From: Candidatus Falkowbacteria bacterium
GTDB taxonomy: Bacteria; Patescibacteriota; Patescibacteriia; UBA11705; JACRDX01
Length of the DNA: 39,157 bases
NCBI GenBank assembly: GCA_043798985.1
Contig: JAZDOE010000016.1
Location: 1-39,157, forward strand
Reading direction: 5' to 3'
Shown here: positions 1 through 39,157 of the stretch, in pieces
How the letters are laid out: each line of letters opens with the position of its first letter
Numbering within the stretch: position 1 is the first letter of the stretch
Notes under the pieces: model-generated
Told to the model about the DNA's origin: nothing
What the model saw: the letters and a program-made list of their open reading frames with translations, nothing else
Databases searched by the model: none
Program-made: the position numbers and the translations under genes

Positions 1-65
1 CCGTTGCCATCCGCGCACTCAACCACCTTCTTCACTGCGCCTTTCTTCGTGATGTTCTTCTTCAT
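1..65 (-). CDS. 5' end of a hypothetical protein running off the window (MKKNITKKGAVKKVVECADGN...)
   Basis: ATG at 65 preceded by AGAGGTG Shine-Dalgarno; frame open to the window edge; consensus promoter upstream. Confidence 0.55.
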   Translation of the reverse strand, partial: MKKNITKKGAVKKVVECADGN

Positions 66-130
66 AATACACCTCTATCTTGTACGTTTTTGTTGTCAAG
101 CGTCCGCTGGCAAAACCAACGGAACAAATA

Positions 131-159
131 AGTATAGCATACTTTAAAAAATATGTCAA
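131..159 (-). promoter_or_regulatory. sigma70-type promoter TTGACA-17-TATACT
   Basis: minus strand ttgaca tattttttaaagtatgc tatact, with TG extended -10. Confidence 0.6.
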
Positions 160-166
160 TAATTGA

Positions 167-1489
167 TTGATTTTAGCCCTACCGCGTGCTATTATGTTTT
201 CAGCCTTATTTATGCGATTAAACCGCCTAATAACCATCTTAAACCGTCTGTTTATCCGGTCTTTGCTGGGCAGTTTCAAGGCCTTTGGCTTTATTTGGAA
301 ACACGGATTTTTTTATATTTTCAAAACACTGCGTAAGTTTAGCGTTTTTTGCCTGTATTACCTGTTTTTGCCGTTTTACCGCTCATACTACTTTTTGAAA
401 CGGAGAATTTCTAATTTTTACACATTTTTGCGAGTGCGGTTGTTTCATTTTTTGGTGCGCAGACATTTTATACACGGAATCATCCTTGTAATCGCAATGG
501 TCGTTGTACTGAACAATTTGCAGGCGCAAGACATCCGCGATGAAAATTTCGGCGACCAAACCGTGGTACTAGCGCTATTCCCGTCAGAAGAATTTGGCGA
601 GCCTGATCAATTGCCCATGGACATTGGCGCGACTCCAGACTTATCTGGTCTTGGCACAATGACAATGGGCAATACGGCCATTACAAAGCCGCAAATCATG
701 CAAACAGAGTCAACAATGCTTTCGTCTGGCAAAATAACAAAATACGTTGTTAAATCTGGCGAAACAATCAGCTCAATTTCAAAAAAATTCAATATCAGCG
801 TTGATACAATTTTGTGGCAAAACAAACTCAAGCCTACCAGCACAATCAAACCAGGCGCGGTCTTGGAAATTTTGCCGGAAACTGGCGTGACACATCAGGT
901 AAAATGGGGCGAAACGCTTGGCGGTATTGCTGGAAAATATAAAGTGGATACTAACAAAATTTTAGCGTCGAATGGATTAATTGACCCAACAGCTTTGCGC
1001 GCTGGCCAAACTTTAATAATCCCCAACGGCAAATTGGCAAGCTATTATTCAATAAAAACATACACTGCCGCCGCTCCGGTTGCGTCAGTTTCAAAATTAT
1101 TTACAGCTGGCAAAGTGACGGGAACCGGCAACATGCTTTGGCCAGCGCCCAGCCGCGTGATCACGCAATATTTCACATGGCGTCACCATGGATTGGACAT
1201 TGGTTTACCAAAAGGACAGCCGATTTACGCGGCTGATGATGGCACAATCATAAAATCTCAATGTGGCTGGAATGGCGGCTATGGTTGCTACATGATTATT
1301 GACCATGGCAATGGAATAAAAACGCTTTACGGACACGCGAGCAAACTCAATGTATCTGTTGGCGACGCTGTGACGCGCGGACAAACAATTGGTCTAGTCG
1401 GATCAACCGGAAAATCAACTGGCTCGCACATTCATCTGGAAGTCCGCGTGAACGGCAAAGCGGTAAATCCGCTGGGATACATTAAATAA
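167..1489 (+). CDS. LysM-repeat M23 family peptidase (start codon uncertain)
   Basis: two LysM repeats (YVVKSGETISSIS, HQVKWGETLGGIA); M23 motifs HHGLD, YGH and HIH. Confidence 0.9.
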   Translation: MILALPRAIMFSALFMRLNRLITILNRLFIRSLLGSFKAFGFIWKHGFFYIFKTLRKFSVFCLYYLFLPFYRSYYFLKRRISNFYTFLRVRLFHFLVRRHFIHGIILVIAMVVVLNNLQAQDIRDENFGDQTVVLALFPSEEFGEPDQLPMDIGATPDLSGLGTMTMGNTAITKPQIMQTESTMLSSGKITKYVVKSGETISSISKKFNISVDTILWQNKLKPTSTIKPGAVLEILPETGVTHQVKWGETLGGIAGKYKVDTNKILASNGLIDPTALRAGQTLIIPNGKLASYYSIKTYTAAAPVASVSKLFTAGKVTGTGNMLWPAPSRVITQYFTWRHHGLDIGLPKGQPIYAADDGTIIKSQCGWNGGYGCYMIIDHGNGIKTLYGHASKLNVSVGDAVTRGQTIGLVGSTGKSTGSHIHLEVRVNGKAVNPLGYIK

Positions 1490-1491
1490 AT

Positions 1492-1986
1492 ATGAAAAAG
1501 ATATTAATACTTATTGCGCTGTTTATTCCAATGATTGCTTTGGCTAGTGCTCCGGTTGATATTTATTTATTTGTAAGCGAAAACTGCCCGTATTGCGAGC
1601 AGGCGAGTTATCTTGTGAACGCAATTCAAAAAAATCAGCCCAGCGTCAATATTCATCAATTTGAAGTATCGCATAATTCGGACAATGCCATGCTGTTCGC
1701 GGAGTTCGCAAAAGCTTATGACGTTTTCGCGATTGATGTTCCAATGACTTTTATCGGCGAGCAAGCGATCGCTGGCTATTACCCTGAAAAAATAAAAGCG
1801 CAAATAGATAAATGTTTGACAAAAAATTGCCCGAATCCGCAAGATATTTTTGAAAAATACTTAAATAACACTGACGAGCCCGCGCCAACACACAACTATC
1901 GCTGGCTTTGGTCAACGATTATTGTTCTCTGCATGTTTGGAGCAATCGGCATCTATCTGACACGCGAACCGCGGCAAAAAAATTAA
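1492..1986 (+). CDS. exported, membrane-anchored thioredoxin/glutaredoxin-like protein
   Basis: signal peptide, CPYC motif, cis-Pro-like DVP, C-terminal TM helix. Confidence 0.75.
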   Translation: MKKILILIALFIPMIALASAPVDIYLFVSENCPYCEQASYLVNAIQKNQPSVNIHQFEVSHNSDNAMLFAEFAKAYDVFAIDVPMTFIGEQAIAGYYPEKIKAQIDKCLTKNCPNPQDIFEKYLNNTDEPAPTHNYRWLWSTIIVLCMFGAIGIYLTREPRQKN

Positions 1987-2013
1987 GAGGTCACTTTATC
2001 AACACCCCTCAAA

Positions 2014-2038
2014 TAGCCACGACCAGTGGCTGTTTTTT
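2014..2038 (+). terminator. intrinsic terminator
   Basis: tagccac-gacca-gtggctg followed by T6. Confidence 0.6.
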
Positions 2039-2045
2039 ATAATGG

Positions 2046-2108
2046 CTACGAAGCTACCAATCGCGGCTACGTATCTGCGAATCATTCGAATACTACATAT
2101 CTACCAAT
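2046..2108. repeat. degenerate 7-8 nt repeat array (ctac[c/g]aat) upstream of the GxxExxY gene
   Basis: units ctacgaag, ctaccaat, ctacgtat, ctgcgaat, ctacatat, ctaccaat. Confidence 0.7.
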
Positions 2109-2110
2109 GT

Positions 2111-2509
2111 ATGCGCGAAACAATATTAATTTATCCAGAGTTAAGTTATAAAATCGTTGGAATATTATTTAGTGTGTTCAATAATATCGGCGGGCAACAC
2201 TATGAGAAAAACGTACAAAGAGCTATCGCGATCAAATTGGAGGAAGCCAAAATCAACTATCAACAAGAAGTGCCGGCGAACGTGCAAATGAATAATAAAA
2301 CAATCGGACAGTATCGCCTGGATTTTCTCATAGAAGGAAAAATAATTTTGGAAATCAAAAGGGGCAAACGTTTTGCGCAAAGCCACTTTAATCAACTGAA
2401 AACTTACATAAATACTTACAATGTACCGATAGGAATCCTCGCAATCTTTACAGAAACCGAAGTGCGATTTGCTCGCATCGTCAATTTTACCGCCTACAAA
2501 AATTCGTAA
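2111..2509 (+). CDS. GxxExxY family protein (PD-(D/E)xK nuclease fold)
   Basis: ELSYKIVG...GGQHYEKNVQRA, RLDFLIEGKIILEIK, QLKTY; start placed at ATG 2111 after the repeat array. Confidence 0.85.
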   Translation: MRETILIYPELSYKIVGILFSVFNNIGGQHYEKNVQRAIAIKLEEAKINYQQEVPANVQMNNKTIGQYRLDFLIEGKIILEIKRGKRFAQSHFNQLKTYINTYNVPIGILAIFTETEVRFARIVNFTAYKNS

Positions 2510-2542
2510 TTGGTAATATTCGTAGTGATTGGTAATTGGTAG
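2502..2542. repeat. inverted counterpart array (att[c/g]gta) downstream of the GxxExxY gene
   Basis: attcgta attggta ... attcgtag ... attggta attggtag, the reverse complement of the upstream units. Confidence 0.7.
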
Positions 2543-2549
2543 CCTTAAT

Positions 2550-4061
2550 ATGTTTTCCAAAATTAACGCCTGCGCGACGCTTGGATTGGACTGCTCGCTG
2601 GTAGAAGTTGAAGCTGATGTGACGGCCGGAACTTTTTGTTTGAAAATAGTTGGTTTGCCAGACACAGCGATTCAAGAGTCGCGCGAACGAGTGACATTGG
2701 CGATTTTAAATAGCGAATTAGTATTGCCCAAAAAAGTAGTCACCGTAAATCTCGCGCCAGCCGACATAAAAAAAGAAGGTCCAAGTTATGACGTCGCCAT
2801 TGCTCTAAGCTTGCTCGCGACATCCAATCAAATAAAAAATAAATTGTCAGACGCGCTTTTCATCGGCGAGCTAGCGCTCAATGGCGCCGTGCGACCAGTA
2901 GCTGGCGCGTTATCGGCCGCAATTTTCGCGCGCGAACATGGAATAAAAAAAATTTACATTCCATTTCAAAACGTAGCCGAAGCAAGTCTTATTTCTGATT
3001 TATCAATTTATCCTATTGCCAATTTGCGGCAATTGGTTGACCACTTAAACGAAAAAGAACAAATCGCCAGCGCAAAAATGCTTGATATAAACATCCTGCG
3101 AAAAGAAAAATCTGGCACAGACATGACATATATTAAAGGACAAGAACAGGCAAAGCGCGCGCTGGAAATTGCGGCGGCGGGCGGGCACAATATTATTATG
3201 ACCGGCCCGCCCGGATCTGGAAAAACTTTATTGGCGCGCGCATTACCCACAATTTTGCCCGATCTTGCGTTTGAAGAAATAATTGAAACAACAAAAATTT
3301 ATTCAACAGCCGGGCTACTCTCGGATCAAACGCCAATCATAATTGAACGACCGTTTCGCAGTCCGCATCACACAAGCTCTGGAATCGCGCTGGTTGGCGG
3401 CGGCCGCATTCCAAAACCCGGAGAAATAACTTTGGCGCACAATGGCGTTTTGTTCATGGACGAATTTCCAGAATTTCCGCGCGCCAGTTTGGAAAATTTG
3501 CGGCAGCCGCTTGAAGATGGTGTGGTTTCAATTTCGCGCGCGCACGGAACAATTACTTTTCCGGCGCGCTTTATGTTGGTCGCCGCGAAAAATCCTTGTC
3601 CATGCGGATATCGCGGCGACCCGACGCACGAATGCATTTGCTCACAAACGCAGGTTTTAAACTATACTAAAAAAATTTCCGGCCCGCTTTTGGACCGTAT
3701 AGATTTGAATATTGAAACCCAAAAAGTTAACTTTGATAAACTGCAATCAGAAAAACAAGAAGAATCTTCGCTAAACATCAAACAGCGCGTTGAATCCGCG
3801 AGAATTATTCAACGAGAAAGATTTAAAAATATGCCGCTCCGCTCTAACGCGGCAATGGGCGCGAAAGAAATCAAAGAATTTTGCCGCGTTGACGCGCAAA
3901 GCGCGGAACTGCTTCGCTCCGCGGAGCGGCAATTAGGACTTTCGGCGCGCGCCTTCCACAGAATTTTAAAAGTCAGCAGGACAATTGCTGACTTGGAAGG
4001 CGCGCCAAATATCTTATCTCAACACATTGCCGAGGCGCTACAATACCGCGCGAAAAATTGA
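2550..4061 (+). CDS. comM: YifB/ComM family Mg-chelatase-like AAA+ ATPase
   Basis: IVGLPDTAIQESRER, VNLAPADIKKEG, GPPGSGKT, PFRSPHH, NPCPCG, SGPLLDRID. Confidence 0.93.
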   Translation: MFSKINACATLGLDCSLVEVEADVTAGTFCLKIVGLPDTAIQESRERVTLAILNSELVLPKKVVTVNLAPADIKKEGPSYDVAIALSLLATSNQIKNKLSDALFIGELALNGAVRPVAGALSAAIFAREHGIKKIYIPFQNVAEASLISDLSIYPIANLRQLVDHLNEKEQIASAKMLDINILRKEKSGTDMTYIKGQEQAKRALEIAAAGGHNIIMTGPPGSGKTLLARALPTILPDLAFEEIIETTKIYSTAGLLSDQTPIIIERPFRSPHHTSSGIALVGGGRIPKPGEITLAHNGVLFMDEFPEFPRASLENLRQPLEDGVVSISRAHGTITFPARFMLVAAKNPCPCGYRGDPTHECICSQTQVLNYTKKISGPLLDRIDLNIETQKVNFDKLQSEKQEESSLNIKQRVESARIIQRERFKNMPLRSNAAMGAKEIKEFCRVDAQSAELLRSAERQLGLSARAFHRILKVSRTIADLEGAPNILSQHIAEALQYRAKN

Positions 4062-4070
4062 TGCGCTGAC

Positions 4071-4147
4071 GGGCAGGTATGCCTTTGGCGCAACGTCAGT
4101 GAGCGCGATCGCTGGGCGCGCGAACGGCGCAAAAGGCATACCTGCCC
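4071..4147. repeat. long inverted repeat between convergent comM and lspA, overlapping the lspA 3' end
   Basis: gggcaggtatgccttt (4071-4086) and aaaggcatacctgccc (4132-4147) are perfect 16-bp arms, extending to 21 bp with one mismatch. Confidence 0.85.
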
Positions 4148-4566
4148 AAAGCGCCAACAACGCCTGCGGCAATATAACAATCCGCAAAATTAAAAATCGG
4201 CCAGCTAAAATTTCCAAAATTTATACTGATAAAATCCACAACTCCACCGAACAAAATTCTGTCGCTGAAATTACTTATTGCGCCAAGCAAAATCAACCAA
4301 AGAAAAATTTTAAATCGTTTTGGACATTTGACCAAACATATCACCAACCCAAAAATCGCAACCGACAAAATAATTAAAATCAATGCCGCTGGCAAGGGAA
4401 TATTAAACGCCAACCTGCTATTAACCACTGCCAAAAAACCGAATTTTACTTTTCCCCAAAAACTAAAAACGCCCAAAGAACCTAAGTGTCTAAGGGCGAT
4501 TTGTTTTGTAATAATATCGGCTACGAACAGAACAACCAAACCTGACAAAAGCGCAATGCGCCGCAT
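4096..4566 (-). CDS. lspA: lipoprotein signal peptidase II
   Basis: DIITK, GAISNFSDRI, GGVVDFI, PIFNFAD motifs; several TM segments. Confidence 0.9.
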   Translation of the reverse strand: MRRIALLSGLVVLFVADIITKQIALRHLGSLGVFSFWGKVKFGFLAVVNSRLAFNIPLPAALILIILSVAIFGLVICLVKCPKRFKIFLWLILLGAISNFSDRILFGGVVDFISINFGNFSWPIFNFADCYIAAGVVGALGRYAFCAVRAPSDRAH

Positions 4567-4567
4567 A

Positions 4568-4948
4568 TTAAAGCGACTTTAATTTATTCTTGCAGGAAAC
4601 GCACGCCGAAGAAGTTGGCCGCGCCAAAAGCCGAGCTTTATCTATCAGCTGTTTGCAATATTTACAAACTCCGTAATTTCCTTTTTTCAAACCTTCCAAT
4701 GTTTTATTAACATCGCGCAACGCTTTTTCTAATGTCTGTTCAAGGCTCAAATTCAAATCAAATTTTGCCACTTCCGCGATGCTATCAGACGACTCATTGC
4801 CATAGTCTTCAAAAACAGCCTGATAATCATTTGGATTGTGCGGATTTTTGCGAGCAATTCCCGCAAGTTCTTTTTCAAGACTGGCTTTTTCCTGCGCAAG
4901 CTTTTTTTCTATTTCAGCCAAATCTTTTTTATTCAATTTTTCTGCCAT
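4568..4948 (-). CDS. TraR/DksA C4-type zinc finger protein
   Basis: coiled coil plus YGVCKYC...RLLARP...CVSC; start set at ATG 4948. Confidence 0.88.
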   Translation of the reverse strand: MAEKLNKKDLAEIEKKLAQEKASLEKELAGIARKNPHNPNDYQAVFEDYGNESSDSIAEVAKFDLNLSLEQTLEKALRDVNKTLEGLKKGNYGVCKYCKQLIDKARLLARPTSSACVSCKNKLKSL

Positions 4949-5045
4949 ATTTTCTTTCCCGCCGGAGAGGCAGGTCATTACCTTTCGAATTTCAACTTAA
5001 TTATAGCAACGTAGCAAACAAAAACCAAATTGGCAATAGGCGCCG

Positions 5046-6602
5046 TTATTCCAATTTTCCTGTTTTAAAATATTTTTTTAATTTATCGCTTACCCGCAAA
5101 TTGCCATCTGACAAAGTTGTTAATATTTGCTCCAAGGTAACTGCAAGTAAAGCGGGGTCATGTTCTGGCTTTATCCACATGGTTTCGCGAACAGTAAACC
5201 CTTGGCTAAATGAGTGTCCCAATTTACCTATCGTTGAAAAAAAGAAACTGTTTTTTGACGGCGCCCAAAGTAAATACCCTCCAAAGCCAAATGCCTTGGC
5301 AACTGAAAACCCACGGCCGCGTAGCAGTTTTTTCCCATCTGGTCGCACGATATCAACAATAATTTTTCCATACTTCTGGGTTTCTATCACAAAATCGTTT
5401 GCTTCTGCTTCTTTGCCTGACTCACCTTCAAGCATTTTAACATTATGCTCAACTTCCCTTTTTCTTTCCTTGCCTTTTTTATCCAGTCCGGCTCGTGTTA
5501 ATTCATCCGCGCTCATTGGTTCATGCGGCAACTTATTACTATGCTGAAAAAAATCAGCCAGCTTTTCAAATTTTATAAAAGTCCCCAGCCCTAGCAAAGA
5601 CTGCCATGAGTTTTTATAATCTTCAACTGGATTCGGCGATGGATATGTCATATTATCCTCATAATTCACAAACTCAACCAACTTGTCCAGCCATTCTTGT
5701 TTTTCAAGCAATCCCAATTTTATCAAAGCATCATAAACTATTTTTGTCGCGCAAGTATCGCTCCCAGATTCAGCGGCATGATGGTCAAAAAACGCCGTCC
5801 GTCCTTGATCTTCAACAACAACGCCATGCCTGTCTCCGGTGTCTAAATTTATTTTACCCACAATAAATTTACTTTTTTCAACATACTCAACGTGCTTGAT
5901 GCTAATTCCAGCAAATTTCATTAAACTAACCGCGCAATTTCCATCCACGTCGCTAAAATTCATCAAAATCGGATTGCCCTTTTTGTCTTTCCCTGCAATT
6001 CCATGAACAACAATTTCTCTCCAAAGCTCCCGAGTTTTGCTCAAAAATTTTTCATCACCTTCTTGCTCTGTTGCCGCGGCTAATTCTTCGTAATCCTTAA
6101 CTCTCGCTAAAGTAATCTCCGTTGCATCGCGCGGAACTTCGTATTTTTTTTGCCGCTCATCTACAAATTCCGCGGTCTTTCCCGCAATAGCAATTGGCAA
6201 ATCAGCCGGCAACGGTATTTCCCGCATCTTTTCTATTTCAATTTTTTCACGCAGTTCTTGCTCTTTTTCTGCCAAATCATTTATAACCCAAAGCGTTTCC
6301 AAATATTGCGCCCAAACTTCATTTACCTGCTTGCCGCGGGCCGTTGGCGGGAGCAGCACAACATCCTTTCCCTTCATTTCCTCTTTAAAAATCTTTTTCT
6401 CCTGCTTCCATCTTTCTGGCGTCATCTCGGGATCAGTATCAATCAGCTCGCCAATATCAATTGCTTGCAATTCCTTTTTTCTAAGTTTTGCCTGTTTTTT
6501 CAATTCCAAAACTTGTTCCAATTCATCTATCAAAAGCTCTTTCTTAGATTTATCAGCCTCGCTATCAGAAGCTGGCAATTTTTCCGATCCCATCGCGAAC
6601 AT
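5046..6602 (-). CDS. hypothetical protein with DHH-phosphoesterase-like motifs
   Basis: 518 aa ORF with DVDG, LDTG and FFDHH in DHH-family order. Confidence 0.6.
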   Translation of the reverse strand: MFAMGSEKLPASDSEADKSKKELLIDELEQVLELKKQAKLRKKELQAIDIGELIDTDPEMTPERWKQEKKIFKEEMKGKDVVLLPPTARGKQVNEVWAQYLETLWVINDLAEKEQELREKIEIEKMREIPLPADLPIAIAGKTAEFVDERQKKYEVPRDATEITLARVKDYEELAAATEQEGDEKFLSKTRELWREIVVHGIAGKDKKGNPILMNFSDVDGNCAVSLMKFAGISIKHVEYVEKSKFIVGKINLDTGDRHGVVVEDQGRTAFFDHHAAESGSDTCATKIVYDALIKLGLLEKQEWLDKLVEFVNYEDNMTYPSPNPVEDYKNSWQSLLGLGTFIKFEKLADFFQHSNKLPHEPMSADELTRAGLDKKGKERKREVEHNVKMLEGESGKEAEANDFVIETQKYGKIIVDIVRPDGKKLLRGRGFSVAKAFGFGGYLLWAPSKNSFFFSTIGKLGHSFSQGFTVRETMWIKPEHDPALLAVTLEQILTTLSDGNLRVSDKLKKYFKTGKLE

Positions 6603-6690
6603 AAATAAAAATGATTATTCGTTATTTTTCTATAATAGCATGCCGCTTGTAAAAAATAAATTGTTATGGTATGCTTGACCAACAATTAAC

Positions 6691-6749
6691 CGCTTCTGTG
6701 GTTCAGGCGATGAAAATTCTTAGAATCTTCAGCCAAACTGCGGAACGCG
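6691..6749 (+). promoter_or_regulatory. structured 5' leader of rpsO (candidate S15 autoregulatory RNA)
   Basis: long imperfect hairpin ttctgtggtt/aactgcggaa plus ggc/gcc plus gaa-attc/gaat-ttc, between promoter TTGTAA-17-TATGCT (6647-6675) and the ATG. Confidence 0.45.
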
Positions 6750-6756
6750 TAAAATT

Positions 6757-7131
6757 ATGCTTAACGCAAAGAAAAAACAGCAGATTATCAACAAATTCAA
6801 AATCCATGACACAGACACCGGCTCTCCGGAAGTCCAAATTGCGATTTTGAGCGAAGAAATTAAAGAGCTTACAAAACACTTGCAAGCTCACAAACATGAC
6901 TTTTCTTCGCGCAGGGGCTTATTGAAAAAACTTGGCGAGCGCAGACGCTTGATTCGCTATTTGGAAGCAGAAAGCCTTGAAAGATTCAACAAACTCGCAA
7001 AGACCTTGGGATTGAAAATAAAGCCGAGACAAGCGGTAGAAGAGGAAGAAGAAAAACTTTTCAGCGAAGAATTACCTGCGACTCCGGAACAAGTCGAAGA
7101 AGAACCAGCAAAAGAAGCAAACGAAGAATAA
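6757..7131 (+). CDS. rpsO: 30S ribosomal protein S15 with acidic C-terminal extension
   Basis: HDTDTGSPEVQIA, HKHDFSSRRGLLK. Confidence 0.97.
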   Translation: MLNAKKKQQIINKFKIHDTDTGSPEVQIAILSEEIKELTKHLQAHKHDFSSRRGLLKKLGERRRLIRYLEAESLERFNKLAKTLGLKIKPRQAVEEEEEKLFSEELPATPEQVEEEPAKEANEE

Positions 7132-7140
7132 AAAATATTT

Positions 7141-9279
7141 ATGTTAAAAAGATGGGAAACAGAATTCGGCGGAAAAAAATTAATCATTGAATCTGGTGAA
7201 TTAGCACAACAAGCAAACGCCAGCTGTACTGTCCAATATGGCGATACTGTGGTTTTGGCAACGGTCGTAATGAACCCAACGCCAAGAGAGAATGCTTCTT
7301 TTTTTCCATTAATGGTTGATTACGAAGAAAAAATGTACGCGGCAGGCAGAATAAAATCTTCTCGCTTTATCAAGCGCGAAACAAAACCAACGGACGAGGC
7401 GATTTTGACGGCCAGAATGATTGACCGTGGCATTCGCCCTTTATTTGACGCCAGCATTAGGCAAGATGTCCAAGTTGTAATTACCGTTCTATCGGTTGAT
7501 GGCGAAAACGACGCAGACATTCCGGCAATTATCGGCGCGTCCACGGTGTTGCACATGTCCAATATTCCATGGAACGGCCCGGTTGCTGGCATACGCGTCG
7601 GCAGAATCAATGACGAATGGGTAATTAACCCGACCTATGTCGCGCGCGAAAAGTCAGACATGGATATTTGCCTGACATTATCAAAAGACAAAATCTTGAT
7701 GCTTGAAGCTGGCGCAAACGAAATCAATGAAGACGCTTTTTACGAAGCCACAAAATTCGCGTTCAAACATGTCCAAAAAGTCATCAAACTTATTGAGCAA
7801 ATCCGCGAGGAAGCAGGACAGGAAAAATTACCAATTTTTGTCGTTGAGCCTAACGAAGAACAAGACAAAAACCAGAAAACAAGCGCAGAAGAATTTGAAA
7901 AACTATTACAGGAAACCCATGATTTTGTTTTTGAAAAAATCAACGCGCAACTTTTCAACGAACCAAAAGCAACAAAATCAGCCCGCAAAAAAATCTTGCG
8001 CTCAATTGAAGAAATCACTGAAGCAATGCTGGTTGAAAAACAGATTGGCAAAGACAAACGCAAAAAACTTTTGGAAGACTTTGAAGAATGGGCAAACGTT
8101 GCAATCAGTCAAGCAATTTTAAAAGACGACAAACGCGTTGACGGTCGCGCTTTGACAGAAATCAGACAGCTTGACTGCAAAGTCGGACTTTTGCCTCGCA
8201 CGCATGGTAGTTCCCTATTCAACCGCGGCGAAACACAGGCGCTTTCAATTGTCACGCTTGGTTCACCGGGAGATGAGCAGGTTTTAGACGGAATGGAAGT
8301 TGTTGGCAAGAAAAAATACATGCACCATTATAATTTTCCACCATATTCAGTCGGCGAAGCTTCACCAATGAGAGGGACAGGACGAAGAGAAATAGGGCAT
8401 GGCGCATTGGCCGAAAAAGCCATTGTTCCTGTTTTGCCTAATCCAATGGAATTTCCATACACAATCCGCGTTGTGTCAGAGGTGCTGGGCTCAAATGGTT
8501 CAAGCTCAATGGCATCAACCTGCGCGTCAACTTTAGCGCTAATGGACGCCGGAGTGCCAATTAAAAAACCAGTGGCTGGCATTGCAATGGGGCTTGCTTC
8601 TGACGCAAAAGGAAACTATAAAATAATCACAGACCTTCAAGATTTGGAAGACGGCATTGGCGGCATGGATTTTAAAATAGCAGGAACGCGCGATGGAATT
8701 ACGGCTGTGCAAATGGACACAAAAACAGACGGGCTTTCATTGGACATTATCAAAGACACTTTGAAACAAGCCAAAGCAGGGCGCCTGCAAATTCTTGATA
8801 AAATTGAACAAACTATCAGCGCGCCGCGTCCAGAATTGTCTCCATTTGCTCCACGAATTATCACTTTGCACATCAATCCTGACAAAATTCGCGATGTCAT
8901 TGGCCCAGGCGGCAAAATCATCAACGAAATCATAGACAAAACCGGAGTTCAAATTGACATTGAACAAGACGGCTCTGTTTTTATCACTGGCACTAATGCC
9001 GAAGGCGCGGCAAGAGCTCAAGATTGGGTCATAAGTTTAACAAAAGAAGTGGCTGTTGGAGAAATTTATACCGGAAAAGTTTCAAGACTGTTTGACTTTG
9101 GCGTGATGGTTGAAATCCTTCCAAAAACAGAAGGGCTTATTCATATCTCGGAAATTTCCAACCAACGCGTTCGCGATGTCCGCGATGTCTACAAAATCGG
9201 ACAAGAAGTGACAGCAAAGGTTATTGGAATAGACGAAAAAGGCCGCGTCAATTTGTCAGTCAAACAACTTAAACAATAA
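7141..9279 (+). CDS. pnp: polyribonucleotide nucleotidyltransferase
   Basis: FFPLMVDYEE, RREIGHGALA, SNGSSSMAS, DFKIAGT; KH and S1 domains; follows rpsO. Confidence 0.98.
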   Translation: MLKRWETEFGGKKLIIESGELAQQANASCTVQYGDTVVLATVVMNPTPRENASFFPLMVDYEEKMYAAGRIKSSRFIKRETKPTDEAILTARMIDRGIRPLFDASIRQDVQVVITVLSVDGENDADIPAIIGASTVLHMSNIPWNGPVAGIRVGRINDEWVINPTYVAREKSDMDICLTLSKDKILMLEAGANEINEDAFYEATKFAFKHVQKVIKLIEQIREEAGQEKLPIFVVEPNEEQDKNQKTSAEEFEKLLQETHDFVFEKINAQLFNEPKATKSARKKILRSIEEITEAMLVEKQIGKDKRKKLLEDFEEWANVAISQAILKDDKRVDGRALTEIRQLDCKVGLLPRTHGSSLFNRGETQALSIVTLGSPGDEQVLDGMEVVGKKKYMHHYNFPPYSVGEASPMRGTGRREIGHGALAEKAIVPVLPNPMEFPYTIRVVSEVLGSNGSSSMASTCASTLALMDAGVPIKKPVAGIAMGLASDAKGNYKIITDLQDLEDGIGGMDFKIAGTRDGITAVQMDTKTDGLSLDIIKDTLKQAKAGRLQILDKIEQTISAPRPELSPFAPRIITLHINPDKIRDVIGPGGKIINEIIDKTGVQIDIEQDGSVFITGTNAEGAARAQDWVISLTKEVAVGEIYTGKVSRLFDFGVMVEILPKTEGLIHISEISNQRVRDVRDVYKIGQEVTAKVIGIDEKGRVNLSVKQLKQ

Positions 9280-9281
9280 AG

Positions 9282-10349
9282 ATGCGTCTTATCCTTCCTC
9301 GTAAACTTATTCTACCGTTTATTGCGGGAAGTCTCATTCTGGGGCTTTCCCTTTTTGTTTTGATAGCAAAACAGCCAGACACACTGACCGACTATGTTCC
9401 AAAAGAAAGCGACTTTTACATTCATTTCAATCCATCAAGCTCAACTCAAATAAACCCAGAGATTCGCAACCAACTTGAAATGTTTGCTGACAAAACACTG
9501 AAAATTAAACTGACCGACTTAACACAATACAAAGAAGTTGGAATTTTCTTTAACAAAGGTCGCTATTTTGTAATCACGCCAGAAACAAAACAAACGTTTA
9601 GCAAACCAATAGCTGGCAACGCTTTTAAAAAACCGCTACGTATTTTTGATTTTTCCCAATTTCAATTATATATAAACAAGCCTCCGAATTTTCTCGCGAA
9701 TTTTGTTGGCGAAACAAATGGGACAACTACTCTCTACGGCAAAATCAGAAACAGCGCGATTTGCATTTACGGCACAGCGCCCAAACTTCTAAAAAAGAAC
9801 GCGGCATTTATATTGGACAACGCAATTTTAGACAAAAAAGCCGGCGCAAACGGACTCTTACTTAACAAAACCTTGGCCCAACCAACAAATCAGCTGGCGC
9901 AATCTTTGCCATGGCTGTTTATCAACAATCTGATCGGCCCGCTTGAAATGCAAATCGCGCAAAACAATGATTTTATTATAGGCTTTGACGCAAACGCAAA
10001 CGACATTACTAAAATTAAACAAATTCTATCCTTATTTTACCCAAAAGAAGTTAAAAAGGCATTGTTGGACTCAACAATCGCCACCCATCTTATCGCAGAT
10101 CCAAGCATTTTTACTGAAAAATCAACAACCACTGGCACGTTAAGTTCAACATTGATGTTTGGCAAGACAGACATACTACACTTGAAGACAATCAATCAAA
10201 AAACCTTCATTACAAACAACCAAACACTATTAAATTCCATTGCCTTGCAACCACTATCAACGGCCAGTAAAGTTGACATTTATTATAAAAATTTCAAATT
10301 TATATTCAACTATACAATCTGTGGAAAACTTCGCGTTTGTATAGACTAG
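9282..10349 (+). CDS. hypothetical protein with N-terminal TM anchor
   Basis: 355 aa ORF starting 3 nt after pnp; no recognised motif. Confidence 0.7.
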   Translation: MRLILPRKLILPFIAGSLILGLSLFVLIAKQPDTLTDYVPKESDFYIHFNPSSSTQINPEIRNQLEMFADKTLKIKLTDLTQYKEVGIFFNKGRYFVITPETKQTFSKPIAGNAFKKPLRIFDFSQFQLYINKPPNFLANFVGETNGTTTLYGKIRNSAICIYGTAPKLLKKNAAFILDNAILDKKAGANGLLLNKTLAQPTNQLAQSLPWLFINNLIGPLEMQIAQNNDFIIGFDANANDITKIKQILSLFYPKEVKKALLDSTIATHLIADPSIFTEKSTTTGTLSSTLMFGKTDILHLKTINQKTFITNNQTLLNSIALQPLSTASKVDIYYKNFKFIFNYTICGKLRVCID

Positions 10350-10400
10350 TCTAGACAAACGCTGTGGATAACTTATCAACAATCCACAGACTTATCCACA
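10320..10400. promoter_or_regulatory. DnaA-box cluster about 11 kb from oriC
   Basis: TGTGGAAAA 10320, TGTGGATAA 10363, TTATCAACA 10373, TTATCCACA 10392. Confidence 0.7.
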
Positions 10401-10405
10401 ACCCC

Positions 10406-10434
10406 TTGTGTGCGCATCAAAATTATGCTATAAT
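10406..10434 (+). promoter_or_regulatory. extended -10 promoter TTGTGT-17-(TGc)TATAAT
   Basis: tgctataat at 10426-10434 with 17-nt spacing from ttgtgt. Confidence 0.6.
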
Positions 10435-10440
10435 CTTTAT

Positions 10441-10737
10441 GTGAGGGATTCCATACGGATACTTCACAAAGCCCTACCTGCTCTTTTGCAACACAGCTGT
10501 CTTCTTCATTTGCGGTTTGGGCTGGCCAGACCGTTGGATACAAAAACAAAAACAAAATAGGATAGAAGCGCCTCCACGAGGCTAACTATCAGAAGATGGC
10601 AACAGACTGGCACTACTCGTCAGCTCTGATGGTCGCCAGCGACCAATTCTTTTGTCCCACCCAAGGCGGGGCAATCCTCATAGCGGGCATCCCCGCACAA
10701 CAACGTTGTACAAACCGGGATCATGTCCGCTTTTTTT
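10441..10737 (+). ncRNA. candidate ~300-nt structured non-coding RNA, family unassigned
   Basis: bounded by promoter and U-tailed hairpin; multiple helices visible by eye; no credible ORF. Confidence 0.5.
10682..10737 (+). terminator. terminator-like hairpin with T7 tail
   Basis: agcgggcat...atgtccgct followed by a T run. Confidence 0.55.
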
Positions 10738-10755
10738 ATTACGCAAACATCAACC

Positions 10756-10785
10756 CGTCATTGCGAGGCTCGGTGAAGCAATCTC
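10756..10785 (+). repeat. solo CGTC-tagged REP-like sequence
   Basis: cgtcattgcgaggctcggtgaagcaatctc; begins with GTCAT like the other small repeats in the window. Confidence 0.45.
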
Positions 10786-10804
10786 AGCGTGCTATAATAT
10801 AAAC

Positions 10805-11680
10805 ATGGAATTCAACAAGGAGAAAATAAATTTCCTAAAATATTTGGAACATAACTTGAGCCGTAGCCAAAAAACGTTGGAAACGTATGATTTATGTTTA
10901 ACCCGTTTTTTTAATTGGCTGGCAAAGGAAAAAATTTCATCACTGACAAAAATCAACGAACAAACCATAAAAAAATATAAGGCGTGGCTAAAAAAAATAA
11001 CATTTGGCAACAATAAAAAATTCAGCGCAAAAACTTGTAATCATCATTTGATCGCTTTGCGAATGCTGTTTGTTTATCTTCGTCGCAGAGATAAAAAAGT
11101 TTTTGCGCCAGAACAAATTAAACTTGACAATCAACCCAAAACAAAACTCAACTTTTTAACAAACCGCGAACTAATTAAATTACTGGACGCGCCAATTAAC
11201 CGTACATCTGACAAAGACAATAACCAACCTGCAAGGTTGCGAGACAAAGCTGTTTTGGAATTTTTATTCGCGACCGGATTAAAAATTTCTGAAATTGTTG
11301 GCCTCAAAAAAACAAATTTGAAAAATTTTAAACTGGGACAGCAAGCGCAATTCTGGTTAAAAAAATATTTAGAACAACGCAATGATAAATCACTCTTCTT
11401 ATTCATCAGCTATGACCGCGCAAGCAATGCCAGAACCAAGGCAGAACCAGCCACAGCCGCGCTGACGCCAAGGTCATTGCAGAGAATTGTGCAAAAATAT
11501 TCAAAGCTGGCTGGCTTAACCAAAAAAGTGACGCCCCAGATTATTCGCAATACTTTTGGATTACGATTGTTAAATAACGGAGCAACAATAAAAGAATTGC
11601 GCGCGGCCATGAATTTTAAATCAGACCTTGCCGCGCGCTCATATATTGAAGCATTGAAAAAAGCTAAAAACCTGCTATAA
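10805..11680 (+). CDS. XerC/D-like tyrosine recombinase with degenerate active site
   Basis: N-terminal SAM-like domain (RSQKTLETY, HHLIALRMLFVYL), RDKAVLEFLFATGLKISE, TPQIIRNTFG; start at ATG 10805. Confidence 0.85.
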   Translation: MEFNKEKINFLKYLEHNLSRSQKTLETYDLCLTRFFNWLAKEKISSLTKINEQTIKKYKAWLKKITFGNNKKFSAKTCNHHLIALRMLFVYLRRRDKKVFAPEQIKLDNQPKTKLNFLTNRELIKLLDAPINRTSDKDNNQPARLRDKAVLEFLFATGLKISEIVGLKKTNLKNFKLGQQAQFWLKKYLEQRNDKSLFLFISYDRASNARTKAEPATAALTPRSLQRIVQKYSKLAGLTKKVTPQIIRNTFGLRLLNNGATIKELRAAMNFKSDLAARSYIEALKKAKNLL

Positions 11681-11694
11681 TCTCTAACATTCGT

Positions 11695-11826
11695 GCGCCC
11701 GTAGTTTCACCCCTCGGGTGACCACCCGCAGGGTGGCAATGGATACCCGCCGCAAGCCGCACAACGCGGCAAGCTGGCGGGCCCGCCACAATGCCCTTCG
11801 GGCTTTGGGCGGGGAATAGAAGCCTT
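11695..11826 (+). pseudogene. 5'-half duplicate of tRNA-Arg(UCU) interrupted by two hairpin-doublet insertions
   Basis: removing 11707-11736 and 11746-11813 gives gcgcccgtagttcaatggatagaatagaagcctt versus gtccccgtagttcaatggatagaatagaagcctt of the tRNA at 11846. Confidence 0.85.
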
Positions 11827-11845
11827 TGCTCAATTTACAATTCGT

Positions 11846-11920
11846 GTCCCCGTAGTTCAATGGATAGAATAGAAGCCTTCTAAGCTTTAGATCTTGGTTC
11901 GATTCCAAGCGGGGACACCA
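11846..11920 (+). tRNA. tRNA-Arg(UCU)
   Basis: cloverleaf: GTCCCCG/CGGGGAC acceptor, GAAGC-CT-TCT-AA-GCTTT, TTCGATT loop, encoded CCA. Confidence 0.96.
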
Positions 11921-11961
11921 ACAATTGACTTAACTCTTTTGCTTTGTTATTCTACGAATAT

Positions 11962-12249
11962 ATGCAAAAATTCATGCTAGAATTTAAACTTCCCGTCTCC
12001 GTTCTTCGGGAGGGCAAAAAGTTTATTGCCTATACTCCAGCACTAGATTTATCAACATCAGGTAATAATTATAAAGAAGCTAAACAACGGTTTGGCGAAA
12101 TCGTAAATATTTTTTTTGAGGAACTCATAAAAAAGGGTACGCTCAAAGAGGTTTTACAAAATTTGGGCTGGAAACAAATGCAAGCAAAATGGAGTCCGCC
12201 AATAGTGATCTCTCAAGAGTCTCAAACTGTCCGGGTGCCTGCGAGATAA
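11962..12249 (+). CDS. hicB: short HicB-like antitoxin
   Basis: FIAYTPALDLSTSGNNYKEA partial RNase H-like motif; directly upstream of a hicA-like gene. Confidence 0.75.
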   Translation: MQKFMLEFKLPVSVLREGKKFIAYTPALDLSTSGNNYKEAKQRFGEIVNIFFEELIKKGTLKEVLQNLGWKQMQAKWSPPIVISQESQTVRVPAR

Positions 12250-12252
12250 CAT

Positions 12253-12483
12253 ATGGCTCACTTAACGCCCATTCATTGGAAAAAATTTGAGAAATTTCTC
12301 CTTTATATTGGCTGCCACTTTGTGAGAGAGCGAGGAGATCATCGAATCTACTGGAGAGAGTGTCTACAACGACCGGTAGTTATTCCCCACGACGAGGGAT
12401 TGCCAATCTTTATTATCCGCAACAATTTAAGAATTTTGGGCATTAACCCTGAAGAGTATTCCGAAATCCTAAAGAGAACTTAA
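12253..12483 (+). CDS. hicA: HicA family mRNA interferase toxin
   Basis: GCHFVRERGDHRIY...PVVIPH dsRBD-like HicA signature. Confidence 0.85.
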   Translation: MAHLTPIHWKKFEKFLLYIGCHFVRERGDHRIYWRECLQRPVVIPHDEGLPIFIIRNNLRILGINPEEYSEILKRT

Positions 12484-12606
12484 GCCCCTAAAACTTAAAG
12501 CCCGTAAAAACAGCAGAAATGCTGATTTTTTTATTATACAAATGCATTTGACTAATTTAAGTTTTGATAGAAATTCTACCGGGCAATTTTTTATTTAACA
12601 AAAAAC

Positions 12607-12631
12607 TCCCTTGTCAAATTTTGACAAGGGA
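12607..12631 (-). terminator. intrinsic terminator after the pilM-like gene
   Basis: minus strand tcccttgtcaaaatttgacaagggag followed by a T run. Confidence 0.7.
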
Positions 12632-12640
12632 TATAACTTG

Positions 12641-13684
12641 CTAGCCCTTACGAAGCGCCAGCCCAACTGCCACCACGAGCCGCAATGCCTTTTCCAGCGG
12701 CACTTCTTTTCTCTCTTTGATTCGTACGAACGGATCGAAGAGCGCAACCGGAATATTGAGCCTGGAGGAAAACCTTTCCTCCATTTCGGGAATCAGACTG
12801 CCCCCGCCGCACAGAAGCACGCGTTCGATCTTTTTTTCTTCGCCGTTCGTTGCAGTAAAAAACTGCACACCTCTCTGTATCTCTGTTACTATCAAATTAA
12901 CCACTCTTCCAACGCAAGCGAAGGAATCTCCCCCTATGATACCGCTCTTGCAGTATCCATTTAAAATCGCATCTGCGTCTTCGTATGCCAGTCCTCGCGC
13001 TCTCTGAATCTCTTCAATTGCCAGCATACTGCCAAAGCTGCTATCTCGTGTGAACACAAGCTTGCCATTGGAGAGAATTGCGAGCTGTGTCATGGATGTG
13101 CCGATGTCAATGATCGCAACCGTTTCAAAGTCTCTCTCCAAGAGAAACACGTTCGCCGCGGCAAGTGTCCCGGAATCCACAACAACAGGCAACAAGCCAG
13201 CATCTCCCGCAACGCGCAAAAGATCATCCGCAACATCCTTTTTGCATACAACCAGCCCTACTGCCATCTGCCCCTGCCCATGCTCGGGGTTAATGACAAA
13301 GTAATCAAAATTGACTTCATCCATTGCCCACGGAATGAACGGCTCTGCTTCGCGCGCGATAGACCTCGCAAGCTCTTCCATGGTCATCTCTGGCAGGAAA
13401 ATGTTCTTCAGAATGGTGCGATGTCCGCCCACGCTAAGCGCGGCTCGCCTGCCGCGCAGGCCATTCTTTTCAACCAGCCTTTTCAGCACTTCTGTGATAA
13501 CCGAAAAATCCATGATCGCGCCATCTACAAAAGCGGCTGGCGGCAATGGCTCTATGCCAACGCCCTTCAGATACAGCCCTGTTTCTGTTTCCTCAAGCTC
13601 AACGAACTTGATGCCCGAAGCTCCGATGTCAATGCCAATGAGATTCTTGTTTCTGCCTACGCCGGACAGGTTCACTTCTATCAT
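12641..13684 (-). CDS. pilM: type IV pilus assembly PilM-like (FtsA/actin-fold) protein
   Basis: IGIDIGASGIKFVEL, IIDIG, VLLCGGGS, VAVGLALR; ATG 13684 preceded by AAAGGAGGTG. Confidence 0.85.
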   Translation of the reverse strand: MIEVNLSGVGRNKNLIGIDIGASGIKFVELEETETGLYLKGVGIEPLPPAAFVDGAIMDFSVITEVLKRLVEKNGLRGRRAALSVGGHRTILKNIFLPEMTMEELARSIAREAEPFIPWAMDEVNFDYFVINPEHGQGQMAVGLVVCKKDVADDLLRVAGDAGLLPVVVDSGTLAAANVFLLERDFETVAIIDIGTSMTQLAILSNGKLVFTRDSSFGSMLAIEEIQRARGLAYEDADAILNGYCKSGIIGGDSFACVGRVVNLIVTEIQRGVQFFTATNGEEKKIERVLLCGGGSLIPEMEERFSSRLNIPVALFDPFVRIKERKEVPLEKALRLVVAVGLALRKG

Positions 13685-13769
13685 AACGCACCTCCTTTGT
13701 TGCAATTGTGAATGTTCATTACCACATTGCCACATTATACAATTTATTAAAGAATGTCAAGTGCTCTTT

Positions 13770-13798
13770 TTGACACTTCTAAAAAATAATGCTAACAT
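13770..13798 (+). promoter_or_regulatory. promoter TTGACA-17-TAACAT
   Basis: ttgaca cttctaaaaaataatgc taacat. Confidence 0.55.
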
Positions 13799-13873
13799 CA
13801 AGAACGTTAGCTGAACATTGAAAATATAGGCAATTCTGAATTGATACAAACGCAAAGACAAGGAGGGATCACA

Positions 13874-15304
13874 ATGAGCAAACGCAGCAGGAAAAAGCAG
13901 GAACAGCAAATGGCTGGTTCTCGGAACGGAGATGACAGCGTTGTGATGGATACACGCGCAAAAGTCGCAATCAAGGACGCGCCCAAAACCCCGGAGGGAT
14001 TTGAAGGCGGAGAAGCTGTCAAGGTCGTATTGAACGGCAACAGACTTACCATGGATTCTGCTACGATCCCGGTGCAAGTCTTTTTTTCTGACGCACTCAT
14101 CCAAAAATGCCCGCTTCATGTTGTCCTTGTGGACAATAACGAAACTGACGTGCGCTTTGGCTCCTACAGAACAGGGCACAGATACATCTTCGGTTCTGGA
14201 GACGGCGCGCAGTTCATGCAGGTTCACCGTAGCGGCAAGCACCGCCTGACTGTTCTTGTGTTCGGCAAATGGACGCAAGGCAAAGACAGTGTTTACGAGC
14301 TGGAAAAGAAAAAAGAGTCTGGTGACTTTAGCGTGGCCGTTCCGTTCGCGAACGAAGAGCAAGAACTGCTTGCCACGTTGAAGACGTTTAACATCCTCGC
14401 CGCAACAGTGGTAGAAGTCGAAGTCCCGGCAGAACTCTTCGCGCCAAAACCCAAAAGCAGGGTCGGCGAGCTGATCTGGAAACTGACGAATCGCGGATTG
14501 TTCTACAAACAGCCGCCGACAGATCAGTGCGCGTACAGAAAACGCCGGTTGCTCTTGCTCTTCAGGTGGCCGATTGACCTCATCCTGGCAATCTGCTGGG
14601 CAGTCATCGGAATTCTTGCCAGACCGGCCATAGCGATAGCGTGGCTCTGCGTCTGGTTCGCTGGCTACCGACCGGCAAATCTTTGGGCATGGCTCGCGCA
14701 TCCGTTCGCGTGCATAGCTCAAGAAAAAGACCTGCTGTATTTTCCGCGGGACCAAAGCCGCAAGGAAGATCAGCGATTGAGTAGATACCTGCTGTGGAAA
14801 CTGGACAGTGGCTGTGAGCCAAATCGTTGGTACGCATACTCGGCCGAGTGTCTTGTGCGTGCTCTTTTTGCCCCGTGGGAAATCACGGGGCTAGGAATCG
14901 CACCAATCAGCTGGCTTGCGTACTTCCTGTGCACAATCCAAGTAGCTGGATTTGACGCCAACCGTATTCTTGCAAGCATTGCCATCGCAGTCGCGCTTAT
15001 CCTGTTCGCATCACTGGTCATCTACAGGCTCGGAAATCGCGCTGAAAAAACGCTCCAGCGCGAAATACGAGCCGCTGAAACACAGAAACAGCTTGAGGCG
15101 CAACGCGAAGAGCAAGAGAAACAAGAACTTGAACATCTTCGTCAATGGCTCGCAACACACGCGGCAACGGCAAAAGCGCCAAGCGCAGTAGATCTGACAG
15201 CAGTGCAAGTATATGGCTCGGCCACACACAGGTTTGTCAGAAAGTGGACGCATCTCAAGTTCTGGGCAGTCAAAAGAGACGTGTGCGCGCCGTATGAGAA
15301 GTAG
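13874..15304 (+). CDS. hypothetical membrane protein
   Basis: long ORF with AGGAGGG SD, several TM segments and a C-terminal coiled coil. Confidence 0.75.
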   Translation: MSKRSRKKQEQQMAGSRNGDDSVVMDTRAKVAIKDAPKTPEGFEGGEAVKVVLNGNRLTMDSATIPVQVFFSDALIQKCPLHVVLVDNNETDVRFGSYRTGHRYIFGSGDGAQFMQVHRSGKHRLTVLVFGKWTQGKDSVYELEKKKESGDFSVAVPFANEEQELLATLKTFNILAATVVEVEVPAELFAPKPKSRVGELIWKLTNRGLFYKQPPTDQCAYRKRRLLLLFRWPIDLILAICWAVIGILARPAIAIAWLCVWFAGYRPANLWAWLAHPFACIAQEKDLLYFPRDQSRKEDQRLSRYLLWKLDSGCEPNRWYAYSAECLVRALFAPWEITGLGIAPISWLAYFLCTIQVAGFDANRILASIAIAVALILFASLVIYRLGNRAEKTLQREIRAAETQKQLEAQREEQEKQELEHLRQWLATHAATAKAPSAVDLTAVQVYGSATHRFVRKWTHLKFWAVKRDVCAPYEK

Positions 15305-15322
15305 ACACGGGTTGTGAACTTT

Positions 15323-15358
15323 TAGGACGTTTTCAAAGAAAACGTCCTATTTTTATTT
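15323..15358 (+). terminator. intrinsic terminator
   Basis: taggacgttttc-aaa-gaaaacgtccta followed by a T-rich tail. Confidence 0.75.
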
Positions 15359-15429
15359 GCCGCAACCGGTTGTATTTGATAAAATAACAATACCAACCCC
15401 AGTTACCAGCCCCCAGTTACTAATTTTTT

Positions 15430-15663
15430 ATGTGCATAGGAATTCCACAAAAAGTTTTGGAAATAAAAGACAAAATGGCACGGGTGCAATCCGGAGATCA
15501 TGAGCATTGGTTGGATATTTCAGCAATGGACGAACCAATAAATGTTGGCGATTTTTTATTGAGTTATCAAGGCGTTGCGATAAACAAAATAACAGCAAGC
15601 GAAGCGACTGCCAATGGGGATGTCATTTCGACCCTGCTTCAGCCCGCTTCGCACAAGCGATAG
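15430..15663 (+). CDS. hypC: HypC/HupF family hydrogenase maturation chaperone; C-terminus read from an inserted repeat
   Basis: N-terminal MCIGIP, VGDFLL..GVAI; near the hydrogenase gene. Confidence 0.8.
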   Translation: MCIGIPQKVLEIKDKMARVQSGDHEHWLDISAMDEPINVGDFLLSYQGVAINKITASEATANGDVISTLLQPASHKR

Positions 15664-15743
15664 CGAGGCGAGCGGGGGAGAAATCGCTTGTAAAGACTTT
15701 GCGAAGGGATTTCTCATCCGCCCGAGGCGGATTCGAAATGACA
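15621..15743. mobile_element. MITE/REPIN-like element, copy A (123 bp)
   Basis: perfect 11-bp terminal inverted repeats tgtcatttcga/tcgaaatgaca; internal blocks shared with 29948-30058. Confidence 0.75.
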
Positions 15744-15765
15744 GCAGCGCATCAGACATTTCAAT

Positions 15766-16536
15766 ATGCTTAAAGAACCAACAATAAAAGCAGAACAAGA
15801 ACAACGCGAACGCGTGGAACGCGGGATCAGGATGGCCGCGGTTTTCGGTTGCGCGCCCGCGCAAATGAAATTGTGCGGACGAAAGGACAAGGAAACGCCG
15901 CAGGTTTTGCAGAATTTTTTAGCGAACAAGGGCGGCGTTGATTCAGCGCGGGCGCGCGAAGTTCTGGAAAATTTTGAAGCGGCAACTGAGTATTACAAAT
16001 TAATTGCCGCGGCAAACAACATTCCAGACCCCTTTGACGAACGCGTGGTTGAAGCATATTGGATTGGCAATGATTTATTGGAAAAAGTTAAACCCGATGA
16101 TATTAAAAAAATGATTTTGGAAAAATTTGTCGGCGCGAAAATGATGACGCAAGAAGACGCAGAAGCGCGAGTCGCGAAATTAGCAGCCGACATTGTTGCT
16201 CATCATAATTTTCACGTGCTGGCTTTAGGCGCGGCGAGCGCTGAAGCTCGGCAAGTAGCTGGATTGTACGAATTGTGCAGTGTAAATTTTGGCAAAGTTG
16301 TTGGCGTTGAAGATAATAAAGTGACAATAAAATACAAGCCACTTGTTTTAGAAGACAGCGGGTTTACGGTCAGCAACAATGAGGTTGCAAAGCAACTAAC
16401 TTGGGACAAAAATGTTGCGCCAGAAATAAAAAATGGAGACAGCGTTTGTTTCCATTGGAATCAGGTTTGCCAAAAATTGACAGAAGCGCAAGCGCGCAAC
16501 TTGGCAGAATATACACGCGTGGCGTTGTCATCCTGA
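15766..16536 (+). CDS. conserved hypothetical protein (resembles DUF6390, with a HypC-like C-terminal motif)
   Basis: FEAATEYYKLIA...DPFDERVVEAYWIG, AHHNFHVL, GDSVCFHW; family recalled from motifs, not searched. Confidence 0.65.
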   Translation: MLKEPTIKAEQEQRERVERGIRMAAVFGCAPAQMKLCGRKDKETPQVLQNFLANKGGVDSARAREVLENFEAATEYYKLIAAANNIPDPFDERVVEAYWIGNDLLEKVKPDDIKKMILEKFVGAKMMTQEDAEARVAKLAADIVAHHNFHVLALGAASAEARQVAGLYELCSVNFGKVVGVEDNKVTIKYKPLVLEDSGFTVSNNEVAKQLTWDKNVAPEIKNGDSVCFHWNQVCQKLTEAQARNLAEYTRVALSS

Positions 16537-16882
16537 GCCTGTCGAAGGATGACGAGATGCACACAACTTTGCCAGCTGTGGCAGATCGTCTAACTGCGCA
16601 AAAATTAGCGCTTCTTTTTTTTCTCTACGCCAACCCTTAAGCTGCTTCTCTCTGGCGATTGCCTTATCAACATCAACAAATTCCTCATAATATACGAGCA
16701 CAACCGGTCGCCGTGAATATGTATAACAAAACGTTTTTTGACCGTCGTTATGCTGATTGATCCTATGATTGATATTATTGGTCACGCCAGTATAATAGCT
16801 ACCGTCCGAACACCTTAAAATATACACGTAATAATATTTATACATAAGGTTTGGTCGCCCTTCGACAAGCTCAGGGTGACAA
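16525..16882. mobile_element. GIY-YIG gene flanked by inverted REP-like hairpins
   Basis: ttgtcatcctgagcctgtcgaagga (16525-16549) versus reverse complement of 16858-16882 ttgtcaccctgagcttgtcgaaggg: 22/25 identical. Confidence 0.7.
16528..16845 (-). CDS. GIY-YIG nuclease family protein (UPF0213-like)
   Basis: YYVYILRCSDGSYYTGVTN...R...HN...RRPVVLVYYE...AIAREKQLKGW. Confidence 0.92.
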   Translation of the reverse strand: MYKYYYVYILRCSDGSYYTGVTNNINHRINQHNDGQKTFCYTYSRRPVVLVYYEEFVDVDKAIAREKQLKGWRREKKEALIFAQLDDLPQLAKLCASRHPSTGSG

Positions 16883-16910
16883 TCCCTTCTCGCGATTCAA
16901 CATAACAAAC

Positions 16911-18605
16911 TTAGTGAACAGCGCAGGTAATGCACGGGTCAAAAGCGCGAATAAGTTTTTCAAGCTCTCTCTCCACTTCTTTAGGCGCGAGATTTTTAGT
17001 TTGGGCCAACAGCGCCGGAATTTCAACTTGCAAAGCCGCGAGATTTATTTGCGTCGGAGGAATGATATTATATTTTGCGATGGTTAAATCAGGATTGATT
17101 TCAACCTGATGAATCAATGTTCCGCGCGGGGCCTCTAACGAGGCCATTCCAGTACACTGCCCGACAATCGCGCTGGGCCGTTGGACGCTTGTCCGCTCCA
17201 TTTCTTTGCCTTCCAATTTCTCAATAAGTTTTGTTGACTCTTCAAGAAAATGCAAAATCTCAATCGCCTGCGCCAGATTATTACTGAACGGATTGTGAAT
17301 ATTAACGTTATATTGTTCAAAAAATTTACGCGCTAAAGGATTTAATTTTTTCTGCGCGAGCGCGAGACGCGCGAGCGCGCCAACTTTAACTGGCCGAGAA
17401 TCAACAACTCCAAATTTTGTTGTTGAACGTTTATCAATAATTTCCGTCACATTGGCAATTGATTTGGAATAATACAACGGATATTGATTTTTTGGCGAGT
17501 CAATCGTTAAAAACTCCAAATCAGTTTCAACTTTTGCGTAGTTGAACGCTCCGAAAAGTTCTATTAAACCTGCCGCCTCGTCCAGCACATCATATATTTT
17601 CTCTTTGATTTCTGATAACGCGTTAATTTCCGGTGGCTTTATAAATCCACCCAGCCCTGTGTTGGTTGGAAACGCATCAGACCCAGCCACAACTTTCAAA
17701 ATATTGTCAGCCAATCTTTTCAAATTCAACATCAAATGAAATTCAGCTGGATATTTTGTTGAAAGTTCAATTGAACCCTTCAAGCCAGCGTAATCAGGCA
17801 AAACCAAAAAGAACAAATGCATCAAATGGCTCTTTATAATCTGCCCGCACATCAAAAGTTCGCGCAATAAAATTGTCTCGCTTGTAATTTTCATTTTCAG
17901 CGCGTTTTCTATCGCGGCCCACGAGCAAAGATTATGCGAAATCGGACAAATTCCACAAACGCGCGAGTTTATAAACGGCGCTTGACTATAAGTTTTCCCG
18001 ACAAGCAACTCTTCAATCAGGCGCTCGCTTTCCTCTACCTTAAACGTTGCGGCACGCTTGTTAAAGTCGACACAAAGTGTCGCGTGACCTTCAATTTTTG
18101 CAGTGTAATCTGGCGGAGCAACATTAATTTTTGGCGAGTCCATGAAAGTGCCTTTTATTTTTTGCAAAAATGTTTTGAACGCTTCAATGTCCGGTGGGCA
18201 ACCCTGAATTTTTTCATCAACTTTAATGAATTTTTCAATTGGTTCCAAAAACTCTGCTTTTATTTTATAATCATCTCCATAAATTTTCTTTGCCGCAGCC
18301 TCGCGTTGCTCGGCTGTCAATCCGGCAAAAACATTTCCCGTGATCGCGCACGCGCCAAGCGCCACAACAATTTTGGAAGTCGCGCGTATTTTTTTTAGAA
18401 GTTCAATATGGCCGGCCGTTGTTGCGGCGCCCTCCACGAACGCGACGTCAAAATCTCCGGGCGCCGGCTCTTTAAGTAATCTCCAATTTATAATTTCAAA
18501 ATCCTGAAACAAATCCGCCAAAGATTCATCCAAAGAAAGCAAATGAAATTCACAGCCTTGACAACCGGTTAAATCAAACACCGCGATTTTTGGTTTATTG
18601 TTCAT
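16911..18605 (-). CDS. [NiFe]-hydrogenase with small and large subunits fused (group 3-like)
   Basis: small-subunit motifs GCQGC, EGA, GACA, GCPP, then KIEGH, L1 RVCGICPISH, EAPRG and L2 DPCITCAVH at the C-terminus. Confidence 0.9.
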   Translation of the reverse strand: MNNKPKIAVFDLTGCQGCEFHLLSLDESLADLFQDFEIINWRLLKEPAPGDFDVAFVEGAATTAGHIELLKKIRATSKIVVALGACAITGNVFAGLTAEQREAAAKKIYGDDYKIKAEFLEPIEKFIKVDEKIQGCPPDIEAFKTFLQKIKGTFMDSPKINVAPPDYTAKIEGHATLCVDFNKRAATFKVEESERLIEELLVGKTYSQAPFINSRVCGICPISHNLCSWAAIENALKMKITSETILLRELLMCGQIIKSHLMHLFFLVLPDYAGLKGSIELSTKYPAEFHLMLNLKRLADNILKVVAGSDAFPTNTGLGGFIKPPEINALSEIKEKIYDVLDEAAGLIELFGAFNYAKVETDLEFLTIDSPKNQYPLYYSKSIANVTEIIDKRSTTKFGVVDSRPVKVGALARLALAQKKLNPLARKFFEQYNVNIHNPFSNNLAQAIEILHFLEESTKLIEKLEGKEMERTSVQRPSAIVGQCTGMASLEAPRGTLIHQVEINPDLTIAKYNIIPPTQINLAALQVEIPALLAQTKNLAPKEVERELEKLIRAFDPCITCAVH

Positions 18606-18608
18606 AAT

Positions 18609-19235
18609 TTATCGCATTGCAACTCTGCGCTCTTCAATCTCTCTTGTGTGTTCAGCGGGTTCAAAAATTTGGGCTACGGCGCGCGCGTATTTCCGCAATT
18701 CAGTTGCATATTGCGCGCGCTCTTCTTTAATTCCATAATCTGGTAATTCTTGCATGATTATTCTGTTATCTGACGAATCATCAAATTGCTTATTCGGATT
18801 TCTTGTGACATCCAGTAATACTCTCTGCCCTTTATATTCAACAAACGCGTCGGTTTTATGATATTTGTCCAACGGCGAACCAACTGCCGTATAAAATTTT
18901 AATTCCAAAGCATCATCTCCTTCTGGATCAACGCCAATCTCTTCAGCAACAAAATCCAACAAATCCCGCGCCACTTTTGTTGACGGGCAAGTTGGATCAT
19001 CGCCTGGTTGAAAATTTTTTGCGAATGTGACAGCTCTTTCAAATGGCAAATGTCCATTTGCCTCGTCAAAACTTTTTCCTCCGCTCAACTGCCGAAACAA
19101 CTCTATCGCCGCTGTCTTATTTTTCTTTACCGTGCACACTCCAAAATATTCTTCTTCCAAAAGTCTGCCGGTTAAATCGGCTGCCTCTTGATAACGCCCA
19201 GGTCGTCTAACATAATCCGATGATCTTACTGCCAT
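18609..19235 (-). CDS. hypothetical protein
   Basis: 208 aa ORF co-oriented between yidD and the hydrogenase; TDAF...LDVT.N..K weakly PD-(D/E)xK-like. Confidence 0.7.
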   Translation of the reverse strand: MAVRSSDYVRRPGRYQEAADLTGRLLEEEYFGVCTVKKNKTAAIELFRQLSGGKSFDEANGHLPFERAVTFAKNFQPGDDPTCPSTKVARDLLDFVAEEIGVDPEGDDALELKFYTAVGSPLDKYHKTDAFVEYKGQRVLLDVTRNPNKQFDDSSDNRIIMQELPDYGIKEERAQYATELRKYARAVAQIFEPAEHTREIEERRVAMR

Positions 19236-19248
19236 ATTTGTAAGTTAA

Positions 19249-19488
19249 TTATTTCAAAACTGGATCATTCCCGCCTTTTGAAAATGGGTTGCATCGCAAT
19301 ATTCTGTAAACTGCTTTTAACCCACCGCGAATTACTCCGTATTTTTTTATTGACTGCCGCGCGTATTCTGAACAAGTAGGGTTAAATCTACAATAACCAA
19401 GAGGAAAACGATTTTTAAACCAGCCATGATCAGGCGATAATGTTTTTTGGTACAACCAAATCAGCCAAAGAACAATTTTTCTAACCAT
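19249..19488 (-). CDS. yidD: membrane protein insertion efficiency factor
   Basis: YQKTLSP, CRFNPTCSEY, RILRCNPF..GG.DPV. Confidence 0.95.
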   Translation of the reverse strand: MVRKIVLWLIWLYQKTLSPDHGWFKNRFPLGYCRFNPTCSEYARQSIKKYGVIRGGLKAVYRILRCNPFSKGGNDPVLK

Positions 19489-19490
19489 AA

Positions 19491-19862
19491 TTAAACTTTA
19501 TCTGACTTTAAAACGCGCATCTTTTTCAAAAAATCCAAACACTGTTTTTCAACTTCAACAAATTCCAATTTGGCAGAAGGCTTTGCCGCAACAACCAAAA
19601 AATCAAAGCCAATAATAATATTGTTCAATTGTTTATGGAAAATCGCGCGCAATCTTCTCTTGACTTTGTTGCGCACACTCGCGCGATTATCAACTTTTGT
19701 GCCGACAATAAAACCAAGCCGGTTTATTTTTTTCTGATTTGGCAAAATTTTAAAAACAAAAGCATCCGTGGAAAAACTTTTGCCACCAGCCTGTTTGAAT
19801 TTGGCGCCAAAACAAGCGTCAAATTCCAATGTCTTTGTTATTCTATTTTGCTTAGGTAGCAT
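19491..19862 (-). CDS. rnpA: ribonuclease P protein component
   Basis: MLPKQNRI, RLGFIVGTKV, ASVRNKVKRRLR (RNR motif); synteny. Confidence 0.93.
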   Translation of the reverse strand: MLPKQNRITKTLEFDACFGAKFKQAGGKSFSTDAFVFKILPNQKKINRLGFIVGTKVDNRASVRNKVKRRLRAIFHKQLNNIIIGFDFLVVAAKPSAKLEFVEVEKQCLDFLKKMRVLKSDKV

Positions 19863-19865
19863 TAC

Positions 19866-20012
19866 TTATTTACTGGAAACGGTAAGCTTTTTGCGACCCT
19901 TTGCTCTTCGTCGCTTCAATACATTGCGTCCATCTTTCGTTTCCATCCTTTGTCTAAAACCATGAACCTTTGCTCTTCGTCTTTTTTTCGGCTGATATGT
20001 GCGCTTCGGCAT
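19866..20012 (-). CDS. rpmH: 50S ribosomal protein L34 (absent from the ORF track)
   Basis: translated by hand: [48 protein letters not shown]. Confidence 0.97.
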
Positions 20013-20111
20013 AAAATTTTATTTGTTTAACTTTAATAATATGTATAGCATAGCTAAACATTATAAAAAAAGCAAGTCTATTTTGACTTCTTTTTTTTGC
20101 TGACATATACT

Positions 20112-20172
20112 TTATCAACAACCTATCCACACCTTATTAACTTTTAAAGCTTTGCAATGGCATTTATCCACA
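20112..20172. promoter_or_regulatory. DnaA boxes upstream of dnaA
   Basis: TTATCAACA 20112, CTATCCACA 20123, TTATCCACA 20164. Confidence 0.8.
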
Positions 20173-20223
20173 ATCTCTTTCATGGTAAAATGCCTTTAAC
20201 AAACAAAAATAATTCGTACTCGC

Positions 20224-21606
20224 ATGGACGACAAAAACAAACAACTTTGGGACTCTACGCTCGCGGAACTGGAGTTGGTGCTCACAAAGCCAGTGTTTTC
20301 CACATGGTTTAAAGATACTTTTATCGTTGAAAACAATGACGGCCGCGTCACAGTCGGCGTTCCCACAACTTTTGCGCAAGCTTGGCTGCAACAAAAATAC
20401 CACCACAAAATTTATCAGATACTACAAACCAAACTAAGCGGTATTCGCGTTAAAGAAATTAAATACGCTGTTCAGAATATCAAAGATTTTTATAAACAAG
20501 TAATTGAACTTAAGCAAACAATCAAACAAGAAACCGCGGCAAATGCCATTTCTCCGTTTGATTCCGTGATATTTAAACAAACAGGTCTAAATCCTAGGTA
20601 TAATTTTGAAAATTTTGTGACGGGAAAAAATAATGAACTGGCAACTGCCGCGGCAAAAGCTGTTGCAGATAATCCTGGTCATGCGTACAACCCGCTTTTC
20701 CTTTATGGCGGCGTTGGTTTAGGAAAAACACATTTAATGCAAGCTGTCGGCAATAAAATTTTATCTAAATTCCCAAACAAAAAAATCAAATATACAACCT
20801 GCGAACAATTTACCAACAACTTTATTGGCAGTATTCAAGGCGGCAAAATGGCTGAATTTACAAAAACGTACAGAACGCCTGATGTTTTAATGGTAGATGA
20901 CATCCAGTTTTTATCTGGCAAAGAAGGAACGCAAGACGCGTTTTTTCATACTTTCAACGAACTTTACCAAAATGACCGACAACTTATTATTACGTCTGAC
21001 CGACCTCCAAAAGCGCTGGCGATTATTGAAGATCGCTTACTAACACGGTTTGAATGGGGCATGATTGCTGATATTTCACAGCCTGACATGGAAACAAGAA
21101 TCGCAATTTTAGAGGCAAAATGTAAGGAAAAGAATTTTAGTTTAGACAGGCAAATCATCCATTACATCACGTTGAACATTCAAAATAATGTTCGCGAACT
21201 TGAAGGCGCGCTAAACAAAGTGATTGCATATCACCAGCTTAACAAACAACCAATCAGCTTAGATTCTGTTAAATCCATACTTTTTTCATTATCAGTTTCA
21301 GGAAAACAGACAGGATCTTTAACTCCACGTAAAATTATTGAATCTATCTGTGAATTCTACGAACTTGCCGTTGAAGAAATGATCGGTCCGAGCAGAGAAA
21401 AAAGGCTTTCTTACCCGCGTCAGATTATAATGTATATTTTACGTGATGAATTACAGGCATCTTATCCAACAATAGGACAAGAGCTTGGAAATCGCGACCA
21501 TACAACAGCTATTCATGCTTTCAATAAAATACAACGCGAGCTTGACGTAAATGAGAAATTGAGGCAAGAAATCAATTTATTAAAACAAAGAATATACAAT
21601 GTTTAA
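20224..21606 (+). CDS. dnaA: chromosomal replication initiator
   Basis: LNPRYNFENFV, YNPLFLYGGVGLGKTHL, VDDIQF, NVRELEGAL, RDHTT. Confidence 0.99.
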   Translation: MDDKNKQLWDSTLAELELVLTKPVFSTWFKDTFIVENNDGRVTVGVPTTFAQAWLQQKYHHKIYQILQTKLSGIRVKEIKYAVQNIKDFYKQVIELKQTIKQETAANAISPFDSVIFKQTGLNPRYNFENFVTGKNNELATAAAKAVADNPGHAYNPLFLYGGVGLGKTHLMQAVGNKILSKFPNKKIKYTTCEQFTNNFIGSIQGGKMAEFTKTYRTPDVLMVDDIQFLSGKEGTQDAFFHTFNELYQNDRQLIITSDRPPKALAIIEDRLLTRFEWGMIADISQPDMETRIAILEAKCKEKNFSLDRQIIHYITLNIQNNVRELEGALNKVIAYHQLNKQPISLDSVKSILFSLSVSGKQTGSLTPRKIIESICEFYELAVEEMIGPSREKRLSYPRQIIMYILRDELQASYPTIGQELGNRDHTTAIHAFNKIQRELDVNEKLRQEINLLKQRIYNV

Positions 21607-21893
21607 TGTAAATTGACAAATCCTGTGCATAACATCTGGATAACTACCCAGCAAAAAGTAGATAAGTCAGTTGATAATTAACCCGCAAAAGTGCATAAAC
21701 TGGCAAAATCTGACCAGAGATACTACGTTGTTACTTATACACAAGTTAATACCACAAAAGCACAACTCTTTTTCACACAATTGTCCACAAGCTTTTAACG
21801 CAAATTTACATTATAATAAGACTTATCAACTCTATCCACAGCCCTTATTATTATTATTATCTTATATATATAATTCTTACTAACTAAAACAAT
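21607..21893. other. oriC: replication origin oriC (dnaA-dnaN spacer)
   Basis: many DnaA-box variants, then tandem boxes 21823-21840, GCCC, (TTA)n trios 21845-21860 and an AT-rich tract; strand composition shifts from A/C-rich to G/T-rich across this region. Confidence 0.88.
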
Positions 21894-23018
21894 ATGAAAT
21901 TCGTCTGCACACAAGAAAACTTAAACGGAGGGTTATCTGTTGTAGGACACTTATCTACAAAGAATATAAATCTGCCAATACTCAACAATATTCTGATGGA
22001 GGTAAAAGAAGATTATATAAAACTATCAACGACCAACTTGGAAATTGCAATTACATGCATTGTTAGAGGTAAAGTTGAAAAAATTGGCAAATTTACAGCA
22101 GATTCCAAACTATTGGCCGATTATATTGCCTTATTGCCAAGGGAAAATGTTGAAATTTCACTTGTTGAAAACGATTTTTTGAAAGTTGATTGTAAAAAGT
22201 TCCATACAAAGGTTAAGGGGATAGCAGCTGAAGATTTTCCAATAATTCCTGAAATTTCAAAAGAAAATTTCATTAAAGTAAATTTAGCGGATATTCGCAA
22301 TGCCATAAGTCAGGTTGCATTTTCAGTATCATCGTCTGAAACAAGGCAAGAATTAGCTGGCGTGTTGTTCAAATTAGATGGCGTTAATTTGGTGCTGGCC
22401 GCGACTGACAGTTATAGATTGGCTGAAAAAAAGATAACGATTGAGGAAAGCACAATTAAGGAAGCAAGAAAAATTTTAGTGCCATTAAAGACAATTCAGG
22501 AACTTTTGCGTATTTTAAACGCGCAAAAAGATATAAATGAAAAAGCAGAACTTGTAATTTACGTTAGCGAAAACCAGATTTTATTCACTTTTGATTCAAT
22601 AGAATTGGTTTCGCGCATTATCGAAGCGCAATTTCCGGAATACGAACAAATTATTCCGACAGCCTTTAAAACAACGATATTTGTTGATAAGTTTGAATTG
22701 GCAAAAATAATCAAAACCAGCGCGTTGTTCGCAAAAACCGGAATTTTTGATGTTAATCTGGATTTTGCGCAAAAGACAAGTGGTTTATTAGTTTCATCGT
22801 CAAATGCGCAAACAGGTGAGTCAATGGCTGAATTAGATGTTGAATTCACAGGCGAGGACAATAAAATTTCTTTGAATTATCGTTATTTATTGGATGGTTT
22901 GAACAATATGTCTGCTAATGTGGTTGAGATTTCCATGATTGATAATAACAAGCCGCTGTTGGTTAAACCGCGTGACAGCAAAGATTACGTTTATATTGTC
23001 ATGCCAATTCGGCAATAA
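21894..23018 (+). CDS. dnaN: DNA polymerase III beta clamp
   Basis: LPILNNIL, AATDSYRLA, FPEYEQIIP, YIVMPIR. Confidence 0.98.
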   Translation: MKFVCTQENLNGGLSVVGHLSTKNINLPILNNILMEVKEDYIKLSTTNLEIAITCIVRGKVEKIGKFTADSKLLADYIALLPRENVEISLVENDFLKVDCKKFHTKVKGIAAEDFPIIPEISKENFIKVNLADIRNAISQVAFSVSSSETRQELAGVLFKLDGVNLVLAATDSYRLAEKKITIEESTIKEARKILVPLKTIQELLRILNAQKDINEKAELVIYVSENQILFTFDSIELVSRIIEAQFPEYEQIIPTAFKTTIFVDKFELAKIIKTSALFAKTGIFDVNLDFAQKTSGLLVSSSNAQTGESMAELDVEFTGEDNKISLNYRYLLDGLNNMSANVVEISMIDNNKPLLVKPRDSKDYVYIVMPIRQ

Positions 23019-23107
23019 AGTACTAGATATCTCATTAATGATTTGACTTTCATTGACTTTATGCCAGATGCCATTTATAATGTTTTTGAAATTTATTTAG
23101 TATTAAT

Positions 23108-23180
23108 GCGGGAGTAGCTTAGTTGGCAGAGCGCAACCTTGCCAAGGTTGAGGTCGCGGGTTCGAGACCCGTCTCCCGCT
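23108..23180 (+). tRNA. tRNA-Gly(GCC)
   Basis: GCGGGAG/CTCCCGC acceptor, CAACC-TT-GCC-AA-GGTTG. Confidence 0.96.
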
Positions 23181-23203
23181 TTTTTCATCTATATCTTCAT
23201 CAT

Positions 23204-23288
23204 GGGCGAGTGGCGGAATTGGCAGACGCGTTGGACTTAAAATCCAATGGCTGTATAAGCCGTGAGGGTTCGATCCCCTCCTCGCCCA
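23204..23288 (+). tRNA. tRNA-Leu(UAA)
   Basis: GGGCGAG/CTCGCCC acceptor, TTGGA-CT-TAA-AA-TCCAA, long variable arm. Confidence 0.96.
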
Positions 23289-23313
23289 TTTTAAAATTAG
23301 ATTGAATAACTAT

Positions 23314-23351
23314 AAAAAAAGAGCCCGGCTATTCGGCCGAGGCTCTTTTTT
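23314..23351. terminator. bidirectional intrinsic terminator
   Basis: A7-gagcccggc-tattcg-gccgaggctc-T6 between convergent units. Confidence 0.75.
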
Positions 23352-23364
23352 GTTTTATTTACCA

Positions 23365-24618
23365 TTATTCTTTTATTTGCACCGCTTCTTTTTGTTCTAT
23401 TTTCTGCTCTACATTCAACTTTTCGTTCACGATATTTTCTAATTTTTCAAATTTAGCGCGTGTTTTATCATCAAACGTGCCAGATGTTTTCATGTATTTT
23501 TGCATGAGCTTGAACAATTCATCGCGAATAGCACTTAATGTTTGATTTGCTTCTCTGAAATCCCCGCCATTAGCGCTTTCAATCACATCAGCCAGTAGGT
23601 CGTCAATCACCTGTTTTACTTCTTTGTTTTTAACACTACGCACGCGATCCTTAATATCTCTTATTTGGTAAAGCACGCCCATAATTTCTCCTGGGTGCAA
23701 CCCACCGTGAATTGTTTCCATTGCTAATTGCGCGTCTTCCATGTTTCCTTGGTCGTAATATGACTTGGCCTCATTGTAAGCGCCTTCTGCTTCTGCCAAA
23801 TATCCAGAAATCGCGGTCATGTCCAACCCCAGTTTTGTGAATGCTTTTTGCGTTATCAATTTTTTCGCCTTTTTCAAATCTTTTGCGATATTGTTCAATT
23901 CTTTTGGCAATTCAATTTTGGCTCTTATTTTGTCCACTTCTTCGTAGAGCCGCGCGTCCCAAAATTCTTGTAAAGCTTCTCGCAGACGCATGTCTTCTGC
24001 TGGCGCATTGATATTTTTGTAATATCCAGCGAGCTGTGATAGGAGATCATTGATTGTCGCAGCATCGTCAGCGCTATTTGGCAATTTTTTTACTTGTTTT
24101 AAAAATCTTTTTAAATCTGTTTGCATTCGTTTAATGTCTTGCAGAGCATTTTTAACTTCGCGTGGGTCAACGAATTCTATTTGTTCTTCTTGTTCTACAA
24201 ATTCCATCTTTTGGTTTTGTTCATTGTTTGTGGCGCCGGGTTGATTCTGCTCTACTGTGGTGGTTGTTTTTTGATCAGTGGTTTGCGCAGGTTCAGTTGT
24301 CGCTGGTGTTGCCGGCGCCGGATTTACGATTTTGGTTTGTTCTTGTTTAACCGGCTCTTGTTTAATCGGTTCGGCTGGTTGAACAACAGTTGTTGTCGGT
24401 TCTAATGCTGGAGCGGGCGTCGTAGCAGGTTCTGTGATTGTGGCTTGTGAAATTTTGTAGACATGGACAATTGGAGTGTTCATGTCAATTTCATTGGCCA
24501 ATGAAAAGAGTGGCCAATCAACAAACCCGATGATCGCCAAAACCACGATAAGCATGACCAATGAAAAGCGAATGCTTCTTTGGCCATGTAGCGCGACTTT
24601 TTGGATGATTTGTTTCAT
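23365..24618 (-). CDS. hypothetical membrane-anchored protein with P/T/Q-rich linker and helical C-terminal domain
   Basis: 417 aa ORF with N-terminal TM and low-complexity linker. Confidence 0.75.
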   Translation of the reverse strand: MKQIIQKVALHGQRSIRFSLVMLIVVLAIIGFVDWPLFSLANEIDMNTPIVHVYKISQATITEPATTPAPALEPTTTVVQPAEPIKQEPVKQEQTKIVNPAPATPATTEPAQTTDQKTTTTVEQNQPGATNNEQNQKMEFVEQEEQIEFVDPREVKNALQDIKRMQTDLKRFLKQVKKLPNSADDAATINDLLSQLAGYYKNINAPAEDMRLREALQEFWDARLYEEVDKIRAKIELPKELNNIAKDLKKAKKLITQKAFTKLGLDMTAISGYLAEAEGAYNEAKSYYDQGNMEDAQLAMETIHGGLHPGEIMGVLYQIRDIKDRVRSVKNKEVKQVIDDLLADVIESANGGDFREANQTLSAIRDELFKLMQKYMKTSGTFDDKTRAKFEKLENIVNEKLNVEQKIEQKEAVQIKE

Positions 24619-24718
24619 ATATTGTTGTTAATAGTTATATATTATTATAGCATGCTGATTTATTTTATTAAAATTAATATGTTGTTATTTTCGCAAAGTG
24701 TGATAAAATAAACAGAGT

Positions 24719-25750
24719 ATGGCAGAAAAAAAACAACAAAACAGAGTGATTGAAACAGCGGCGGTAAACGATGATTCATCGTTAGATTTATGTTTGCGGC
24801 CAAAAGCGCTGGACGAATACATCGGGCAAACGGAAATCAAACAAAATTTGAACATTTTTTTGGGCGCGGCAAAAAAAAGAGGCGAGCCGATTGAGCATGT
24901 TTTGTTATATGGGCCGCCGGGTTTGGGAAAAACAACTTTGGCGTTTATTATTGCCAAGGAAATGGGCACAAGTATTAAAGTGACAACAGGTCCGGCGATT
25001 GAGCGGGCCGGCGATTTGGCTGCGATTTTAACAAACTTGCAGCCAGGCGACATTTTGTTTATTGATGAAATTCACAGATTAAACCGCGTGGTTGAAGAAG
25101 TCCTTTATTCAGCGATGGAAGATTATGTTTTGGATATTGTAATCGGGAAAGGACCGTCAGCGCGCACTGTCCGGTTGAATTTGCCAAAGTTCACGCTGAT
25201 TGGCGCGACAACGAAGATTTCCAAATTGTCTTCTCCGTTGCGCGATAGATTTGGAAACACAATAAATATTGGTTTTTATTCAAATGACGAATTGAAACAA
25301 ATTGTTGAACGTTCGGCAAAAATTTTAAATGTTGCGATTGATCATGAAAACGCAATGGAAATCGCGAAGAGATCGCGGCGCACGCCGCGGATTGCGAATC
25401 GTTTGTTAAAGCGCGTGCGCGATTATGCGGAAGTGAAAAATAATGGTATATTGGACATGGAATCAGTGCGCGCCGCGCTTGAAATGCTGTGCGTTGACGA
25501 ATTGGGACTTGACCAAATTGATCAGAAAATTTTACTCGCGATTATTGAAAAATTTGGCGGCGGCCCGGTTGGTTTAAACACTTTGGCCGCCGCCACAGCC
25601 GAAGAGTTGGAAGCGATTGAAGATGTCTACGAACCGTTTTTGTTGCAAGAAGGTTTTATTGACAGGACCAGTCGTGGTCGTATCGCGACCGAAAGAGCGT
25701 TTAAGCATTTTAATAAGCCAGTTTTGTCGCAAAACAATAAATTACTATAA
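24719..25750 (+). CDS. ruvB: Holliday junction branch migration helicase
   Basis: [51 protein letters not shown]. Confidence 0.98.
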
Positions 25751-25752
25751 TT

Positions 25753-26013
25753 ATGGTCGCGCCGCTTTCAATTTTTTTATTCATGTACATGGTGTACATT
25801 GTGTTTTTTGCTGTGTTCACTTTTTTTAATTTGTATCACATCCTTAAGTTTGGTTTTGCCAGTTTTGGCGCGTACCTGATTACTTTTAGCTATATTGCCG
25901 TGACAATTTTAGCATTGCTAATTTCGTATTTTTACATCGCGCGGATTGATTGGAGCACACAGGTTGAACTGTTTGGCAACGCTAAAAATATGGAAGGATT
26001 AATTGGGTTCTAA
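25753..26013 (+). CDS. small hypothetical membrane protein
   Basis: two TM segments; tightly coupled to ruvB. Confidence 0.7.
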   Translation: MVAPLSIFLFMYMVYIVFFAVFTFFNLYHILKFGFASFGAYLITFSYIAVTILALLISYFYIARIDWSTQVELFGNAKNMEGLIGF

Positions 26014-26015
26014 AT

Positions 26016-26576
26016 ATGTATTCTAGACATTATTTTCCAAATCAAAAAGCGAATGAATTCATAATTTTATTTTTGCGCAGACATTGGATTGAAGTGGCAA
26101 AAATCATAGTTGTCACGATTGGGTTATGCGCGCTGCCGCTGGTTGTTTATATCGCGACATTATCATATATTTCCGCGATTAGTGAAGTGTTTGCCGCGAT
26201 TTTTACATTGGGCGGCAGCGCGTTTTATCTCTTTGTGATTTTGTACACGTTTTCCAGTTTTATTGATTATTATCTGGATGTTTGGATCGTCACAAATCAA
26301 CGGATTATCAATATTGAGCAAAAGGGTTTGTTTGATCGCGTGATTTCCGAAAAAGAATTGGGCAGGATGCAAGATATAACTTCAACGGTTGAAGGATTTT
26401 GTGGCACAATTTTTCATTATGGCAATGTGCAGGTTCAGACAGCTGGCGAGGAGCAGCACTTTTTGTTTAAAAATATTCCATATCCAGAGGAAGTGGCGCG
26501 TACGATTAGCAATTTGGTTTCCGAATATAAAAAAGGCGGCGTCAGTGCGCTGGACGTCGCGATGGAGGATGTTTGA
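26016..26576 (+). CDS. membrane protein with bacterial PH domain
   Basis: LRRHW, WIVTNQRIINIEQKGLF, YGNVQVQTAG. Confidence 0.8.
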   Translation: MYSRHYFPNQKANEFIILFLRRHWIEVAKIIVVTIGLCALPLVVYIATLSYISAISEVFAAIFTLGGSAFYLFVILYTFSSFIDYYLDVWIVTNQRIINIEQKGLFDRVISEKELGRMQDITSTVEGFCGTIFHYGNVQVQTAGEEQHFLFKNIPYPEEVARTISNLVSEYKKGGVSALDVAMEDV

Positions 26577-26585
26577 AATAAAAAA

Positions 26586-26659
26586 TGGACTGTGGGGGAC
26601 TTGAACCCCCGGCCTCCTCCATGCCATGGAGGCGCTCTGGCCAACTGAGCTAACAGCCC
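26586..26659 (-). tRNA. tRNA-Ala(GGC)
   Basis: GGGCTGT/ACAGTCC acceptor with G3:U70, CCTCC-AT-GGC-AT-GGAGG. Confidence 0.95.
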
Positions 26660-26711
26660 AAACTCTATTGACTCATTCTAATACAGAGATTATAATTTGT
26701 ATAGTTTTTTT

Positions 26712-26783
26712 GGGTCGTTAGCTCAACGGTAGAGCAGTGGCCTCTTAAGCCATTGGTTGCAGGTTCGAGTCCTACACGACCCA
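26712..26783 (+). tRNA. tRNA-Lys(CUU)
   Basis: GGGTCGT/ACGACCC acceptor, GTGGC-CT-CTT-AA-GCCAT. Confidence 0.95.
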
Positions 26784-26785
26784 TT

Positions 26786-27367
26786 TTATTTAGCAGATTG
26801 AAAAATTTTCTGGTTTGTTTCAAAATGCTTTTCGCCGATGGTTTGTTTAATGCTTTGCAACAAAATTTCCTCTGTCAATTCGGTTGGCAGAGTTTTTTTG
26901 TAAAACGCAAAGCCGAGCATGAAAATGTTTAAAGCCATGACGCTGCCAGTTAATTCTTGAACTTTGTCGGTTCCATTTATTTGAAAAACATTTTTGATTG
27001 TTGAGCGCAAAGTTTTTTCAATATCCTCAATTGAAGGATAAATTGTTTTGTCAGAATAAACGGAAATTGGGATTATTTTGTGAGTGTCAAAAACGACCGT
27101 TGCTGTTGGTTTTAACAAAGTTAAAACACGCAAAGCTTCCAATGGCTCAAGCGAAATTAACAAATCAACTTCGCCATTTCCAAGCAATGGCGATTTAATA
27201 TTTTTTCCGATTCTGACGGAACATTGAAGACTTCCGCCGCGCTGCGCAAGTCCGTGAACTTCTGCCATTTTCGCGTCTGTACTGCTAAGCAGCGCGGCGG
27301 TCGCTATAATTTCAGCCAACGTAATGACTCCTTGCCCGCCAACGCCGGTTATTAAAATGTTGAACAT
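26786..27367 (-). CDS. iorB: indolepyruvate:ferredoxin oxidoreductase beta subunit
   Basis: GVGGQGVI, EVHGLAQRGGS, EPLEALR. Confidence 0.92.
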   Translation of the reverse strand: MFNILITGVGGQGVITLAEIIATAALLSSTDAKMAEVHGLAQRGGSLQCSVRIGKNIKSPLLGNGEVDLLISLEPLEALRVLTLLKPTATVVFDTHKIIPISVYSDKTIYPSIEDIEKTLRSTIKNVFQINGTDKVQELTGSVMALNIFMLGFAFYKKTLPTELTEEILLQSIKQTIGEKHFETNQKIFQSAK

Positions 27368-27378
27368 ATATATATTTA

Positions 27379-29250
27379 TTATTTAACTATTTTTATCGCG
27401 GGGCAAATTTGCGCGCAAACCGCGCAGCCAACGCACATTGTCTGGTCAATTTCCGTTTTGCCATTTTCATGTCTGATTGCCGGGCAAGAGAATTTTGTAT
27501 AGCATGTTCCGCACTTTTCGCATTCTTTTTGGTCAACTTGGAATGTTGGTCGTTTGATTCCTTGTTGCCGTGATTCTTTGAGCATTAGCAACGCGCATTT
27601 TCTTTTGACCAATAAAACATTGACGCCTGATTTTTCCAATTGTGTTTTTATCGCGGCTTGCGTTTGTTTTAAATTGTACGCGTCAGAAATTTCCAAACTG
27701 TTTGTGCCGCATGCTTTTACGATTTCCTCAATGCTGGTTTTGCTGGTTGGCTCGCCCATTCCTGTTTTGTCAGTGCCCGGATTTGGTTGAAGTCCAGTCA
27801 TGGCTGTAATTGCATTGTCCATTATTACCAATAATAAATTCGCTTTGTTGTGAATCGCGTTGATCAATGCCGGAATGCCCGCGTGAAAAAATGTCGCGTC
27901 GCCGATAAAGGCGATGTTTTGTTTTGCCTGCCCGCCGGTAGGCAGGGTTGAATTATTGAGTTGAAAAATTTTGTTGATTCCGTGGCTAATGCCAAGTCCA
28001 GCGCCCATTGCGTATTGAAAGTCTTGCGTGAAAAATGGTGGAAAAATTCCCATCATGTAGCAACCAATGTCTCCGCCGAAAATTGCGTCTGGCGCGACCG
28101 CTTTGATTGAATAAAATGTCGCGCGATGCGGACAGCCCGGGCAAAAGACAGGGAAACGACGTGGCAAATTAGCTTGTAGCTTGTAGGTGGTAGCAGGGTA
28201 GGTTGGTAGGTTGAATGCGGACAACATTGCTTTTTCAACGATGGCGGGCGTTAATTCGCCAAATTGGGGTACAATGTTTTTGCCGAAAATTTCAATTTCT
28301 ATTTTGTTTGTTTGCGCGATTGTTTTAACTTGGTTTTCAATAAACGGATCTAATTCTTCAACGATTAACACGCGCTCTTTGTTTTTTAAAAAATCCAAAA
28401 TCAGTTTTGTTGGCAAAGGATAAATTGTGCCAAGTTTTAAAACAGGAATGTTGAGTTTATGTTTTTCTAAAACTTCCATGACATGCAAAAACGACACACC
28501 CGCGCAAATTATGCCATCGCTGTTTTTTTTGTTGTTAACAATAAAATTCGCTTTGGCGTCCGCGAACTCTTTTCGCAGCGCTTCCATTTTTTGCAAAAGT
28601 TTGTCGTGGATTTCTGTTATGCGCGGTTTGAAAACATTAAACTTTTCAATGTCTTTGCGAAAGTCGCCTTTTAATGTTGGTTTTGGAATTGTTTTTAATT
28701 CAACTGGCGCGCTTACATGCGCGACGCGAGTTGTAATTCTGAAAAAAACCGGAGTTTTAAATTTTTCCGAAATTTCAAAAGCGTATTTTATCAAATCTTT
28801 TGCTTCTTGCTGGTCAGCTGGCTCAATCACCGGAATATTCGCCATCAAGGCAAAATGTCTTGAATCTTGTTCGCTTTGAATTGAGCTCCAGCCGCCCGGG
28901 TCGTCGGAGACGACAATAACGAGCCCTGCTCGAGCTTCAATATAGGCGGCTGGCAATAAACTGTCGCACGCGACGTTCAACCCAAAGTGTTTGAACGCGA
29001 CAAGACTGCGGATACCGCACAACGACGCGCCGATCGCCGCTTCCATTGCCAATTTTTCGTTTGTTGAATATTCAAAATAAATGCCAGCGTCTTTTGCAAT
29101 AGCGCTGAATGTGTCGCCGATTTCTGTTGCCGGCGTTCCGGGGTAAGTTGAAACAAAGCCAACGCCAGCTTCAAGTGCTCCGCGCACGATTGCTTCGTCG
29201 CCCATTAAAAAACTCTTTCCGTTTTGTTTTAATATTTTTTCTTTGTTCAT
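27379..29250 (-). CDS. iorA: indolepyruvate:ferredoxin oxidoreductase alpha subunit
   Basis: YPGTPATEI, CPGCPHR, GDIGC, GDATFFH, C-terminal ferredoxin Cys motifs; start set at ATG 29250. Confidence 0.93.
   Translation of the reverse strand: MNKEKILKQNGKSFLMGDEAIVRGALEAGVGFVSTYPGTPATEIGDTFSAIAKDAGIYFEYSTNEKLAMEAAIGASLCGIRSLVAFKHFGLNVACDSLLPAAYIEARAGLVIVVSDDPGGWSSIQSEQDSRHFALMANIPVIEPADQQEAKDLIKYAFEISEKFKTPVFFRITTRVAHVSAPVELKTIPKPTLKGDFRKDIEKFNVFKPRITEIHDKLLQKMEALRKEFADAKANFIVNNKKNSDGIICAGVSFLHVMEVLEKHKLNIPVLKLGTIYPLPTKLILDFLKNKERVLIVEELDPFIENQVKTIAQTNKIEIEIFGKNIVPQFGELTPAIVEKAMLSAFNLPTYPATTYKLQANLPRRFPVFCPGCPHRATFYSIKAVAPDAIFGGDIGCYMMGIFPPFFTQDFQYAMGAGLGISHGINKIFQLNNSTLPTGGQAKQNIAFIGDATFFHAGIPALINAIHNKANLLLVIMDNAITAMTGLQPNPGTDKTGMGEPTSKTSIEEIVKACGTNSLEISDAYNLKQTQAAIKTQLEKSGVNVLLVKRKCALLMLKESRQQGIKRPTFQVDQKECEKCGTCYTKFSCPAIRHENGKTEIDQTMCVGCAVCAQICPAIKIVK
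27927..27946. repeat. 20-bp palindromic micro-element inside iorA
   Basis: cctgcccgccggtaggcagg; related copy cccgccggagaggcagg at 4958-4974. Confidence 0.6.
28170..28213. repeat. 7-8 nt degenerate tandem repeat inside iorA
   Basis: tagcttg tagcttg taggtgg tagcagg(g) taggttg(g) taggttg. Confidence 0.65.
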
Positions 29251-29251
29251 A

Positions 29252-29935
29252 TTATATTTTTCTAACGATGCCAATTGGCGTTTGCTCGTTCGTTTGTCCG
29301 AGCGGATTGTCTTTGAAAACCGCGGCGCAAAATTCATCGCTGATTTGTTGATTTGATTTGCCGAGAACATTTACTCCGATATCATTCGCGTCAATGATTA
29401 TAACATCGCATCCGAATTTTTCTTTTATTTGTTTGGCGACTTTGTCCGGATTTTTTGGCCCGAGTTTTGCGTATTTGTTGTATGGAGGCAGCGTGTAATC
29501 GCAGGGCCCGTCAATCGCGTTGATATTTTTTCCGACAACTTTGTAAAAAACTCCGCGCATGCCAAATGGTTTTGTGATTGCTGACAAAAACGCGGCAAAA
29601 AGCATTCTGAAAATTCCGGCTTCGCGAATTGCCAGTTCCATTGTCCACGGACTTCCCAGCCCAATTCCGTATGGTGATTTGCGAACAAATTTAACCAAAA
29701 ATTTCGCCAATTTTGATGGTTGAATCTCGGCGATTGGAAAGGCGCGGCCCTGACTTATCGCCACTATTTTTTCGCTGATAAATAAAATGTCATTTGGTTC
29801 TAGAAGTTGCGCAACGTATTTTTCAACAATATCAACAATGTCATCGTCTTTTGTAATGACATGCGTTTTGACCGGAATACGTTGGTATTGCGTGTTGTCG
29901 ACCGTGATAGTTAATTGTTTGCCTGCGTTTGGCAT
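29252..29935 (-). CDS. coenzyme F420-0:L-glutamate ligase (CofE)-like protein
   Basis: ISEKIVAISQGR, NAIDG, IIDAND, GQTNEQTPI. Confidence 0.75.
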   Translation of the reverse strand: MPNAGKQLTITVDNTQYQRIPVKTHVITKDDDIVDIVEKYVAQLLEPNDILFISEKIVAISQGRAFPIAEIQPSKLAKFLVKFVRKSPYGIGLGSPWTMELAIREAGIFRMLFAAFLSAITKPFGMRGVFYKVVGKNINAIDGPCDYTLPPYNKYAKLGPKNPDKVAKQIKEKFGCDVIIIDANDIGVNVLGKSNQQISDEFCAAVFKDNPLGQTNEQTPIGIVRKI

Positions 29936-29947
29936 AGTTTAGTATTC

Positions 29948-30058
29948 TGTCATTTCGACCCCACAACGCCCGCTTCGCCGAGGCGAGTGGGGGAGAAATC
30001 CCTCGTAAACTGCATTTGCGAAGGGATTCCTCACCCTTTGCAAGGGTTCGGAATGACA
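29948..30058. mobile_element. MITE/REPIN-like element, copy B (111 bp)
   Basis: TIR tgtcatttcga/tcggaatgaca; shares gcccgcttcgc, gggggagaaatc and tttgcgaagggatt with 15621-15743. Confidence 0.75.
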
Positions 30059-30125
30059 GGCTGCGCCGGATGGCGCAGAGAAGTTCTTATTGTCATTTTA
30101 CCAAATCCCGCGCTTCGCGGCAAAT

Positions 30126-30158
30126 AAAAAACGCCTCGCACTAAGTTTTAGTGCGAGG
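30126..30158 (-). terminator. intrinsic terminator
   Basis: cctcgcactaa-gtt-ttagtgcgagg preceded by an A run on the + strand. Confidence 0.75.
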
Positions 30159-30171
30159 TAAGCGCGCGGTG

Positions 30172-30627
30172 TCAGATGCCTAGTGAAAGAACCGCAATCG
30201 CTAGTGTAATCGCTTCGTCGAGGTTGTCCACTACAAATCCAGCGACGCCCCGTACGATCATGTGCTGATGGACATTGTCCTTTTCTATGGCGACAATGAT
30301 TGGCTTCCGATACGCATCTGCCCAGCCGACTTCAATGCAGGTGCCGATGGAGACCTTTTTTGCGCCGAGAAAGTTGAACAATACCGCATCCGCGCGCATG
30401 ACGTCAAATCTGTCGCGGCAAACAATGCCTGGCTGGCGGCAGAGCGGATTGTCCGCGTGCTCACCGTGGATCATTGTCTGCGCCGCCAGAAAGTCTTTGC
30501 CGCGCATTGGAGACAACGCGTGGATGTGTTGCGGCAGCCGGCGCGCAACGCACTTTCTCCAGTCAGTGCACTCGCCGAAAGAACAACCGTCAATCGGTCC
30601 GGCAAGATAAAGCAGCGTGTCTTTCAT
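30172..30627 (-). CDS. nucleoside 2-deoxyribosyltransferase / dNMP N-glycosidase family protein
   Basis: LYLAGPI, DRFDVMRADAVL, SIGTCIEVGWA; GGAGGA SD before ATG 30627. Confidence 0.8.
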   Translation of the reverse strand: MKDTLLYLAGPIDGCSFGECTDWRKCVARRLPQHIHALSPMRGKDFLAAQTMIHGEHADNPLCRQPGIVCRDRFDVMRADAVLFNFLGAKKVSIGTCIEVGWADAYRKPIIVAIEKDNVHQHMIVRGVAGFVVDNLDEAITLAIAVLSLGI

Positions 30628-30706
30628 GGATTCCTCCATCCACAAGTTTGTTTTCGATTAGCTACAAGGAAGGTTATTTCAAGTAGACAAAAAAGTCAAT
30701 GTTAAC

Positions 30707-30738
30707 AAAAAAACGCCCCTGATAAGTTTTATCAGGGG
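30707..30738 (-). terminator. intrinsic terminator
   Basis: cccctgataa-gtt-ttatcagggg preceded by an A run on the + strand. Confidence 0.75.
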
Positions 30739-30748
30739 GTAGTCAATA

Positions 30749-31450
30749 CTATTCGTGTGCTGGATATTCCTGTATGAGCTCCAAGAGCTCTATGTGGCAC
30801 ATCAGTGTTGGAAAAGACAGAGACACAGTGTCTGGGTAGTCTTTCAGATTGTTGCAGAAATTTACCCAAACCAGTTTTGCTTCGGCAAGCGCTTCGTCGC
30901 GAGCAGTGGCTTTTAAGGGATATTCTACTTCCTTTTCCTTCGGCGGGATGCCAACGCGTTTTTCCACGAAGTGCAGGTACCATGTTTGTCTGCGCTCGTC
31001 TTTGGTCGCGACCACACCCTTCTGTGGCGCGGTCCAGTCTTCCACTGGCAACAGCTCGCCGCGCCGCACTTTGCAGTAGATGTGCTTTGCCGCGGCCACG
31101 CTGGCCGCGTAGATGGCATATGCTTGCGCAGTTTCACCGTTGTCGCTGGTGAAAAACGACGAAACGACGATGCTGGCGTCAGCGGTCTTGTACACACCTT
31201 CCTTGCGGTAGCAGTTGATGCCAACGACATCTTCGCGGTGAGTGACATGAGTGACCAATTCTACGGGAATGCACGGACATTCAGTGGTCGGATCCATCAA
31301 TCCTCCATGGAATGTCACGCTGACATACGATTGCGACCGCTTCTGATCCCACTGGGTTGTCGCGTCTGGATTTTTGATCCAAGCCCGCGCTGTTTCACAA
31401 GTGAACTCACCCAGCAGGTCTTTCATCAGGTCTTTCAGCCAAATGAACAT
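30749..31450 (-). CDS. hypothetical protein
   Basis: AAGGAGG SD before ATG 31450; own promoter and terminator. Confidence 0.7.
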   Translation of the reverse strand: MFIWLKDLMKDLLGEFTCETARAWIKNPDATTQWDQKRSQSYVSVTFHGGLMDPTTECPCIPVELVTHVTHREDVVGINCYRKEGVYKTADASIVVSSFFTSDNGETAQAYAIYAASVAAAKHIYCKVRRGELLPVEDWTAPQKGVVATKDERRQTWYLHFVEKRVGIPPKEKEVEYPLKATARDEALAEAKLVWVNFCNNLKDYPDTVSLSFPTLMCHIELLELIQEYPAHE

Positions 31451-31586
31451 GGGAACCTCCTTTTGGTCACGGGATGCCGTAGAGAGTTTTGCTCTCAATC
31501 GGGTCGTGATCCGTTAGCTGAAGGTTAGCAAATATACTAAAAAAAGTCAATCCCAACAATGAGTTTGACTCTTAATTTACGTTAAA

Positions 31587-31679
31587 TGCGCCCCGTAGGA
31601 ATCGAACCTACATCACTGGTTCCGCCCTGTCATTCGACAGGGCGCCCCGTCGGATGACGGGGCGAAGACGAGTCTATCC
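31587..31679 (-). pseudogene. 3'-half duplicate of tRNA-Arg(UCG) with a 40-bp double hairpin in the anticodon loop and a degenerate D-arm remnant
   Basis: 31585-31624 identical to 31948-31987; insert 31625-31664; then aagacgagtctatcc versus aagaccagtactctatcc in the intact gene. Confidence 0.88.
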
Positions 31680-31941
31680 TTAGGCATCCCAACTGGTTTA
31701 GGATGTCTCGAAGCTGTTGTTTTAGTAATCGTTTTCCTTCAGTCGTTTTTAGGAATTGTTCTCTTCGTTGCGCATCGCTTTTTAAGATATAAGTTTCGTA
31801 ATGAGTTAATGTCAGCGGGCGGTAATTTTTTGTGGAGACAACCTTGCCAATTTTATGTTGCACAAGTCGTTCATTAAGATCCGCAGTGCTTCCGGTATAA
31901 AGATTTTTATTGGATAAACAGAGAATATATACGAAATACAT
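31630..31941 (-). CDS. GIY-YIG nuclease family protein
   Basis: MYFVYIL...LYTGST.DL..RL.QH..G.V.ST...RP...HYE.Y...DA.RRE.FLK; start set at ATG 31941. Confidence 0.92.
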   Translation of the reverse strand: MYFVYILCLSNKNLYTGSTADLNERLVQHKIGKVVSTKNYRPLTLTHYETYILKSDAQRREQFLKTTEGKRLLKQQLRDILNQLGCLRIDSSSPRHPTGRPVE

Positions 31942-31949
31942 ATTTACAA

Positions 31950-32021
31950 TGCGCCCCGTAGGAATCGAACCTACATCACTGGTTCCGAAGACCAGTACTC
32001 TATCCGTTGAGCTAGGGGCGC
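31950..32021 (-). tRNA. tRNA-Arg(UCG)
   Basis: GCGCCCC/GGGGCGC acceptor, CTGGT-CT-TCG-GA-ACCAG, GTAGG-TTCGATT-CCTAC. Confidence 0.95.
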
Positions 32022-32035
32022 ACGATTGATGAAAT

Positions 32036-32070
32036 AACAAATGGCAAATACCAAATGTCAAATATCAATT
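32036..32070. repeat. heptamer tandem repeat (nncaaat x5)
   Basis: aacaaat ggcaaat accaaat gtcaaat atcaatt. Confidence 0.7.
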
Positions 32071-32085
32071 CAATGATATTTCCGC

Positions 32086-32784
32086 CTACAGCCAGCCTTT
32101 TGCGTGCAAGCCAGCTCGCGCCGCGTGTTCCTCTGCTTCTTGCTTGCTCAATCCTTTCCCTGTCGCGATTAACTCCTTTTTTAAATATACGCCGACAACA
32201 AATGTTTTCGCGTGATCAGGCCCAAACTCTTCTTCCACTTTATACGATGGCGTGGTTCCAATCTCTTCCTGCGCTTTTTCCTGAAAATAACTTTTTGGAT
32301 CAACGTATAATTTTTGTTCCAAAATAATCGGCAATTCAGGTAAAAGATATTGCGAAATAAATTGTTTTGCCGGTTCCCAGCCACTATCCATATAAATCGC
32401 GCCTGTCACAGATTCAAACGTGTTTGCCAAAATATATTGTCTGGCTTTGCCTTTATCTTTTGATTCGCCACGGCTCAAAAACAAAAAATCTTCAAGCCCG
32501 ATTTCTTTTGCAATGTGCGCCAGCATTTTACTGTTTACAAGGCTTGCGCGCCAGTTTGTTAATTCGCCTTCTTGGTTTGGGTAATTATTGTACAAATGCT
32601 CGGTGACAACCAACTCCAAAACAGCGTCGCCTAGAAATTCCAGACGCTCATTGTGCTCAACTCCGCAATCAGGATGCTCATTCAAATATGAGCGGTGGGT
32701 AAGCGCCATGCGCAAAATATCTTGATTTTTAAATTTCATTCCAAGCAATTTTTCCAATTTGCGTAAATCTTTTTCCATAACCAT
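32086..32784 (-). CDS. rnc: ribonuclease III
   Basis: HNERLEFLGDAVL signature; C-terminal dsRBD (DPKSYFQE...SKQEAE). Confidence 0.98.
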   Translation of the reverse strand: MVMEKDLRKLEKLLGMKFKNQDILRMALTHRSYLNEHPDCGVEHNERLEFLGDAVLELVVTEHLYNNYPNQEGELTNWRASLVNSKMLAHIAKEIGLEDFLFLSRGESKDKGKARQYILANTFESVTGAIYMDSGWEPAKQFISQYLLPELPIILEQKLYVDPKSYFQEKAQEEIGTTPSYKVEEEFGPDHAKTFVVGVYLKKELIATGKGLSKQEAEEHAARAGLHAKGWL

Positions 32785-32787
32785 AAT

Positions 32788-32909
32788 GAAATTCGAAGCA
32801 CGAAACCCGAAATTCGAAACAAGCTCGAAGCATGAAATTCCAATGTTTCAATATTGGGACATTCTGATTTCGAATTTGTTTAGGATTTCGAATTTAGAAT
32901 TTCGGATTT
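32788..32909. repeat. inverted array of degenerate heptamers with no enclosed gene
   Basis: gaaattc gaagcac gaaaccc gaaattc... mirrored by ...atttcga atttaga atttcgg. Confidence 0.75.
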
Positions 32910-33362
32910 GTTATCATTTTCCTTGTCTTCGCTCTTTTTTTGTACTTTTATGTCGCGGAAAATTGAACCAAGAACGCCATTCACAAATTTGCGGGATGGT
33001 TCTCCGTTAAACTCGCGCGCGATTTCCAATGCCTCGTCAATCGCGACTTTTGCCGGGGTGTCAGGGTCAAAAAGCAATTCATAAATTCCCATGCGCAAAA
33101 TATTTCGGTCAACGATTGTAATCTGGGAAAGAGGCCATTCGGGCGCGTATTTTGTAATGTGTTCATCTATTTTGGTTATGTTTTTAAAAATTCCATTGAT
33201 TATTTTCTTCACAAATGAAAGTTCTTCCATGCCAGGATAAAGTGACTTTGCTAAATAGTCAACAAATTCTTCAATTTTTTCCTTTGGCGCTTGGTTAAAA
33301 TCCCATTGAAACAGCGCTTGAATAATAAGACGGCGCGCGGTATGCCGATTTTGTTTGGACAT
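32880..33362 (-). CDS. nusB: transcription antitermination factor
   Basis: RHTARRLIIQALFQWD, IVDRNILRMG, VAIDEALEIA, FVNGVLG; start set at ATG 33362. Confidence 0.96.
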   Translation of the reverse strand: MSKQNRHTARRLIIQALFQWDFNQAPKEKIEEFVDYLAKSLYPGMEELSFVKKIINGIFKNITKIDEHITKYAPEWPLSQITIVDRNILRMGIYELLFDPDTPAKVAIDEALEIAREFNGEPSRKFVNGVLGSIFRDIKVQKKSEDKENDNKSEILNSKS

Positions 33363-33372
33363 AAACGTGGAA

Positions 33373-33421
33373 AATTTTGAATTTCTAATTTTAAATTTTG
33401 AATGAATGTTAAATTTTGAAT
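33373..33421. repeat. heptamer repeat (aatttnn) upstream of nusB
   Basis: aattttg aatttct aatttta aattttg ... aatgtta aattttg. Confidence 0.6.
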
Positions 33422-33533
33422 GACAGAAACACAAATCAACAAAAAAATCATATCAAATCAGCGCGATTTTGTCTAATTACTGATTGAAAATTTTAGCAGA
33501 ACGAGTTATTATGGGCATAATGATAATAAAATT

Positions 33534-34955
33534 ATGGATGGTTTATTAAGAACACGGATGGCGCGCGGCGCGCTTATTCAGCTGGTTGGAAAAATCGCGA
33601 GCTCAATTTTAGGTTTGGTCGCGTTCGCGATGATGGCGCGCTATCTTGGCGTTGAAGGTTTTGGAATGTACACGACAGTCACGGCGTTTTTGCAGTTTTT
33701 CGGGATATTGATGGAATGCGGATTAACGCTGGTGACAATTCAGATGATTTCAAAAAGCAATGTTGATGAAAATAAAATTTTAAGCAATATAATGACATTT
33801 CGCGCGATTAGCGCGTTTTTGTTTTTGGCGGCCGCGCCGGTTATTGTTTTATTTTTTCCATATCCGCAAATCGTAAAGGTCGGAGTTTTGGTCGCGGCCG
33901 CCTCATTCTTTTTCGTTTCGTTGAACCAAATTTTTGTCAGTTATTTTCAAAAAGCTTTGCGGTTGATTGTCGTGACCATTGCTGAAAATGTCGCCAGAAT
34001 GATTTTGATTGTTGGCGTGATGCTTGCCGTGTATTTTGACATGGGTTTGTTAAATATCCTCGGTTGGTTGGTGGTGAGCAATTTAATAAATTTGGCGGTC
34101 AGCTGGTTTTGGGGCGCGAAATGGTTAAAACTTCGGCCAGCTTTTGATTGGATAATTTGGAAAGAAATTTGGACGCGCTCATGGCCATTCGCGCTTTCTA
34201 TTTCGTTAAATTTAATTTATCTGAAAGGCGACACGATTATTTTGTCATTGTTTCGGCCGCAAGCGGAGGTTGGTTTGTATGGCGCGACATATCGGGTGTT
34301 GGATATTTTGACAATGATTCCAACGTTGATTATGGGCGTGGCATTGCCGGTGCTGGTGCGGTTTTGGCAAGAAAATAAAAAAGAATTTTTTGTTTTGATG
34401 CAAAAGATTTTTGACTGTTTTTTGATGTTGGCTGTCCCGGTTGTTTTGGGCACGATGCTTATTGCCGACAAAATTATGGTTTTTGTGGCAGGTCAAGATT
34501 TTTTCGCGGCAGGCGCGATTTTGCGGGTTTTGATTTTGGCGGCTGGCGCGATTTTACTGAATGGCTTGAGCGGTTACGCGATTGTGGCATTGAACAAACA
34601 AAGAAAAATGATTTTTGGATATTTGTTTGTTGCCGCGCTTACATTGATTGGGTATTTCGTGACAATTCCAATATTCGGTTATTGGGGCGCGGCATGGTTC
34701 ACGGTTTTTTCGGAAACATTAATTCTTATTTTGACCAGCATTGTTGTTTTCAAAACTTCAAAATTTGTTGCCAGTTTCAAATTGCTACCGAAAATTTTAT
34801 TGGCAACCATTGTAATGTTGGCAGTGTTGAAATTAACAATCAGCTGGCCGGTCTGGATTTTGTTTTTTGAAGCGGTTTTTGTTTATTTCGCGATTTTATT
34901 CGCGGTGCGCGGATTGAGCAAGCGGTTTGTCTTTGGTTTAATAAAACTTAGATAA
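33534..34955 (+). CDS. Wzx-like oligosaccharide flippase
   Basis: many TM segments; ARYLGVEGFGMY, D..ILS...EVGLYG, GAAW. Confidence 0.88.
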   Translation: MDGLLRTRMARGALIQLVGKIASSILGLVAFAMMARYLGVEGFGMYTTVTAFLQFFGILMECGLTLVTIQMISKSNVDENKILSNIMTFRAISAFLFLAAAPVIVLFFPYPQIVKVGVLVAAASFFFVSLNQIFVSYFQKALRLIVVTIAENVARMILIVGVMLAVYFDMGLLNILGWLVVSNLINLAVSWFWGAKWLKLRPAFDWIIWKEIWTRSWPFALSISLNLIYLKGDTIILSLFRPQAEVGLYGATYRVLDILTMIPTLIMGVALPVLVRFWQENKKEFFVLMQKIFDCFLMLAVPVVLGTMLIADKIMVFVAGQDFFAAGAILRVLILAAGAILLNGLSGYAIVALNKQRKMIFGYLFVAALTLIGYFVTIPIFGYWGAAWFTVFSETLILILTSIVVFKTSKFVASFKLLPKILLATIVMLAVLKLTISWPVWILFFEAVFVYFAILFAVRGLSKRFVFGLIKLR

Positions 34956-35100
34956 GAAGTATCGCTTAATTTAGATTAAATATAGCCGACGTCTTGACTG
35001 CTGTCGGCTTTTTTATTAGACTTCAAGTAGTTTTTGACGCGTCAGTCATGGCATCTCAAATGGTTCGGGAGCATGATCAGCGCAAAGAGAGAGGTGTGTC

Positions 35101-35715
35101 ATGGGTAAGTCCGTAGCGTTGGAACAGTCGCATGCTTTGATGGCAGTGTTAGCGCAGAATGTGGATTGGAGTCAGCTGGATGCTGATACCATCCAGGCGA
35201 TTATCATGGCGCCAAGAGAGTCTGGCGCGCAGTTCACGGCTTTCTTGAGGAATCGGGGACAGATGGTTGTCGGCGGGAGTAATAAGCTGACGATTGACCG
35301 GAGCAAGCCGTTTGACCCGGTTGCGTTCGTCGGGAAGGGATGGAAGATCGGAGAGCAGGACGAACGCGCGCTGGCGTTGACCGAGATTGATCTTGCCGCA
35401 GTGCAGTTGAAACACATGCTCAAGGATAGAGAGCCGTACGTGGGGGGAGAAGAGAAGCTGACGCGGCTCAAGGTCGCAGGGTATGTTCGCCTTGACGCAG
35501 GCGTGTTTGAGACGCTGTGGAACAATCAGCATCTCATTCCCGAGAGATGGAAGGGCAAGATCGTGTATTTTGACGGCACCGTTCTGGTGTCGCCGGACGG
35601 TGGTCGATATGTGCTCTGCATTGACGGGGGTGGTGGGCAGTGGAGCCGGGACTGCGGCTACCTTAACCACAGCTTCAGCGGCAATAACCCGTCGGCTGTC
35701 CTCGCCGCGCCATAG
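35101..35715 (+). CDS. hypothetical protein, possible DGR target
   Basis: GAGAGGTG SD; NNC-codon-rich 3' end followed by a hairpin. Confidence 0.75.
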   Translation: MGKSVALEQSHALMAVLAQNVDWSQLDADTIQAIIMAPRESGAQFTAFLRNRGQMVVGGSNKLTIDRSKPFDPVAFVGKGWKIGEQDERALALTEIDLAAVQLKHMLKDREPYVGGEEKLTRLKVAGYVRLDAGVFETLWNNQHLIPERWKGKIVYFDGTVLVSPDGGRYVLCIDGGGGQWSRDCGYLNHSFSGNNPSAVLAAP

Positions 35716-35729
35716 CACTTTCATTGCAA

Positions 35730-35761
35730 TCCCTTTGGTAAATTACCGAAGGGAGTTTTTT
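35730..35761 (+). terminator. hairpin with T tail (terminator, or DGR-type downstream stem-loop)
   Basis: tccctttggtaa-a-ttaccgaaggga gtttttt. Confidence 0.65.
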
Positions 35762-35794
35762 ATCTAGCGGCAAAGTATGATAAAATGAGTTTGT

Positions 35795-36220
35795 ATGGTA
35801 AACAATAAGAGTTCGCGCGTCCCGCTTGCCGAAGTTTCTGAGAGTTTTTCCCGATCAAGCGGAAAGGGCGGGCAAAACGTTAATAAGCTGGAAACAAAAG
35901 TTGAATTGCGCTGGAATATCGGAGCGTCATTGGCGTTTGACGAGGCGCAAAAACAAATGATTCGCTTAGCTTTGCAAAATCGGATAAATAGCGCGGATGA
36001 GGTTGTTATTTTTTGCCAAGAAGAAAGAACGCAGGGACGAAATCGGGAATTGGCGTTTGAAAAATTGAATCAACTTGTTGCGCGGGCGATTGTGCCGATA
36101 AAAAAAAGACGGCCAACAAAACCGACGCATGCGTCAAAAGAAAAAAGATTGGCATTGAAAAAAGCGATGACAATAAAAAAGAAAGATAGAAAAAAGATTG
36201 TGAAAGTGGAATCCATTTAG
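35795..36220 (+). CDS. arfB: alternative ribosome rescue peptidyl-tRNA hydrolase
   Basis: RSSGKGGQNVNK..TKVELR, RTQGRN, basic tail RRPTKPT...RL..KK. Confidence 0.93.
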   Translation: MVNNKSSRVPLAEVSESFSRSSGKGGQNVNKLETKVELRWNIGASLAFDEAQKQMIRLALQNRINSADEVVIFCQEERTQGRNRELAFEKLNQLVARAIVPIKKRRPTKPTHASKEKRLALKKAMTIKKKDRKKIVKVESI

Positions 36221-36223
36221 AAT

Positions 36224-36304
36224 GGAGAGGTGCCAGAGTGGTTGAATGGGCCGCTCTCGCCCCGTCATTCGACGGGGCGCCCTGTCGAATGACAGGGCGA
36301 AAAG
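36224..36304 (+). pseudogene. 5'-half duplicate of tRNA-Ser(CGA) with a 40-bp double hairpin in the anticodon
   Basis: 36222-36259 matches 36588-36625 at 37/38; insert 36260-36299; then aaaag versus aaatg in the intact gene. Confidence 0.88.
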
Positions 36305-36308
36305 TTGT

Positions 36309-36578
36309 ATGTTTTACCTTTATATACTTTTGTTAGCTAATAAACAGTTGTATACTGGTTTTTCTTCTGACTTAAAGGTGCGGTTTAGACAGCACGAAAA
36401 TGGTAGCGTTGAGTCAACGAGACATAAACGGCCGGTTAAGTTGATTCATTATGAAGCATATTTGAAGGAATCTGACGCTCGGCGCCGGGAGAAATTTTTA
36501 AAGACAACAGAGGGGAAGCGATTATTAAAAATGCAGATTCGGGATTTGCTTTTAGGACATGGATTCATCATGAAATAA
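36309..36578 (+). CDS. GIY-YIG nuclease family protein
   Basis: MFYLYIL...LYTGFSSDL..R..QH..G.V.ST...RP...HYEAY...DARRREKFLK; start set at ATG 36309. Confidence 0.92.
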   Translation: MFYLYILLLANKQLYTGFSSDLKVRFRQHENGSVESTRHKRPVKLIHYEAYLKESDARRREKFLKTTEGKRLLKMQIRDLLLGHGFIMK

Positions 36579-38040
36579 ATAATGTACATGGAGAGGTGCC
36601 AGAGTGGCTGAATGGGCCGCTCTCGAAATGCGGTAGGTTGGAAACAGCCTCGAGGGTTCGACTCCCTCCCTCTCCGCCAGTTGGGAAATGAAGTCATTGG
36701 CTCGCCCGCTATGCGGGCTCGCCAGCCGTTTTTCGGGGAAATTTCAAGCCGTTTTGAATTCAACATAAAGTTCGAGCCGACATTTTTGAGAAATGCACGG
36801 ATTTGCGTTTTGTCGCCCTGCGACAAAAGAATTTTGGCTTGGCTACTCAATAAAATCACTTCTCGCATCAGTTCGAGCCAATTATTTCCCTTTTGTTCAA
36901 AATCTCTGATTTCTTGGTCTATATCGGCTTTCTCGCCCAATAGTTTTGCTTTCTTGGTCTGATACTCGTCCGGCGATATTCCTTTGCCCTCGATGTAAAT
37001 ATCAAGAAGCCGATCTATTTTCTGCTCAACCTCCACTTTTCGTTCTTTCAGATTTTGAACAAAAGAAACACCCTCGTTTTGGATACTCGTTTTCTCTCGG
37101 TCTAACTCGGCAAGCATATTGTCTCTCCAGTCGTCGGGAATAGAAACTTTTTGAATGACGGCTTTCATCTGTTCAACAAGTGCTTCCTCGCGCAGATATT
37201 TTTCGTTACAGGTTTGCTTTTTCTTGGTGCAACGATAATACACATGACCTTTTTGGGTTTCGGCGGTAATGAGGCAACCGCACTTTCCGCATTTCATAAA
37301 ACCAGAAAAAGCAAACTCGTGCTTTCGCTTTCTCTTTTTCTTGCCTCGATTGCTCATTACTTGTTGAACGGAATCAAAAAGTTTCTTGGAAATAATTGGC
37401 TCGTGGCTTCCTTCGTATAGCTCGCCGTTGAAACGGAAAGTTCCATAATAAAAAGGATTTTTCAACATTCGCTGGACACAGGAAGTTGAGAGAACATTGC
37501 CTTTGTAGCTGTCGAGTCCGGTATCCGCCAAAAACTGCTTGATATTTTTGAGGGTGTTGTCGCCGGTGCCATAAAGTTCAAAACATTTTCGCACTAACAC
37601 AGATTTATCATTATCGAGGTCTATGCTCTTTGTTTTTGAGTTGTTGAGATAACCGAGTGGCGCAAACCCCGGCCATATTCCCTTTCGCAGTTTTTGGCGG
37701 TGGCCCCGCTTGATGTTCTCGCTCAAATTGTCCACATAGTATTTACTCTGTCCAAAGGCAATGTTCAGCATAAATTTCCCCTGTGGCGTTGAATCAAACC
37801 AAAATGTGGGAAATTTAAGGTCTTGGATTTTTCCCGTGTCCAGCAGATAGATAATCTTTCCGCCGTCTATGGAATTGCGAGCTAATCGATCGGGGTGCCA
37901 AGCCAAAATTCCACCGGCTTCTCCGGCGCAAATCCGATCCAGCATTTCTGCGAAAACTTTTCGCCCAGGTTCTTTGGCAGTTTGCGCCTCGCTGAGCGAG
38001 GCGACGATTTCAAGTTTTTCTTTGGCGGCAAATTCTTTTT
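36449..38040 (-). pseudogene. large serine recombinase, apparently lacking its N-terminal catalytic segment; frame reads antisense through tRNA-Ser
   Basis: AKEPGRKVF, WHPDRLARN, APLGY, NPFYYG, HEPIIS, CGKCG...YYRC; upstream of 37945 the frame hits TAA near 38055 without a Y.R.S motif. Confidence 0.8.
36590..36679 (+). tRNA. tRNA-Ser(CGA)
   Basis: GGAGAGG/CCTCTCC acceptor, G discriminator, CCA, long variable arm, CT-CGA-AA loop (U31:U39 mismatch). Confidence 0.93.
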
Positions 38041-38043
38041 TAA

Positions 38044-38868
38044 CTATTTCTTTTTAACTATCACCATGAAATGCAAACTAAACTCGGCGACCATAGGATT
38101 AGTGCATAATTCGTAATGCATATCCTGCCAATTTTTCCACGCCTCTGGCTCTTTTTTTGCCATTTTATTTATCTGCTCTTGAGAGGGAGTTGCAAGACCT
38201 TCCAAACCAACATTTTCTAAAAAATCTGCCTTGTTGTCGAATAAAGATTTGAGTTCATTCAATTCAAAAAAGTGAGCGTAAGCTTTTCCTCCGTGCCACT
38301 GATAATCATCTCCTTTCAAATAAAATCTCCTAAAATGTTCAGTATCTTTCACTTCATGAACCCACCTATGAAATCTTGTTATTGTTCCAAGTTTTCCCAT
38401 AACCGATACAAAAATTGGAGCGTTCTTTTTAGCAACACGGACTAATTCGGAAATTGCTTTTTGTCTTTCTTGTTCAGGGTGCACATGAGAAAGCGCGCCA
38501 CCGAGACAGAGAATTGCGTCAAAAGAATTATCCGCAAATCTTGATAAATCGGTTATAGTTCCTTCTACCACTTCCTTAATTTTTTCATTTACTTTAGATT
38601 TTTTGATTTGCTTTTTAGCAAAATCAAGATTTGCGGAAACCAAATCAAGTAAAATTACATCGTGCCCAAGCTTGGCTAACTCAATAGAGTATCTACCGGG
38701 GCCGCCGCCGGCGTCTAAAATAAAACCATTCTTTGGTAAATATTTTTTCAAAAATCGTAAGGTAGTTTCAAATTCTAAACGATGGAATGGGTCTTTAGTC
38801 AACCGCCTCCACTCTCTTTTTACGCCTTCGGTATAAATCTTTTTTGTAAGTTTTGTTTCTTTATTCAT
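38044..38868 (-). CDS. class I SAM-dependent methyltransferase
   Basis: ILDAGGGPGRYS, LLDL, DNSFDAILCLG. Confidence 0.9.
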   Translation of the reverse strand: MNKETKLTKKIYTEGVKREWRRLTKDPFHRLEFETTLRFLKKYLPKNGFILDAGGGPGRYSIELAKLGHDVILLDLVSANLDFAKKQIKKSKVNEKIKEVVEGTITDLSRFADNSFDAILCLGGALSHVHPEQERQKAISELVRVAKKNAPIFVSVMGKLGTITRFHRWVHEVKDTEHFRRFYLKGDDYQWHGGKAYAHFFELNELKSLFDNKADFLENVGLEGLATPSQEQINKMAKKEPEAWKNWQDMHYELCTNPMVAEFSLHFMVIVKKK

Positions 38869-38873
38869 AAAAA

Positions 38874-39086
38874 CTATTTCATTAAATCATCGATTGAAAC
38901 GCCTAATCCCTTTGCAATTTTTGCCATAGTTTCAATTGTTGGATTCGGCGTCGCGCCGGATTCAATTTTAATAATTACATTGTAAGCAATATCAGCAAGC
39001 TTTGAAAGTTTGTCCTGCGAAATATCCAGCTTCTCTCTGTACTTTTTGATGTTCCTTGCAATTGTTGGTAATTCTTTTGACTTCAT
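38874..39086 (-). CDS. XRE family helix-turn-helix regulator
   Basis: NIKKYRE...ISQDKLSKLA...KIESG..NPTIET..KIAKGLGVSIDDL. Confidence 0.92.
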   Translation of the reverse strand: MKSKELPTIARNIKKYREKLDISQDKLSKLADIAYNVIIKIESGATPNPTIETMAKIAKGLGVSIDDLMK

Positions 39087-39157
39087 AGTATAATTATACT
39101 AGTATAGATAGTGAATTAGTTTTACTACTATAACTTTACCAAATAAAATGAATTTAA

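What the first reader, a model, noticed from the sequence alone, without database searches (positions are those of the whole stretch)
31585..36679. Candidate system: integrase-free ~365-bp GIY-YIG units that duplicate half a tRNA and carry a shared double hairpin in the anticodon loop
Seen: two loci 4.6 kb apart, at unrelated tRNAs (Arg-UCG and Ser-CGA), have the same three parts: an intact tRNA, a ~90-100 aa GIY-YIG gene on the tRNA strand, and a 38-40 bp half-tRNA duplicate. Repeat offsets are 363 and 366 bp. In both, the duplicate is broken right after TCG in the anticodon loop by ccccgtcat[c/t]cgacgggg-cg-ccctgtcgaatgacaggg-cg (39/40 identical, same orientation relative to the tRNA, CG on both sides). 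The proteins are only about 60% identical (49/81 by hand), so the hairpin is much better conserved than the gene. The layouts are mirror images: intact-gene-3' half versus 5' half-gene-intact. Known: integrative elements duplicate tRNA halves at the anticodon loop using integrases, and GIY-YIG domains act as homing or structure-specific nucleases. Inference: a minimal mobile element spread by nuclease cleavage at TCG-containing anticodon sites plus host repair, with the hairpin as recognition end or cleavage-blocking mark. I do not know a described element with this layout, but cannot exclude one.
Basis: partly seen in the sequence, partly recalled or inferred. Interest (0 to 1): 0.9.

Follow-up and report, generated by a model that had tools for sequence, protein, structure and literature searches.

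The report
Tiny nuclease-and-hairpin parasites of tRNA genes
Two tRNA genes in this small bacterial genome each carry a roughly 365-base selfish insert, made of a minimal nuclease gene, a conserved double hairpin and a spare copy of half the tRNA, and the same insert turns up in tRNA genes of distant bacterial phyla.

Summary
Both loci hold an intact tRNA, a 89-103 aa GIY-YIG gene on the tRNA strand, a 38-40 nt half-tRNA copy (offsets 363 and 366) and a 40-nt double hairpin (39/40 identical) right after TCG of the anticodon loop.

It is one case of something wider:
- In this 0.75-Mb genome, 9 of 11 small GIY-YIG genes abut a tRNA on the same strand. Many tRNAs carry partial self-copies broken by GC-rich hairpins.
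- I found 32 distinct copies of the same double hairpin in public genomes and metagenomes. 16 lie in a tRNA T-loop remnant (GGTTCG|hairpin|CGAATCC) and 7 in Arg-TCG or Ser-CGA anticodon loops, nearly always flanked by CG.
- 18 of the 32 lie beside the same GIY-YIG subfamily (52-74% identical), in records labelled Patescibacteria, Saccharibacteria, Lentisphaerae, Planctomycetota, Verrucomicrobiota and Kiritimatiellae.
- A congeneric genome has an empty tRNA-Ser site and reciprocal filled and empty sites in a tRNA-Val cluster.

Best reading: a mobile nuclease-gene element that restores its target tRNA with a duplicated part. It resembles the mobile endonuclease ORFs of fungal mitochondria, and it has GIY-less miniature forms. 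Cleavage by the nuclease is inferred, not shown. The single hairpin also spreads on its own.

The parts
31949..32022 (-). intact tRNA-Arg(TCG), the only one in the genome
   Evidence: ARAGORN; Rfam tRNA 68.7 bits
31630..31941 (-). GIY-YIG gene A (103 aa plus stop). It starts 8 nt after the tRNA and its last 11 codons and stop are read from the hairpin
   Evidence: ORF list; Pfam PF01541 E 4.2e-13; alignment with invariant Y, Y, G, R, H, E
31663..31690 (-). decayed remnant of the tRNA-Arg 5' part (D-arm to anticodon stem) ending in ..cttcg, overlapped by the 3' end of gene A
   Evidence: read against the intact tRNA; 7-nt exact match ending at tRNA position 37
31623..31664 (-). double hairpin (38-nt core 31625-31662) with CG on each side, placed right after TCG of the displaced anticodon loop
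   Evidence: fold -19.8 kcal/mol, z -5.74
31585..31624 (-). displaced 3' half of tRNA-Arg, 40/40 identical to the intact gene
   Evidence: the repeat finder D2; blastn 39/39
36222..36259 (+). displaced 5' half of tRNA-Ser(CGA), 97% identical over 38 nt, starting 2 nt after the stop of the RF-1-domain gene
   Evidence: the repeat finder D4; blastn 35/36; ORF 35795-36220
36258..36299 (+). double hairpin (38-nt core 36260-36297) with CG on each side, inside the displaced anticodon loop (ctctcg|..|cgaaa)
   Evidence: fold -19.9 kcal/mol, z -6.84
36309..36578 (+). GIY-YIG gene B (89 aa plus stop), 9 nt after the hairpin and 11 nt before the intact tRNA
   Evidence: model pLDDT 94.2; best folds UPF0213 and Slx1
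36590..36679 (+). intact tRNA-Ser(CGA), the only one in the genome
36449..37945 (-). not part of the unit: N-terminally truncated large serine recombinase ORF whose reading frame runs through tRNA-Ser on the other strand
   Evidence: (Resolvase profile matched from position 55; Recombinase; Zn_ribbon_recom)

Best explanation
Each locus is a resident copy of a small selfish element that lives in tRNA genes.

Composition of the element:
- a gene for a minimal GIY-YIG nuclease that is catalytic domain only, of the Slx1/UPF0213 kind, in a subfamily marked by the C-terminal motif FLKTTEGKR(L/F)L.QQIRD;
- a near-palindromic 38-nt double hairpin;
- a copy of the part of the tRNA that the insertion displaces. 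This leaves one intact tRNA, and a dead fragment stays on the far side of the gene.

The spare part can be the 3' part (layout A: intact tRNA, gene, hairpin, 3' fragment) or the 5' part (layout B: 5' fragment, hairpin, gene, intact tRNA).

Inferred mechanism:
1. The nuclease breaks tRNA-gene DNA at a TCG that lies in a loop of the cloverleaf. This is the T-loop GGTTCGAATCC, or the anticodon loops of Arg-TCG and Ser-CGA. The break has a 2-nt stagger.
2. Recombinational repair from an element-bearing copy, in the cell or on imported DNA, then copies the cassette in. This is how mobile endonuclease ORFs do it in fungal mitochondrial genes.
3. The hairpin sits exactly at the cut site of the displaced fragment, 4-7 nt from the cassette boundary. 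It either belongs to the element's end or is a small rider that uses the same break.

GIY-less miniature units and single hairpins are non-autonomous relatives.

Shown: anatomy, site preference, co-occurrence, patchiness, empty alleles, purifying selection. Inferred: cleavage, its site, and repair-driven spread.
For: 1. Linkage to tRNAs in this genome. 9 of 11 GIY-YIG ORFs lie within 60 nt of a tRNA on the same strand. Random placement gives a mean of 0.16 and at most 4 in 20,000 trials. 19 of 45 tRNAs have a self-fragment of at least 11 nt within 700 nt, against 167 of 1888 cross-tRNA control pairs.

2. Relatives. The family is found in 39 of 41 genomes, with up to 11 copies. At the best locus of each of 29 other genomes, a tRNA lies within 130 nt in 17 and within 131-360 nt in 6 more. 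All 23 are on the gene's strand, and 6 loci have no tRNA. Many loci hold tRNA fragments split by insertions in the D-, anticodon- and T-loops.

3. The double hairpin elsewhere: 32 distinct copies.
   - 16 lie in T-loop remnants, 7 in Arg-TCG or Ser-CGA anticodon loops, 2 after the anticodon stem of tRNA-Lys, 1 between gene and tRNA, and 6 away from tRNAs.
   - 18 have the same GIY-YIG subfamily within 150 nt, 52-74% identical to A or B.
   - 8 are GIY-less copies beside an intact tRNA.
   - CG is present on the right in all rows and on the left in all but one.
   - The flank away from the gene matches the tRNA for up to 45 nt. The flank next to the gene matches for 4-7 nt.

4. Host range. Record titles name six phyla or candidate phyla, and locus G+C runs from 0.33 to 0.63. 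Gene B pairs with a copy at tRNA-Ser(CGA) from a Planctomycetota-labelled record (support 89/89, not starred).

5. Presence and absence in the congeneric genome G001.
   - The tRNA-Ser(cga) site is empty, with a 33-nt spacer.
   - In one syntenic cluster, G000 has the gene before Val(cac) and none before Val(gac), while G001 has the reverse.
   - tRNA-Arg(tcg) is filled in both, but in the mirrored layout.

6. Tandem units of about 370 nt at one tRNA-Ser(CGA) and direct hairpin repeats on both sides of the gene.

7. The protein is kept. dN is 0.21-0.35 with saturated dS. Y, Y, G, R, H and E are invariant in 20 sequences. The best solved relatives are 1zg2 and 1ywl (UPF0213) and Slx1.

8. The hairpin is under constraint. 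It is 38-39 of 40 identical where synonymous sites are saturated. At least four compensatory stem changes are seen.

9. The known analogue is fungal mitochondrial mobile ORFs that carry a replacement gene end and leave the native end downstream (PMC3630166, passages).
Against: 1. No biochemical or read-level evidence. No sequencing run was listed.

2. The protein is a bare catalytic domain of 86-106 aa with no DNA-binding domain, unlike characterised homing endonucleases. How it would find a site is open.

3. The restored tRNA keeps the presumed target, so the element gives no visible immunity.

4. The duplicated part is always that of the local tRNA, also in GIY-less units that share one hairpin at Thr, Phe and Val. 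A simple copy-in from another tRNA cannot explain colonisation of a new tRNA.

5. The hairpin can live without the gene. 14 of the 32 double copies have no GIY gene nearby. G015 has 16 single hairpins, 8 of 8 examined not near a tRNA, and only one GIY match.

6. Single hairpins in D-loop arrays sit after TAGCTC, not after TCG.

7. The protein tree is poorly resolved, with 0 of 15 inner branches starred. The direction and number of transfers are therefore not established. Taxon labels of assembled bins can be wrong.
Confidence: 0.6

Rival explanations
1. The hairpin is an independent REP- or MITE-like palindromic repeat, moved by some other activity (a Y1/RAYT transposase, a restriction-type break at TCGA, or replication slippage). 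It survives mainly in dead tRNA copies because those are the few dispensable TCG-loop sites in a tiny genome. Its closeness to GIY-YIG genes is a by-product of both sitting at tRNA genes.
For: - The single 18-nt hairpin is dispersed: 12 hits in G000, 6 in G001, 16 in G015, 3 in G012 and 1 in each of five others, of 41 genomes.
- In G015, 8 of 8 loci examined have no tRNA within 1.5 kb, and that genome has one GIY match.
- 14 of the 32 double hairpins have no GIY gene within 150 nt.
- Both orientations occur.
- The genome encodes a RAYT-like Y1 transposase.
- TCGA is the most depleted palindromic 4-mer in this genome, at 0.31 of expectation.
Against: - The RAYT-like gene is flanked by its own, different palindrome, which has 14 copies in the genome.
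- 18 of the 32 double hairpins lie beside one narrow GIY-YIG subfamily in records of several phyla.
- The hairpin site coincides to within 4-7 nt with the end of the duplicated tRNA part.
- TCGA depletion does not follow the hairpin. It is 0.82-0.84 in G015 and G012, which have the hairpin, and 0.06 in G037, which has none.
Confidence: 0.2
2. The small GIY-YIG proteins are host enzymes of tRNA operons, for DNA repair at highly transcribed tRNA genes or for RNA processing. The broken tRNA copies and hairpins are by-products or processing signals, not a mobile element.
For: - Same-strand, near-abutting position next to tRNAs in most genomes of the class.
- Purifying selection on the protein.
- In some loci the stop codon lies inside the downstream tRNA, which implies co-transcription.
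- A published fusion of a prokaryotic Slx1-like domain to a TrmH-type tRNA methyltransferase led its authors to suggest a link to RNA metabolism (PMC1564403, passage).
Against: - Copy number and position differ between two genomes of one genus.
- Some copies are broken: a frameshifted start at G000 C14 and an early stop in L087.
- Paralogues in one genome are only 30-60% identical.
- The same subfamily with the same hairpin occurs in unrelated phyla.
- Tandem units occur.
Confidence: 0.1
3. The half-tRNA repeats are att-site scars of classical integrative elements made by a tyrosine or serine recombinase. The GIY-YIG gene is leftover cargo.
For: - A truncated large serine recombinase gene abuts tRNA-Ser.
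- Three tyrosine-integrase matches exist in the genome, one in the window at 11153-11656.
- Integrases are known to duplicate tRNA gene ends (general knowledge).
Against: - No recombinase lies between the repeats, which are 363 and 366 nt apart.
- The recombinase ORF lies on the other side of tRNA-Ser, while the repeat is a 5' half upstream.
- The same recombinase-free unit recurs in 18 independent places.
- 5' fragments are as common as 3' fragments.
Confidence: 0.05
4. The duplications are assembly artefacts at repeated tRNA sequence.
For: No reads could be examined, since no run was listed. Many family members lie on short contigs.
Against: The same architecture appears in independent assemblies from many sources, including contigs of 62 kb, 117 kb and 231 kb, and in G001.
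Confidence: 0.02

Closest known systems
Mobile endonuclease ORFs (mORFs) with duplicated gene ends in fungal mitochondria (Allomyces atp6; Glomus atp6, atp9, cox2, nad3)
   Same: An endonuclease ORF (LAGLIDADG, or GIY-YIG in atp9) sits inside a gene and brings a replacement copy of the displaced gene end. The native end stays downstream as a duplicate. The spread is attributed to horizontal transfer (PMC3630166, passages read). Layout A here is the same design applied to a tRNA.
   Different: Here the host is a bacterial chromosome and the target is a tRNA gene. The nuclease is a bare Slx1-like catalytic domain. Either end of the target can be the duplicated one. A conserved double hairpin marks the site. 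The two copies of the target part are 97-100% identical rather than diverged.
Free-standing GIY-YIG homing endonucleases of T4-type phages (SegB)
   Same: A GIY-YIG gene lies among tRNA genes and cleaves tRNA-gene DNA of a related genome. It leaves mostly 2-nt 3' ends and drives inheritance of its own region (PMC2330249, start of abstract as shown in the search listing).
   Different: Seg proteins carry DNA-binding domains and act between co-infecting phages. No target duplication or hairpin is described in what I saw. The window's proteins have no PHROG match, and the nearest phage hits are at most 42% identical.
Double-hairpin elements (DHEs) of chytrid and fission-yeast mitochondria
   Same: Short G+C-rich elements that fold into two hairpins. 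They are thought to be mobile and are identical or nearly so between species (PMC10085805, passages).
   Different: No homology was tested. DHEs are mostly intergenic or lie in rRNA genes. In the passages I read they are not tied to tRNA loops or to a particular nuclease gene.
Slx1 / bacterial UPF0213 (YhbQ-type) GIY-YIG proteins
   Same: Best sequence matches are 1ywl and 1zg2. Best fold matches are 1zg2, 1ywl and Slx1 7cq3 and 6seh. This is the minimal domain without extra domains, as described for prokaryotic Slx1-like proteins (PMC1564403). Slx1 processes branched DNA (title of 6seh).
   Different: No cellular role, tRNA linkage or hairpin partner is reported for the bacterial members in the passages read. 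This subfamily has its own conserved C-terminal helices.
REP/REPIN repeats with RAYT transposases
   Same: Short palindromes occur singly and as inverted doublets that can fold into one long hairpin. They are dispersed in the genome and accompanied by a single-copy enzyme gene (own knowledge of the family).
   Different: The RAYT-like gene of this genome is flanked by a different palindrome. The partner gene here is a GIY-YIG nuclease. The sites are tRNA loops.
Integrase-borne genomic islands and prophages in tRNA genes
   Same: They target tRNA genes, restore the tRNA and leave a partial tRNA repeat (general knowledge; PMC9897764 seen only in a search listing).
   Different: There is no recombinase inside the unit. 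The unit is 0.37 kb instead of kilobases. 5' as well as 3' fragments occur.

Membership tests
GIY-YIG nuclease superfamily (PF01541) | Profile match above the curated cut-off | tested here: met
   49.8 and 51.6 bits against a cut-off of 22.6
GIY-YIG nuclease superfamily (PF01541) | Conserved Tyr, Tyr-x-Gly, Arg, His and Glu of the active site | tested here: met
   Y5, Y15, G17, R25, H29 and E61 are invariant in 20 sequences. The assignment of these columns to catalytic roles rests on general knowledge.
GIY-YIG nuclease superfamily (PF01541) | Three-stranded sheet with flanking helices (fold) | tested here: met
   Model pLDDT 94.2. Foldseek hits to 1zg2, 1ywl, Slx1 and the I-TevI catalytic domain.
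Slx1-like / UPF0213 minimal clade | Closest to UPF0213 and Slx1 rather than to UvrC or I-TevI | tested here: met
   phmmer against PDB returns only 1ywl and 1zg2. Fold ranks 1-6 are UPF0213 and Slx1, with I-TevI at rank 7.
Slx1-like / UPF0213 minimal clade | No conserved C-terminal Asn and no auxiliary domain (criteria from PMC1564403) | tested here: met
   No invariant or near-invariant Asn in alignment A2. Lengths are 86-106 aa.
Homing endonuclease gene (free-standing) | Presence/absence polymorphism at the same site in related genomes | tested here: met
   tRNA-Ser(cga) is empty in G001. Val(cac) and Val(gac) are reciprocally filled and empty.
Homing endonuclease gene (free-standing) | Site-specific cleavage of the allele that lacks the gene | not testable with these tools
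   Needs enzyme assays. The CG duplication at the hairpin is only compatible with a 2-nt stagger.
Homing endonuclease gene (free-standing) | DNA-binding module that reads a long target | tested here: not met
   Only the catalytic domain is present.
Homing endonuclease gene (free-standing) | The element-bearing allele is immune because the site is destroyed | tested here: not met
   The restored tRNA keeps the TCG loop unchanged. Only the displaced copy is interrupted.
Mitochondrial-type mORF element with duplicated gene end | Endonuclease ORF between a restored gene and a displaced duplicate of its end | tested here: met
   The definition is from PMC3630166.
Mitochondrial-type mORF element with duplicated gene end | The inserted end is foreign, that is, diverged from the native end | tested here: not met
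   40/40 and 37/38 identical in the window. In G011 the displaced copy does differ from the intact one.
Integrase-mediated tRNA-targeting island | Recombinase gene inside the element, between the tRNA repeats | tested here: not met
   Only the GIY-YIG ORF lies between the repeats.
REP/REPIN-RAYT system | The RAYT gene is flanked by the repeat it mobilises | tested here: not met
   The RAYT-like gene (PF01797, E 6.7e-7) is flanked by a different palindrome with 14 copies in the genome.

The most novel reading that the evidence does not exclude
The minimal GIY-YIG protein and the hairpin form a new kind of bacterial DNA element that works by structure. The nuclease would recognise TCG(A/G) presented in the loop of a DNA stem-loop. 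Such loops are the extruded T-arm or anticodon arm of a tRNA gene and the element's own hairpins, whose loop region carries the same TCGA. It would cut with a 2-nt stagger. The hairpin would be the true mobile end and a target mimic that can move alone. The gene-bearing form would restore its essential target by duplicating part of it and would also ferry whole tRNA genes between phyla, as in L103, where tRNA-Ser(CGA) plus the gene sit inside a broken tRNA-Ser(GGA).
Probability: 0.25. Interest if true: 0.9.

Novelty: new variant of a known kind. Interest (0 to 1): 0.8.

Why it matters
- If the reading holds, tRNA genes of many uncultured bacteria host a compact class of selfish element of about 0.37 kb, with 55-90 nt miniatures. 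I found no description of it for bacterial chromosomes in eight literature searches.
- It would give the large, unexplained family of stand-alone bacterial Slx1-like GIY-YIG proteins a concrete role and a testable substrate.
- It would explain why small genomes are littered with tRNA fragments and G+C-rich hairpins, which confuse tRNA annotation and break assemblies.
- It would point to a route by which tRNA genes are exchanged between phyla.
- A nuclease of about 85 residues with a defined loop target would also interest enzymologists.

Tried and rejected
- Intrinsic terminator. No terminator-like site falls at either hairpin and no T-run follows them. Rejected.
- Known RNA family. Rfam at E up to 1 gave only the two tRNAs above their thresholds and weak chance-level hits.
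- tRNA intron or split tRNA. The hairpin-bearing copies lack the rest of the tRNA in most loci. Rejected.
- RAYT as the mover of this hairpin. It has its own palindrome family. Kept only as part of rival 1.
- Defence system or phage gene. No PADLOC or PHROG match. Phage records hold only distant relatives, at most 42% identity in 16 records.
- TCGA avoidance as a footprint of the nuclease. TCGA is at 0.31 of expectation in G000, the lowest of 16 palindromic 4-mers. In 20-kb samples of 18 relatives, depletion does not follow the hairpin: 0.25 in G001 and G005, 0.82-0.84 in G015 and G012, 0.06 in hairpin-free G037. It more likely reflects restriction systems. Not used as support.
- Protein tree to show transfer or target switching. 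It is unresolved, with 0 of 15 inner branches starred. I left out L087 (early stop) and the identical duplicates. Used only for the B/L090 pair.
- dN/dS. dS is saturated, so no ratio could be given.
- Reads. The look-up of sequencing runs listed none. Assembly errors and population polymorphism could not be examined.
- The search for related loci on viral contigs with alignment A1 failed for lack of a conserved stretch and I did not repeat it.
- Supplementary files of papers were not opened. They might hold tRNA-context tables that bear on novelty.

Full report
**The observation**

The window holds tRNA-Arg(tcg) at 31949-32022 (-) and tRNA-Ser(cga) at 36590-36679 (+). Each is the only gene of its anticodon among the 45 tRNAs of the genome.

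- A 40-nt stretch ending at the 3' end of tRNA-Arg is repeated exactly 363 nt away.
- A 38-nt stretch starting at the 5' end of tRNA-Ser is repeated 366 nt away at 97% identity.
- Between each pair lies one ORF on the tRNA strand. Both match Pfam GIY-YIG (E 4.2e-13 and 1.2e-13) and are 60.5% identical over 81 residues.
- The 40-nt hairpin occurs twice in the window, with 0 and 1 mismatch, and never in 100 shuffles. It occurs nowhere else in the 752,599-base genome as a double unit.
- It folds either as two 7-9 bp hairpins or as one long hairpin, at about -20 kcal/mol (z -5.7 to -6.8).
- In both loci it follows (T)CG of the displaced anticodon loop and has CG on both sides.
- At locus A a decayed piece of the tRNA 5' part still precedes the hairpin, and gene A reads through the first hairpin into the second.
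- A truncated large serine recombinase ORF abuts tRNA-Ser on the far side. It lies outside the unit.

**The genome around it**

Iterative search finds 11 small GIY-YIG ORFs. Nine lie within 60 nt of a tRNA on the same strand. Random placement gives a mean of 0.16 and at most 4 in 20,000 trials.

The other tRNA-linked copies belong to other subfamilies (30-41% identical) but show the same design: a partial copy of the neighbouring tRNA on the far side of the gene, interrupted by G+C-rich hairpins of other sequence in the D-loop, anticodon loop or T-loop.

Nineteen of 45 tRNAs have a self-fragment of at least 11 nt within 700 nt, against 167 of 1888 cross-tRNA control pairs.

The 18-nt single form of the finding's hairpin occurs at eight further places in the genome. 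Seven of these are within about 200 nt of a tRNA.

Upstream of tRNA-Thr, tRNA-Phe, tRNA-Val(tac) and tRNA-Ile(gat) there are one to four units of 54-59 nt, in tandem where there are several. Each unit is tRNA positions 1-13, a hairpin insert in the D-loop and a short spacer, with no GIY gene.

**The congeneric genome G001**

- The double hairpin occurs once, at the orthologous tRNA-Arg(tcg) next to the RNase III gene. There the layout is mirrored: 5' half, hairpin, 4 nt of tRNA, gene, a further 5' scrap with a single hairpin, then the intact tRNA.
- Judged by its two asymmetric stem pairs, the hairpin is turned round relative to the tRNA.
- The tRNA-Ser(cga) site after the RF-1-domain gene is empty, with a 33-nt spacer. 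That tRNA differs strongly in sequence from the window's.
- In the syntenic cluster Val(cac)-Leu(caa)-Val(gac), G000 has a GIY gene with a hairpin-riddled 5' copy before Val(cac) and nothing before Val(gac). G001 has the reverse.
- In both of these, the gene's stop codon is the TAG inside the D-loop of the intact tRNA.

**The class**

A profile of ten copies finds the family in 39 of 41 related genomes, with up to 11 copies. At the best locus of each of 29 other genomes:
- a tRNA lies within 130 nt in 17 loci;
- a tRNA lies within 131-360 nt in 6 more;
- all 23 of these tRNAs are on the gene's strand;
- 6 loci have none, and 2 of those lie at contig ends.

Many loci hold split tRNA fragments.

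In G012, which belongs to another family of the order, tRNA-Arg(tcg) is followed by a gene of the window's subfamily and then by a complete second tRNA copy. That copy carries relatives of the finding's hairpin in both the D-loop and the anticodon loop. A third, more decayed copy follows.

In G011, tRNA-Ser(cga) has layout B with another gene subfamily and other hairpins.

**Beyond the class**

A scan of one genome per species for the double hairpin, with loops left free, gave 13 stretches. One of them repeats the G001 locus. The metagenome scan gave 21 stretches. A sample of 400 genomes of the phylum gave 3 more at up to 2 mismatches.

After removing duplicates there are 32 distinct copies, counting the window's two and G001's one.

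By site:
- 16 lie in a T-loop remnant, read as GGTTCG, hairpin, CGAATCC;
- 7 lie in the anticodon loop of tRNA-Arg(TCG) (4) or tRNA-Ser(CGA) (3);
- 2 lie after the anticodon stem of a tRNA-Lys copy;
- 1 lies between gene and tRNA;
- 6 lie away from any tRNA.

The right flank starts with CG in every row and the left flank ends with CG in all but one. Relative to the intact loop, the insert therefore adds 38 nt plus a second CG.

By company:
- 18 have a GIY-YIG gene of the window's subfamily within 150 nt, 52-74% identical to A or B;
- 8 are GIY-less copies in which an intact tRNA is followed after 15-122 nt by its own T-loop-to-3'-end fragment carrying the hairpin;
- 6 have neither.

The flank away from the gene matches the tRNA for up to 45 nt. 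The flank towards the gene matches for 4-7 nt only.

Record titles name Kiritimatiellae, Pontiella, Verrucomicrobiota, Lentisphaerae, Planctomycetota, Saccharibacteria, Falkowbacteria, the 'Patescibacteria group' and one Gammaproteobacteria record, which is GIY-less. Locus G+C runs from 0.33 to 0.63.

Three loci stand out:
- A 231-kb Lentisphaerae-labelled scaffold has two tandem units of about 370 nt in layout B at tRNA-Ser(CGA). This is the window's locus B in duplicate.
- One metagenome contig has the hairpin plus about 30 nt as a direct repeat on both sides of the gene.
- Another has tRNA-Ser(CGA) plus the gene inserted in the T-loop of tRNA-Ser(GGA).

**The protein**

- The best solved relatives by sequence are the two UPF0213 proteins 1ywl and 1zg2.
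- The model is confident (pLDDT 94.2). Its best fold matches are 1zg2, 1ywl and Slx1, with the I-TevI catalytic domain at rank 7.
- Y5, Y15, G17, R25, H29 and E61 are invariant in 20 sequences.
- Between A, B, the G001 copy and the G012 copy, dN is 0.21-0.35 and dS is saturated.
- The subfamily is large: 325 clusters at E up to 1e-10, with the best 120 at 63-80% identity. Their sources name them only 'GIY-YIG nuclease family protein', 'putative endonuclease' or, once, 'excinuclease ABC subunit C'.

**The hairpin**

It is far better kept than synonymous sites of the neighbouring gene. Its variants keep pairing through double changes: C-G to T-A at stem position 4, G-C to A-T in two genomes, an outer C-G to T-A, and T-A to C-G in the second Lentisphaerae unit. 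It is not a terminator and matches no Rfam family.

The single form is patchy. It occurs in 9 of 41 related genomes, with 16 copies in G015. There, 8 of 8 loci examined have no tRNA within 1.5 kb, and only one GIY match exists. The hairpin is thus able to spread or persist without a neighbouring gene.

**What it most likely is**

The anatomy is that of the mobile endonuclease ORFs of fungal mitochondria. Those sit inside a gene, bring a replacement copy of the displaced gene end and leave the native end behind (PMC3630166, passages). Here the design is applied to tRNA genes and can use either end.

I therefore read the units as selfish nuclease-gene cassettes that spread by a break in the tRNA gene and recombinational repair, within and between genomes. 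The supporting points are empty and filled alleles, patchiness, tandem units, broken copies and occurrence in several phyla.

The constant TCG and the doubled CG fit a 2-nt staggered cut. Such a cut is reported for the T4 tRNA-region GIY-YIG enzyme SegB (start of abstract).

That the hairpin lies 4-7 nt from the cassette boundary suggests that both use the same break. Whether the hairpin is the element's end, a rider or a block on re-cutting of the leftover site is open.

**What does not fit**

- The protein has no DNA-binding domain.
- The restored tRNA keeps the site, so there is no immunity. Tandem units may be the result.
- The duplicated part is always the local tRNA's, so colonising a new tRNA needs a step I cannot name.
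- The displaced copies stay 97-100% identical to the intact gene although the loci look old, which calls for gene conversion or recent turnover.
- Single hairpins in D-loops do not follow TCG.
- The tree of this short protein is unresolved.

**Rivals and novelty**

The rivals are:
- an independent REP-like hairpin;
- a host tRNA-operon enzyme;
- integrase scars;
- assembly artefact.

They are weighed in their own sections. The first keeps real weight.

Eight literature searches found the mitochondrial and phage analogues. They found no description of such units in bacterial tRNA genes. Subscription journals and supplements were not searched.

Noticed in passing
window 16525-16882: A GIY-YIG gene of another subfamily (16531-16836, -) is not near any tRNA. 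It is flanked by 29-nt inverted repeats (86% complementary, 300 nt apart), each itself a hairpin. A solo relative of the repeat lies at G000 C10, about position 1340.
   Followed up: partly
window 36449-37945 (-): A large serine recombinase ORF lacks its N-terminal 55 profile positions, which is where the catalytic serine would lie. Its frame runs through tRNA-Ser(cga) on the opposite strand. It is probably the remnant of another element that used the same tRNA.
   Followed up: partly
window 30749-31498 (-) and 35101-35715 (+): Two ORFs (249 and 204 aa) of G+C 0.54-0.58 sit in a region of about 0.40 and have no Pfam family. One lies near each of the two loci. They are not seen at the related loci of other genomes.
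   Followed up: no
window 11153-11920: A tyrosine-integrase match (11153-11656, +) lies just upstream of tRNA-Arg(tct) at 11846-11920. A 13-nt fragment of that tRNA lies 32 nt before it.
   Followed up: no
G000 C4:63161-63840 (L052 662-1340): A RAYT-like Y1 transposase gene (187 aa, PF01797 E 6.7e-7) is flanked by its own 28-nt palindromes. That palindrome family has 14 copies in the genome. This is a second, separate repeat-plus-enzyme system.
   Followed up: partly
G000 C6:3130-3384, C8:550-741, C20:10940-11391: Tandem arrays of two to four units of 54-59 nt lie upstream of intact tRNA-Thr, tRNA-Phe and tRNA-Val(tac), and a single such unit lies upstream of tRNA-Ile(gat). Each unit has tRNA positions 1-13, a hairpin insert in the D-loop and a spacer, with no GIY gene.
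   Followed up: partly
whole genome G000: TCGA is the most depleted palindromic 4-mer (578 seen, 1857 expected, ratio 0.31). Depletion is patchy among relatives: 0.06 in G037, 0.25 in G001 and G005, and about 0.8-1.3 in the others. It does not follow the hairpin, so restriction systems are the likely cause. G001 also shows GATC at 0.27.
   Followed up: partly
G000 C8:1-150 (L018): Five tandem copies of a 30-nt G+C-rich unit lie directly before a GIY-YIG gene at a contig end. A related piece follows the neighbouring tRNA-Met.
   Followed up: no
L008 378-1415 (G001): A reverse-transcriptase-like ORF (345 aa, with a YADD motif) lies next to the empty tRNA-Ser(cga) site of the congeneric genome.
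   Followed up: no
L103 760-1361 (metagenome contig): A complete tRNA-Ser(CGA) plus a GIY-YIG gene sits between a hairpin-broken tRNA-Ser(GGA) copy and an intact tRNA-Ser(GGA). The cassette can therefore carry a whole extra tRNA gene.
   Followed up: partly

Follow-up and report, generated by a model that had tools for sequence, protein, structure and literature searches.

In the genome of a Candidatus Falkowbacteria bacterium, an intact tRNA-Arg(TCG) gene is followed on the same strand by a small GIY-YIG nuclease gene, a two-hairpin element (HP) and a partial copy of the same tRNA. Judging from the comparisons presented below, we think that this arrangement is probably a selfish cassette, made up of the nuclease gene and HP and lodged in a tRNA gene, which spreads by nuclease-triggered, homology-assisted copying. 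Positions without a contig name refer to the window, by which we mean the whole stretch of DNA that was analysed (39,157 nt, contig JAZDOE010000016.1).

The tRNA-Arg unit and its nuclease

All parts of the unit lie on the minus strand (Table 1). The start codon of the nuclease gene, whose product is P0001, is at 31941-31939, close after the intact tRNA as the preliminary description had it, but the spacing is 8 nt past the discriminator A (31950), or 7 nt past the tRNA end called by ARAGORN, and not the 9 nt given there. The same description had the reading frame crossing a decayed tRNA remnant and ending within the second hairpin, and the coordinates bear this out: the last ~20 codons read the remnant and then HP, and the TGA (31632-31630) lies inside HP, where it takes up the final loop base of the second hairpin and the opening two bases of the 3' stem. 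The 3'-half copy beyond HP, which had been called perfect, is indeed so; it forms a 40-nt exact direct repeat with the intact tRNA (31585-31624 and 31948-31987, spacing 363), and a 38-nt pattern taken from this repeat has two matches in the window and none in each of 100 shuffles. No third copy, such as might mark the boundary of a larger island, was found in the window at up to three mismatches.

Table 1. Features of the tRNA-Arg unit and of the sister tRNA-Ser unit in the window.
Feature	Position	Strand	Basis or remark
Intact tRNA-Arg(TCG), working copy	31949..32022	(-)	ARAGORN 32022->31949; Rfam tRNA 32021->31950, 68.7 bits, E 1.8e-14
GIY-YIG nuclease ORF P0001, 103 aa	31630..31941	(-)	Pfam PF01541
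Decayed tRNA 5'-half remnant, D loop to anticodon, CTTCG at its end	31663..31679	(-)	local alignment
HP, 42-nt two-hairpin element (38-nt core 31625-31662)	31623..31664	(-)	repeat, folding and comparison
Perfect tRNA 3'-half copy, anticodon CG to 3' end plus 2 nt	31585..31624	(-)	40/40 identity
Sister unit, type U (mirror order), tRNA-Ser(CGA)	36224..36679	(+)	
Sister unit: tRNA-Ser(CGA) 5'-half copy, ending CTCG	36224-36259	(+)	35/36 identity
Sister unit: HP core	36260-36297	(+)	
Sister unit: GIY-YIG paralog	36309-36578	(+)	56-58% identical to P0001
Sister unit: intact tRNA-Ser(CGA)	36590-36679	(+)	

The 5' remnant (GGATAG, a gap of three positions and ACTCGTCTTC, at 31679->31664) aligns to tRNA positions 17-36 with a score of 22, which was reached by 11 of 2000 shuffles (12.0 +/- 2.6), and we regard it as modest but real. 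Its CTTCG terminus falls exactly at the hairpin border, and the same junction of CTTCG with HP is found in a second genome of the genus (G410, see below). The locus is a real, non-random structure, whose distal half is the 3' part of a second tRNA copy, with the 5' part decayed and HP splitting the anticodon at CG. Contigs of four DNA runs, which barely cover the locus, yielded short pieces only (HP, the tRNA and two GIY fragments, each with three differences), none of which joined the sequences on either side of the 363 bp; loss of these 363 bp through recombination between the repeats is possible. An assembly artefact was considered and dropped: L072, L097 and L144, which were assembled independently, share this layout, and one contig of a further run spans the boundary between HP and the GIY gene.

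No site matching a sigma-70-like promoter or a terminator consensus was found between 31350 and 32250. Co-transcription of P0001 with tRNA-Arg is plausible, and would be likely because the start codon lies so close behind the tRNA on the same strand. The preliminary description had coupled co-transcription with an RNA-level reading, in which the first 5' half could pair with the distal 3' half and place the gene in the anticodon loop like an intron; processing would then unite these two halves. Such pairing is geometrically allowed, and the 8-nt spacing would supply the transcript, but an uninterrupted tRNA exists that is complete without the distal half. A tRNA intron (group I, group II or bulge-helix-bulge) would interrupt a functional tRNA and come with a ribozyme or splice motif, whereas tRNA-Arg is contiguous and a search of 31000-32600 gave no Rfam match at E<=1 to group I or group II introns or to a second tRNA. 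The break sites vary between units, other tRNAs being split in the D, the anticodon or the T loop, and the mirror order of some units is incompatible with such splicing. We give this reading next to no credence.

P0001 matches PF01541 over residues 1-70 (49.8 bits against a Pfam cut-off of 22.6, E 4.2e-13) and has no second Pfam domain. Residues Y5, Y15, G17, R25, H29, E49 and E61 are invariant in 24 relatives of its subfamily, in which the RREKFLKTTEGKRLLKQQ helix is also strongly conserved and conservation ends near residues 82-84. AF2 modelling gave a confident GIY-YIG fold (mean pLDDT 86.9, at least 90 over about residues 1-80, 55-74 in the tail), and P0001 has the profile match, the conserved residues and the three-stranded sheet with helices of the GIY-YIG superfamily. 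The nearest Foldseek neighbours are UPF0213 proteins (1zg2, 1ywl), Slx1 (7cq3, rmsd 2.1 over 71 columns) and I-TevI. A PDB sequence search returned weak matches to UPF0213 and no others, and NCBIfam returned nothing above its cut-offs, with TIGR01453 matching below threshold. The conserved Tyr..Tyr-x-Gly, Arg and Glu are what we take to be the catalytic-type residues, and as far as sequence and model can tell the nuclease looks active. Its domain spans residues 1-84, and no separate DNA-binding domain follows: the tail (residues ~85-103) is modelled with low confidence and is encoded by the tRNA remnant and HP.

The hairpin element in this and other genomes

HP has the sequence CG-CCCCGTCATCCGACGGGG-CG-CCCTGTCGAATGACAGGG-CG, with the stem CCCCGTC/GACGGGG and the loop ATCC in the first hairpin, and the stem CCCTGTC/GACAGGG and the loop GAAT in the second. 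It had been proposed that the insert can fold as two short hairpins or as one long one, and both forms were found. Folded as single-stranded DNA, the Arg copy gives two hairpins (-19.8 kcal/mol, z -6.0), and the Ser copy at 36257-36302, which is ~96-98% identical to it, gives one long hairpin (-19.9 kcal/mol, z -6.8).

The genome (752.6 kb in 23 contigs, of CPR type, with 45 tRNA genes) encodes 11 GIY-YIG paralogs at E below 0.01, all of them intact. For nine of the 11, a tRNA gene on the same strand is no more than 63 nt away, and the tRNA-Arg unit is one of these nine. The nine units contain incomplete copies of their own or a neighbouring tRNA, with GC-rich palindromes placed exactly in the D, the anticodon or the T loop. 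The genome has two double HPs, those of the Arg unit and of the sister unit (Table 1), and they adjoin two GIY genes of a single subfamily; the other nine paralogs have no double HP, and the other GIY subfamilies of the genome are paired with other hairpins.

Several further repeats were seen in the same genome. The third GIY-YIG paralog in the window (105 aa, 16531-16845, minus strand) has no adjoining tRNA and is flanked by an inverted repeat of a different type (CGTCATCC...GGATGAC), which again encodes the C-terminal tail. Directly upstream of intact tRNA genes, and without a GIY gene, are tandem arrays of tRNA 5' starts with periods of 54-59 nt (C20:10940-11155, C6:3135-3310, C8:555-670 and C14:48900-49000), in which Val-TAC, Thr-TGT and Phe starts carry a single D-loop hairpin, CCCTGTCATYCGACAGGG or CCCCGCC..GGCGGGG; the genome also has a hairpin-split copy of tRNA-Pro(CGG). 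At C8:1-150, a 30-nt tandem repeat, CGCCAAGGCTTCGGATGGCAAGCCACTCTC, is present in at least five copies, runs off the contig end and lies directly upstream of, and in frame with, a GIY paralog.

Outside this genome, 400 genomes of the same class were searched at up to three mismatches, and seven of them, belonging to seven families, contain HP, the stems of which show compensatory changes (CCCTGTC/GACAGGG to CCCGGTC/GACCGGG or CCACGTC/GACGTGG). Nine of the 10 copies in these seven genomes have CG at both borders, mostly in a T loop (GGTTCG-HP-CGAATCC), and the site in G305 is the anticodon loop of tRNA-Ser(CGA). No exact match to the HP core was present among the 2.9 million viral contigs of viral_contigs.

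A metagenome scan gave HP in at least 120 stretches; the matches listed include 80 loci with DNA and, in them, 86 HPs. Among these listed matches, 59 of the 86 HPs have CG at both borders and CG at the centre, 17 have TG borders and a CA centre, and 10 follow neither pattern; in both the CG and TG classes, the centre can pair with either border, extending either hairpin to 9 bp. T-loop-like flanks (GGTTCG on one side, CGAATCC on the other) were found for 50 of the 67 CG-centred HPs listed, and a tRNA gene lies within 150 nt of HP at 38 of the 80 listed loci. From these contexts it appears that HP enters the CG (or TG) of 7-nt loops of the YTCG type, and the anticodon-loop sites of this type are CTTCGGA in tRNA-Arg(TCG) and CTCGAAA in tRNA-Ser(CGA). 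Among the matches listed, HPs with TG borders and a CA centre mostly have AT-rich surroundings, and neither a tRNA nor a GIY gene lies within 700 nt of them (L069, L071, L077, L084, L099, L105, L107, L108, L110, L113, L124, L139, L141 and others); in L133 and L143 such HPs lie in antisense T loops of the TTCAAAT type beside tRNA-Met genes. L137 has five 70-nt repeats with one HP in each.

Related units and the site downstream of rnc

Nine loci were collected by GIY similarity alone, with a single protein as query. Eight of them show a fragment with a hairpin, then a GIY gene, then the same tRNA intact, and in all seven loci at 53% identity or above HP, or a variant form, is found shortly ahead of the start codon. 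Together with the units described above they fall into two layouts, type D (intact tRNA, GIY, HP, tRNA fragment) and type U (fragment, HP, GIY, intact tRNA), under one rule: HP faces the displaced fragment and GIY faces the intact tRNA. In type U, HP is ~8-40 nt upstream of the start codon, and in type D it carries the stop codon. Type D is found elsewhere at tRNA-Gly (L097) and tRNA-Ser (L144), where HP is read in the same frame up to the end of the ORF (...HPTGRPVE), and at tRNA-Leu (L072), where the ORF terminates inside HP too.

These counts bear on the idea that two unrelated residents share the neighbourhood, HP being an autonomous MITE- or REP-like palindrome, mobilised in some other way and preferring TCG in tRNA-like loops, and GIY a separate gene of tRNA surroundings. 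It is consistent with the 67 of 80 HP loci that have no GIY match within 400 nt and with the TG/CA/TG subclass lying mostly away from tRNA and GIY genes, both among the matches listed. What makes it quite improbable in our judgement is the HP-GIY junction, which is tight and regular across many tRNA types, together with the presence of HP at loci selected by GIY similarity alone and of other hairpins beside other GIY subfamilies. GIY proteins at 55% identity or above also occur in four of the seven HP-positive genomes against none of 13 HP-negative controls, in a small sample and with a threshold chosen post hoc. One HP-positive genome, G225, has no GIY match at E<=1e-12.

Among 25 further genomes of the order, 24 have rnc followed by tRNA-Arg(TCG); in the other one the locus ends 177 nt past rnc. 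Nineteen of the 25 loci downstream of rnc, that truncated one included, have no GIY match (P0001 as query, E<=1e-3), and six have one, in five cases within 94-150 nt of tRNA-Arg or closer. Such sporadic presence at a conserved site is a property by which homing endonucleases are recognised. In the same genus, G410 (rnc 94% identical, GIY 70% identical) is colinear with the studied locus from rnc through GIY and has the unit in mirror order: a 5' half (35/36), the junctions CTTCG-HP-CGGAAC, GIY and the intact tRNA. The unit of G411 is in order D and includes two hairpin-split copies, both of full length. In G335 (L021, C3:243946-244771), three head-to-tail units of 394 nt, each made up of a tRNA-Gln copy with HP in its T loop and a GIY gene, precede an intact tRNA-Gln.

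In a tree of 32 GIY sequences, in which 3 of 29 inner branches are well supported, the proteins group by the amino acid of the tRNA across host labels (a Gln clade with support 97/91, and Ser and Arg groups, in a tree that is weakly resolved), and members of the Arg group carry different phylum labels. On this tree five changes are required for the five rows of type D, with weak support; the well-supported branches force only one. Taken as sequence patterns, the patchy presence, the flip of order within one genus, the tandem amplification and the grouping by tRNA type read as marks of a selfish element.

The surroundings of the Arg unit differ from those in its relatives. Just outside the distal tRNA half, ~1.45 kb (30136-31584) has ~50% GC against ~42% elsewhere and contains, on the minus strand, an ORF of 249 aa without a Pfam match (30749-31498) and a nucleoside 2-deoxyribosyltransferase-like ORF (30172-30645); the segment is absent from G410, where a cofE-like gene directly follows tRNA-Arg. 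Most genomes of the order have tRNA-Lys(CTT) and/or tRNA-Ala(GGC) 0.1-0.9 kb after tRNA-Arg(TCG). Here, these two genes (26585-26784) are ~5 kb from tRNA-Arg (31949), with pyruvate:ferredoxin oxidoreductase-type genes and a cofE-like gene in between.

In the classic att layout of a tRNA gene, the identical block reaches from the anticodon loop to the 3' end, as the 40-bp repeat does. This repeat could therefore be the att duplication of a mostly deleted tyrosine-integrase element, and the genome-specific segment of raised GC just past the distal repeat would suit such an integrase-island scar. Of the two hallmarks of an integrase-type island, the repeat is present and the integrase gene was not found: Pfam gave no integrase domain in five of the six ORFs of at least 90 aa that cover the first 1.5 kb past the repeat and on out to 26786, and the sole ORF between the repeats is GIY. 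The extra segment lies outside the repeats and not between them, the mirror units duplicate 5' parts of the tRNA, and HP is placed exactly at the junction in many independent loci, all of which makes a scar highly improbable.

The cassette reading and known systems

Under the cassette reading, which we prefer, the mobile unit would be a single-domain GIY-YIG gene tightly joined to the 42-nt HP and would come with a duplication of its target, so that one tRNA copy stays intact and HP interrupts the other one at the CG of a TCG within a 7-nt loop (that of the anticodon in the present case, CTTCG/CGGA). The nuclease would recognise hairpin or loop-shaped DNA and cut at CG with a 2-nt stagger. The HP end of the donor cassette would then be joined at the target CG, a step that would need host functions because GIY-YIG enzymes hydrolyse and cannot ligate, and the other end would be resolved by homology in the cassette-borne tRNA part, leading to copying into cassette-free tRNA genes (homing). 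The GIY gene would be expressed by riding on the tRNA transcript, and of the disrupted copy the proximal half would decay, the distal half keeping its identity to the working gene. We infer all of these mechanistic and enzymatic steps.

Several observations speak against the cassette reading. The intact tRNA keeps both of its TCG loop motifs and is thus unprotected from a nuclease of this kind. Most metagenome HPs are solo, 13 of the 80 loci having a GIY match within 400 nt, among the matches listed. The pseudo-copy in each genome matches that genome's own tRNA, which local duplication or gene conversion would fit as well as homing does. The weak resolution of the GIY tree and the HP of G225 without GIY also count against it, as does the activity of the single-domain Ssn enzymes, which, in the published text on them, cut ssDNA only (PMC11893778).

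P0001 resembles these Ssn enzymes in several respects, our comparison relying on the published description. As reported there, SsnA is a single-domain GIY-YIG protein of 94 aa that binds an ssDNA hairpin and cuts a few nucleotides upstream of it (Chenal et al. 2025, PMC11893778), the cut being 3 nt 5' of CGTCAT as read from the oligo lengths in that paper. P0001 has the same make-up (a single-domain protein of ~90-100 aa, as for SsnA), and in both cases the gene lies beside a conserved hairpin repeat tagged with YGTCAT. By the same measure, we infer that on either strand an HP border is located 3 nt 5' of YGTCAT. The repeats themselves differ: in the NTS/SRM repeats, as the Ssn paper describes them, the tag is upstream of the hairpin, whereas in HP it is inside, YGTCAT alone being shared. 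The SRM search sequence has one match in the genome, away from the locus, against a mean of 0.9 in 20 Markov-simulated genomes.

The likeness to Ssn also lends itself to a host-serving role, in which the cell uses an Ssn-like ssDNA nuclease, for example in restricting or modulating transforming DNA or in processing stalled forks at highly transcribed tRNA genes, with HP as recognition site and the tRNA duplicates as by-products of breaks. The retention of eleven intact paralogs in a 753-kb genome would be well explained in this way, and the single domain beside a YGTCAT-tagged hairpin repeat, the structure-specific nuclease Slx1 among the structural neighbours and the frequency of solo HPs (among the matches listed) point in the same direction. 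Against it, the orthologous site is patchy, 19 of 25 relatives giving no GIY match, the order flips within one genus, units have been amplified in tandem (three in G335), the proteins group by tRNA type across hosts, and the published SRM motif is not enriched, with one match for 0.9 expected. We consider a role of this kind unlikely.

The second relative is T4 SegB, a free-standing GIY-YIG homing enzyme in a tRNA cluster. Going by the portion of the SegB literature drawn on here (PMC2330249), its target motif is the T-loop sequence GGTTCRANTCC, its cuts have 3' overhangs of 2 nt, and it drives the inheritance of its own gene along with that of neighbouring tRNA genes. The association of a GIY-YIG enzyme with tRNA genes and a T-loop motif is common to both, and a 2-nt cut of the SegB kind would account for the repeat of the border dinucleotide around HP. 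Unlike the HP units, SegB as described in that portion is phage-borne and has neither a hairpin element nor a hairpin-split target duplicate. The unit is both Ssn-like and SegB-like, and a full member of neither group.

GIY-YIG homing enzymes have two domains, one of them a separate DNA-binding domain. In fungal mitochondria, mobile endonuclease ORFs carry a duplicate of the end of their target gene; as under the cassette reading, a free-standing nuclease gene enters an essential gene and supplies a substitute for the part that it displaces, which persists as a dead fragment, but the targets are organelle protein genes and no conserved hairpin marks the junction. The Rickettsia palindromic elements and the CGTC-tagged REPs are short selfish palindromes that insert into genes, RNA genes included, and resemble HP in this; they differ in lacking a linked nuclease gene, a tRNA duplication and a strict loop-CG target. 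Enzymes of the IS200/IS605 type are HUH or Y1 transposases that work through covalent intermediates, in contrast to the hydrolytic GIY-YIG enzymes. The two-domain make-up of GIY-YIG homing enzymes agrees with what the abstract of PMC3664794 says of them. IS200/IS605 elements with REP/BIME sequences are alike in that small ssDNA hairpins are the cis sites of a nuclease, as set out in the text of PMC11893778, and in that the element itself may choose the target, the centre dinucleotide of HP covarying with the border dinucleotide.

That covariation invites a more far-reaching form of the cassette reading, which we put forward as rather unlikely: a new mobile system that pairs a hydrolytic, structure-specific nuclease with HP, one end being joined through 2-nt sticky ends and the other through homology with the tRNA, and in which the centre dinucleotide would dictate the loop dinucleotide that is invaded (CG where the loop has TTCG, TG/CA where it has TTCA). 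It would be a GIY-YIG counterpart of IS200/IS605 target choice, specialised on the loops that all tRNA genes conserve.

In the literature searched, we found no account of cassettes that combine a GIY-YIG gene with a hairpin and are nested in bacterial tRNA genes; the word tRNA does not occur in the text of the Ssn paper, the supplements of which might list tRNA contexts (PMC11893778). The tRNA-nested nuclease-hairpin cassettes are thus apparently a family without prior description. For annotation, such fragments should be taken neither for tRNA introns nor for att sites.

tRNA genes are the best-known landing sites of integrases. A parasite of ~0.3 kb appears to use them differently here, invading their conserved loops, carrying a spare part, by which the essential gene survives, and leaving hairpin-plugged dead copies behind. 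If the cassette reading is true, matched nuclease-hairpin pairs with defined cut sites would be candidate ssDNA tools. It would also explain the many odd partial tRNA copies and GC-rich palindromes near tRNA genes in ultra-small (CPR) bacteria, and would give the single-domain GIY-YIG, Ssn-like nucleases a biological role and a natural class of targets.
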